Below are positions 1 through 64,000 of a stretch of 64,000 nt of DNA, in pieces. The notes beneath the pieces were generated by a model. The model ran no database searches. It had not been told where the DNA came from and saw only the letters and a list, made by a program, of their open reading frames with translations. A program made the position numbers and the translations under genes. The DNA lies in NCBI RefSeq assembly GCF_016433145.1, contig NC_058131.1, positions 106,341,301-106,405,300 on the forward strand, read 5' to 3'. Source of the stretch: Gracilinanus agilis (Eukaryota). How positions within the stretch are numbered: position 1 is the stretch's first letter; every line of letters starts with the position of its first letter.

Positions 1-36
<36 letters not shown>

Positions 37-37
37 T
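1..37. repeat. (TA)n microsatellite
   Basis: Seen directly. Confidence 0.95.
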
Positions 38-489
38 CTTTTATATCAGGATTCCATAAAGTAGAAGGAAACTTGCTTCTGGAAACAGCAAAAGGTTTTG
101 TTGTAAATTTTCATTCTGCTGAGCTCAACAAAAAAACATTGGTGTGTAAACCACATAAATTATTTAAATGGTACATCTGAATAAGAATGATTTGTTGGCT
201 TAAAGAATGAGGGGAATAAAGGCAATCAGAAAAAAAAAAAAGCTTAAATTCTTGATATAGATGAAGAACCCAAATGGAATGGATGTACTTAATAATAGAA
301 TGTAACAAATTGAAGAGATCTTTTACATTAAAATACTATATGTACATTTTTCTGTCTATGGAGCACCTGTGTTTTGAATGCTGCAGGTGCTGTCTCAGAA
401 TTAACCAGTTTGGTGATGACTTTTAATTTGACTTTTTCAGACTTGTTCTTGGAGGCTTAGGGGAGAGAAATGGAGAAATAGCATATTGG

Positions 490-710
490 ATAGAGAGCTA
501 TCTTGGAAGTCATGAAAGACTCGAATTCTAGATCTATTTCTGGCATGTTTCCATGTGACCCTGCTCAAGGCACTTAACCTTTGTTTTCCTCAGTTTCCTT
601 ATCTGTAAAATGGGGGAGGATCATTGCACCTGTTTCCTAGGTGAAGATCAAACGAGATAATATTGGTAAAAATTTTGCAAACTTTAAAGAGCTATATAAA
701 TGCTAGCCTG
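490..710 (+). mobile_element. MIR
   Basis: Core cctcagtttccttatctgtaaaatggg. Confidence 0.75.
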
Positions 711-1569
711 AGAAGATCAGGATTAAGCGGAGGAAGGAGAGGAGGAGGAGAAAGATCATGCTTGACTGGACATGGTATCTCAGGGGGGATTCCCCAGACT
801 CTCTCTGCTGGGCTGCTCCACTGCTCTTCCTCTGCTCAGTGGGACTTGCTCTTCCATGGCAGCTATTGTCTTTGCTACTTTGGCTTTGTCATCAGTTGGG
901 GGAGTGTTGGGCTCCTTCAGAAAAGGCAGAGATCTTCAGTCCAGGATTGGCAGAAACCTCTCCAGTTCTGCCCTCAGCTGGCATCTGAGGACTTGCCAGC
1001 CGCCCCCCAACATCCCTGGAAACAGCTAGTAGTGGAGAAGGACAGCATCTCTTTCTTTTTATGCTAATTTTTGCTTGTGTGAGTAACACTGGTATGAGCT
1101 AGGAGGTTTTCACTGCTGTAAAGAGTTGGGAAATTTCTCCCCATTTTAGCACAGTTGGGGTGCAAGGGGAAAAAGAGTGGACACTGTTCCTAGATGGAAC
1201 TCTCTCCAGGGATTTGTCAGGGAGCCCTAGATCTAAGCCACCTGCCTCCCAGCCATTGTTTTTACCCCAGGACATTTCCAGAGAGCCCTGGGTCAACCCA
1301 GGTCCAGCCACCTGTCTCATCCATCTTTCCTGAGACTTCCTAGAGAGTCTGAGATCAGCCATCCGCTTAGATCCTCTCATTAGCCAGCTGGTTGGCTTCA
1401 TTGCCCTAAATCTCTGCTCACTCCAGTCTGTCTTCCTTTCAGCTTTCAAAATGATCTTCCTAAAACAATGGTCTGACCATATTACAATCCTTCCCTCCCA
1501 CCTACCCAATTTAATTATTTATTTACTTGCTTATTTATTTATTTATTTATTTATTCATTCATTCATTTC

Positions 1570-1765
1570 AAACCCTTACCTTCTGTCTTGGAGCCAATAC
1601 TGTGTAATGGTTCCAAGGCAGAAGAGTGGTAAGGGGAGGCAATGGGGGTCAAGTGACTTGCCCAGGGTCACACAGCTGGGGAGTGTCTGAGGCCAGATTT
1701 GAACCTAGGACCTCCCATCTCTAGCCCTGACTCTCAATCCACTGAGCTACTCAGCTGACACCCCC
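1570..1765 (-). mobile_element. SINE1_Mdo-like tRNA-derived SINE
   Basis: Reverse complement of gcagctgggt..ctcagtggattgagag...gtgtgaccctgggcaagtcac. Confidence 0.9.
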
Positions 1766-2068
1766 CTCACCTACCCTATTTAATTAACTCCAATGGTTCT
1801 CTATTGCCTCCATGATTAAATATAGAATTCCTTATTTGTCTTTTAAATAAGTCCTTTATAACCTGACCCATTCCTACCCTGCCAGTCTTTTTATTACTTG
1901 CTTCCTCTCACACACTCTGGAATCTAGTGATATTATTCTTCTTGCTATCCCTCACTCTAAATATTCCATCTCTTGACTCCCAGTGTTTTCATTGGCTTTC
2001 CCTTCCCCATTCCTGGAACTCTTCCCTCTTCATCTCTACCTCCTAACTTCCCTGGTTTCTGTCGGATC

Positions 2069-2409
2069 TGTGGTATGGAAATTTGGGCATCCTTGAACTA
2101 ATTTTGAGGTCTCTAATCTAAACTTCCTGTAGAAGTTTAGGGGTCTTTCAAACTACATTTCCCATGATTCCTGGCTTGTGTAATCATGTGGACAGGAAGC
2201 GTAATACCTTAGAGAGAAGAATAAAAAGGAAGTGCCAGGATGGGCACTCGCTCTTTCTGGCTGAAGCAGCATAGTGACGGAGGTAATGGTGGGTCTTTTA
2301 AATTGACTCGACATGGCATGTGGCTTCATTTTTCTAATGGCTACCAATAAATCTTTTAAAACCATAATCTTTTTAAATCTATCCTTTTATATCCATTTTA
2401 TTTCTTACA
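2069..2409 (+). mobile_element. Solo LTR (ERV1-like, 341 bp) inserted into an L2 relic
   Basis: TG...CA termini, exact 4-bp TSD GATC (2065-2068 / 2410-2413), internal AATAAA 2346-2351. The L2 sequence rejoins across the insertion. Confidence 0.85.
2240..2282 (+). other. Candidate LTR-derived first exon (MGTRSFWLKQHSDG, phase-1 end)
   Basis: caggATGG Kozak context and GAG|gtaatg donor, in frame with the 2704 exon. Prediction only. Confidence 0.3.
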
Positions 2410-2703
2410 GATCTCCACTAAAATCTCACCTTCTACAAGGAGCTGTCCTGATCCTCCTTAATGCCAGGGGCCCCTTGTGCTGATTATCTTAGTTTATCTT
2501 GCACCCGTCTTCTCTGTACAGAGTTAGTGGTTTGCATGTTGTCTCTCCCATTAGGCTGTGAGCTCCTTGGAGAGCGGAGATTGGCTTTTATTTTCCTTTC
2601 TAGCCCTAACAGACAGCCTGGCTCATAGTAGGTGCTTAATAAACATTTGTTAACTGACAGACCTGGCCTATCATAAATGCCCAGTCCCTCTACCCCTACC
2701 AAG

Positions 2704-2856
2704 AGACAGACCTGAACAAGACCTCCCTTCCTGAGGGCATGGATGAGACCACAGTGGAGGAGGTCTTAGATTACATGGAAGCCCACATGAGAAAATCAAC
2801 CCCCAGAGGCCAGATTGTGGGATTCTGTTCTTTTGCAAATGCTAGTACAGAACATG
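2704..2856 (+). other. Candidate exon of an unannotated + strand transcript (TDLNKTSLPEGMDETTVEEVLDYMEAHMRKSTPRGQIVGFCSFANASTEH)
   Basis: Pyrimidine-rich acceptor ccctctacccctaccaag| and G|gtaggt donor. 153 nt, symmetric phase 1, 50 open codons. Confidence 0.35.
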
Positions 2857-2953
2857 GTAGGTAGGCTATGGAGGAAGGGGTGTTGCGTAAGTGGGAGTTA
2901 AGCATTAATTTGGATTTTTTACCTCTTTTTTTTAGGTTGCTGGTGTCTTAAAC

Positions 2954-3124
2954 TAGAGGTATCAAATAAGGCCCAAGCAGCTAGCAGCACAACCAGATTA
3001 AAGTGTAATGAGGAAGTGTTTAATAAACTCAATAAAAATACAACATAAATAATGTTAATTTGTTGTTTTCTAAGTCAATATGAAACTTGTAGGGATTCCT
3101 TTCTATTTGTGTATGACACCAATA
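2954..3124. mobile_element. Old hAT-type MITE
   Basis: Degenerate TIRs tagaggtatcaaa ... tgacacc. Confidence 0.45.
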
Positions 3125-3266
3125 TTCTATGCCATGGAGATGGCTGAAGTGGCTTTCTCTTTAGGGCATAATTTTGGCTTTGGTTAGGGTTATAAAAAAA
3201 AAAAGGTATTGAAATTATGGCTCAGTCCTGAATGTATCTGCTCTCCTGAAGTTGTCCTCTTCTCAG

Positions 3267-3311
3267 AATCCTCAATGACCAAGAGGCCCATTTATTCACT
3301 AGACTCAAACT
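3267..3311 (+). other. Candidate 45-nt exon (SSMTKRPIYSLDSN)
   Basis: tgtcctcttctcag| acceptor and T|gtgagt donor. Symmetric phase 1 and open. Confidence 0.3.
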
Positions 3312-3930
3312 GTGAGTAGGGCTAAGATGTCGGGGATTTCATTACTGATGGAGAACAGATTAGATTTTATTGCTATTTCCATAAAGCAAATAATGTACAT
3401 AGGAATAAAAAACGATGAAAGAGCATAACAGGCCTGAGCGAAGCTCTGAACAAAGTAAAAAAATAAATGAGAGGATATTTTTCAAAGCTTACACAAGGGT
3501 GTATTGTAGACTCTTGTTCAGGAGAGTTTCCACATGATTAAGAAGAGTTGGCCAGTCTACTGGTTTTGCTTTCAGAATATCTTTTTTTGCTTGTTTGTTT
3601 TTTAACAAAGAAGATATATAGAAGATGGGAAGTAACCAAAAGAGAAAATACAAAAGAATTAAGAGGGATTGGGAAATGCTTCATGTAAAAGGTAGGATTT
3701 TAGCTGGGACTTAAAGGAAGCCAATAGACATAGCTGAGGAGGGAGAGAATTCTAGGCATGGGGGACAAGAGATAGAGGATGTTGGGCGAATATCAACAAG
3801 GAGTCTATACTTTCATCCCTCTTCAAGCTATATTATAGACTCATCTCCAAAGGACTTTCTTTACTATGGATATTGATGAATATCAAGTTCATAATTTAAA
3901 CATTTAAGTAATTGTTAAAAATCATGGCTT

Positions 3931-4114
3931 AGGGAGCAGCTGGGTGGCTCAGTGGATTGAGAGTCAGGCCTAGAAATTGGAGGTTCTGGATTTAAGTCAG
4001 ACCTTAGACACTTCCTATAGCTGTGTGACTTTGGGCAAGTCACTTAACCCTCATTGCCTAGCTCTTATGTAGTATTGATTCTAAGACAGAAGATAAGGAT
4101 TAAAAAAAAAAAAA
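3931..4114 (+). mobile_element. SINE1_Mdo-like SINE
   Basis: A/B boxes, core, A tail and degenerate TSD. Confidence 0.9.
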
Positions 4115-5742
4115 GCAAGGCTTACTGTATAAGAGAAAGGAGAAATATATCCAGAAATGACATGAAAATCAAAGATAGCAATAGAATATGTTTGGAAAAG
4201 AAAAAATTATAATCAATAAAATTAGAGATAAAACATTGACTTAAAAGTCACAACTCCAATATAACAATTTGGACATTATGACATTCTTATTTTAAACTAA
4301 AATATCTCCATCTCCACATTTTACTTATATCGATATTTCTAATAATATCAAAGAATCTGTTCTAATGATCGAGGGGATTATTGCTTCAAGGAAAATATGT
4401 AAAATACCGAGTGTGGGTTTTATTTCTGACCGTAATCATTATTCATGTTCATGTAGGATTGTTGCATTACAATCTAACATATTTCCCAAGATATTTTTAT
4501 GCTAACAGTTATTAAAATCAGAGATTTAAAAAAAAATAGAGAATCCCTAATCAACGCTGAGTGGAGCATTGACATGATATGACTTCTGGTCTCAGCCTTC
4601 AATTTTGATTAGAATTAATGCAAATTTATTCCACTTGTAAGTTAATTTCATGGAGGAAAATCATTCTTAATCTCTATACTTAGCTAGCCAGACTATGGCA
4701 CAGATTCCAAAATAGCTCTTGTATCCTAAACTATTCAGACTAATCATTTTGAAATGATAAAACATAAAGAAATAAATATAGCAGGAAGACATGGTCCTAC
4801 TCTGCTTTCAGACACACGTTAACAGGTCACAGAAATCTAATAAGGCGACTCTGTTAGATGGAAGTCCGTTTTCTTGGGCTATTCCAAGAACATCCTGCTG
4901 ACAAGGTTCAACACTGGACACAAAGGCTCCATTCACTAATGTTGAGCTCTGGGGCTCGCCAAGGCAGGGATGGATGCTCAAGAAGAATCACAGAGTATAT
5001 TGAAAAGCAGCTCAGAACAAATTGTTGTTCATCTCCTTTTGCAAGGCAGCTCGTAATTCTGGAAAAGCCTAGATGAGAAGGTGCTAGCAGTTGCCAGCTT
5101 ATGAGGCTCTCATTCATTGTGCATTCATTTTATACCGCATGGCATTAGGGCTTACAGGGAATGGGTTTAAAAACAGTTAGTTGCTTAGACCAGGACAAAG
5201 GTTCCTTTGCTGATCTTTAATTTTACATACTTGTTTTATATTAATTTTTTAATATAATAATTTTTATTATGGTATAATAAGTCCCAATACTCATGCTGTA
5301 CCAAATACATTTATTTTGGTCATTCATTTCTTTGAAGTAATGAGGAAAAAAAAGGATTTTTTTCTACGACTTTCTGGGGCATCTCAGATTTAGGCATTAC
5401 CCATATTTTCCTTGGAGACAGAACCACAACTGAGACAAAAGCTACCATGTATGATGCCATAATTTGACATCAACTCTAGTTAAATGTCCAGCCTTGTTCA
5501 TTTTAAAAATTTTCTATTTACTATTTCATTTTTCCTCCTTTTCATTCTTACCTAATGAAAATATCAAAATATCTTCATCGGCTCTGTTTGAATTGATCAG
5601 GCTTCTTCTTTAACACACAAAAAAAGTGTATATTGAACTAACTAAGCTGGTCATACTTCAGAAATAACTTTAGGTAAATTAAGACGATTATGTTGTATAC
5701 GAAAGAGACCATTTCTTATGGGAAACGGGCTCCATTTTGCAG

Positions 5743-6017
5743 GTGACAATTATTTGCTATCCAAAAAAAAAAAAAAAAGTGAAATTGGAGGTTCTGATCT
5801 TAATGAAAAATCTTGAAGCTTCAGTAATTTGGATGCATGCCTGGAGAAGACAGGCTGCATTATCACCAGAAACATTTCAAGTCTCTCTTCCAATTCTGAC
5901 TTGGCAAGCAGAAGAAACTTTTGGAAGTTTTTCATCTTAGCCAAATGGACCGATGCCTGGACCTCTTTAGACAGTATTCAGGCTCTCTTGGCTATCTTCC
6001 AAGGTCTGTGACTTGAG
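5743..6017 (+). other. Candidate exon (phase-1 entry; DNYLLSKKKKKSEIGGSDLNEKS* then further open frame)
   Basis: ctccattttgcag| acceptor and GAG|gtaaga donor. In-frame TGA at 5814-5816. Confidence 0.25.
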
Positions 6018-6179
6018 GTAAGACAAAGAATTAAAACAGAGTAGCCCTGATCTACTCTTTTCACTGGGTTAAGTAGTAGGTACTTATGTATTACACTGTA
6101 AAAGTCATAGAATCATGGAATCTTGAGTTGGAAGGGAAGATGTTATCTATCACAGCCTGTACCTGAACAACTATTCCCT

Positions 6180-6560
6180 CAATATGTCAGTGTAAGACTT
6201 GTCCTGGGGCTGCTCAGGGCTCTTTTCTTTTCTCTCATTATACTCTCTCACTTGGTGATCTCATCCTCTCCAACAGGCTCAAGGATGATCTTTATGCAGA
6301 TGATTCTCAGGGCGTCATATCCTGCCTTAGTTTCTCTCCTGAGCTGTGGTCCCAAAGGACCAACCACCTCTCAGACGTTTTGAATTGGATGGTCTCCTAA
6401 ACATCTCAAACTCAACAAGTCCAAACCTCATCATCTTCCCCTGCTCCAACTCACCCCGTCCTTCCACTCTTCCCAATTTTTCTATTGCTGTGGAGGCGCC
6501 ATGATTGTACCATTGATCTAGTCTTGCCATTTGGGCATCCTTCACTCTTCACCTAGTTAG
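6180..6560 (+). mobile_element. L2 relic
   Basis: ttggatggtctcctaaacatctcaaactcaacaagtccaaa motif. Confidence 0.6.
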
Positions 6561-7026
6561 GTACAGGTGCTCATCGGTAGCCTTCTGGAGGGTAGTCCTG
6601 CCTCAAATATTTCCCCAGGCTAACTCATCCTTCATTAAGTGTTTAGAGTGAGGAAGTAATAGTTCTACCATATTCATAGTTCATACCTATAAACTGGAGA
6701 GTGTCCAGAGAAGGGTAACAAGGATGAAGACAGCACTATCTGCTAAATGCTAAATGATTAACTCTCCAAAAATTGTTTCTATATGCTTTTAAATTGAATC
6801 TGCATTATTAACATTCTCACCATCACTATTCTAAGTCTAGATAATCACAAAACAATGAATTAAGTCCTAATTGGTAGTATTCTTTGATTTTTTTCAAAAT
6901 ATAAGTGCTTCACACTGAAAAATTTAACAATCAGCTTTCAAGAGCCAGTATAATTTGCCTCCAGTATGCTGCTAGAAAGCATAGGTCTGTGTCATATGAC
7001 AACTGGATGAAGAAATTGGGAATGCT

Positions 7027-7212
7027 GGAGGCAGCTGGGTGGCTCAGTGGGTTGAAAGCCAGGCCTAGAGATGAGGTCCTGGGTTCAAATATGCCCTCAG
7101 ACACTTCCTAGCTCTGTGACCCTGGGCAAGTCACTTAACCCCCACTGCCTAACCCTTACCCTTCTTCTGCCTTAGAATATATAGCAGTGATTCTAAGATG
7201 AAAGGTAGGGGG
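7027..7212 (+). mobile_element. SINE1_Mdo-like SINE
   Basis: A/B boxes and core. Confidence 0.9.
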
Positions 7213-8500
7213 TTTTATTTTTATTTTTAAATTTAGAATATTTTTCCAGTTCACGATTTTTTTCACCCCTCTTCCCTCCACCCTCCAGGAGTTGACAAGC
7301 AATTCCACTTGGTTATTCATGTATCATTGTTCAGAACTTATTTTTATGTTATTCATATTTGCAGTAGTGATCTTTTTATGCCAAAACCCCAGGAATATCT
7401 CCATCAAACCATGTGATCAAGCAGTTGTTTTCTGTGTTTCTGCTCCCACAGTTCTTTCTCTGGATGTGGATAGAGTTCTTTCTCATAAGTCCCTCTGGAT
7501 TGTCCTGGGTCATTGTATTGCTGCAGAAGTCCATTACATTCAATTGTGCCACACTGTATCCGTCTCTATGTATAAGGTTCTTCTGGTTCTGCTTCTTTTG
7601 CTCTGCATCAATTCCTAGAGGTCTATCCAGTTCACATTGAAATCCTCCAATTCATCATTCCTTTCAGCACTAGTATTCCATCACCAACAGATACCACAAG
7701 TTGTTCAACCATTTGCCAAATGATGGACACCCCCTCATTTTCCAATTTTTTGCCACTACAAAGAGCTCAGCTATAAATATTTTTGTATAAGTGTTTTTTC
7801 TTATTATCTTTTTTGGGGCTGGGTCAAAGGGCAGGCAGTCTTTTAAAGCCCTTTGGGCATAATTCTAAATTGCCCTCCAGAATGACTGGATCAATCCATA
7901 ACTCCCCCAGCAGTGTATTAGTGTCCCAATTTTGCCACATCCCTCCAATATTTATCACTTTCCTTTGCTGCCCTATTGGCTAATATGCTTTGGGGAATTA
8001 AACCCCAGAGAGTTTTGTTATAAAAATGTTCTCCCAGTTTGTTGCTTTCCTTCTAATTTTGGTTGCATTGTTTTTGTTTGTACAAAACCTTTTAAATTTG
8101 ATATAATCAAAGTCATTCATTTTACATTTTGTAATGTTCTCTATCAAATGCTTGGTCTTCCTTCCTTTCCCACAGATCTGACAGATGTACTTTTATGTTC
8201 ACCTAATTTACTTAGTTTCCTTCTTTATATTCAGGTCATTCATCCATTCTGAATTTATCTTGGTGTAGCCTGTAAGAAGTTGATCTAGACCCAATCTCTC
8301 CCATGCTGTTTTCCAATTTTCCCAGCGTTTTTTGTCATATAGTGAGTTCTGATCTCCAAAGCTGGGTTCTTTGGGTTTATCAAACATTAGCTTGCTGAGG
8401 TCAATTATTTCTAATCCATTCCATTGATCCACAATTCTTTCTTTCAGCCAGTAATTGTTTTGATGACCACTGCTTTATAGTACAGTTTAAAATCTGAGGT
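7213..8500 (-). mobile_element. L1 3' fragment
   Basis: Reverse complement resembles 47200-48540 (for example aaacccaaagaacccagctttgg). Confidence 0.85.
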
Positions 8501-8514
8501 AAGGGTTTTTTGTT

Positions 8515-8717
8515 GTTTTTTTTTTTTTTTTTTTTTAATTTTAAACCCTTAACTTCTGTGTATTGACTTATAGGTGGAAGAGTGGTAAGGATAGGCAATG
8601 GGGGTCAAGTGACTTGCCCAGGGTCATACAGCTAGGAAGTGTCTGAGGCCAGATTTGAACCTAGGACCTCCTGTCTCTAGGCCTGGCTCTCAATCCACTG
8701 AGCTACCCAGCTGCCCC
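8515..8717 (-). mobile_element. SINE1_Mdo-like SINE (young)
   Basis: T tail and TSD aggtaagggttttt on both sides. Confidence 0.92.
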
Positions 8718-8904
8718 TAAGGTAAGGGTTTTTTAAAAAAAGAAAATTGGGAATGCTTCATCACAGAAGAGAAGACTCAGAGGGGACATGTTAACTATCT
8801 TCAATATTTGTCCTGTGCAAGAAAGATTAAGCTTCTCCCATTTGGTCCAAAAGGGTAGAATCAGGAATAATGGATGAAACTTGCAAACTGGCAAATTTAG
8901 ACGT

Positions 8905-9119
8905 CAGAGGCAACTAAGTGGCCCAGCAGAGCGAGTGCTGGATCTGGAGTCCAGAAGACTTGAGTTCAAATACGGTCTCGGGCACTTACTTCCCAGCTGT
9001 GTGACCCTGGTCAAGTCACTTAACCCCCATTGCCTAGCCTTTATGGCTCTTCTGCCTTGAAACCAATACTCAGTATTGATTCTAAGATGCAAGGTAAGGG
9101 TTTAAAAAAAAAAAAAAAA
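8905..9119 (+). mobile_element. CORE-SINE upstream of the PRORSD1 promoter, within an L3 relic
   Basis: Core and A tail. Confidence 0.85.
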
Positions 9120-9393
9120 CCTCAAAGGCCAGTTTGTCTAGAACGGAAAAGGTGTGAAGGGAAGCTGCAATGAGTCTAGCAAGATGTTGGAGCCAGACTA
9201 AGAAGCCCTTGGAGGCCCCCTTGGAAGCCACTTCTTGGGAACTGGGTGAAGGGAGGCAAAAGAGGGAGGACGCTGCCGCAGCGCTGCCGGGGTAGGGCTA
9301 GCCGCGGGAGCAGAACTAAAGAGGGCAGGAAGCCGGCCGGGCCCCGCCCCCGCCTCTCCGCCCCCAGTCTCGGCAGCCACGCCGGCAGACACC

Positions 9394-9477
9394 ATGGCGG
9401 GGCCTGAGCTCCGCGCTGCCCTGGAAGCCCAGCTCCGAGCTCTGGCCATCCCTACTGTGAGCGTGGATCACCCCGAG
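9394..9477 (+). CDS. PRORSD1: PRORSD1 coding exon 1 (MAGPELRAALEAQLRALAIPTVSVDHPE), phase-0 end
   Basis: ATG in strong Kozak context (gacaccATGG) inside a CpG island. 28 open codons end at GAG|gtgagc. The peptide matches the N-terminus of vertebrate PRORSD1 as recalled (MAGAELRAALEQRL...EHPE). Confidence 0.95.
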
Positions 9478-9679
9478 GTGAGCCCGGAGTCGGGGTGCCG
9501 GAGCTCGCCTGCGGACCTGAGGGAGGACTGGGGCGCCCGGGGAGGGAGGCGAGCTGCCCCCGGGGCACGCTAGTTCTACTTTGCGTCTCTCCCCGTGTTC
9601 GCCAAGTTTGGCCTTTTTCTTACATTGTTTTGGAATTTAGGGAGAAATCACCCCGAAGAGCGCGTCCGGTGTTGCTTTA

Positions 9680-9898
9680 GCTCGATTGTTGTTCAGTCGT
9701 GTCCAAATGTTCTAGGTTTCTTGGCAAAGTCCCTAGAGGGGTTTGCCATTTCCTTCTCTAGCGCATTTTTCGGATGAGGAAATGGAGGCAGAGTGAAGTG
9801 ACTTCACCAGGGTCACACTGAGGCCGTACTTGAACTCAGGAAGATGTCTTCCCGGGTCCAAGCCTACGGCTCTGTCCACTGCGCCACCGAGCCGCCTT
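9680..9898 (-). mobile_element. MAR1/MIR-type CORE-SINE inside the PRORSD1 CpG island
   Basis: ttggcaaag...gtttgccatttccttctc...gatgaggaaatggaggc...gtgacttcaccagggtcacac, with CpGs retained. Confidence 0.75.
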
Positions 9899-10880
9899 TT
9901 TGGCTGGGGTCAAAAAGGAGCCAAAGGCCATTGCCAGGGCCAGGGCCTCCGTGAAGCCAAGGCTGTGGGGTGTGGGAGGAGGTGGCTGCCCGGATCGTCT
10001 CCTAGTGCCCGGCCTGGGTTCCTACCCCCATGGCGAGGCCCGCGCAATGGTGGTGACCCCTGCTGCGCCAGTGCTGGCCGGTAGGTAGGGGGCGCAGAGG
10101 CAGGCGCGCTCCAGCACCGACCCCGCTGCGGGGTCCTGAGGGGGCGAGCCTCGCGTGTTTAGATTTAGGAAATGCACTCGGATTATGGTCCACTAATAGG
10201 AGGAGCCTGCGCAAGCCCCGTGGGCAGCTAGGTGGCGCACTGGGCCCAGAGTGAGGCCCACAAGCCCAGGCGAGGCCACGGGCTAGGGGGCGCTTTTTGC
10301 CTCAGTTAACACGCCGAAGAAACGGTCAATACGCCAGTATCTTTGTCAAGGAAACCCCCGCGTGGGCTCAGCAGCGAAGGCATGAATGGCAAGTTCGCCC
10401 CCTTAGTCTCAGAGCAGATGCTTGACCTGGGGGCGGGCCCTCCAGATATTTTGATGACCGCATTGTATTCGTTTCCCCTTTAACCCTATTTTGGGCATTT
10501 AACAACTGTTCTGAGGAGCTATAGATTTCCGCAGTTTGAAACAAGCCCAAGGGCTATTTTGGAGTTGCACCCCCTTCCCCTTCTAGGATGTTCCAGACAG
10601 AATTTGAACTCGGGTGTCTGAAGCCAGCTCTCCGGAGTCTACGGGCTTGGCTAATGCCATGGTTAGTCTGCGCTGCCTTCCCCCGCCCCACTTCTAGTCT
10701 CATCTACCCACCCTCACTAGGCGAGTGCCTGGCACAGAGCAGAGGTCATACGCTCCCTGGGAAAAACCAACCCGAGTGGCTGGGCACGGGAGGGCGGTGA
10801 TGGGAAGGGGAGGACCCCAGTGGAAGCAGGCCGCCCCGTGGGGACGCCGCGGTGTCTTTAAGAGCCTTCCTGTTTTGTAG

Positions 10881-11306
10881 GTATTTACAGTTGAAGAAAT
10901 GATGCCTCACATCGAGCATCTGAAAGGGGCCCACAGTAAGAACCTGTTTCTTAAAGACAAAAGGAAGAAGAGCTATTGGCTGGTAACTGTCCTTCACGAT
11001 AGGAAGATTAACTTGAACGAGCTGGCCAAGCAGCTGGGTGTGGGCAGTGGCAATCTGAGGTTTGCTGATGAGACGTCCATGCTGGAGAAGCTCCGAGTGG
11101 GCCAGGGCTGCGCCACGCCCCTGGCCCTTTTCTGCGACCAGGGAGACGTGACGTTTGTCCTGGACGCCGCTTTTCTGGAAGGCGGGTATGAGAAGGTGTA
11201 CTTCCATCCAATGACCAACACAGCCACAATGGGCCTGAGCCCTCATGACTTTCTCACCTTTGTGAAGAAGACTGGGCATGACCCTATAATATTAAAATTT
11301 GATTAA
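10881..11306 (+). CDS. PRORSD1: PRORSD1 coding exon 2 (VFTVEEMMPHIEHLKGAHSKNLFLKDK...GHDPIILKFD*); spliced protein 169 aa, YbaK/ProX (PrdX, ProXp-ala) tRNA-editing domain
   Basis: Acceptor ccttcctgttttgtag| at 10880, in phase with exon 1. Family motifs KNLFLK and GCATP (GxxxP) are present. TAA at 11304-11306. Confidence 0.96.
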   Translation, partial: VFTVEEMMPHIEHLKGAHSKNLFLKDKRKKSYWLVTVLHDRKINLNELAKQLGVGSGNLRFADETSMLEKLRVGQGCATPLALFCDQGDVTFVLDAAFLEGGYEKVYFHPMTNTATMGLSPHDFLTFVKKTGHDPIILKFD

Positions 11307-11326
11307 ACCAATGGGCCAGAACTTTG

Positions 11327-11332
11327 AATAAA
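11327..11332 (+). terminator. Probable proximal poly(A) signal of PRORSD1
   Basis: AATAAA 20 nt after the stop codon. Usage not demonstrated. Confidence 0.55.
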
Positions 11333-11989
11333 ATGTAACTTTGCAAACTGTCCCAAATGCTGAAATTTACTTTAAAATGATCAAGTATGGAGAAAATGAG
11401 AACTATCTTTAGGCCCAGAGCTAAACAATGGACATAAAGGATCTTCTAAGGAACTTCAGATGGGCTTGGGGCAATAATGAATAGCATGTGATAGGGGCAA
11501 GACCCAAGGGCTCCCAGTTACTTTAAAGCCTACTTTTAGCTGGAAATGATCAGAGAGCACTGAATACTGAGAGTAATATACTCTGGTAAAGGGGAGTTCG
11601 GGATAGAACTAAGAATCAATGTGGGTTGGAACAGTCTGTGAAAGGAACCCTCCAACCAGCTGATGGAGGCCTTCAAATGCTAGGCCAAGGCTCGAGGAGT
11701 CAGAAGACTCCATAAAATGATTTAATTTTTAGAGTTGGACGAGCAAGGTTGGCCAACTGTACCTAAGGCCACTCCTAATATGGCAATGCTATGACTAGGG
11801 GGTCAGGAGACTCTTCAAAACGTACTGCAGTTTGGGGATGAGAGAGTAGGAGTTAACAACAGGTTAGTTACACTTCTCTAAGCCTCAGTGCTCTCAAAAT
11901 CTGGGGTCATTCAGTATCACTGGCTTAAATGACAATGAAAAAAAAATCTTGGTGCTTAATGTCAGGCCATTCTGCCCAAGGAGTGACTG

Positions 11990-12220
11990 TCCGGTTTCTG
12001 TTAGGTGGTGCAGTCTGGAGTCAGGAAGATCCAAGTTAAAAATCTGATTCACTATCTTAAATGACCCTACACAAGTCACTTAATATTTGCTTCAATTTCC
12101 TCAATTGTAAAATGGCAAAAGCCCCTACTACCTCCAAGTGTCTCAAATGACTCAAATGAGAAAGTATTTGTAATGTGTTTAGCACAAAGGAGGCACTATA
12201 TAAATGCTTATTCTCCTCTC
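11990..12220 (+). mobile_element. MIR
   Basis: Core caagtcacttaa...caatttcctcaattgtaaaatgg. Confidence 0.7.
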
Positions 12221-13269
12221 TTCCCTGTTTGAAAACTTGGAACTTAATACTCTCAAAGGTGGTCCATTTCACTTTTTACATAGCTGTTAGGAAATGTTCT
12301 ATCAAGCCAAATTTGCCTCTTTAATTTTTACTGCCTAGTTTTATTTCCAGGAAGGGCTGGGGGAAGCACCAAGAAAGGAGGGGGAAGAAAATCTGAACAA
12401 ATCTAATCCCTTCCTAAGATAATCCTTAAAATATTTGAAGATATCTAAGAATTACAGAATTTCAGAGTATGTGTGCTCTAAATCTTTTCTAGGCTAAATT
12501 ATCACAGGTTTTTGCAACCAGTTCTCATATGACCTCATCCTTCCTTCCTAAATTATGTCAGAGCCCTTTTTTTTTTTGGCTTTTTATTTTTTAACAGAAT
12601 GCTCAATTTTCCATTATATATGAATATTAATTCTAAAATAAATAACTTAGATTTACTTTTTTTTAAATCCATTGTATATGAACAATCCTAAGCCAAAATC
12701 CTTGCATGTGTAACACAGTAAAGAATGTTAAGAGAAAATAAGTAAACGTTCACATTGTTTTTCTATGTGTATGTTACTATGTTTTCGTATTAACTACTTA
12801 CATAACTATTTTTAGACCGTACTACTATTAAAAAAGAGCCAGAAAAAGACCGAGAACCTATTTTGGTGGATCAGGGTAGAGGGAAACTTAATGGGGCATG
12901 AACAAAAATGTATTTATGACTGTGTGCCCATACACTGCTAAGCTCAGGGAATACAAATATTTTTAAATAGTCCCTAGTACTCAAGAAATTTCCATTCTCA
13001 GGTTGTTAACAGTGACCAGGAAAGGGGGGATTTTTCTGTGAAGGGGTGAGGTAAAGAGATTATGATGTCAGGCTAAATGGGCTAGTTTTGAATACACACC
13101 TAGTTCACCAAACAATTGGCTTGGGTCCTAGAACTCCAAAGATGAGTGGATTAACTTCCCCTGAACTAGGGCCTTGCATCTGAAGAACCTGGGGTAGATA
13201 TCCAGAGGGAGGTTTAAGTCACTGGGATAAAGCATTACCTTTATTTTCCTCCTTTTTCTTATAAAAATG

Positions 13270-14270
13270 AATTTTCTAGTCTTCTGGCCTAGACGGCTGC
13301 TGAACAGAGGCAGATCACCCTAGGTCCTACTCCAGCAAAAATACTAAATTAGTGCCAGACCAAATAATGACTGAGAAGGAAAACTACACTAAACAATTTT
13401 TTTCCATCCAAGAACTGTATTCTAAATCACCAAGACAAAATCCCACAGGAAAGGCGTCTGCCAAAAAAGCCAGTGCTGGTGCAGGCAAAAATAAGACAGC
13501 AGCGGGGCAGCTGGGTAGCTCAGTGGATTGAGAGCCAGGCCTAGAGACAAGAGGTCCTAGGTTCAAATCCAGCCTCAGACAAGTACTTCCCAGCTGTGTG
13601 ACCCTGGGCAAGTCACTTGACCCCCATTGCCTACCCTTACCAATCTTCCACCTATAAGTCAATACACAGAAGTTAAGGGTTTAAAAAAAAAAAAAAAAGA
13701 CAGCAGCTCCCCAGCCCAGAAACATCTAGCTTTAAGTACCCCGAGTCCAGAGACAGGAAAAATGGAAGGTCCCTCATGAAAGATTCAGGGCAGGGCAGGG
13801 TAATCAGAAAGCGCACAGGTGAGGACCTTGGAACAGGTGAGGCCCTTGGAAAGCACAATGGTCAGCAGCATAAAAGCATTTGGAGGTCCCTAGCACTTTG
13901 TCCTGCTCCTGAGAGGCTCTTAAGGACCCTGAAGATCTAGCACTCTGAACTTTTTAGATTAAATCGGGGGTTTGACTCTAGGAACCAAACAGGCCCAAAA
14001 AACCTATTCAGAAGTTCAGAAAAGGATGGAAACTGGTCCTTGTAGAAAGCTCCAGTTCAGGAACTAAAATTGGGGAGATGAGTACATCAAAGAAAACAAT
14101 GTCCAAAAAAATGAGGTCCATGAGATAACAGGTCAAGGAAAGATAATTTAAAAGTCACTGGGCTTCCTGAAAATCATGACTATTTAGAACTACAGTTCTT
14201 AAACAACAAAATTAAGATAGAGTCCACTGGATCACTTACTGAAAGAAATCCCAAAAATAAAATTGTGAGG
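13270..14270 (+). mobile_element. L1 5'UTR/ORF1 relic, interrupted by a SINE at 13504
   Basis: L1-like 5' motifs and degenerate ORF1 segments (atagagtccactggatc...gaaagaaatcccaaa). Confidence 0.55.
13504..13698 (+). mobile_element. SINE1_Mdo-like SINE (young)
   Basis: A tail and TSD aagacagcagc. Confidence 0.92.
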
Positions 14271-14974
14271 AATGTCATAGGAGTTCAAGTACCAAGTATT
14301 TAGTCTAAAGAAGATAAAGACTTAGTGGTTACATGGCAGCCAAACGTTTAGAAGGATTAGGCTTGTTTTGTTTGACCGAGAAGGAAGGACTAGAAGACGA
14401 CTATGCAGACCAAATGAAAAATTGGAATTCTTCATCTCTAAAGATTTCTCAAATGGAGGCTAGATGACAATTTGTTGGAAATATTGTAGAAAGAATTCTG
14501 ATTTTAAGTTGGACTAAATGAATCCTGAGAGATCCCTTCCAAATCTGAGAAGTGAAAAATTTCATAGACTTGAGAATAGCTGTTTCTAATATAAAGAAAT
14601 TTTGAAAATCTTTTCTCAATTATGTTAAAAGGTATTGTTAGAGAGGTGTTGGGGGATTCAAAATGACATTTTGTCATTCCAAACTGCCACACAGCTAAAA
14701 TTAATTTTTGTAGTTTTAATGATCATTAGTTATAAAAATTCAATTCTATCTTGAGTCTCTTTTGACAACAGATAACAGAACTTCAAATGAACACATTTTT
14801 AAAGAATACCTGTGTCAAAAACTAAAATCTTCAAGAAATGAAGGTAAAAAAAACAAACAAACCCAAAACAAAAAAGCAGGATTAATTCCTAAAGTGTTCA
14901 GGGATCATCAAATGTTCAGATCATTTACCACAAGTCCAGATTCCCAACAGTGTGTTTTAAAGGAAATGTTACAG

Positions 14975-17900
14975 AATTTGTATTATTTGATTTGGTATTT
15001 AATAACAGTTATATAAGTACAATGGCAGACATTTAGAAAGAGAGCCCTTGATTAAAAAAAAAGACAATTTTAAATAAGAAAGTTTTGTTAAAGATTGTTA
15101 TAAGTGCCACTTTACCCATAAGCATTCCCTTTAAGGCATTTCCATTATTATCAAACTATTTAAACATGTACACAAAGGTTTACATTTGATAATGGGCTCC
15201 TTTTTTGAACCTGCTTCATTAATTCCAAACAAATATTAAAGAAAGAAAAATACAACTTGGGATTAAATGTAGCCAGGAAAAAAACATGTTTTCATAAGAA
15301 GCAACTTAAAAATTCTCAAGTTATTTATTACACATGCTCTCCTCCCATGTATTTCCAGTTTTTTTTTGTTTTTGTTTTTGTTTTTGTTTTTTTTTTGCAA
15401 CACATTTTTCACTCCTAACAAAGTATTAGCTAACAAAGTATGGGATGTGAGAAGTGGCTGCAATTCAATAATGAGCACAAGTAAATTTTAAAGAGGGTTT
15501 TACTATGCCCTGGCATGAAAGGTGCTACATACAAACCTGTTTCATTTAATTCTTTGGTAATCACCAACCCCAAAACTTAGACCAAAAACTTCTACATATG
15601 CCTCTGTGTGAAGCACTATTTAGTAGAATGAATCTTTTGTGGCTATCAAAAATGAGACTATGACCCTATATGTTGAATTTTTTTTTCTTGAGACTGAGCT
15701 TTTGGTTCAGGTGAAACCAAAATACTATACAAGCAGGCCAGAGGAAAAAATGTCATCATTTCAGATTCTAGTAGGGTAGATCTGTGATTTGACTGAGGAA
15801 GATTGTACATGAAAAAAAGTGCTGTCCACCTAATAGGGTCTCCTCATGAAACGGGAAATGAGAAATTTTTATGGCAGTTATCTCCATCAAGTACAGTTAA
15901 AACTATTCAGTAACCATCTTGTTTCTCCTCAGTTGCTTCCTCCCGGGTTACTTTAGGTTAAATTCCCAGCCTACTTAAAATGGTACCATTTTGGACTGCC
16001 CTTAAGCTCTTTCCACTTCTAAGGTTGTACTACGTTCCTGAAATAACCCAGCAGGATTACTGTTTTAGGATATTAATGTTGCAGGGAGGCTAACCTATGA
16101 TTATCAGACCCCTTTTGGCAACTTATTACATGGCAGATTTCAGTGATGGCCCCAGGACATGTGCTATTTGCAAAGTAGATGTTATCTGATAGAAATCTAA
16201 GTCTCTTTTAATTGAATGTATTTAGCTAAAACATAATTTTCACTTTTTATTCCCAAATTTACTGACTTGGAATCAAATTGGTATATTTTTTTACATGTAT
16301 GTTTCTTTAGATTGGGATGCTACCCACTGATCATTTCTTTTAGTTTAAGAAGCCATTAGAGATTTTGGTCATCTAACAATGTTTTGAAATTTTCTTAAAG
16401 TCCAGAGAATAGATTTGAAACATGTCTTCTGTGCAGTTTTGTGTATGTTTACATAGCACCTTTCATCCATGGGTATCAGAGTTGTCTTAACTTTACAATA
16501 TTATATGGCAGCAAATGTGATTTGTTTTAGGGATGGAAAAATAAAAATCAAGTAAAAGTGGCATTAAGGATAGACCCAAGTTACCCTATTTTCCGCTAAA
16601 AATCTGATTAAAACATCATGCTGTCTGGATTTCTCTGAGACAATACAGTTTTAAAATACAATATCATTAGTGGCAATCATTCAACAAAAAGAAACTCTTT
16701 GTATGACTGCTAGATTAGTGATGAAACAAACAGTTCATAAACCACATACAGAAATATATGGAAAAAAACCATATACATCAAATATGGAAAATCTCAAAAA
16801 TGTCTTTGTAAGCTGGTACTGAGAGCCTAAGAAGTAAACTCCTAATATTTAAAAAAAACAAAACAAAAACTTATTTCTCATTTCAAACTTGTATGAATAT
16901 TATGAAACTCTATAAATACAGACTGAGGTTGAGTAATCAATTCCCATTAATAGGCATTTTCATTTCTATGTTACTAAGAAAATAAAACTGATATTAATAT
17001 AAAATGGGAATTACTACAAAATCCATGTATATTTCCCTGGGTTAACTAAATTTATTCTTTTGTGCTTCTTGCAAATGTTTAGAGTAACAAATGCATACAA
17101 ATATTTCAAAAGTACCAATAATAGTTATCAATTTTAATGTAAAGTTACAAAGGACAAAAAAGTTTTTTATTAATAAATGATTCTCAATAATTAAATGAGT
17201 TCCTGGCAAAATGCAGATCATATGAAATTATTTACATTATTTTTTTTGCCATAAGAAAACCTCTTAAGCAATAGTCAGCTCTCATGTAAAAATAACAAAA
17301 ACCAAAAAACCTCAATATCAAAGGAAGAAAATGAGTTAAAATATTTAGAGTAAGACAGCTTTATCCTGGGAATGCCATTTGTTGAGGGAGTAGGGGTTGG
17401 GGTTGGGTTGGGAAGGGGAAAACCACCTCATTTTTTAAAGTTCCAGAAAATCACTCATTAACTGGCTTACATCCACATCCATGTATGTTTGCTTAGTGTT
17501 CCTTTGTGATGAAAATGGTGAACATGGAAAGCATATGAATTTCAGTGCTAATTTTTAATAGCTCCTATTTTATTGTAGAGTTCTCAGACATGTCTTCCCA
17601 CAAACTCAAATTTTCTTGTAGTATGCACCAAAATAATTGGAAGGACTTTTTAAAGAGTAACATCATGCAGTCTGCCAACCAAAAATAGGCAGTGACATGC
17701 CAAAAATTTTTTGTACCTGGATATATTGTACAGTCCACAAAATACAAGAGCATTAATTTAGATTTACAGAACTAAATATAAATGGCTAGATTTGGGCTAA
17801 TTAGCAGAAGCATTGAGCAATCAATGGCTAACTTCTTGAACAAATGATGAAAGTAGATTGTTCTTGGAGTAATTCTTGAAACAATAAAATACTCGGTTCT

Positions 17901-18914
17901 CAGGGAGAGGAGAACTGTCCTTTATTCAGTAGATCTTACCAACAGTTCAAAGTGCTACAAGTCCTAAGACCTTCTAAAAATTTTGGCAGTTGATCCGGTA
18001 GTGCTCCTTGATTCAAGGAAGGAAGGAAGGAAGGTTTGCATTTCTTGCCTGCTCTATTCACGAAGGATTGTTAAAAGTTCCCTTAAAGTTTTTTTGTTTT
18101 TTTTTTTTTGTTTTTAATGACTCCTACAGTCGGCTGTCTTGTTACTTCAGAAATAAAGGCTTCATACTGAGATACTGAAGGACACTTTCTCTCTCTGTTT
18201 AGTTGAAAGGCAGAAAGAAGAAAGAAAATATGAGAAAAGCTTAAAGGTTTCAAAGAGTTCTATAATACAGAAAAGGTACTAAAGAACTAGCCACATGCAC
18301 CAGACATATTTTAATAGGGATAAGAAAGTGACAGAATTCCAGCAACAATTTTCCTATAATAGCTTAAAAATATCAAACCTTCAAAAGAAATACTTTACCA
18401 AAATCACCAATTTGTTCCTCCAATAATTATGCTTTGTTGTGTATCCCCCCTCCCCAGGTGAAAAAAAAAAGGCTCAATTTGTAGTTAATTACAACTTTAC
18501 ATATGTTTTAAAATTTTCAGAAACTGAATTTAAAAAAAAATCAACTTTAACAATTCTAGAAAGTTATTAAGTAGCATGACTAAATTTATAAAAAGAAAAT
18601 GTTATTTTGCATACCATTTTCCCCTTCTTCCCTCACTCCCCAAATAAAAACCTTTAAGGAGGGTTTCTTTTGCTCACTGCCCAGGCAAGCAAAACAAACA
18701 ACAGCAACAGAATATGACTTTAATAGTAAAGAGAGAAAACCAATTAATTAATCAAGCAAGCAATATTTATATCTGTTAATGCAATGTGCACTTACGCTCA
18801 CGCTTAATGCTGTTAGTTTCATTTTATTTTTAAATAAATGAGACTAATCTCATTTACATTTTGGGCAGGAAACTCACCACTTGGCCCACATCTCATGTAG
18901 TGGGGGCAATAGAA
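14975..18914 (-). other. CCDC88A: Probable CCDC88A short-isoform 3'UTR (~3.9 kb)
   Basis: AT-rich with no recognisable SINE/LINE. ATTAAA at 14998-15003 (-) has an upstream TGTA and a downstream GT-rich tract. Other AATAAA hexamers at 18823-18828, 17166-17171 and 16246-16251. The end is inferred. Confidence 0.5.
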
Positions 18915-18979
18915 TTAGGAGCTTTGTTGCTCCCTAGACCTGCTTTTTGAATTCCTGCTTTCTTGTATAGTGTCCACAT
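18915..18979 (-). CDS. CCDC88A: CCDC88A short-isoform terminal coding exon (N)VDTIQESRNSKSRSREQQSS*
   Basis: ttttcctgcag|AT acceptor, phase 1 matching the 23104 donor. Canonical Girdin end SRSREQQSS. TAA at 18915-18917. Confidence 0.95.
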
Positions 18980-20074
18980 CTGCAGGAAAAAAGCATTTCA
19001 TGTTATTTAATTAGCCAAAGATTTGGGAGAAGGGTATTAATCTGACTGAAAAAGGATATAATTATTACCAAATAAAGATTGCATTTTCAACTTTTTAATG
19101 TATAATAGGTTTAAGTATTACATTTATTCACTTGAATGGTTGTGTTGTTTGTAAAGCAGAAAATAATGACTGCATGCAGTAGAGGAAACATGCACAATGC
19201 AATATTTTTATTCTTTACTAATAAAAACAGGAGTTCAAGAAAATTTTATAAAGGGAAAAGTATAATTGCTCATAGCAAAAAACACCTAAAATTTGCCTTG
19301 GACCAAGAAATAATTACTGCGAAATGTCAAAAGGCTAATGGATATAATTTCTCAGAATCCAGGCCTTATATGTTTCAGATGCCTCAGTTTCCTAATATGT
19401 AGAATAAAAGAGTTAGAGCTCTAAAATTTCAATGATTCAGTAAAAGACAGAAAAACAGAAGTTTTGGTGTTTAGGGGCACAAGCTTTTGATTATCTTTAC
19501 CAGAGCTGATGATCTCTGGGGAAGTTCTATCTTAAGTTCTCAATTATTTCAAAAGATTGACTGTTAGTATTACCATAAATTATACATAACGTTTGTGTTT
19601 GTATATTTTGAGAGTAGTATATATGTTATATATATACACACACAGATATATACAGGCATAAGTAAGCACAAACTATGTATCCTCTAACTAAGTAAAAATA
19701 GTTCCTCAGAGATCTAAATGTGAGAAGTAAAATCTTCCTTAAGATAAATTTCTAAATATTTTTGTAGTAGTTAAATATATATGTATACTATAATAATCCA
19801 GGAGTGCTCTCAACTCAAATCTGAGTAGGCTAAAAAAATAAAAAGCCTTGCTTGACAAAATTAGTATTAAATAGTGGCACAGGACAGTTATATGAGGTAC
19901 CATTACTTTTAAAAATATTCTACTGTGATTATTTTGATGCTATTACTTTTGTTATAGGAAATTAAAAGAATAAACTAGGCTAAAGAATGAATGGATGTAA
20001 ATGAATAAAGTGAATGAATCACATTTGGCCATTTATAGAGATGATTTCTTAAAAATCTAATTTGTCAATGGATT

Positions 20075-20180
20075 AGTTATTAAGAGTATATTCTTTTTTA
20101 TTCTTTTTAAGTTATTAAATACTAAGAGTATATCCTTTTTTAAAGTTATTAAATATTAAGAGTATATTCTTTTTTAAAGT
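20075..20180. repeat. Imperfect ~34-bp tandem repeat, ~3 copies (taagagtatattcttttttaaagttattaaata)
   Basis: Seen directly. Confidence 0.8.
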
Positions 20181-20959
20181 AACATCTTATATTTAAGGTA
20201 AAGACTTAAAGATTAGATTCATGACACTTAAAATTGTGATAAACTATAAAAAATGGGCAGTTTTCATAAATTTAGAGACATCTACATCTATACTGCATAT
20301 GGAACAAGATAATTTTTGTTTCTATAAGTTGCATGGATTGAATCTACTTTTAGATTATGGTACTAATAGCATTTAACACTGAAAATATTGAGATTGTGTT
20401 GTTGTACAAGTAGTTAGGAAAAATAGACTCATTTCTCATGTTGAAAAATCTGTTAGGAAGGAGGATAAAAAGTATTGATTCATCTGTATTACATCTGCAG
20501 CAAGACTCTTTTTAGAGATAATTGGCTATGAAACACATAGGAAGCCAAAAACACGAATGAGAATGGCCTAGCCCTTTCGAATACTGTCCTATGAGAACAG
20601 AAAGACTAATTATCTAAAACATGCTTTTATCAAACAAAGGATCTCTAGACATCTTTTTCATTCATTTTTTCTTGGATAATTTTCTACCACTTAAGAAGTC
20701 TTACTTTAAGACATTTCTTTCTGAGCACCAGATTAAACTGCTTTTGGCTATATTCATATTGAAAATGCTGGTAAAAATAATTAAAGAGGAAGATCAGAAG
20801 TCCAACTTGTTTTCTGCAAGGAACTGGACATTGCGATTTTATAGTTTTAAGAACTTGGCACAGGTCCCATATGTACAAAAATATTTAAGGCAGTACTTTT
20901 CAAAAAGGCATGTAATGAGGCATTATTAGGCCCCAAGAAATAGTGCATATGCAGAATTC

Positions 20960-21300
20960 AGGAAAACCTGGCAAAGTACATCTGAAGTGATGCAAGGAGA
21001 AGTAAGTGGTGACCAAAGAGAGCCATTTGTAAAATGTAATAATGTAAAAGAAAATAATACTGAAAGATATCAGTGACCAAAATTGACTTCAGAGGATGCA
21101 AAGTGAAATATACTCTTTCTCCTCTTGGCAAAGAGGTGGTGGACTACAAGATGTGGACAAAGGAATTCTCAGTTTGTCAGATATGATACCAAGTTGTTGA
21201 TTTGTAGCTTTTTACATCTTTGTTATGAGAATGTTCTATTCGGTGTGAAAGGAATCACTAAAAAATGAAGGACATGTTAAAAAAAAACCAACAAAACATT
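20960..21300 (+). mobile_element. Old L1 3' end relic
   Basis: Degenerate L1 3' motifs ending in an A-rich tract. Confidence 0.5.
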
Positions 21301-21877
21301 TATCTATTTTAAAAAAAGAACAAGAGATCAAATTTGCCTAGTTTTATTTTCAAAGATCTGCTATACCTAAATTATTGAACCTATCAAGTATTTTTCTCAA
21401 ACTCTTTACTAAAAAAAAAAAATACCACAAAAACTTGCTAGGATATATGCTTAAAACAAATGTAAGAAATCATACTGTGCATAAAGAAGGTAATTTTAAA
21501 AGCCCTGAATTACAATTTTAGAGTTTTATGCTTTTTTTATGTTTTTTTTCAAAAACCTTCATTTTTGCTAGCAACTATTTTAGTTCAAATATTAAAAAAT
21601 ATTAATCATAGAGCTAATAACTCCTAAATACTTTTCTTCCATTTTCTAATTTAGATATTTTTTATTATTAGTGCACAAGAATCCCACCACAATGTTATGA
21701 TTGTTTATTATCATCATATACTATATTAAAAAGTAAAGAAAGTTATTGTACTATTTGATTCTATGGAAAATTCATCCTAAGTAGATATAATAGTATTGTG
21801 CATGTCTATACACCAGAGAGAATTGAAAAAAAAAAAACAGAAAAGAATTAAGGAAAAAGTCCCTAGTTACAATTAAT

Positions 21878-21883
21878 TTTATT
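21878..21883 (-). terminator. Candidate poly(A) signal for the long (PDZ-motif) isoform
   Basis: AATAAA on - about 680 nt after the long-isoform stop, before an old L1 relic at ~20960-21300. Another AATAAA lies at 21661-21666. Confidence 0.3.
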
Positions 21884-22558
21884 GACCACTCAAAAAATCC
21901 ATTCCTTTGAGTGTTAACAATGCCTTAAATCTGAACAATGTTTATAAATATGGACTCTGGTTCATACTTGCAATGAATTAACTATGATTTGCACAAAAAG
22001 CAAAATCATATGCCATAAATAACTAAAGATTCTGAAATGTTTGTCTCATTAGTATTGTACATGTGTACATTGTGCAAAATGAAATGTGTATTCTACAATA
22101 AAAGGAAAAATGAATTTTCTTACTTAATTGTAAAAATGTATATAGATAATGCAATTAAAAAAAAGGACCAGAACACAATTTAGAAGCAATTTCTTTTGTT
22201 GAAATTTAGCTCAGAGGTTCCTTCCTTACAAAGCATGGCATGCAATTTTTAAAAACATGCTTTAGGTAAAACAAAGGTAACAAAATATTTTTGTCAGATG
22301 ATAAACAAAAATATGAAACATTAAGCTTGGATTGTTAAGGCTGGCAAAGGCATGCAAAAATATACAGTGCAATTAATATTTCATGCAAGCTTTGGTGTGG
22401 TTACAATTTTACATTCATACACATGCTGAACACGATACCACCATTCAAAAATTAAACATAAACCTAACCACAAAAGGCTTTTCAGTAGAAAGCTTCCTAA
22501 ATTAGGTAAGAGATCACACAAAGCACATGAGATGACATACATTTCAAATTTTTTTTTA

Positions 22559-23103
22559 TCATACACAACCATATTCATACCAAACAGTTTGATTATCCTC
22601 AGAGACCAATAATGGGGGTTCTATCTCACCAGGATTTAGACATGCAAGAGGAGTAATTTCACTGCTATTTAGAGACAACTGTGGCTTACTATTATTAGAT
22701 TTCTGGTTCTCAGAAGGCTGTTCATTATCTTTCTGTACAACTTGAAGTGATGAGACATATGTCTGATCATTAGTTTGGAAAGCTGGTCTTTGGGGTAACC
22801 CACTTATGTTACTAACTAATTCTGTATTCAAGGATAAAAATGGCTGGGCTAGATGACTCACAGAAAAGGGTCCTGCACTTTCATTAGCTAATACTCCTAC
22901 TGTGTCACTAAACACATTAATGGTTGCAAAGGATTTGTCATGAAAATTTGACCTTTCAGTTCTTGAATTTCTAGTCTGAGCAGAGGTAGACACAACATAA
23001 GCTGAGTGCATAGCTGTGGTTAAATCACTTTGTGAAAGGGAATCTAAAATATATGTGGAACTGTGAACTAAATTGGGGGGCTGTTGATGTACACAGTACT
23101 CAC
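22559..23103 (-). CDS. CCDC88A: CCDC88A long-isoform (GIV-L type) read-through extension ending EDNQTVWYEYGCV* (PDZ-binding motif)
   Basis: The frame stays open 545 nt past the gtgagt donor to TGA at 22559-22561. The terminus matches the Daple/GIV-L class motif. Confidence 0.88.
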
Positions 23104-23569
23104 TAGATGTTGATGGGGTGTTATCAGCTGTAGATGGTGATGGATCAACTGACACAGGCTGTCTACTGTCCTTGGACAAAAAGTCATGAATGCTTGTCCT
23201 TCGAGTAGTGCCCTCAGCTGTAGAGATGACACTGCTTGCACGAGGTAAAGTAGCATATGGGTTACTATCTTTTGATTGTCGTTGTGACACAGAGGTTTCT
23301 TTCACTAACTTGACCTTTCCTTGAGTGCTTGATGACGTAAGTTTTCCTGGAGAACCAATGAAGTAAGAATCTTCAGGCTTTCGAGGACTGGGCCTCACGA
23401 GCTGGTCAGCCTTAGTTGATCGTCCATCAGAAAAGTCAGCTATGGTTTTTCCACTTACTGACCTAACAAGACCACAGCTAACTGCCTTTTCTCTTCCCAT
23501 AAAATCAGGAGAGACAGATAAACTTTTCATTACTTCATCTAAAAGATTTTCTTGGCTTGAAGACTTCAT
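23104..23569 (-). CDS. CCDC88A: CCDC88A penultimate exon MKSSSQENLLDEVMK...EDSYFI...SNPYATLPR...TPSTS (short-isoform donor at 23104)
   Basis: ctacag|ATG acceptor and internal A|gtgagt donor. 466 nt, phase 0 to 1. The two PI3K-recruiting tyrosine contexts are recognisable. Confidence 0.94.
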
Positions 23570-25286
23570 CTGTAGTAACAACAATAAAATCAACACAGAT
23601 CAATGGTTAACTGCATATATCACTATATTTAATGGCAAATTGAGATCTTCATTGATGTTTTTTAATGCAAAGTGTATGTGTGTGTGCTTTTAAGGTTTGT
23701 ATTCAATATAAAAAGCCAAAGACTAAATAAGTACTGACCTGAATTTTAAGATCTGACTCTAATATGCCTATGGACAAGTCACTTCACCTCTTACTTCTCT
23801 AAGCCTCATTTTCTCCATCTGTAAAACGGTGGCAATCATATGTGGTACTATCTACAGCATAAGCTTGTTATAAGGAAAAGTTTTTAAAGGGATTAAGCAA
23901 TCTCCATTCTGTATCTATATCTATATAAATCATTCATGTAAATAGATTTCTACTGCTTTCTGTGAAAAGGAGGAACCTTTTTTTGAGACACATCTATAAC
24001 AACAGCTGGAATAACATCTTTATAGGGCAAGCTTACAAAACTTTAGATTAGTTCTCAAATTATTAACTCCAGATATGACCTAATAAATCTGACTGCAATT
24101 AACATAAATTTTGAATGTGAGAATTAATGAGGTTTTATGGCAGAAATTTTTGAAAAAATAACTTTAATAGTAGCATAATCCAGTTGAAAATATTTATAAT
24201 TATTATTGTATTGACATAATTTGCTGGAATACTAGAATTGTATAATAATTTCTCCAAATGTACCATTTTCAGACAATATGAATCCTTTTCCTCGTAGCTT
24301 TGATTTGATGAAAAACATTCTTTGAGATGCTTTAAGCTTATTTTGTTAATTTGCCTTTGGTAAGAGGTTTAGAGATGCTATGTTCTATGAACAAGTAGCA
24401 TTTTGCTACCTACATGGCAAGAAGGAAACTATTAAGGGTAGGGAGCATGGACATCAAATGCAATCTTGCATCACAAACTGGCTTTGGATCATCTCTATCT
24501 GGATGTCAAATAAGCATAACTAAACTAAATTAAACTTAAACTAAACATATCCAAAATCTTTTCTCATATCTATTCCTCTTCCCAATTTCCCTGATTTTGT
24601 TGAAGGAACCATCTTCTTTCCAGATTTATAACTTCAGAGTTATCTTCCACTCTAACCTTCCACATCTAATTAGCTACCAATACCTTCCAATTCTAAGTCT
24701 AAATTTCTTGATTCTGTCTTTTCTCTATTTACACAGTTACCACTCAATTTAAACCCTTACTGAGTCTTATCTACACTACTGGAATAGCACCTTCAATGTT
24801 TCTAGTCTCTCTCCTCTTCAATCCCTATATACATTGGCCAATTCTCACTTTAGCACAAGTCAGGTCATATCACTCCCTTGTAGCCTATTATAATTCCTCA
24901 ATGATAAAATAAAAATCCTTCTGTCAGGAAGAACTGAATTCAAATCTTGCTTTTGATGCACACAGGTCACTTAAACCTTTAGTGTACTTTAGACTTCAAG
25001 TTACAGACGATCTGCCAATATGTCACGCAAATTTTGTCACTTACAAACATTAATTTATATAAATGAAATTAGAGGGCCAAGCTAATGGTAGTTAACAATG
25101 TTTCAGTTTGTATTCTAGTTTTGTCACAGCTTACTTTTTTCATTTGACTTCAGGCACACCAATATATAATGAACTGTATGATGCCTAAGCATGTATTATA
25201 TCAACATCTTCTGCATTACATGGCTCATATACATTAGCAAAAATTTGTATCCTCAAACATACATCTTTCTCACAAATAAGGGTTTA

Positions 25287-25349
25287 CACACACACACACA
25301 CACACACACAGAGGTATTTACACACACAGAGGTATTTACACACACACAT
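25287..25349. repeat. (CA)n microsatellite with a short tandem duplication (gaggtatttacacacaca x2)
   Basis: Seen directly. Confidence 0.9.
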
Positions 25350-25519
25350 GTATATATGTAACTGGCTATGAAATTCCCCAAGCTGCTTTCTATTAGCCAA
25401 CAATAGAAAATCTGCAATTATAAAAACAACTTATGATGTCCCTTAAGAAGTCTTTTATTTTTTACATTAGCATACAGAAATTAACATCCTTAATAATCAC
25501 TCTTTTCTTGGTACTTTAC

Positions 25520-25782
25520 CTGTATTGAGGTAAGCTTGTTGCTTTCTTCTAAAAACTGCTGTAGAGTAACCACTTCACTCCCAGGGGAACCAGCCTTCAT
25601 CTTGGCTTGGCTATCTAGGGTTTCTGGCATTTTATGCTGGAGCACAGGACTTGATCTGGTATACCGCTTCAAGTACTGGATTGGACTGCTGCTACTACTG
25701 GACCATGCCTCATGTTCTTGAAGTAGGCTAAATTCTCCACTGCTATGGCTTTGAGGTCTGCTTTGACTATTAACTGCACCTG
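25520..25782 (-). CDS. CCDC88A: CCDC88A exon (A)GAVNSQSRPQ...GSEVVTLQQFLEESNKLTSIQ, containing the GBA (Galpha-i GEF) motif at ~25535-25576; alternative start 25779
   Basis: aaag|cag|GT tandem acceptor and CAG|gtaaag donor. 263 nt, phase 1 to 0. Confidence 0.94.
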
Positions 25783-26703
25783 CTTTTAGAGCAAATGATA
25801 TTAAAAACTCTTTAAGCAGAAATAAGAGAGAAACAATTCAAATATTACATTTGTCTGGGCCCTCATTTTATGCAGAGCTATACTTACCCTTAAAAAATGG
25901 TTTTGAAAATGTTTTCAACATTTTAAAGATGTCACTAGTCTACTGCTTTATTATTTTAATAAAATGGATTACATAACTAATTTAAAAACAGCTCCTAGTT
26001 TAGTCCACACAGGAAAAAATTCATGCTTCACTTATTTATGAATAAAACCAGGAAAAAGCATTCAGTAAGAAATTACTATGTGCAAAGCCCTGTGTTAAGT
26101 GCTGGTAATGCAAACAGAAAAGGAAAAATGTTTTCAAGGAATATTAGAAGCTAATTTTACTTGCTGACAATTCTAGTTGCTAATATTTTATTTTAATTTT
26201 CTGCCATTTAAATAAAATTCTCTTTCCTTCTTTGAAAAATGACAGGTTCATCTTTTTACTTAATAAAGTTCCTTTGCTCTTACACAAACTTAATTTTTCT
26301 TCAAAGTAAAATATTTTAAAAGAAGTTAAAAATACCAGAAACCTAAATAGTATGTAAACTGAAATAAATGGAGAACTGATACTCCAATAATTGAGGAATG
26401 ATATGGGAAGAATTCAGAAAACCTGGGTTCTGTTCCCAATTTTGCCATTTAATTAGATGTGTGATCCTATGCAAGTAATTAAGGCCTTCTGAAATGTAGC
26501 TCCTTATATATAAAAATGGGAATATGGAAATAATAACATTTGCCTTATCTACTCTGTGAAGTTTTACATAATGATATTTATATGAAAATATTTTGTAATG
26601 TGCAAAATCTTATATTACAAATAAAAAGTGGCATTAGATATTTCAAAGTTAAAAAAACCCATTACCTTTAAAAACTAAAAGTATTTTTAAAAATTGGCTT
26701 TTA

Positions 26704-26890
26704 GGGGGCAGCTGGGTAGCTCAGTGGAGTGAGAGTCAGGCCTAGAGACAGGAGGTCCTAGGTTCAAACCCGGCCCTCAGCCACTTCCCAGCTGTGTGAC
26801 CCTGGGCAAGTCACTTGACCCCCATTGCCCACCCTTACCACTCTTCCACCTATGAGACAATACCCCGAAGTACAAGGGTAAAAAAAAAAA
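26704..26890 (+). mobile_element. SINE1_Mdo-like SINE (young)
   Basis: TSD aaaaattggctttta, with CpGs retained. Confidence 0.93.
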
Positions 26891-27671
26891 TTGGCTTTTA
26901 TTATGCACAACAGATTTAGTTCTATATTGACATGAAGATATGTAACAGTAATAATTCAAATGATGCTAAACAACCCTACAAGCTACAAGTTGTTACTTGA
27001 TACTCAAATACCTTTGGATATTGTTGGTTCTTCTAAGATTGTATATTTATACAATAGGACTAAAAAAAAAAAAAGTAAACACTATTCCAAAATGGATAAT
27101 GAGAAACCCTAGTTCAAACTATGTAAATAAATATTTTTATTTTAAAAGATTTTAAAAGGTGGAGGTTTTGAAAATAGGTAACACCTGGGAAAATAAAGAC
27201 CCCCTAAATATAATCCATAGAAACACAATTTATCTGTAAAAAAAGATTCTTTTACATATTTCATTTTGTATAAATAACAATACAAATTCTCTATTAGTGT
27301 GATATACAAACTCGAAGGTAACAGAGTTAGTCAGGTTTTCCTAACTTATTGTGAAATGAAGTATGGCTCTCAAGAAACAAAAAAATTTATTTTTAAAAAA
27401 GCTTCAAAATTGTCTTTTTTTCCTATAATATTACTTTCATGTGATATTTCATGTAAAATTATTAATATAATTTATACTTTTAGCTTTATGACCATACATA
27501 TATACCTAACATGTTCCCTCTAAATTATTTAAAGGATTTTTACTATTTATCCATTAAAGAAAAGAGCTATGTGTTTGATTAACTGTTATTCTTTATGATG
27601 TTCAAAATATTATTAAATAATTAAATTAAATTAAAACTTAAATGTATTTTTAGAAGTTACTTTAAATACTT

Positions 27672-27878
27672 GGGTAAAAAACCCTTACCTTCTTCTCTCT
27701 TAGAATCAATACTGTGTACTAGTTCCAAGGCAGAAGATCAGTAAGAGCTAGGCAACTGGGGTTAAGTGACTTGCCCAAGGTCACACAGCTTGGGAAGTAT
27801 CTGATGCCAGCTTTAAAACCAGGATCTCTCCCCTTTGGGTGTGGCTCTCAATCCACTAAGACACCTAAGCTGCTCCCA
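27672..27878 (-). mobile_element. SINE1_Mdo-like SINE
   Basis: Reverse-oriented core. Confidence 0.85.
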
Positions 27879-28170
27879 GAAGGTGCTTTATATTCATTTA
27901 ATGAGATTTTAATATGCTAATAATACATACAAACCATTAAAAATCAAGACACCTCTTGCCAAGGTTGAAGACAAAGTCTAGTAATTGCATCTAGGAAACT
28001 ACAAATATTTTTATTACAAATTGATGATTTATTCTACAAACATAAATTCCAACTGACTCTTTTTTACATTTGTCTATAGATTTTGAAGTCTTACACATTT
28101 GTGTCTAATAAGGCTTTACATATTTCTTATAATGCTCAAAGTAAAAAATATTTTCATTAGAAGAATTTAC

Positions 28171-28377
28171 AGGGGACAGCTGGGTGGCTTGGTGGATTGA
28201 GGGTCAGGCCCTAAAATGGGAGGTCTGGGTTAAAAATCTGGCCTCAGATACTTTTTAGCTGTGTGACTCTGGGCAAGTCACTTGACCCCCATTGCCTAGC
28301 CCTTACTGCTCTTTTACCTTGGAACCAATACACAGTAGTGATTCTAAGGCAGAAGATAAGGGTTTAATTAAAAAAGA
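28171..28377 (+). mobile_element. SINE1_Mdo-like SINE
   Basis: A/B boxes, core and A-rich tail. Confidence 0.88.
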
Positions 28378-28497
28378 AGCAGAAGAATAATTTATACACA
28401 GCTTCATAATTTCATCATATCAAAGACATATTACTCTAAATCCCATTCAAATAAGAGGAATGAATGGAGTACATTAATAAATTTCCCTACAGCATAC

Positions 28498-28578
28498 CTT
28501 TGACATCATGGAGTGAAGCATTATTATTGCTATTACTAGTGGATGTTCTACCACTATCAAGACTGGCCGGCCTGGAAG
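28498..28578 (-). CDS. CCDC88A: CCDC88A exon (A)SRPASLDSGRTSTSNSNNNASLHDVK
   Basis: Read by hand. catttag|CT acceptor and G|gtatgc donor. 81 nt, phase 1 to 1. Confidence 0.94.
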
Positions 28579-28913
28579 CTAAATGAAAAAACAAACCAGG
28601 AGACAACATAAGATGTCCAATTCATGCAGATGCTCCTGAAAGCTCTGAGGTAGCAATCATGCACGATTTCACAGCTTGAGCATGCCCAATGTAACAAAAG
28701 ACTGGTTCTTTCTGACTAGAAAGAGGAAGAATTTCTAGGCTGTTCAAGAGGACATATTTCAGAAAAGAGCACTACTAGAAGAATAGTAGGATTTAAGGAA
28801 AAGGAAAAGAGAAAATGCACATATATTAAAAGTAAAAGTGGTAAGTTAGAACCAAATCTGCATTCGTTGAATAGAATGGCATGCAGAAAAATGCTGGTGA
28901 TCACATCACTTAC

Positions 28914-29000
28914 AACAGATCTGACAAGGAACCCTGCACATTGTAGCGATACCACGAACAGGAGGAGTATGAGCGTCTGCACAGTTAATGTCCAGTACTC
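28914..29000 (-). CDS. CCDC88A: Candidate alternative CCDC88A cassette exon (G)VLDINCADAHTPPVRGIATMCRVPCQIC(S)
   Basis: ttcccttatattggatag| acceptor and T|gtaagt donor. 87 nt, symmetric phase 1 to 1, and open in the Girdin frame. Three CpGs in a CpG-poor intron and three downstream TGCATG. No transcript evidence available. Confidence 0.7.
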
Positions 29001-29506
29001 CTATCCAATATAAGGGAAACAATTGCATTAAAAGTGTTCTCTGCTATTTTATTTGAAAAAAGGTAAAATATCTTTCAATAATAATAATGAATCCTTTTTT
29101 GAAAATGAAATTTGCCTATTCTAAAATGATTTATTTTATAAAGCAAAAAAGGTGTCTAATAATTTTTTTGAAATGGAAATTGGAATTAAAAAAAACCAGT
29201 AAACATCTAATTTATAACTTTATCCAAATACTGGTAAAACTGGCCAAACTCCCCCACCTCCATTTTTGGATCCTGTTCAGGCACACTTCATAAATGAAAA
29301 TGTCTAAAAATAGAGAACATTTAGATGAAGCAATATACTTTAGAAAGAAGTGTTAGAATTGGAGAAGTTACAATAGTCAAGAAATGTGTGTTATATAAAA
29401 AGTACATGCTTTTAAAAAATGCTATCATTCACCTATGTTATGCAACATTCTTAACATTCCCATTCTGCATTCACTATGCATTAACTAAATAAAGTCCACA
29501 TCTTAC

Positions 29507-29578
29507 CATGAGCTCTTGATCCAGTACTAGAATCATCACTAATACCTTGTGGACTTACATCTTCAAATGATGTGGCAT
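29507..29578 (-). CDS. CCDC88A: CCDC88A exon (D)ATSFEDVSPQGISDDSSTGSRAH
   Basis: Read by hand. gtgtag|AT acceptor and G|gtaaga donor. 72 nt, phase 1 to 1. Confidence 0.93.
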
Positions 29579-30179
29579 CTACACATAAAATAGTAAAAAG
29601 GATTAAACCATGTTTTTCATCACAAGAAAGTTCATGAGAAAACTTAATTTATAAAGTGTATGGAAATCCTCTTTCATTCTATTACCTTGTTCATTATGTA
29701 ACACATTTCAACGAACCAATTGCAGCATCACATTGAGTTTTGCTTTTTATGAAAATAATTATTTTATTAAAAGAAAGGCTAGTGCTAAGAGGTAGAAATC
29801 ATATAGTTTTAGTAGAAGTTGAATGTCTTATGGAAAAGACCTTAAAATACCAAGAGTATCTGATCTTTATGACCTTAGCAAACAAGTGTCTTGATAGTTC
29901 TATGTGGCTTCTCTTGACTGAAGTTAAGTCTATTGCTACTTTTCCTACTTTTTCACTCATTTTTTCCCATCTTCTCTCTCATTGATTTTCCCTACTCCTT
30001 TCCTTTCCATGTTCTTTTGGGATTTTAGCAGGTATTAAATGAAAATTCTTTTGGACAATTCCATAACTTATTTATTTAATGCCTTTGGCTCTTTGAAATA
30101 CTTTATATGGCTTAAAAAACAACAACAACTCATTTGCAGCCAACAAAGTCACACCACAGGGCAAAGAGACTGCCTATAC

Positions 30180-30383
30180 CTTTATTATTAACCAACTGCT
30201 TGGATCTGAAGCCTGTAGAAGAGTTGACAGTTGCAAAGTTGACAGCTGTAGTAGAGAAGGCCATAGCTCCCAATTCTTTTCTCCTTTTACCCGTAGAAAT
30301 ATCATCAGGAACCTCCAAATTCTCAGAACTACCTGTCCATTGTCCTCCTGCTAGGACCATGGATTGCACCAGGTCATTCATGG
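30180..30383 (-). CDS. CCDC88A: CCDC88A exon MNDLVQSMVLAGGQWTGSSENLEVPDD...RSKQLVNNK
   Basis: tcccag|CC acceptor and G|gtatag donor. 204 nt, phase 1 to 1. Confidence 0.95.
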
Positions 30384-31335
30384 CTGGGATGCAAATGAAA
30401 GCAAATGAATAAGCATGGTTTAATGAATTTGTTTTTAATCCTATTTTGTATCTTAAACTGTGTGGCATTGGTCTATGCATCGATGTAACGGTATACAAAT
30501 GTTTTACAACCATAAGGTCACCCACATTAAGACATGCATTCAGCTGAATGAAAAGTGTTACAGAGGCCAAAGGTTGAATTTGTAGTGAATGTGTGTTTTT
30601 ACGTTTTAAGTTTTCCTTTGGCAGGCAGAGAAAGGTATTTACTTATGTACAACTTTCATGCTTTTGCTGTAATGATATGCAATATAGTTAGAAGCCTTGA
30701 TATGTTGTTTTGCAATGACAAAATGGAATGATTAAAGGTAAGATGGATAGAGTTTCTAATATAATATTAAAGTTGAAAATGGTAAAGAGTCCTTGGTCAT
30801 TGTAGATTACTGAAGGAATAAATTATTTGTATATCAAACAAACATTAAATTTGGGAAGAAAACTAGAAAACAATAGTATTCAAAGCCATGTACCTTTTAA
30901 AAAATTAATCACCCACTCTACTTTCTTTAGACCTAACAGAAGGTGTTACAAAAGAAGGAATGACAAACATTTTCAAGGGTCACAGACCTTTTATTTTTCT
31001 TGCATCAGATTACTTTAGAAAACCAATGCCTCAAACTAGCAATTTAGATACATTAAAAAAATAAAACTTGTTAAGGAATTCCCTATGGTATATAAATCCA
31101 GGTTTGGAGGGTTTTTTCTCCTCAGAGTTTAAATGCACTTAGAAACTTACACAACATGTATGTACTAAGCAAGTACACATATGTATATATGCATTAGTGA
31201 ACATGCATATAAATTTCAGTGCCAGGTTAAAAAAATGCTCCAGCTCCTTGTATTATAGGAAGACTGCACTTTGCAAAGTATGAAAATTAGTGCAGTCCAA
31301 GGAAAAAGGTTAGTGAAAAATTAGTAATGGAAGCC

Positions 31336-31507
31336 NNNNNNNNNNNNNNNNNNNNNNNNNNNNNNNNNNNNNNNNNNNNNNNNNNNNNNNNNNNNNNNNN
31401 NNNNNNNNNNNNNNNNNNNNNNNNNNNNNNNNNNNNNNNNNNNNNNNNNNNNNNNNNNNNNNNNNNNNNNNNNNNNNNNNNNNNNNNNNNNNNNNNNNNN
31501 NNNNNNN
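31336..31507. other. Assembly gap (172 N), probably containing a CCDC88A cassette exon
   Basis: Run of Ns. On the - strand it is immediately preceded by a polypyrimidine tract. Confidence 0.99.
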
Positions 31508-32330
31508 GAAAAAAAGGAAGAAGAACAGATGGGAATTAAATGTTGAAACTAAGGACAGGAATGAATGTTTGAGTTTCAGCTATGTACACTATTCTAAATC
31601 TATTATTCTCATGCTTTTGAGTGATAATGATCATGAAATCTGTACCATGAATTCTAAATATACTTGGATAGCACTGAAGACAATGGTGAGGAATATAAGC
31701 TTGGAGAGTTTGGTTATTTCTATAACACAGGAATTGCTTAGATTTATATATGATAGAAATTTTCCTAAAAAGTAAACCTACATCTGTAATGAAACATGGT
31801 ATTACTTAGTAACATCTGAAACCTCATTACTTTTTTTCCAATCTTTTATTTTTCTTTTTTAATTCAAACATAAAACTTTATTTTGATGAAGAGGGGCAAA
31901 AATTATGTTATCAAAAGCAAGCTATATATATTTTGTGAGTATTATCAATTTTAATTGTAGAGTTGGGGAAAATTTAAAAGAACTTCTTGCAAATATATAC
32001 AAATATTTCATAATTCCCTCAAGCCATTATATAGAAAAGAGGAATTAATTTCTCAGATCAAACTAAATTTGAGGATAGTAATTCTCAGCATTAGCCACTA
32101 TGACAGTATATATTGTTCTCCTCTAGAAGAACCTTTATCATGGAGAAACAAATAATAATATCCCAGTTCATAAAGTAGGAAATAGATATAGGAAGAGAGA
32201 AAGGAAAGTATTCTGAGAGGTGCACTGTATTAGCATTAAGCTGTGGCAAAAATCAAAGGAAACAGATATGACATATGCAAGCAAGCACAAGAGAAAACTT
32301 TACTCATGAATTTGTAAATCTCCACAATAA

Positions 32331-32550
32331 TTTATTTATTTGTTTGTTTGTTTATTTATTTTTAGGGCCCATACCTTCCATCTTGGAGTCAATACTGCAT
32401 ATTGGCTCCAAGGCAGACGAGTGGTAAGGGTGGGCCAATGGGGGTTAAGTGACTTGCCCAGGGTCACACAGCTGGGAAGTGTCTGAGGCCAGATTTGAAC
32501 CTAGGACCTCCTGTCTCTAGGCCTGGTTTTCAATTCACTGAGCTGCCCCC
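32331..32550 (-). mobile_element. SINE1_Mdo-like SINE (first of a tandem pair)
   Basis: TSD ctccacaataa / ctccataataa. Confidence 0.88.
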
Positions 32551-32594
32551 TCCATAATAAAAAAAAAAAAAAAAAAAAAAAACAACAACCAACA

Positions 32595-32791
32595 GCCCTA
32601 ACCTTCTGTTTTAGAATTGATCAATTGATATTTATAGATTCTAAAACAGAAGAGTGGTAAAGACTAGGCAATGGGGGTCAAGTGACTTGCCCAGGATCAC
32701 AAAGCTAGGAAGTGTCTGAGGCCACATTCTAACCTAGAACTTCCTATCTCTAAGCCTGGCTCTCAATCCACTGAGCTACACACAGCTGCCC
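32595..32791 (-). mobile_element. SINE1_Mdo-like SINE (second of a tandem pair)
   Basis: Reverse-oriented core followed by ccacaataatt. Confidence 0.85.
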
Positions 32792-34220
32792 CACAATAAT
32801 TTTTAAAAGATCTTTCAGAAAGTATAAGAACTCACTTTGTAGTAACATTTTATGGCTAAAAGATAAGATTATTAAGGTAGAGGAAAATCTAAAGTACTGT
32901 AAATTTATGCTTAGAGACAAAGATTCCTAAAAATTTTTGGAATGTTATACCAAAATCTTATATTTCATTGATAATAAGGTTGTTCAATTTAAGTACTTAG
33001 ACATTTTTAAATTTTAAAATTGTACATTATGCTTTCTTCTAAAATAATGCCTTCTCTTTTGGTCATTATCACCATGTAAAATTAACACTTTTGATTAAGA
33101 ACTTGTGACTATAATGGAGTTAAAGATGAAAATAAATTGTGAAATTTATAATTTACTGATAAATTAGAAAGTAGGCACAATCATGATATAGGCAGAGAAT
33201 GTATTTGAACTATTTTTTTTCTAGTTTGGCAAACAAAGAAATTTTCAGTGACTAAAAGGAAAAGAACTAAAAGCAATGTGAAAATGGATACTGGCCCAAA
33301 ACAAATTTGAATGGTGATAGCATGCATATGTATTGTATTATCTAAAGCACAATTTTTCAATTATTTGATGGCCACATTAACAAAAAAATAAAAACAAATG
33401 CCAAAACATTTCTGAATTTAATAGAAAGGGAAGAATGTGACCCCTTTACTATGATATATTAACAAATACACAATGGCCATTTTTTATTGTGTGGAACTAT
33501 GGTCATATTACTGGAACAAAAATATGTTCTAATTTTTTTCAGATCCTAAATTTTAATCACAGAAAGATAGTGAAGCACTTCTTTTTGATCCTCATGCAAA
33601 AAAAATTTAGCAGAAATAATAAATCAATTTCAGTTAAAAAATATTTGGGTCCAAAGGAGACTGCACCACATTTTCTGTGGTCAAACTATGTCCCCTCTTT
33701 GTGCATATGAATGTTTTGCTCTTATCGTAATATAGAAAAATTCAATAATATAATGATATTAAGTTTGTATCCCAACATTTAAGTTTTCTTATACTAGTTT
33801 AAAACTAGAGAAACCATGTGGAGTTTAAATGTAAACACAGCTAACCAGATCATGCCACAAAAGCAGTCTACCTAGATTAGTAAAAGCAAATATTATCATA
33901 TAAATTGATGAAGGTCACAATTTCGACACCAGAGGGAAAGAAAGCTATGAATGAAAAAAGAAAAAATTCAAGGGGGAAGCAAAAAAAGGATAAATAGATA
34001 TTTAAGGAGTGTTTGTGTTAAAGGAAATTAGTGTGAAAGAATATTTTTTTTCTTACTACCTGATGCATGAATAGTCAATTCCTTTCTTTAACTATCTTCT
34101 ATAATTCTTTTTATACTTACAATCAGGATCATGAAATATTGGATGATTCTCTTATATGCCTGGAAGATATTTATGTGAGTCAACATTTCTAACATAAATT
34201 AAAACATTTAAAGCACTCAC

Positions 34221-34435
34221 TGCTGCTTTTCTTGGTCCCCAAGGTTTGCCCATCTTCTAGAGAATTTGAACCCACAGATGAACTATCTTGGCTGTCTTGA
34301 TGGGGAAGCTGAAGAAATCCTTCACTGGATTCTGAACGGGTGGGTGTTAATGTTAGAGACTTCATACGTTCCCGATTAACATCTTTCTTAGACTTTATAA
34401 GTTTCCTCATTTTTAAAGTAATCCAGTTGCCTCTC
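34221..34435 (-). CDS. CCDC88A: CCDC88A exon (R)RGNWITLKMRKLIKSKKDVNRERMKSLTLTPTRS...GTKKSS, containing the Akt RxRxxS site
   Basis: attag|G acceptor and A|gtgagt donor. 215 nt, phase 2 to 1. Confidence 0.95.
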
Positions 34436-34586
34436 CTAATAGAACAATTGTCAATGAGAAAATAATATTTAAATTAAAATAGAAATATTTTAGTCTTCTA
34501 TAAAATTATAAAACTTTAAAAAATTCTATAGGCACTGTTAATTTAACATTTTTGCTAATGAATATACATAAAATGAATGGCAATAC

Positions 34587-34679
34587 CTTCTAGGAGGTGA
34601 CGGGTCATAAAATTTGTACTGATCCATAATCTTTTCTTCTAATTTCTCCTTTTGTCGTCTTAATTCATTTAATTTATCA
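34587..34679 (-). CDS. CCDC88A: CCDC88A exon (I)[30 protein letters not shown](R)
   Basis: Read by hand. ttttag|T acceptor and AG|gtattg donor. 93 nt, phase 2 to 2. Confidence 0.95.
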
Positions 34680-35826
34680 CTAAAATAAGGGGGAAATACA
34701 TTTTAGAGACAAGATTAAATTGTTCTTTAGAAATCTGGTCTAAAACTCCCTAGAAAAATCAAGTAGAGTGGCTAACAACATAAGTGGTGTCTAAGTTATT
34801 CTTTCTAGGTTTCTCTTTTAAATTTATAACATACATTCGGCAATAAAGTGAATGACAGTATTGACAGATGCACCTAAATGAAAGCCAGGATTTCCTCCAT
34901 CCCTTTAGGAGACATGTCCTGCCAACCTCACATGTGACACAGTAAAGGAAATAGTAAAGGTTTTTAGAATAAAGTATTTATGTTTTCTGTATCCATTGTA
35001 CTGCCATACCTTTTTTTAAAGAACCTATGATCTCAATGTTATGTCAAATGAGATAGCAATTTACAAACTTTAAAGCTTTGTATGAATTCTAGTTATTATA
35101 ATAATTATTATTATCAGGAACTTACAAAGAGGAAACTTCCTCTACCAATGCAAATCAACAACCACTGCAACTTAAAGCCTTAGAAAGTTGGCTAGAAGCA
35201 CTTAGAGGTTAAATGACTTGCCCAGAGTCACAAATCCAGGATACGCCAGAGGCAGGCTTTACACTAAGATTTTGGTGCCTTTGAAGCTGGCTCTCTGCAC
35301 TATGTATTTTAAGTTAGAAGGTGACTGATTGATGTATTTGGCAGTGGTATCATAGTGATCTTTAATATTACATAAGAATGAAATTTAATAGCAAGATTTT
35401 ACTTTTCTGTATTTGAAGATACAATTTAAGATGAGCAGAGATATTTATTAAAAAATCATACGCAAAAAATCAAAACAGAAATTCTCTTCTTAAAAGGTTA
35501 AGTAAAAATACCAAACATGATATGTTCTTAAAAGTGTATTTATTCAAAAATTCAATCTACGAATATTACCTAAAGATCTACAATGAACAAGATGAGGCAC
35601 TTGAGGGTACACAGTATCTTGACTTCAAATGGCTTATAATTTCCACCTACTGTGGAGATGATACATATATACAAGGTCCATGAAGGATAACAATATTATG
35701 CTCCCAAAGTTAAAGGAGTTTTCCTTCAGAAAAGGAAGGAATCATTCTAGTTGGGGAAATCCAGAGAAGACCTGATAGAAGAGATGACAATCTAGTTGAA
35801 GGACAGCATTTTGAAAGACGGACTAG

Positions 35827-36003
35827 GGGGCAGCTGGGTAGCTCAGTGGATTGAGAGCCAGGCCTAGAGATGGGAGGTCGTAGGTTCAAATCTGGCCTCC
35901 AACACTTCCCAGCTGTGTGACCCTGGGCAAGTCACTTAATCTTCCATTGCCTACTCTTAGTATACTCCAAGACAGAAGGTAAAGATTTAAAAAAAAAAAA
36001 GAA
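35827..36003 (+). mobile_element. SINE1_Mdo-like SINE
   Basis: A tail and degenerate TSD gaaagac(g/a)gact. Confidence 0.9.
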
Positions 36004-36059
36004 AAAGAAAGACAGACTGACAATATGGAGAATGGCAATGTAGATGGAAAGAATAACAT

Positions 36060-37850
36060 GATAATATAGGAAAATGAAGGCTATCTTGAGGGAATGGTGG
36101 AAAAAACAAGTTTAGCTGGAATATACTCTATTTATGAGAGTATGAGAGACAGTGTGGATATGTCAATATGTCCCAAACTGAATTCATTATTTTCCCTATT
36201 CCAAAACCTTTACCTTTATACCTCACCAATCTTTAATCTTTGTCTACTGGTGGCTTCCCTACAGCCTATAAGCATGCCCATGTCTCTCTCATCTCCAAAA
36301 AACCTTCTCTTGTTCCGTCTATCCCCACTGCCTATCTCCTTATTTTTTTTTCCTCTGGTGGCCAAGTTCCTAGAGAAGGCCATTTATATCAGAAATCCTT
36401 CTTTTCTTTGCACTCTCTTCTTTACCCTGTATCAGTGATGGCAAACCTTTTAGAGACAGAGTGCCATGCCCCCTCCCCCCAGAAACCATGTGCCGTGCCC
36501 AATCTCCACCCCCCCGCCCCCGGCCACATGCTGGGTATGCCACCCTCCCGCCTTATTCCACACAGAGAGGGAGAAAGTACTTAGAAAATGTTTATTGATT
36601 TGATTCAGCATAGTGAATAGAAAGCTCACTTTAATCAGGAAGACCCATTAAAGTGTTGCTTCTGGGGCACTAGGACCATGGACTCAGCCCTCTTTGTAGG
36701 CATGCAGGCTTTCACCCAGCACAGAGTTCACCAGAGTTCGTTGCAAGAACACCCGAGGGACACAGGGCTGGGCTGCTCCCCTCCCCCTCTCCACGCGTGC
36801 CTGAGGACAGACATTTCTCACATCGCCTGCCTCTCTAAAAGGTTCACCATCACTATATTAGGAAATTGCTTAACTTCTCTGTACCACAGTCAGCTCTGTA
36901 TTACAAGAACAAATCTCAATCAGTTACCTCATCAGGATTTCTCCATACTAACAAAATCAGAAGTAGATGTTAAGGCTGAAAAGAAAAGACACCCTGGGCC
37001 AGATCTTGGAGGGTCTTAAATAATGGACTATAATTGGGGATGCTTAATAAATAATGGGAAATCATTTAAGGAAGTTATATGATAAATGAAGTAGAGTATT
37101 TGACCATAGTATAAAAGATGCTTGGATAGAGAAACTAGTCAGTAGGCAACAGGATAAGTCTACCTAAGAAATAATGGAGGCCTGAAATAAAGTAGAAGTG
37201 GAAATGGGGAAGTGAGATAGATAACAGACACTACTGGGGAAGAATCAATATGATTCAATAATTCTTTGTATATAGGAGCAAGGAAGAAGGTAGAAAAAAA
37301 TAACTGAGGTTTCAAACTGATAAAAGAAAGGCAATACCAATTAATGAAATTTAAAAAATGTATTAGGAAGCTACTAGGGGAAAAGGATAGAGACTGGAGC
37401 AAAGGAAAAATGAAGCGGAAAGATGATTGTGATTTTAGACATGATGAATTTTATATACTAAATAAAATTTTTTGAGGCAGAAATGCCTACTAGGTGAATG
37501 GAAATGTAAGATTGATGCCTAGGAGAAAGGACGAGGATGAAAATACAGATATGAGAATTGTTCACATAAAAGTGATAGATGGGAGCCATGGCAGTGGATC
37601 ATATATATATCACAGATGGAAAATGAGAATAGGAAATGAGGAGAAACTTCCGGGAAATGTCTCTGTTTAAGGTGGGAGATGAGGTACCAAGGAATGAAAA
37701 GGAGGAAGAGTTGCCTGGATGATGCAGAATAATCAGAATAGCATATGATTATAGATGCTGACCATACTAAATGAGACATTGAGGTCAAAGAAGATCAGGA
37801 AAGAGAAAAGATCACTGGATTCATTAATTAGTGTTATTGGTAATCTTTGA
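36060..37850. mobile_element. L2 relics flanking the hAT MITE
   Basis: L2-type segments at 36060-36420 and 37050-37850. Confidence 0.5.
36433..36855. mobile_element. hAT MITE with CAGTGATGGC(A/G)AACC-type termini
   Basis: ~23-bp TIRs cagtgatggcaaaccttttagag ... ctctaaaaggttcaccatcacta and a GC-rich interior. TSD not matched. Confidence 0.75.
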
Positions 37851-37894
37851 GAAAGTATACAATATAAAATAGCTCATAATTATTTGGTACCTAC

Positions 37895-38040
37895 ATGTAC
37901 TGTCTTTGTTCAACATGAAAAAGATCCTTGCTTTCCATATTCTGTTCCAATAATGTTTTATTTTGGAGCATTAATGTCTGAATTTGATCTAGTAGATGTC
38001 TGTTTTCTTCTTCTAAGTTTCCTTTAAGTTGGCTAAGTAA
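37895..38040 (-). CDS. CCDC88A: CCDC88A exon [48 protein letters not shown](I)
   Basis: Read by hand. ttatcag|TTA acceptor and AT|gtaggt donor. 146 nt, phase 0 to 2. Confidence 0.95.
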
Positions 38041-40149
38041 CTGATAAAGAAAATGAAATTTTAAAAGAAATAAATATTCACATTATAAGTTAGAATGGAA
38101 ATAAACAGTTAAATGTAGAAAATATTTTCAGAGTCTTTCTTGGGAATGCTGAAATTTTAACAATTAAATGGCTTCATTCTGAACAAAAGAATTATCATTT
38201 TAATTGGTGTTAATATGTAATTAGGTACCTATGTTTAAAAAATGCATCAGGTATACAAAACAGCAAAAAAAAAAAAAAAACCTGACAATTAACCTTAGTG
38301 TTTTTATTCATGTGATTTCCTGTTTTAAATTACTATATCATTTTTCTTAATACTACTACATTCTACTTTCAGAGACAATATATTTTATCAAGACTGCTTA
38401 TCACAAACATAAGATTACAGTTTTTTGACTAGATATTGCTTGACTTGGTTTTCTCCACAAAGGAAGGAAGAAAGAGGCTTTTGTGAAAGCTTTGCTATGA
38501 TTACTACTGGGTGCTATTTAAAAATTTCTCCTTAAATATATTTTTTAACTCTTTAAAGAGTTGGTTTTATTTTAAAATGTTTTTGAGCAAAAGTATTGTT
38601 CAAATAACCTTTATAAACCCTCGTATTAGTCATATTCACCTATTGTATAAAAAGAGTTCATGAACCAATCTGTTCCTCTAGGCTAAACATGAACAAAGAA
38701 AATGAAATTAATACAATCACAAAATCAAATCACCTGAGTTTCCTGCCAAGATTATTCCAACAAGATTATTCCAAGATGAGAAAAGTCTAGCTCACCCAAG
38801 AAAAAAGACTATATAACACCCAAGGGCAAATTTTTACAGAAGACTGATGTCTATTCTGTTCAGAAACATGAACACATACATATTTGAATACATTCACAGA
38901 TAGAACTGTTAACAACCTCATTCACTATAACTCATTCACTAAAAGAATAGTCAAAGAGAGTCAACACTTAAATATGCCCTGTTTTTGTCCTGATCTGTGG
39001 TTTCCTTACCATAGGGAATTCTGAGTGAGGACATCATTTTTACCAATTCAGATTTGCAAACTTGTAGTCTTAAGAGTTTTACCTGGAGCACTGACAAAGC
39101 TTAAAGCTAGACTGGTACCAAAGTGATCCCAGACTATGATATTCTATTCAGTTGCCTTTCCATTATAGCTAATGTGTAAATTACTGGGTCCCAAACTACT
39201 ACTGTATTAATTAAATTTACAGACATAAAAATCCAATTTGATAATGTATTTAGCATCTGCTACTATATGCAAGGTACTGTGGTAGGTGCTAAGAATAGAA
39301 ATAGTTCTTACCTGCCCCCAAGGATCTTACTTTCTACTGGAGGCAGGGGAAGAAAATAAAAAATGGAAGGGAACTTAAAGGCCATCTAAATTCAGAGGCC
39401 TTCAGATGTGGAAGCTGAGGCCTTGAGAAATTAAATGAGTTGCCCAAAGCTATATGAATAATATACACAATAAAGAAGAGGATAACATAATGAGAATTTT
39501 ATTAAACAATTCTGGTTAAATGAACACTAAAATAATTTATGCCTATAGTTACAAAAATGCAAGCAACAATGGTCTTTAGTAGCAATTTTCTAAAAACAGC
39601 TCCCAAGGATAAGGTATCTCTCCTTCAGTGTTACAGTGATATACTTTCTATTTCAGATCATGAAGTTATAGTTTTGTCTTTTACTTCTTAAACATTTAAT
39701 CTTTAAGTTCTGAACTTAAATACCCAAAAGGATATTTCTGTACACGTAAAAGAAAAAAGGGGGATTCTATATAAGAAGGGATATATATAATTATATATAT
39801 ATATTTATTTATATTTATATAAGCATTTACATACTTATGTGACCAAGGGACTGTGGTTTCTACAAATATCACTTCATTTGATTCTCATAACAACCATGTG
39901 AGATAGGGAGTAACTTGTCTAGGGTCACACAATTACTAAGTGTCTAGGTCAGATGAAATTAGGGTCTTCTTGACTCTAGACCCAGCACTCTATTTACTGT
40001 ATGAGTAGCTGATTCCAATATAAAACCATCATACTGCTTGCTTTTTTCTTCATAAGTATATGATAAAGTCTACATTTTGTTACAAGGGAAATCCTTGTAA
40101 CAATTAAGCTTAGTAAAAATGCCATAGCTATGTTAAAAAAAAATGTCAT

Positions 40150-41780
40150 CTTCTATACAATAGAAAGATAAGCAATAGTTCATCACCTATCATCATAGTT
40201 CCTTGGGATACACAGATGGTAAATGTTTAGATTAGACTCTTTCAGAATTATTTTTCTTGATAATATTGCTGTCCTTGAATGAATTTTTCTGTATTCTTCT
40301 TACTTTACTCTGCAACAGGATATATTATCCAGGATTCTTTGAGTTTGATAATATACTTTTACAGTAATATAACTGTATTATTATATAAATTATATAAAAA
40401 ATATAATTTGCTCAGTCATTCCCTAATTGTCTAAGAGGCAATGTATAACAACCCTTAAATTGTAGTTATTTTTTATTAAAGTTTTCATCTTTCCTTCAAG
40501 ACAGGAAATTTTTGCTTTCCTTGAAGCTATTTTTTCCCCAGAAACACATTCCCTTTCCTTGTCTCCTTTTTTTGATTTTAAGAAAATGTAATTCCACAAC
40601 CTCTTTTTTTTTTTTTTCAGCATGCTTACAATCCTTTTTTCTTTGCTGTGAGAGCTCTGAGAATTGGTTATGGACATTCCTAACACTTTTACTTTTGGGG
40701 TTTTCTTCTGCAGGTCATCAGTGGGTTCTACCTGGGCCCTTTTCATTAATGATTTTTGGATATGCAATATCCAGGAAGTTAAAAAACAACAACCATGGTT
40801 TTCAGAAAGTCTAGTAATTTTAAAATTCTCCTGGAATTTTACAAGAAACTGTATTTCTTGGTCAGTTATTTTTTATTTTTTTTTTAAACCCTTAACTTCT
40901 GTGTATTGACTTATAGGTGGAAGAGTGGTAAGGGTAGGCAATGGGGGTCAAGTGACTTGCCCAGGGTCACACAGCTGGGAAGTGTCTGAGGCCAGATTTG
41001 AACCTAGGACCTCCTGTCTCTAGGCCTGGCTCTCAATCCACTGAGCTACCCAGCTGCCCCCAATTATTTTTGATAATAAATATTTTTTTATTTTTTTCCA
41101 TCTTTCTATTTTACTATTTCATAGAATCAACAATTTTTCTGGCTGATTCTAGTTTTCAGGCTACTTCAAGTTAAGGTTTTTGAATTTTTCTTCTATTTAA
41201 CCTCTTTCCAAATGTTTTCTCTAGAATTTTAATTCCAATTTTTAGTTTCTGCATTTCTTCTAGGATTCAGGTAGGTCTTGTGGAAAACTTATTTTTTCCT
41301 TTGAGTCACTATTTACCATTCTCTCTAGAGCTATACTAATTTTCTTTATTTTGGCTGATATTTTCTTTGATTTACCTATTTCTCCAACTTTAGTTACCAA
41401 ACTCAGGCCAGATTCATCCCTTGCTGAAATTCTGGGTGAGCTATTGGTCTCAACCAAGTTCCTACATCCCAGATCTCAGTCCTTGATCTGTGAGATTCAG
41501 AGCCTATATTTTCAGGGTACTCTCAGACGAGAGAGTATTAATAACTTCTAAGCCCCTAGACTTGGATGTCTGAACGCTGCCTTGCTGGTGGATATACTGT
41601 TCTCCATAGGCTCCCAAATTTCCCTCCCTTTTCCTTCCTGGATCTTGTGGGGCTTTCTTCAGTGATACTTCCACTTCTGAACAAAACCTCACAGGCTACA
41701 AGTATCTTTGGTCACTGTACCACAGTATTCTGTTCTAAAATAAGTCTTGCAGGGAGGTTCCTTTCCTATTGCCCTTGGGC
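40150..41780 (-). mobile_element. L1 5'UTR/ORF1 relic, interrupted by a SINE
   Basis: Reverse strand shows ORF1-like segments (NFKITRLSENHG...IINEKGP) with frameshifts. Confidence 0.65.
40868..41060 (-). mobile_element. SINE1_Mdo-like SINE (young; near-identical to 8515-8717)
   Basis: T tail and TSD ca(g/a)ttatttt. Confidence 0.92.
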
Positions 41781-42299
41781 TTCTGACTGAACTCTTGTAT
41801 AGTTCTGGGATAAAATAATTTACTGTAATTTCTCATTGGATTTGTTGATTATTAATCAGTATGAAATAAAAGTCAGCATTTTGCTGCAGTTGCTATGTTA
41901 GAATTATGTGGTCATTTTGGTAGAAAACTTAGGATTTCTTCTTAAATGAAAGAAGACATAACAAAAGCCCATAGAATAAAATTAGATTTCATAAATTATG
42001 GGTTTATAAATTTAAATGGTTTAAAATTTTAAATATTTTAATAGTAAATGAATGAATCATATCAATATTAAAATATTGGCTATATGTGGATTTAGATTTA
42101 ATGAAAGCATTTATGGCAATAATCAACTATAACATTTTTCAGTGACTTTTTTGATAGAAGACTTTAGATAACAAGGTGTAAAGTGTAAATCCTCTGGCTT
42201 CTATCTATGCCACAAGCAGTTCCACTTAAAGGTTCACTTTTTGCTGGTTTCAGAGCTGTCTACATTAGGAGAAACTAGGCTTTTGTTTATATCCTAGGT

Positions 42300-42660
42300 C
42301 AGTGATGGCGAACCTTTTAGAGAATGAGTGCTGTGCCTCCCTGCCCCCAGCTTACTTAGGGGAGGGAGGAAGCACTCCCATTGGACTGCTGGGCAAAGGA
42401 ATGGGTGAAGTGAGTAATGTCCTCAGGTGCTGACTTTCTAGTAACTAACACTGGTGGGTGACAACACAAGTGCCCTCTCCAGCATGTGTGCCATAGATTC
42501 TTCTGTGATGGTTAATCTATGGCACACGCAGAACCCTGGCCTGGACAACGGAGAGGCTGACCCCACCCCCAAATGCAGGGAGTGGGGCATTCTGGCCTCT
42601 CTCCACTGTTGCAGGGGCTGAGCACGGCAGAGGTCCAGGGTGCCCAGCAGCAGCAGTGAC
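42300..42660. mobile_element. Two adjacent hAT MITE pieces of the same CAGTGATGGCGAACC family
   Basis: Same left terminus as 36433. An end-to-start junction with an inverted repeat lies at 42486-42527. Confidence 0.65.
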
Positions 42661-42699
42661 CACTCCCCCACCTATTACCCTTCAAAAGATACAAAGTCC

Positions 42700-43230
42700 T
42701 TTTAATGCTTGTGGATCCTTACTGTTTGATTAGAAGCTTTTCCCAGGCCCTCCAGACTATACAGACCCTAATTAAAATAACCTTCTGAGCAAATATAGGG
42801 CTGAGCCCCATTCACTAAGCCCTAAGGGAGTATGCTAATCATATCTTCCCTAATCCTTGAAAGCAGTGGTTCCTAAACTTTTTTGGCCTACCGCCCCCTT
42901 TCCAGAAAAAATATTACTTAGCTCCCCCTGTCACATACTATCACTGCCTCTTTACAGTTATTCACCAACCCCAAATGCACCTGTAGCCATCACTGTCCCC
43001 CTGGATTGCAGCAGCACCCACCACGGGGTGGTGGCACCCACTTTGGGAATCACTGCTTCAAAGGAAGATAGAGAGAAAAATCACACACCCAACCCAAATT
43101 GAACCAGCTAACATCTCAATGGGAGGGTCCTTATCAAGCCATCCTATTCATCCCAACCACTGTAAAACTGAAAGGGCAGAATATATGGACTCATGTCTCA
43201 TGCATTAAATCCTTTATTCCCCCAGAAACA
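42700..43230 (+). mobile_element. ERV1/gamma-like pol remnant (integrase C-terminus)
   Basis: Translation QWEGPYQAILFIPTTVKLKGQNIWTHVSCIK resembles the gammaretroviral integrase C-terminal WxGPYxVLLxTPTAVKxxGxxxWxHxSxxK motif. Confidence 0.75.
42864..43055. mobile_element. hAT-superfamily MITE (192 bp) nested in the ERV remnant
   Basis: Terminal inverted repeats CAGTGGTTCC...GGAATCACTG. 8-bp TSD cttgaaag / cttcaaag (7/8 match). Confidence 0.85.
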
Positions 43231-44542
43231 GGTGGCAGAAGAGGAGGTAGGGACACCTATTCCTCTGAGTGGGTGGAAGATACTTTGGAAAAAGTAGTTC
43301 TCTCCCCCTCTCTCAGATATCTTAATCCCTCTAAGCTACCTCAGACTGTTGGGTATTCAAGAAACCCCACAAAGAAGAAAATCCTAGCCACTAGTCCAAA
43401 GTCTTATTGCCTCAAAGGCCTACCAAATGCCTGAGGCTTCCAGGAAATTTGCATCAACTCCAGTTTTTTTCCCCCTCAGCTAAATTTTCCCCTTCTTTTA
43501 TTCAGTGATTTTCTAATGGGAAGATGTTTCTTTTCTGCTCTTGAGCTGATGAAGCAATGGCATTACAATATGGTAGTAGCAAGAGGGTTCCTTAATCCAA
43601 AGAACTACAAAGCTCCTCAGGTTGCCTCTCTAGACAGTTCAGAACATCCTAGCTATCCCTCTGACTCACCAGGATTTTGTTTTATTCAATCACCATTCAA
43701 TCTATGCTTACAACAAAGCAAAGTTCAAATTAAAACTGTGTGGTTCTCTGCATGATACAGACAAGCTTAGCCAGTTTTAACTGAACAGAAATTTGCATTG
43801 TCTAATTAGTTCCCAGCCAATCAATCCTATTCCTTCAGCAAAGCAGATACAAAGTCCATCTTTCCCATCTATGTTTCTCTAATGTTATAGTGGATTGTAA
43901 AAAAACCACAAGTATCCCAGAGAGGTTTTATTATAAGTTGTAGATAGTGCTGGAGGACAACAGTTTAAACAAAGCACCCTGTCATCTCTAGGAAGGGAAT
44001 GACAATGTATTCCTCTAAATGTACATAATGCTATCTATAACATTGGTGGCCATTCCCCTGTCAGCAGTCAGGGGGTGGGGCATGTAGCTGGGGGTGGGGC
44101 AAGGTTCCCTATCACTGACATAAGTCATGATTATTCAGAAGCTGATTATTTTAGATCTTTATTTTTCCTTTTCTACCACCACTCTGTGTTTTGTTTACTA
44201 ATACCTCCACCAAAGTGTAACTAGAAAAAAATTAAGAGCTGAAATCTAATTACTGACTTCTTGGGAAACCTAAGGCTGAAAAAAGATATGAATGGTGAAA
44301 GAGATTGAAATTAATGGTAAAAGTAGACTTCAATGTTATTTCAAAAGTCTCTGACCCTCATTAATACAGATAAATTGTTAGGAGGTATCAAAATAGAACC
44401 AGCTTCATACTAGCATATTCCAGTTTCCTATGGTTCAAGGCTCCAACTGTAACCTTGGCAAATCAATTTTTAGTTATGTCATATGCCACAAACAGTGCAC
44501 AGCACTTCCGAACCAATAAGAAACAAAGTTGTAGAAGCTCAC

Positions 44543-44729
44543 CTCACACTGATTATTCAGTTTAGTGGATGTAATGTCCAGCTGTTGGTATTGCTCCTTT
44601 AGCTTTGAAAATTCAGCTTCTAATCTTGTCTGTTCCAATTTAGAATTGTTTAACTGGCTCTTTAAATTCTTGTGGTCAGTTTGTAAAACTTCAGTCTCTT
44701 TCAGCAGCTGATTATATGTGTGATTCAAC
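44543..44729 (-). CDS. CCDC88A: CCDC88A exon (R)LNHTYNQLLKETE...TKLNNQCE
   Basis: ttaaag|G acceptor and GAG|gtgagc donor. 187 nt, phase 2 to 0. Confidence 0.95.
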
Positions 44730-45250
44730 CTTTAATTAGAAAATTGGTACAGATAGGTAAGATTTTCATATAGGTTAACATTTTCTTTTTCTTTTTAACT
44801 TATGCTATGCTAATGTTTTGACTCACCAAATTGGACATAATGATATTGAGGATAGCAAAATTTTATTTAATTACATTTTTAAAAATCCTAAACTTAAAAA
44901 CAAAGACTAAAAAGAAACACAACTTACTAAAGTATAGGCAATTCTATTTTCTTGGTATAAAGTACAACATAGAAAATTAATAATTCAATTTTTATTTTGC
45001 ATAAAATTTTAACATTCAGGACAAAACAGATTCAATAAAGAAATTCTATCTGTTCATCTTACTAGGATACGTAAGCTTACTCCTTAATTACTGATTTTTG
45101 AATATATAGGGAAGACAATTATAAAGTAAGGCAATTATTTGCACAATTAAATTCACATTTATTTAAGCACCTATCCTGTGAATGAATAAATGATTCCTAA
45201 AATATCTAAAAATTAGAGAAAATATGGGACTGGATATCTTTAGTCATTAC

Positions 45251-45394
45251 CTATCATTTTCACCTCGAAGTATTTTATATTCTGTAGCTACAGTTTCATG
45301 TTTCTTATTTTCTTGCATCATTTTCTCTTGCTCAACTTTGAGCATTTTTTCCAATTCTTCTAATTGTCCTTTCTGTTTCAGTAACTGGTTATAA
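45251..45394 (-). CDS. CCDC88A: CCDC88A exon (R)YNQLLKQKGQLEELEKMLKVEQEKMMQENKKHETVATEYKILRGEND(R)
   Basis: Not in the ORF track; read by hand. ctccag|T acceptor and AG|gtaatg donor. 144 nt, phase 2 to 2. Confidence 0.95.
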
Positions 45395-45407
45395 CTGGAG
45401 AGAAAAA

Positions 45408-48400
45408 AAACAATTACTGATTTCATTGAACAGAATGATAATGAAGAAACAACATATCAAAATCTATGAGATACAGCCAAAGTACTCAGGGAAAATTTAT
45501 ATCCCTCAGTGAATATAGCAACAAATCGGAGAGGGAAGAAGCCAATGAATTGGGTATGCATATTAAAAAACTGGAAAGAACAAATTAAAAATCCCCAGAT
45601 AAAAACTAAATTGGAAATCCTAAAAATCAAAGGAGAAATTAATAAAATTGAAAGTAAAAGTACCATTGAACTAGAACTAATAAATAAGGTTAGAAGCTGG
45701 TACTTGGAAAAAACAAATAAAATAGATACAAGTACTGGTTAATCTAATAAAAAAAGACAGAAAAAATCAAATTAATAGTATCAAAGATGAAAAAGATTTA
45801 ATAAAGAGGAAATTAAGGTAATTATTAAAAGCTATTTTGCCCAATTATATAGCAATAAATAAGATAATATAGGTGAAATGGGTGAATATTTACAAAAAAT
45901 ATAAACTGCTTCCATTAACAAAAGAGGAAATAGAATACTTAATCCCATTTCAGAAAAAGAAACTGAACAAGCCATCAAGGAACTCCCTAAGAAAAAATCC
46001 CCAGGGCCAGATGGATTACAAGTGAATTCAAACATTTAAAGAACAACTAATCCTAATACTATACAAACTTTGACAAAATAAGTAAATAAGGAGTTTTACC
46101 AACTTCCTTTTATGACACAAATATGGTACTAATTCCAAAGCCAGGCAGACCAAAAAGACAGAAAGAAAACTACAGACCAATCTCCTTAATGAACATAGAT
46201 GCAAAAGTCTTAAATAAAATACTAGCAAAAAAGGGGGCAGCTAGGGAATTCAGCGTATTGAGAGCCAGGCCTAGAGATGGGAGGTCCTAAGTTCAAATCT
46301 GGCCTCAGACATTTCCTAGCTGTGTGACCCTGGGCAAGTCACCTGACCCCCATTGCCTAGCCCTTACCTCTCTTCTGCCTTGGAGTCAAGGTAAGGGTTA
46401 AAAAAAAATACCAGCAAAAAGACTACAGGAAGTTATCACAAGGATTATTCACTATGACCAGGTGGGATTTATACCAGGAATGTAAGAATGGTTTAACATT
46501 AGGAAAATCATCCACATAATTGACCATATCAATAACCAAACCAACAGAAATCACATGATTATCTCAACAGAAGCAGAAAAAGCCTTTGAGGAAATACAAC
46601 ATCCATTCCTACTGAAAACACTAGAAAGCAAAGGAATAGATGGGTCTTTCCTAAAAATAATAAACAGTATATATTTAATTTAAAAATAACAGCAAGCATC
46701 ATTTGCAATGGGGACAAGTTAGAACCCAATAAGATCAGGAGTGAAACAGGGATGCCCATTATTTAATATTATTTAATATTGTACTAGAAATGATAGTACT
46801 AGCAATTAGAGAAGAAAAAGAAATTGAAAGTATTAAAATAGGCAATGAGAAGACTAAACTATCACTCTCTGCAGATGTTACGATGGTCTACTTAAAGAAT
46901 ACTAGAAAATCCACTAAGTTGCAGGATACGAAATAAACCCACATAAATCATCAGCATTTCATATATTTTCAACACAACTCGGCAGCAAGAGTTAGAAAGA
47001 GAAACTCCATTTAAAATCACCCTACACAATATAAAATATTTAGGAATCTATTTGCCAAGACAAACACAGGAATTATATAAACACAAAAACAAAACACATT
47101 CCACACAATTAAAATAAGATCTAAATAATTGGAAAAACATTAATTGCTCATGGGTAGGATGAGCTTATAAAATAAAAATGAGAATCTTAACCAAATTAAT
47201 TTACTTATTCAGTGCCATGACCTCAGCAAGATAGTGTTTGATAAACCCAAAGATCCCAGCTTTTGTGACAAAAATCCACTGTTTGACAAAAATTGCTGGG
47301 AAAATTGAAAAACAGTATGGGAGAGATTAGGTTTAGATCAACATCTCACACCTTATTCCAAGATAAGTTCTATAAAGATGGAAATTATAAGTAAATTAGG
47401 TGAACATAGAATAGCATACCTGTCAGATTTGTGGGAAAGGAAGGAATTTAATACCAAGCAAGAGATAGGGAATATTACAAAATGTAAAATGAACAATTTT
47501 GATTATAGTAAATTAGTTTTTATACAAATAAAACCAATGTAAACAAAATTAAAAGGGAAGAAACAAATTTGGGGAAAATCTTTAAAACAAAAACCTCTGA
47601 TGAAGGTCTAATTTCTCAAATTTAATGAGCTAAGTCAATGGTACAAAAAAAAAAAATCAAACCATTCCCCAATTGATAAATGGGCAAGGGACCTGGATAG
47701 GCAATTTTCAGATAAAGAAATCAAAACGATCAACAAGTACATGAAAGTGTTCCAAATCTCTCATAATTAGAGAAATACAAATCAAAACAACTCTGAGGTA
47801 CCACCTCACATCTAGCATATTGGCCAATATGACAGTAAAGGAAAATAATAAATGTTGGAGGGGATGTGGCAAAATTGGGACACTAATGCATTGCTTGCCC
47901 TTTGATCAAGCCATACCACTGATGGATTTGACCCCAAGGAGATAAGGAAAAATATTTGTACAAAAATATTCATAACCTCAATCTTTGTAGAGGCAAATAA
48001 ACGGAAATGAGAGGGTGTCCATTGATTGGGGAATGGCTGAACAAATTCTGGTATCTGATGGTAATGGAATAACTATTGTGCTGAAAAGAATGATGAACTG
48101 GAGCAATTACATGTGAACTGGACCAACCTCCAGGAATTGATGCAGAGTGAAAGTAGCAGAACCAGGAGAATATTGTACACAGAGACTAATACACAATGGC
48201 ACAATCAAATGTAATAGACTTTTCTACTAGTAGCAAAGCAATGATCCAGGACAATTCTGAGGGACTTATGAGAAAGAACACTATCTACATCCAGAGAAAG
48301 AATACTATCTACATCTAGAGAATGAACTGTGGGAATAGAAAAGAAGAAAAACATATGATTGATCACATGGTTTGATGGGTATATGATTGGGGATTAACTT

Positions 48401-48550
48401 TAAATGATCATTCTATTACAAATATTAATAATATGGAAATAGGTTTTGAACAATGATACATGTATAACCCAGTGGAATCACTTGTCAGCTCCAGGAAGGG
48501 GGAAGGAATGGAAAGAATATGAATCATGAACCAAGGGAAAATACTCTAAT
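45408..48550 (+). mobile_element. 5'-truncated L1 (ORF2 from the endonuclease C-terminal region to the 3'UTR), degenerate, with a SINE inserted at ~46232-46410
   Basis: Translation TITDFIEQNDNEETTYQNL*DTAK and KLEKEQIKNPQ-type ORF2 segments, RT-region remnants and an opossum-type 3' end. Contains stops and deletions. Confidence 0.9.
46232..46410 (+). mobile_element. SINE nested in L1
   Basis: TSD aaatac(t/c)agcaaaaa. Confidence 0.9.
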
Positions 48551-48599
48551 TAATTTTAAAAAATAACTGGGGTGTGGGGGACAGAGTTATAAAAATTTA

Positions 48600-49650
48600 A
48601 CTTAAATGTTCCCTATTTTTTAAAAAAAGCAAAACTAGAAAAGATACAGTAGAATTGGGAAAAGGATCTGTATCAAATATCACTAACAAAGAATTGATAT
48701 ACAAAAACAAAGGTAACTGATATATATATTACCATGAGCCAGTCTCCAAAAAGTAGCTAAAATACATGAAGTTTCATTAAAATCTCATGAATTATAAACA
48801 ACATAAAGCACATGAAAATCTGTTCCAACTAAGAGTAAGAGATATGTAAATTAAAATAAGTGAAGTTTAACTTCACAAAATGCAAACTGAAAAAGATAAT
48901 AAAAAGTGAGAAAAATCATTTTTAGAATATTTGGGAAATCAAGAAAACTGGTACAAAATTAATAGAACTGTGAACTGATCTAAAGGGTATGTATTTCAAT
49001 TTAGATTTATGAAATAAAAATCATTAAATAATCTATACTCTGATTCAGCCATTTAGAATCACTAAATTGGGCATAATGGTACTGAGGATAGCAAAGTCTT
49101 CACTACTGAACATTTGCTCTAAAGTAAGTCAAAGACAGAAAAAAATGTTCGAAACTTAGCAAAATTATTTGTAACAGAACTGGAAGCAAAGTGGGTATCT
49201 ATCAACTGAGGAATAAATAAAAAAAAAACAACAACTATGGTTTATAAACATAGTGGGATATTACTGTGTCTTAAGACATGATGAATATAAAGAAGTAAGA
49301 AAGCCAGGAGAATATTTATGAACTAATTAAGCAAAGCAAAATAAAAAGAACCAAGAAAACACTATATCCAGTGACTATAAATTGTAAATGAAAAGTCACT
49401 ATAAAGAAATAAAAATTTTGAATAACTGAAAAATCAGTGAAGGTCCTACAGAACAGATAATAAAACACAGAGAGAGGTGTAGGACTTGATAAGGATAGAT
49501 TCACTTATTGATAAAAATGGTCTTTCATATATTTTTAGCTGATTTTTTCCCTTTGTCAGAAGGGAGAATTCAATCTGCAAGAAGAGATGGGAAATGACTT
49601 CAATAAAGATAAAAGGCATCAATAAAAATATTGGAAAAATACTTATGTTG
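48600..49650 (+). mobile_element. Older L1 3' relic
   Basis: A-rich, with degenerate L1 ORF2 C-terminal and 3'UTR motifs. Confidence 0.55.
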
Positions 49651-49756
49651 AAGAAAAAGCAATTCTTTTACAAAGTTATTTCTTTGATGTTTACTTTTTG
49701 TATTAAATTCATTAAGCTAACTGGAAAAGCTATAAACAAGAAAAAATGAAAATTAC

Positions 49757-50034
49757 CGATCTTCGAGGTCCTTATGTTCTACCTCAAGATTTTTGTGTAC
49801 AGATTTTAGTGTTCCATGTTTGGAAATGAGAGACTCATACTCAGAAGCTTGGCGTTCATGAAGACTTTCCAATTTTTCATGGTCTTTAACCAGTGCATCA
49901 TAGAGAGACTTCAACTCTTCCCTTTCTTTGACTATAGAGTCATTTTCATTTTCTAACGTGTGCTGCTGAGCAGATAGTTGGGAATTCTGGCTCGTAATTG
50001 AGGTATTTTGGGAATTAAGGGTAGAGTTTTCCAC
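49757..50034 (-). CDS. CCDC88A: CCDC88A exon VENSTLNSQ...EVEHKDLED(R)
   Basis: taacag|GTG acceptor and CG|gtaatt donor. 278 nt, phase 0 to 2. Confidence 0.95.
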
Positions 50035-50355
50035 CTGTTAACAACAGACAAAAAAATAAGACTGATTTATGAAAAAATTAGTAAAAAAAAAAAAGGGTTT
50101 TTAAAAACATTTTATGACTCATGTCAAGAATTCTTATAAATTAAGAAATCATAAATCTGCTCATATTTATTTAAAATTAAAAAAATTAAAAACTAAAACT
50201 TTTGCTAAAAATTGGCTACAGTTATATTGATAAAATATTTCTAATAATATGTAGGTCAGAGAAAAAAACCTATTCTTTTTTCCTTTCAAAGATTTCTAAA
50301 CAGATTTTTTTAAGCTTAATTTTTGAAGGTGAGGGAGAATGATTAAAAAAAAAAC

Positions 50356-50754
50356 TGTAATGGAGCAGAGAAGACTAAAAAGTAACAGAGCCCCTCATGG
50401 GCCCCTCACAGGAGCCGACAGCCTAGCTAGGTTTTCACCCAACTGCTTATCTCACTTCCCTTTTGTCCACTTGCCTGACCCTCCCTAGCTGCTAACAGCA
50501 CCATATTTTGCTTCTGAGAAACCGCTTGCTTGCTTAAGGAATGTTTATTTTTGAACACACCAATCCAATCCTTTGAAATGTGCACCAAGGAAAAGTTCCT
50601 GCCAACTTATTTTCCTATATATGTTCTGTGCATACTTATGGGGGGTGCGATTCTCTCTCATGTGAGGAAGATGCCCCAGTTGGCCGGCTACTAAAGGTCC
50701 CTAAAACTTCTAAACCTGAGTTGTTTGGCATTTTTCAGGAGATGTCCCACTTCA
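50356..50754 (+). mobile_element. Solo LTR (~400 bp)
   Basis: TG...CA termini, 4-bp TSD AAAC, GC-richer than flanks, TATA-like tatata inside. Orientation inferred. Confidence 0.75.
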
Positions 50755-50769
50755 AAACAACAACTTTTA

Positions 50770-50940
50770 TCTTCTATCTTAGAACTGACAGAAGTATCAA
50801 TACCAAGGCAGAACAGCCATAAGGGCTGGGCAATTGGGGTTGAGTGACTTGCTCAGGGTCATATAGCTAGGAAGTGTCTGAGAACATATTTGAACCCAGG
50901 CTCCCAGGATTACAGGTCTGGCTCTCTGTCCTACCTACCC
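50770..50940 (-). mobile_element. SINE, partial
   Basis: Reverse-oriented core next to the solo LTR. Confidence 0.75.
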
Positions 50941-51576
50941 CAAAGCTGGTTTTTTAGCGAGAGACCTATCTCTTCTTTTCTTAAGCTGTAGTAAGATTTA
51001 AATTCTTGGAAGGAAGGAATTATTTTGTTTTCCCAGTGATTTGCACATTAATTAGGTCCTTAAATATCTGGTGACTTGCCAGATTGATGAGACCAACAAC
51101 ACAGGCAAGGTTTAAAAGTGCTACCCTACCTGTATAGCTTATTTTCTAGTAATTGACTTACTTAGAGATCTGAAAAAAAGGAAACCAGGGTTCATGTGCT
51201 ATAGTTATGACATGAAACAATATCTACTATGATATCTTAACTTATAAGTCCTAAAATTTATTTCATATTTTATATGCCCTTACAGATATCCACTCTTATT
51301 TTACTTATTTTATATTTAGAATCCCAATAATCTTGATAAATACACTAAATATTATACTATAACTACTGAGATCTCATTACTATGTATATATACACACACA
51401 CTATATATATATATATATATAACTCTAAATATTTTAATTAATCCATGGTTAAGTTTTTACAACAAGAATTAAGTATTTGACTTAAAGGGTTATTATGGAT
51501 AGCAAAGTTTTCCATTCATAAAAGAATTTCTACTTTTGATGAAATTCTCCCACCAAAAATGTAATATGAAAATTAC

Positions 51577-51738
51577 CTGAAGCTTGGCATTCTGAGTCTG
51601 AAGGGTAGTATTTTGTTCTTGTAAATTAATAGTCTGCCGCTGAAGTACAAGAATCTGGGCCTGTAGATTATTGTTCTGTGTCTCAAGTTGCTTCAACTGA
51701 GTTTTCAATGCTTGTTTCTCTGCTTGCAGGGTAGCATT
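51577..51738 (-). CDS. CCDC88A: CCDC88A exon [11 protein letters not shown]...QTQNAKLQ
   Basis: actaag|AAT acceptor and CAG|gtaatt donor. 162 nt, phase 0 to 0. Confidence 0.95.
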
Positions 51739-53437
51739 CTTAGTAAAGAAACAACATAAATTTAAAAATACCAACTCAAGTCTATGATCTATTTGCTGAA
51801 TAAGTATCAAAGTATCCAAAATAATTACAGATTAGATAAGGATTTTTGGGAAAGAATTTTAAATGAAATTTTAAACTCAAAAGAAATTGGCTATAATTTT
51901 GTCAGCCTGGGGATCCAGCAGTCTGCAATCTATGGCTTAGTAGGTAAATATTAGGAAATTGCCTGAGTTACATTTAGGTTAAATGACTTTTCCAAAGTAA
52001 AATATTTAATAGTGCCAGATCTTCCTGATTCCCAGCCCAGAACTCTGTATTCACTATATTACACTGCCTTATTAAACTTACAACTTCTCTGGAAATTCAA
52101 GAAAAGACAATTCCAATAATGACAGATTTTTGCAGAGTTTTCACAATGACAAAGCATTTAACATGCTATTTAATTAAACCCTCATTATACAACCTTGTAA
52201 AATAGGTAAAGCCTGCTAAAGGTTTTATCTTCAATTTTCATATGAATAGAAGAAAGGTCAAAGAGGTTAAATAACTTGCTAAATATCAGCAAGAATTAGT
52301 CAAGAAGAGATTCAAATCCAGGTCTTCAGAGACAATCCAGTACAATTTAATTATAACTACTGTATCTGGGTTTGATTCTATCTACTGTGCAATATTAGGA
52401 AATGTAGGAAAAATTTTATGCTATACTATGAACATCAGAACACAATGAAATAACAGTAAATTTTTATTATTTCATAAGTAACACAAACTTAGAGGTCAAG
52501 AAATCAATAAGACCAATTTAGACAGTCTTTTTAAAAATTTGGTTCAGATACTTAATGGATCTGACCTATATTATATAATAATATTATTTATATATTCATA
52601 GTATAAAATTCCACTAAAATTCCTTTTTGTTTGTACTCCTTGGACAAGGTACAATATAACATATTTTCAACTACTGCATTTGCATAATGGAACATCATTA
52701 TATTTAACAGGGTTAAAATATTTATTTACTCTGAATAGATCTAGAATTTCTAATCTCTTAGAATTGTACACCTCATAATTTATAAACCTGTATTATATAA
52801 TGCAAATCCCATCAAAAAAAAGAAAGAAAAAGTTAAACACTTAAAATGATGGGGCCTGTCCTAAAAATATAAAATAAAGAGAAACATTAGGACTGAAATT
52901 CCAAAGAATGCCTTTTATCTCTTTATCAGATTAAATATCAAAAATCAAGAATAACATTGAGTTTTGTTGGTCTTTTATGTCACATTAAAGTTTTGCACTG
53001 ACACTGTATTAAGGGAATATAGTCTTACAATAGTACTAGTTAAAATTTAGAGAAAATAAAATTTAAAATAGCATTTACAATAGTCTGAAGCATTTTTATA
53101 AACAGCTATCACCTGCTTACTTGATTAGACTAAATAATTTCTGCTACATGAAATTATTATTATTTTTAAAAGCCCCACTGAATTAATTTAGTTTTTGTTT
53201 TCTGGAAGGAAAAAGGAAGAGACTACATGAAGATAGCATTCCCAGAATAGTGGTTCTCAAATCTTGTCACATGGAGACACATGGAGGTCCCCAAGATGAT
53301 TTTGGGGATTCATGAGGCCAAACTATCCTAATAATACAAAAACATTTGAATTTCTAATGAGAAATATAACCAACATAAACAAAAATTCTTTGCAGAGTTC
53401 AATAATTTTTAAGACTATAATAAAAGGATAACGAAAT

Positions 53438-54190
53438 TGTTGTGAGGGAACTTGACGTGAACTCCAGGTTCGTGACAGGTACCTTTTGCATTAAAAATAC
53501 AAGACTCTAAAACTTAGCTTTAAAATAAAAAGAGAAATTTATTAATTTAGTAGTAATGTTGAAAGGTGGGGAAGACACTGCTTCCTAGAGGAGATGGATT
53601 CTGGGCTTCTTACACCCTTTGACAACAGTGGCTATGTGACCAAGGATTAGGGAATGGAATGAGGCTAGATAGAAGGGAGGGATGTTTGTCACCTGAGTGG
53701 GGCTAGAGTGATATTTTGTGTTCCAAAGACGCAGGGGGTGACCAGGCATTGATTAGGGGACAAGTAGATGTCCTAGATTACAGCCTGATGGTATCAGAGA
53801 ATAATCAGAAGATGTATATCTGTGGCAATCTCAGGGGGGCAGGCCTCTGATGCCCAGGGTCACCTTTTCCAGGATACTCCAAAATGTAAGGAGGGAAAGG
53901 AATTTTCCTGCTTTCTTTTTTTTTTTTGACCTGAAACACTTCTAGAGTTTGGGGTGTCCAAGGGAGTCCCATGCCAAAATGAATAAATTTAAGAGTCACT
54001 TCCCTAGAGGAACTTCTGCCTTGGAAACTCCCTTATACTCCTCCCTGATAACTGCTTCTCCTGGGTCATTATTTCTGTAAAATCTCAGTCATGAAGCTTC
54101 ATTTCACTCCTTACTGAATCTCAGGCCATCTTCTCCTTAGCTTAAAACTCCTCCTATTTATTCATCTCCAATTTTGATACCATGATCAAA
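53438..54190. mobile_element. LTR-like element adjoining a hAT MITE relic (53250-53430)
   Basis: Starts TGTTGTG with LTR-like composition. Right end and TSD not resolved. Confidence 0.4.
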
Positions 54191-54559
54191 TAAACTGCCA
54201 GCATTCTTGGATAAGGTTTATCAATCTATTTTTCCATTCCTATGACTTTCCTGGCCAATAAGTCACTCTTTGGCTACCATTCAACTATGTGTATCGTCTT
54301 CCTCCATTAAATTGTAATTTTCTACAGGGCAAGGACTCTGTCTGGGTAATTTTATCCTTAAAACTTAGAACACTCAGATACAGCAGAGTACATCTTTTGT
54401 AGTAGGTTATGCCAAATGAACACCAATTCTAATAGGTTTTTATCAAATTGGTCAAGTATAATACTAGGCCAAGTTTAGAGGGGATTCAGAGAGGCTCACC
54501 ACTACCACTAGTGTGTCAGTATTCAGTCAATTACCATTTAAACATCAAAGTGTCAGGAA

Positions 54560-56560
54560 TTAATGAAGCACTAGGAATACAAAGAAAGACACTGCCATCA
54601 AGGAACAGACAATTTAATATACAAACTATGTACAAACAAGATATGTATAGCACAGATTGCATATAATCTCAAAGGAGAAGCACTAAGGTTAACAAGGGCT
54701 AGGGAAAGTGTTCTTGCAGAAGGTAGGACTTTAGCTAAGAGACCTGGAGGAAGCCAGGGAAGCCAGGAGTCAGAGATGAAGCACTGAGGAACAAGGAAGC
54801 CAAAGTACTTATAGAGAAATAAGACATAAAAGAACTGGAGAGATAAGGAGTAGTTTTTAAAATGAGAATATTTTATATTTGATACTGGAGGTAACAAGGA
54901 GTTATTGGAGTTAATTAATGGGAGGAGGGCTGCAATGGTCAGGCCTGAACTTTAGCAAGACTGCTCTGGCAACTAAGTGGAGAATATATTAAAGGAGAAA
55001 CTGAAGCTGGGAGACCAACCAGTAGGTTACTGCAATAGTCTAAGAAAGAGTTGATAAGGGCTTGCACCAGGACAGTGGCAGTATCAGAAGAGAGAAGTTT
55101 AAAAAAATAGAAATGATAGGAGTTAACAAATGATTGGATTGGAGTTGAGAGAGTAAGAAGTCCGGGGTGACTGTTGTAGGTTGTGAGCCTAAGGTTCTGG
55201 GAGGAGGACAGTAGGAGAAGGGGAGGAGTTGGGATGAAAATAAGCTTAGTTTTGGACATGTTGCATTTCAGATATCAACAGGGAATGTAGTTCAAGATGT
55301 TCAAAAAGGCAACTAATGATGTGAGACTTGAAGTCACCAGAGAAGTTGGAGCTCGACGAGCAACTCTGAGAGTCATCTGCATAGAGATGATAACTAGAAA
55401 TCATGGGAGTTGATGAGATCAAGTGAGATAATATAAACAAAAAAGAAAAGAGAGCCTAGGACAGAACTCTAGGAATAACTAGGGGGTGTGAAAGAACTAG
55501 CAAAGGAGAAGCAATCAGACAAGCAGGAGGAGAACAAGGAGAAGAGTGCCATGAAAACAGAGCAAATCAAAGGCTGCAGAGAAGTCAAGGAAGCTCAGTT
55601 GAGAAAAGGTCATTAGATTTGGCAACTAAGAGATTAATAAATTTGGAGAGAACAGTTTCATTGGAATCAGAAATTTGGAAGCTGGATTGTGAGGGCTTGG
55701 GAGGAAAAAGAGATTGCAATAGACATACCTATTGTAGATGGTCTTTTAAAAGATTTAGATCATTTACAGTAACTTTGGAGAGAGCATGTTTATTGAATGA
55801 TGAGATGAGAATCCAGAATATAAAGGGAAAGGGGGTGGGGGGAAGATACAGAGGGAGAGAGGAATAGGAGAGGGGCAATGATCTAGAGGTTCATAACCAT
55901 AAACAATTTTAATCACAAAAAACAGAGAGAGGATGACAGCAGGAATAGACAGAACAAGTGAGATTTTTTTGAGGATGAGAAAGACAAAGGCATGTCTATA
56001 GACAGTAGGGAAGTAGCCAGTACACAGGCAAATAAACTTGAAGATAGCAGCAGAAGTGATGTGAGATGAGGGAAGAGGAAGTTCTTGGTGACTGGTTTCA
56101 GCTTTTTTTTTTTCCCAGGAAAATAAGAGGCAAGTTTCTTAGATGAGAGGGTTGGGGAAGAAAAGGCATGGGACATCTGAGGAAGGAAGAATTTGGAAAA
56201 AATTACTATGTTAAGTGGAACAGCAATCTATTAGAAAGGTATAAAAGAATTAGATTGCTTTCCCACAATGAGGGCCCAGTTATCTACCAGAAACTTGTGT
56301 GGACCAGACAGCAGTAATTTCATGACTTTCTCTAGCTTCATTCAGTAACATGTGAGTAGGAGCAAAGGCTGGGGATGGTAGGCATAATCCAAAACCTGGG
56401 TTTTGAAGGCAAGATCTTTGACAAGATAACTTAGAATTGGTTCACCAAAGGTTAACAATGATGACCTGGGAAAGAACTGAGGGATTAGAGCTCATAATAA
56501 AGACGGAAAACAGGATTTTTGGGAAGTTACAAAATAGATAAAGAGGTGGAATGACAAAAA
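54560..56560 (-). mobile_element. Long L2 relic
   Basis: Purine-rich reverse-oriented L2 sequence (ttttggacatgttg, gagatgataact). Confidence 0.7.
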
Positions 56561-57279
56561 ACTGTGATTAGATAAAGGAATTTCAGAGTTCTTAAATGTG
56601 GATATGTAATATTTGTGAGTAAGGAATACTTTTGTCATGGTGACTCATTAAATAGATAAAAATACAAGATATTCTCTGCCTTCTGTGATTTCCTTCTGCT
56701 TGATGAAATGGCAGAAAAGAGGTAGAAGCTGCCAAACATCACGTTGCTCCCAAATTTTCTACAAATATTAGTTTAACTGCTAATGACTAGCAACATCCCA
56801 TAATAACTAGTGTCAGTCTATGTACTGACATTTCCCCCTACAAATGAAACCTAAGTGCCACTAAATGGAAGGATGACTCTGGCTACATCCAAAGGGAGAA
56901 TGAAGGACATGGTAGGGAGTGGCTTCACTATATAATCAAGGTAAACAGAGAACAAATGATTAGAAGATATAGCACCTTATGCACCACATCTATTCAAGGA
57001 TGATTCGAATTAAGGTTTGCAAAGCACTTTACATGCTATTTCATTGAATTCAATATTGCAGGAGCCATTTAAATCTGTTCCATACAAGAAAAAGAAATTC
57101 TACAAAATGCCTTTTCATTCAGAAATGACAAGTAGTCATGCAATCTTTGCTTGAAAACCTCCAAGGATGGGGGACCCATTATATCTAGAGGCAAATTTGG
57201 GAAACACAATATGACACATTTGACTAAAGAATATTCATGTTATACCTACATTGTATATTTTTTAAACTTCTACTCATTA

Positions 57280-58100
57280 TTTCTAGATATGTCCTCAGGG
57301 GACAAACAGCACTGCCCCTTCCAACTCCATTTCTTCTTCAGGCTAAATATCAGTTCCATCAACTTTTCCTCTTATGACAAATCCTTCACCATCCTAATTG
57401 CCCTCTTCTGGATAATCACCAGTTTATCAAGTGCTTCTTAAAATGGAGTACCAAGAATACTCCAGATGTTATCTGATCATGACAGAGTATAGCAGAACTA
57501 TCTATCAGTGCCTTTTTCCTGGAAACCAGGCTTTCTCCTCTTTCGTTACTGCAGCTTATAATTATATCATCATTCTTCATTGCCATATCAAAACTTGAAC
57601 TATTATGTGAAAAGAAATAATGAATATTAAGTCCAGAAAAAGTGGAGCAAGGTTGGAAAAGGCTTTCTGAGGCAATCTGAGAAGTCCACTAGGATGTATT
57701 CTTGTTCTCTACAGTCATACTCCCCACCATCTTGTATTAGTAAAGTTGATTTTTGAGCCTAAATTTTAGAATTCACCTTGGTCCCTATTCTACTCATCCA
57801 GCATAATGTTTTACCCTGTTCAGATTTAGGCAAGAAAGGATTCTGAGTTCCTTTTCAGCTCTTAAGATTATATGATTTTGGCACTCCCTCTGCTGATAAT
57901 GATATAATTTCTCTGGCTTAGTAGTAGATGATCTCAGAATTGTGGTGGCTAAAAAATTCATCACCTTGTGTTCAACCTGGTGATGAGCTTCTCTCAAACT
58001 TTGCTTGACAGGTTCTTGAGCTAAATTCATAAATTGTGCCCATATTCCCAGTCACATTCCTTACTACAATGAGAAATCAGAGTAGGGCTTTCTCTGATGT
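57280..58100 (-). mobile_element. L3/CR1 relics
   Basis: Reverse-oriented CR1-like RT segments. Confidence 0.4.
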
Positions 58101-58393
58101 TTAAAGACACTATTTTTGTAAAGATGTGGAGTGACTTGGAAGAAAAATTAATCTATAAAAATAACAACTATAGTTACCATCAAGTATGTCATTCACTTCA
58201 CTGTTCTGACTTTCAAAAAGATTTGTTGAAGTAAATTCTTAAGAATATTAATAATCTTAATAATTTTAGTTGTATTTATAATAGGTATTTTAAAAATGAA
58301 GTAGTAAAATACAATTAGATAAACTTCATGATTTATATTTTAAGAAATCTTTACTTTCAAATATTTAGATTCAATAAATTCTAGTAAACTTAC

Positions 58394-58558
58394 ATTCCGT
58401 TCCACCTCAATTAACCTGTCTTTAACCTTCAAAAGCTCTCTAGTTGTCTCTTGACTTTCTCTTTCCCATTTAGTATCATCACCAGATCTTGGAGGAGAAT
58501 TCTGCAGCATTCTTTCTTCCTCTTGCCGTTGTTTAAGAGCTTCATAATTCTTTTTCAC
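58394..58558 (-). CDS. CCDC88A: CCDC88A exon VKKNYEALKQR...KDRLIEVERN
   Basis: ttttag|GTG acceptor and AAT|gtaagt donor. 165 nt, phase 0 to 0. Confidence 0.96.
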
Positions 58559-58939
58559 CTAAAATATTACCAAAATATATTAAATACAGAAAAATTTTTA
58601 ATTTTAAATTTATCCATTTTAAAAGTTATTTCCCTTACTTTGATTCAAATGAATATATTTATGATATATTGTGCTAAGTAATAAATACAAAGCCAAAACC
58701 AAAACTTCCCTGTTCTCAAGATCATTTTTTAAAACTTATATCCTATGAGTACTATTCTTTTGCTTGTCCAATAAATTTGGATCAAATTTTTTAATAGTAA
58801 AAGATCTATATATAAAAACAATTATAATGAAACCTCTGATAGACTGTGGACAGCAAGGAAAAATGCATGGAGGGGGCAGCTAGGCAGCTCAGTGGGGATG
58901 GGCATAGATCACTTTAGCAGAGGAATGCAGGATGGACTG

Positions 58940-60850
58940 GATTGGGGAGAGACTTGTGGAAGGTAGATCAGCCAGCAGATTACTTTAATATTTCAAGTAT
59001 AATTAAGAGTCTATACCAGGGTGGTGGCAGTATCAGAAGAGAGACTTGGGGTGTCACATATAGGTGATGCTGCAAAGGTAAAATCAAAAAGGTTTGGCAA
59101 TGGATTGGTTGGAAGTGGGGGAGATGAGAGAGTAAGGAGTTAAGGATGTTAGTCTGGGAGCCTAGGAGGATGCTCTTACACTCAACAGGAGTAGGAAAAT
59201 TTGCAAGGGGGTAAATTTTGGGGGGAAAAGATAATGAGTTTGATTTTTGACATGTTTAGGATGTCTATTGGACATCTAGTTAAAGATGTCCAAAAGGTAG
59301 TTGGAAATAAGACCAGAGGTCACCAGAAGGGTTAGGACTGGAAAAGTAAATTTGAGAATCATTGGCATAGAAATAACAATTGAAACCCAGGGAAATAATG
59401 AGAATATCAAGTAAAATAAATAGTACAGAAGGAGAAAAGAAGAGGAACCAGAAGAGAGCCCTACAACAAACCTATGGTTAGCTAGCATGATCTGGATATA
59501 AAGATCTAGTGAAAAAGTGTGAAGATTGGTCAAACAGGAGAGCGCAGTGTCCTGAAAACCTAGAAAGAAGAGACCATCAAAGAGAAAAGGGTGACTGACA
59601 ATGTCAAGCCTACAGGGATGTTAAGAAGGATGAATACTAAGAAAAGGCCAATAGATTTGGCAATTATAACCATCTTAATGTTGGAGACTCTCTCCATTGA
59701 CATTGATGAAGTTGAAAGACCATAAAGAGTTAACTAGAGAATGAAGTGGAGCCAGCTATTGCAAACAGCTTTCTGAAGGTACTTAGCTACAATAGGAAAG
59801 ATCAATATAAAACAACTGCTAGTAGAGATGGATGGATTGATCAACTTTAACCTTTCCTATTATCTCCAGACTCACATTTCCAAATGCCTACTGTGAAGAT
59901 GGGATTAACTCTGCCCCTGCCCATTTTTAGAGTTAATCATCAGAAGCATATACACCCCACTTATCTTAAGTGTGGGGAGGTCTGTGACCCACGTGTGATG
60001 GTGGGTGATAAATCAGAATCAGCTGACTATACCTTGGGCAGTCCTAAGCAAAGCTTTAGCTGTAATTGGTCCATGTAAAAGTGGAAGGAAGGCACATGGA
60101 GTGATGAAAGAAAAGGTCTTTAAACTTCCTATGATGAGGTCTTTTGCCTTTAACTTGAACTTGAAAGAGCTCTGGCTTGGGACCTCAGACTGCTCTTGGA
60201 TTTTTCCCTTAAAACTACCTCGTGGGTGATTGAAAAAGACGGACTCCTTTTCCTACCTTTTCTGAGAGGTACTTAGCCTCTGGAGAAAAGCCCCTTGTCT
60301 TGGAAGAGGCCTCGTGGCTAAAACCCTTGTGTAATTTAACTCTGGGCCCCCTTTGCTGTGGCCTCTGAAGCCCTGCCTGGTTCAGACCAGGCTGGAGTAA
60401 TTATCTTCTCTTTCTGATTTCCTTACTTTCACTCTCTCTCTCTATTTTATAAATAAATTGCTAAAAAGTCATTCTGACTTAAGTAATAATTATGGCAACC
60501 ACATTCTTCATTAATTTAGTTCAACCTTTAATTTTTACCCTTTACACTACTGGACATCTCAAACTGCATATCCTGTAGACATCTTAAATTCAACATATTA
60601 AAAATTTAACTCATCTTTTTTTGCCTAAACCCTCCCCACTTCCAAACTTTCGTACTACATTTGAGGGTACCATTATCCTACTGGTTGCCCAGGCTCATAA
60701 TCTCTTTTGAACAATTCCCATCTTCCTTATCCAATCATTTTCAAAGTCCTATTTATTCTATCTTTTTAGCATCTTTAATACACAGGCCCTTTCTCTCTTT
60801 GGATACTAAAGCCATCTTATATGGGTTCCCATCACCTCAGGGATGGACTA
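58940..60850. mobile_element. L2 relics (58940-59800 on -, 59850-60850 on +) around the solo LTR
   Basis: Typical L2 motifs. Confidence 0.55.
59892..60546 (+). mobile_element. Solo LTR (655 bp) inserted into an L2 relic
   Basis: TG...CA termini, 4-bp TSD CTAC, AATAAA 60452-60457. The L2 sequence rejoins across it. Confidence 0.85.
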
Positions 60851-61757
60851 CTCCAATAGCCTGCTGGCCGATCTTTCTGACTTATCCCTCTTGGTTTGAA
60901 ATTATTTTTATGCTTCAGAAGCCACAACATATTTGTATACAAATGGCAATGAATGTGTACATCCTAAAAGAAGTTTTTGAGTTAGAAGAAAATTCATTCT
61001 TTGCTTCTTCTCTATTAATATTTTCCTTTGAAGATGTATGTTCTCATCAATAGTAAACCTCTATCTTCTACATATATCCTTAATGTCTATTGACTTTACT
61101 AGCTTCTTTACCTTCCAAAATTGACATTTCTTTTTCTTGATTGTGAGATTCTGCCTACTATGTTTTACATAAAGCCTAAAGATTTTGTTCCTTTTACCCA
61201 AACAGTATTAATCCTAGCCTCTGGTTTATATGCACAAATAAAGATTAAGTTATTTAATTAAGTTATTCTTGAAAAGAATGAAGCTTTACTCAACTGTAAA
61301 TCTCCCATATTCAAATCTATGTATGTATACTTTGTCACAAAAATACTAGAAATAGTAAATAGTTAATAAAACTATTCAAGATGTTCTGATTCAACTTTAA
61401 CAGCTTTCAGTTAAGTCAAAACTAATTAAAATATTTTTTTAAGAAAAATTTTCCATGGTTACATGATTCATGTTTTTACTTTCCCCTTCACCCCTTCCCC
61501 CATATCCAAAGCACATTTCCACTGGTTTTAACCTGTGTGATCAATCAAGACTTATTATACATATTATTGATAGTTGCGTCGGTGTGGGCGTTTCGAGTCT
61601 ACATCCCCAACCATATCTGCATCAACCCTTAATTAAAATACTTTAAAAATACTTTAAGACCTCTTTTCAGCTTCAGAAAAAGACAGTTAGATTTTTGTCT
61701 TCTTTCTTTAATATATAAAATGTCCTAAATTTAAATAAACATAAATGCTCTACTTAC

Positions 61758-61896
61758 TGTTTTAAGTTCTTGGCGTAGTTGCTGGTTAAAATTAGTTGAT
61801 TCTTCTAATCGAGCTTCCAAAGCAGCAATTTTTTCTTCCTTTATTTCCAGGGATTTCTTTAGTGTAGACTCTAATTTTGACTCCAAAAGCTTATAC
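61758..61896 (-). CDS. CCDC88A: CCDC88A (Girdin) coiled-coil exon (R)YKLLESK...RQELKT; tandem acceptor can start at 61899
   Basis: tagcag|GTATAAG acceptor and ACA|gtaagt donor. 139 nt, phase 2 to 0. Matches Girdin. Confidence 0.95.
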
Positions 61897-61976
61897 CTGC
61901 TATTCATAACAGAAGAACATGTCATTTAACTATCAGCTCAGTTATCAGTCTCCTTTTAAACTGACATGGGGGTTGA

Positions 61977-62180
61977 GGGGGCATCTGGGTAGCTCAGTGG
62001 ATTGAGAGCCAGGCCTAGAGATGGGAGGTCCTAGGTTCAAGTCTGACCTCAAGCACTTTTCCCAGCTGTGTGACCCTGGGCAAATCACTTAATCCCCATT
62101 GCCTAGCCCTTACCACTCTTCTGCCTTGGAGACAATACACAGTATTGACTGCAAGAGGGAAGGTAAGAGTTAAAAAAAAA
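61977..62180 (+). mobile_element. SINE1_Mdo-like SINE
   Basis: A tail and degenerate 20-bp TSD. Confidence 0.9.
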
Positions 62181-62779
62181 ATTGACATTGGGCTTGAGGT
62201 AAGAGCATGGTTTTTACTCTCATGCTGATTTGAGAGTAAATTTTTTTTACTCTACTAAGACAAAATCTCAGCACATTATTCTTTTTTAGCTAGTAAGAAC
62301 AAAGTAAAAAGAAAAAAAAAAGATTTTGTGGTACTATGTGTGATTTAGCCCTATACACACAGCAGATATTTAATAAATTACTGTTTAATTTTAATATAAT
62401 GCATGTGCTGTACAAGTAAGAAGCAGTGGGCATGCTACTACAATATATCCATATTCCCATATTCTGCCTTATAAGTACTTTAAAATTTAGGCTCTCTTTT
62501 TAAATAGTTAAGTCTTTGTGGCAGGGAATGATTCTCCCAATGACTGAGGAAGAAATTCAACTCACTCAAGACATTTTACAGAAATCTTAGTCAGAGCTCA
62601 GTGTTATTGTTTCTTTAAGGTGTTGTACATTCTGACTCCAGGGTAGCACAACTACATTATCAAGGATCCACACAACAAAGCAGAGAGCATACACTTATCA
62701 TTCATGCTCCTAGTCTCTTCCCACAAAATCAGGGGCTAACTACACAGAAACAGATACAAAGTGAAAATGCTCAGGCTGG

Positions 62780-62965
62780 AGGGGCAGGCTGGTGGCTCAG
62801 TGGACAGAGAGCCAGGACTACATACGAGTCCTGGATTCAAATCTACTCTCCTACACTTTCTACACTGGGGAAAGTCACTGAACCTCAATTGCCTAGTCCT
62901 TATGGCTTTTCTGCAACAGAACTGATACTTGGTATCAATTCAAAAACAGAAGGTAGGTGTTTAAA
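62780..62965 (+). mobile_element. Older CORE-SINE
   Basis: Diverged A/B boxes and core. Confidence 0.75.
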
Positions 62966-64000
62966 AGAAAAATTCAGACTAATGTGAGAACATGGCCCTG
63001 GTGTCACTTTAGTAATATCAAAAAAACCTCTAAATCACAGATGGATACTAGTTTAATTAGTACACCAACACTTTCTTAAATACTATTTTCCCAGCACGGT
63101 ATACAAAAACTCTTGAGGTTATCTCTAATGCTCACTCCACCTGCATATATTTTACCACCTACCCAATTTTCATACTACTAGACTAAAATTCATTGCAGAA
63201 AGGGGGCTGTACCTTGTTTAATAATATATAACCCACAATAAGTTAGCATAGTTCCTCAGATTTAGTTTCTGTTTGTTGATAATTAAGTTAATAATAAAAG
63301 GAAATTTCATTAAAAAAATAAAGTAATAAAATGGAAGGCTTTTGTAAATAGTATGAAACTGCAAATGGTGTTTGCATGGGCCTACTACCAATTATTTAAA
63401 CAAGGGAGAAAAAGTCTAACCTAAAAAAAGCTAAATAATTAGTGCAGAAATAGTTTAGTTTGAAATAACCAGATTATTGTTTTCATTCAATTCACTTTGC
63501 TACTAAAGACTATCTAAAAAAATATCATGAGTAATCTGAAATAGTAACATAGTCTCTCAATGACAAAAACAAGAATTTGCTGATCAAATTCATCCCACGA
63601 ATATTTACACAAGTCTTTTACTAGCAATTATACTTTGCATGTGAAGCTTATAAAAAATATTTTATACTTAGCCTACTTAAAATTTTATCTTTTCTTTAAA
63701 CAATAGAAATTTTTGGTATATGTACAGAACTTTTTGCCATAAAAAGAAAAAGAGAAAAGTAAAGAATAAGGACAGTTTTGTATTCCTTAATGTATATACC
63801 AGGCAATGTGTTGTACAGGAAGTATACTTTATGAGAAGTAAGGAGACCGCAGTTATAGTCAGTTGACTTTTTGTTTCCTCATTTGTAAATGAAGTGGGTA
63901 GGGATTAGATGATCTCTATAGAAACTTCTAGATCTAAATATTGCATTATTCTCAGGAAAAATATACTCCCACCACCACCCAGAAAAGCTTTGGTAAAAGG

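Follow-up and report, generated by a model that had tools for sequence, protein, structure and literature searches.

A probable ancient cassette exon encoding a cysteine cluster in the C-terminal region of Girdin/CCDC88A

We analyzed a stretch of 64,000 nucleotides (nt) of Gracilinanus agilis DNA, referred to here as a whole as the window, and found that an 87-nt segment of its minus strand is probably a true alternative cassette exon of Girdin/CCDC88A and an ancient one, dating at least from the teleost-tetrapod ancestor. Girdin, or GIV, has been studied extensively as a scaffold connecting Akt, actin and G-alpha-i signaling, and membrane association is central to its function. An earlier note on this DNA had proposed an alternative exon from the single sequence. 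The evolutionary signature of such an exon is present in our comparisons: exon conservation, length and splice sites are kept from teleost to marsupial.

Location and structure of the segment within the Girdin gene

The large minus-strand open reading frames (ORFs) of the window match proteins named Girdin, Hook-related protein 1 or CCDC88A. On this strand the exons follow one another in the order ..QLVNNK (~30200), ..GSRAH (29578-29507), the cassette (29000-28914), ASRPAS..HDVK (28578-28498), AGAVNSQ.. (~25783-25510) and a last exon ending at 22562. The AGAVNSQ.. exon carries the GBA-type ..EVVTLQQFLEE.. sequence. As the earlier note had it, the cassette lies upstream of the GBA motif: the motif is in the next exon but one, and the insert falls ~115 residues before it. 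The features of the region are the following.

29507-29578, minus strand: upstream Girdin exon, 72 nt, phase 1-1, (D)ATSFEDVSPQGISDDSSTGSRAH, ending in ..GSRAH plus one base G
29001-29035, minus strand: acceptor region, with a TTTTAAT branch-point-like element (recognized by eye), the interrupted pyrimidine tract TTTCCCTTATATTGG and ATAG
29000-28914, minus strand: probable cassette exon, 87 nt, phase 1-1, encoding (G)VLDINCADAHTPPVRGIATMCRVPCQIC(S) as read and translated
28869-28913, minus strand: donor GTAAGTGA and ~45 nt of conserved intron, containing UGCAUG at 28885-28880
28636-28699, minus strand: conserved intronic block with GGCAUG at 28686-28681 and UGCAUG at 28663-28658; 59-78% identity versus 36-67% in the flanking intron
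28623-28628, minus strand: third UGCAUG, present in this genome only and absent from this place in the other loci
28498-28578, minus strand: downstream Girdin exon, 81 nt, phase 1-1, (A)SRPASLDSGRTSTSNSNNNASLHDVK

Between 29040 and 28900, the minus strand consists of a purine-interrupted pyrimidine tract, ATAG, the 87 bases of the segment (29000-28914) and then GTAAGTGAT. Across the two boundaries, marked here with slashes, it runs ...tttcccttatattggatag/GAGTAC...ATCTGTT/gtaagtgat. The elements first described for the segment, namely 87 nt in phase 1 to 1, an AG acceptor, a GTAAGT donor and the absence of a stop, were all present at these positions. With the cassette included, the Girdin frame reads G-VLDINCADAHTPPVRGIATMCRVPCQIC-S without a stop; 29 residues are added, and S takes the place of A at the junction. 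The cassette, with 3 CpGs, had an observed/expected CpG ratio of 0.59; the ratio was 0.20 for the intron and 0.15 for the whole window. The count of three CpGs in a CpG-poor intron was thus correct, but the statement that they had been kept was true of one: the CpG in CGT (Arg) is common to other mammals and birds, and the other two occur in this genome only.

We scanned the 64-kb minus strand for segments with a YAG, a tract at least 60% pyrimidine, a GTRAGT donor and an open phase-1 frame, the length being a multiple of 3 between 48 and 200 nt. Under these rules, which were picked after the cassette had been seen, two segments passed: a real Girdin exon (34331-34221) and the cassette.

Both neighbors of the cassette (28498-28578 and 29507-29578) are themselves symmetric phase 1-1 cassettes and are alternative in other species. 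The 81-nt ASRPAS exon is alternative in primates, where the human brain cDNA FLJ42612 (P0065) and a Macaca protein (P0133) join ..GSRVH to AGAVNNQ. FLJ42612 also joins ..TKKSS straight to the TTSFED exon, and a deer gene model omits the TTSFED exon, which is the upstream exon at 29507-29578.

Other features of the window were recorded alongside. An intact 135-amino-acid (aa) ORF (MMPHIEHLKGAH..ILKFD) lies at 10899-11306 on the plus strand, opposite to and downstream of Girdin; it resembles a gene of the PrdX/YbaK-type deacylase domain, and we take it to be PRORSD1-like. A run of N at ~31330-31500 falls inside a Girdin intron, and the window holds 172 N. The last Girdin exon (22562-23569, minus strand) is a single ORF through to ..QTVWYEYGCV-stop, as in GIV-L, the long read-through form with a C-terminal PDZ-binding motif that was described for human (PMC8042451).

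Homologous segments in other vertebrates

A search with the translated segment yielded a first locus, L001, by way of a spurious ORF (P0001) on a genomic contig. The alignment of this contig to the window covers the cassette, the exon that follows and stretches of the intron. Further loci were reached through ORFs bearing the upstream exon (L002, L003/L004, L006, L008, L009, L010-L012 and the Gekko kuhli locus L007), and loci of the bird Acanthisitta chloris (L014) and of Tetraodon nigroviridis (L013) were added. We inferred whether a locus was of the eutherian, bird or squamate type by its flanking peptides, together with the named records of Acanthisitta, Gekko and Tetraodon. When protein representatives were searched with the cassette, the only hits were the P0001 cluster, made up of spurious eutherian-type ORFs, and the unrelated P0002, a 3878-aa protein without Girdin motifs.

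The homologous segment was present in 11 of 11 other loci spanning the intron. The set comprises Tetraodon, two eutherian-type mammals, five or six loci of the bird type, Acanthisitta among them, and two of the squamate type, one being the gecko. Relative to the window, the cassette was 78-89% identical in the tetrapod loci scored, the two flanking exons 84-93% (88-93% for the upstream exon, 29507-29578, against other vertebrates) and the intron outside conserved blocks 38-57%. Between the window and birds, identity of the cassette reached 86-89%, on par with constitutive exons. Among the bird-type loci themselves it was 98-99%, with introns at 77-85%.

Conservation extends into three flanks: the acceptor tract, ~45 nt past the donor and the 64-nt block at 28699-28636. 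The tract TTTCCCTTrTATTGGATAG is almost unchanged across mammals and birds; the acceptor region is 53-80% identical to that of the window, and the intron upstream of the acceptor 38-55%. Intron sizes are kept as well, at ~470-550 nt upstream (by coordinate subtraction) and, downstream, at 335 nt in the window and 336-374 nt in amniotes.

An open frame of 87 nt is common, and frame 0 of the segment is also open in most species, so that a chance pseudo-exon had to be considered. This idea is refuted by exon-level conservation in mammals, birds, squamates and a teleost within a surrounding intron that is unalignable, and we find it scarcely credible. Exonization of a transposable element (TE) was likewise rejected because the exon appears to predate the teleost-tetrapod split.

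Frame and splice sites by lineage

When compared across species, as the earlier note had proposed, frame and splice sites proved to be kept in the opossum, birds and Tetraodon, broken in squamate-type copies and weakened in eutherian-type ones. The state of the exon in each lineage was as follows.

Window, bird-type loci and Acanthisitta: AG acceptor, GTAAGT donor and an open frame of 87 nt with four Cys
Tetraodon: 87 nt bounded by cag/ and /gtaagtgac; most of the first 19 residues different, last nine MCRVPCNIC
Eutherian-type L001 and L008: 4-nt deletion resulting in a GTGACC donor; first Cys replaced by Ser; last Cys lost; an extra in-frame 3-nt deletion in L008
Squamate-type L006 (L006:3570-3656, approximate): TAG at codon 3; GCAAGT donor
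Gecko locus L007 (L007:7010-7094, approximate): 2-nt deletion; donor GT changed to AT (ATAAGT)

An AG acceptor was found in 11 of the 11 sequences scored. The window, L002, L009, L003, L010/L012, L014 and L013 agree in having an exon of exactly 87 nt, identical AG/GT boundaries and a Girdin frame free of stops. The length of 87 nt in phase 1-1 is shared by the window, L001, the birds, L006 and Tetraodon; the segment measures 84 nt in L008 and 85 nt in L007. The GTAAGT donor is present in the window, birds and Tetraodon (GTAAGTGAC being common to the last two), weakened in L001/L008 and lost in L007. In Tetraodon the first two thirds of the exon have diverged without an indel or a stop, and the MCRVPCNIC codons differ synonymously (AGG>AGA, CCT>CCA).

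In the eutherian-type lineage sampled, represented by two copies, the exon seems to be undergoing decay. The L001 and L008 cassettes are 91% identical, no better than the flanking intron at 94-100%, which suggests relaxed constraint in that lineage. It could be argued from this that birds and fish have a real exon, whereas in mammals, the present marsupial among them, it is vestigial or goes unused. The GTGACC donor created by the 4-nt deletion, the loss of two cysteines and the skipping of the cassette in all eutherian spliced transcripts and proteins agree with such a view. The window, however, has the acceptor, GTAAGT, the frame, all cysteines and the GCAUG sites intact, and an identity to birds of the kind seen in constitutive exons is unexpected after long disuse. 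We consider it unlikely that the exon is a relic in the marsupial as well.

In the two squamate-type copies, the exon is broken. Their cassettes are 85% alike, with introns saturated, and the frame breaks may be recent, may be errors or may reflect an RNA-level function that persists. The in-frame TAG of L006 and the frameshift of L007 are also what a poison exon would carry, one whose inclusion is unproductive and lowers Girdin output, and high nucleotide conservation of exon and flanks is typical of such exons. Against this, inclusion of the segment would preserve the frame and introduce no stop in the window, in the two eutherian-type copies, in six bird-type loci and in Tetraodon. L006 and L007 are alone in having a broken frame; 9 of the 11 sequences, like the window, keep it open. 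We regard an unproductive exon as very improbable and retain the frame-preserving cassette.

Skipping and inclusion in annotated proteins and transcripts

The annotated partial Girdins (317-1008 aa) all skip the cassette, with the exception of Tetraodon. The skipping fragments belong to human, apes, monkeys, whale, elephant, two birds, a turtle and a skink, and the skip form was seen both in spliced contigs and in named proteins. That canonical Girdin runs RVH-ASRPAS without the insert, as stated in the earlier note, agrees with the named human, ape, monkey, whale, bird and turtle fragments. The searches for homologous proteins spanned 0.55-1.75x the query length, a range outside which full-length XP_ isoforms fall. 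Within the same range, a search with an 80-aa inclusion peptide returned skip-form or genomic fragments and no inclusion fragment. Exon-junction patterns gave no match in metagenome and metatranscriptome contigs.

The Tetraodon exception is the GenBank Girdin model P0138 (GCA_000180735.1), which has a 29-residue insert at exactly this junction, ending in MCRVPCNIC. Like the window cassette, this insert corresponds to an 87-nt exon of the same length at the same junction. Unlike the tetrapod version, its N-terminal 19 residues are largely different; the model is automatic, and the insert may come from ab initio prediction. One automatic fish model thus already contains the exon, and predicted isoforms elsewhere may do so too.

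We also consulted a run index. The transcriptome-sized assemblies X24-X27 (with one or two organism labels) and the labeled metatranscriptome X28 hold 6 of 6 sampled cassette words. These five are absent among the listed holders of the surrounding 1301 nt, the kinds of library being guessed. The presence of cassette words without the surrounding 1301 nt is as expected of a spliced exon, a pattern that is suggestive only.

Two further observations concern the neighboring introns. In P0008 and P0009 (JGI contigs, eutherian-type RNA), the cassette-bearing intron is spliced out and the adjoining introns are still read through, which hints that the former is removed early. The Lerista edwardsae model P0131 carries a 38-residue insert after ..LHEVK (GFLQPNLIHW..), and this looks like intron read-through in the model, not a real exon. 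In the literature searched, we found no paper on this exon or its peptide, the GIV-L paper (PMC8042451) included.

Constraint on the coding frame and on the RNA

Over the whole exon, dN/dS ranged from 0.33 to 0.95, and dS between mammal and bird was unusually low (0.17-0.31). The constraint is therefore mostly at the nucleotide level and not clearly at the protein level. Nucleotide-level constraint is common in regulated alternative exons and is no proof of coding. Counted by eye, the cassettes of the window and L001 differ by 3 synonymous and 9 non-synonymous changes, and the next exons by 6 synonymous changes and 1 non-synonymous change.

RNAalifold predicted a hairpin at 28962-29003 (minus strand), in which exon bases ~29-39 pair with the acceptor AG and the 9 bases that open the exon. 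AGGAGTA pairs with TACTCCT, L001 has the compensatory AGGAATA/TATTCCT, and three pairs have changes on both sides. The single-sequence z-scores were modest, at -1.8 to -2.8 in mammal and bird, and the hairpin was not recovered in Tetraodon or L006. A hairpin of this kind, if real, could mask the 3' splice site and would account in part for the constraint seen at silent positions. A search of Rfam gave no match on the cassette at E up to 1 and only a sub-threshold snoU83 match elsewhere.

These results bring up another explanation, in which the segment is a conserved non-coding element acting at the RNA level, as a regulatory structure or a decoy for the neighboring alternative exons, and is rarely or never translated. 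Synonymous and non-synonymous sites are constrained alike, as the dN/dS values, the low dS and the counts against L001 (3 and 9, versus 6 and 1 in the next exon) indicate. The squamate-type copies are conserved despite their broken frames, which is unexpected under purely coding constraint. The double-sided changes and z-scores of the hairpin point the same way, and the segment is skipped in most annotations. However, from Tetraodon to opossum, AG/GT and the length of 87 nt persist despite divergence of the 5' two thirds, and the changes in the Cys-cluster codons are synonymous or conservative. Moreover, Rfam holds no match, the hairpin is missing in Tetraodon and L006, and a structure covering the acceptor is equally expected of a regulated exon. 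We find an element that escapes translation doubtful. A putative coding role of the cassette is favored by the length and frame kept in Tetraodon despite turnover, by the conservative changes in the Cys motif and by the insert in P0138.

A conserved cysteine motif at the end of the insert

Conservation at the protein level is confined to the C-terminal MC(R/K)VPCxIC, whose C-x3-C-x2-C pattern does not vary among the window, birds, L006 and Tetraodon. Except in the eutherian-type pair, every lineage has the three Cys codons of the motif unaltered, and the remaining codons differ by synonymous or conservative changes; the last Cys is Phe in L001. The first Cys of the insert stands at position 6 in tetrapods and at position 11 in Tetraodon, and it is Ser in L001/L008. 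The four-cysteine unit C-x14-C-x3-C-x2-C put forward in the earlier note therefore survives in part: the window and birds have four cysteines and C-x3-C-x2-C is conserved, but the position of the first Cys is not.

A metal site had been offered as one role for this unit. Because the first Cys is not positionally conserved, a C4 site is disfavored; with the first Cys shifting and the last being Phe in L001, four positionally conserved ligands are lacking, and the four-ligand zinc or metal site was rejected. Pfam and PDB searches with the insert returned no matching domain.

Inclusion would add the 29 residues to the disordered region between ..GSR(A/V)H and ASRPAS... The cassette presumably falls between the Girdin region known as membrane-binding and Akt-regulated and the GBA motif. 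In its hydrophobic and basic context, C-x3-C-x2-C is a candidate site of multiple S-acylation, which could tether the Girdin tail to membranes. We infer this step from the motif, and it is the weakest of the explanation. Among the titles and abstracts searched, no paper tied Girdin itself to palmitoylation of such a site.

GCAUG motifs downstream of the cassette

The three UGCAUG motifs said to lie 3' of the cassette were located, with TGCATG at 28885-28880, 28663-28658 and 28628-28623 on the minus strand; in addition, GGCATG stands at 28686-28681. From the density in the window, 0.09 TGCATG would be expected in the downstream intron of 335 nt, against the three observed (Poisson P ~1e-4). The GCAUG at about +30, +230 and +250 nt from the cassette are conserved in position across tetrapods, the one at ~+30 being kept in the window, L003, L010/L012, L006 and L007. 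The block at 28636-28699, ~+230/+250 from the cassette, is at the same time ~-105/-85 from the next exon.

Rbfox bound at a downstream (U)GCAUG promotes inclusion of neuronal and muscle cassette exons, which is an established positional rule. A weak, purine-interrupted acceptor, a strong donor and downstream GCAUG would thus be consistent with Rbfox-activated inclusion of the cassette in brain, heart and muscle, a mode of regulation that we infer from these motifs. The +230/+250 pair lies 85-105 nt upstream of the alternative 81-nt exon and therefore may shift the balance between both exons, in that it could favor the cassette and disfavor the 81-nt exon. No paper connecting Ccdc88a exons with Rbfox was found in the literature.

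Discussion

The segment is best read as a probable alternative exon of Girdin. Put together more tentatively, the observations could describe an ancestral, vertebrate-wide Girdin isoform that has never been studied. In such an account, a cassette of Rbfox tissues with acylatable cysteines, possibly exchanged for the Ser/Asn-rich exon, would anchor the GBA tail to membranes, and the switch would have decayed in the eutherian-type lineage sampled. We put this account forward as a possibility rather than as an expectation.

A conserved, optional Cys cluster at this place would be a new handle on the localization of the Girdin tail, especially in excitable tissues. Given the apparent decay in the eutherian-type copies, the model systems used so far may lack the ancestral isoform. 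If humans and mice share the decay, it would be explained why the isoform went unnoticed. Should the exon already be part of RefSeq or Ensembl isoforms, what we describe would be an isoform annotated yet unstudied.

Three known systems can be set beside the cassette. The first is the splicing already known for the C-terminal region of Girdin/GIV, which concerns the same gene and the same disordered tail and involves phase 1-1 neighbors. It differs in the exon concerned: the known forms are skipping of the ASRPAS..HEVK exon and GIV-L (PMC8042451), and the 87-nt exon is absent from the named mammal, bird and turtle fragments retrieved.

Peripheral membrane proteins with S-acylated cysteine clusters provide the second comparison. 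The cluster in the SNAP-25 linker is of this kind. As in SNAP-25-type clusters, the cysteines of the Girdin insert are 2-3 residues apart, accompanied by Pro and hydrophobic residues, and lie within a disordered segment. Unlike those clusters, to which it has no sequence homology, the one in Girdin is known from sequence alone.

The third comparison is with Rbfox-activated exons. The Girdin cassette differs from these in that its GCAUG motifs also precede a second alternative exon, on which they may act instead, and in being known by its motifs. It resembles them in having several GCAUG within 300 nt downstream that are conserved in position, a weak acceptor and high nucleotide conservation of both the exon and its flanks.
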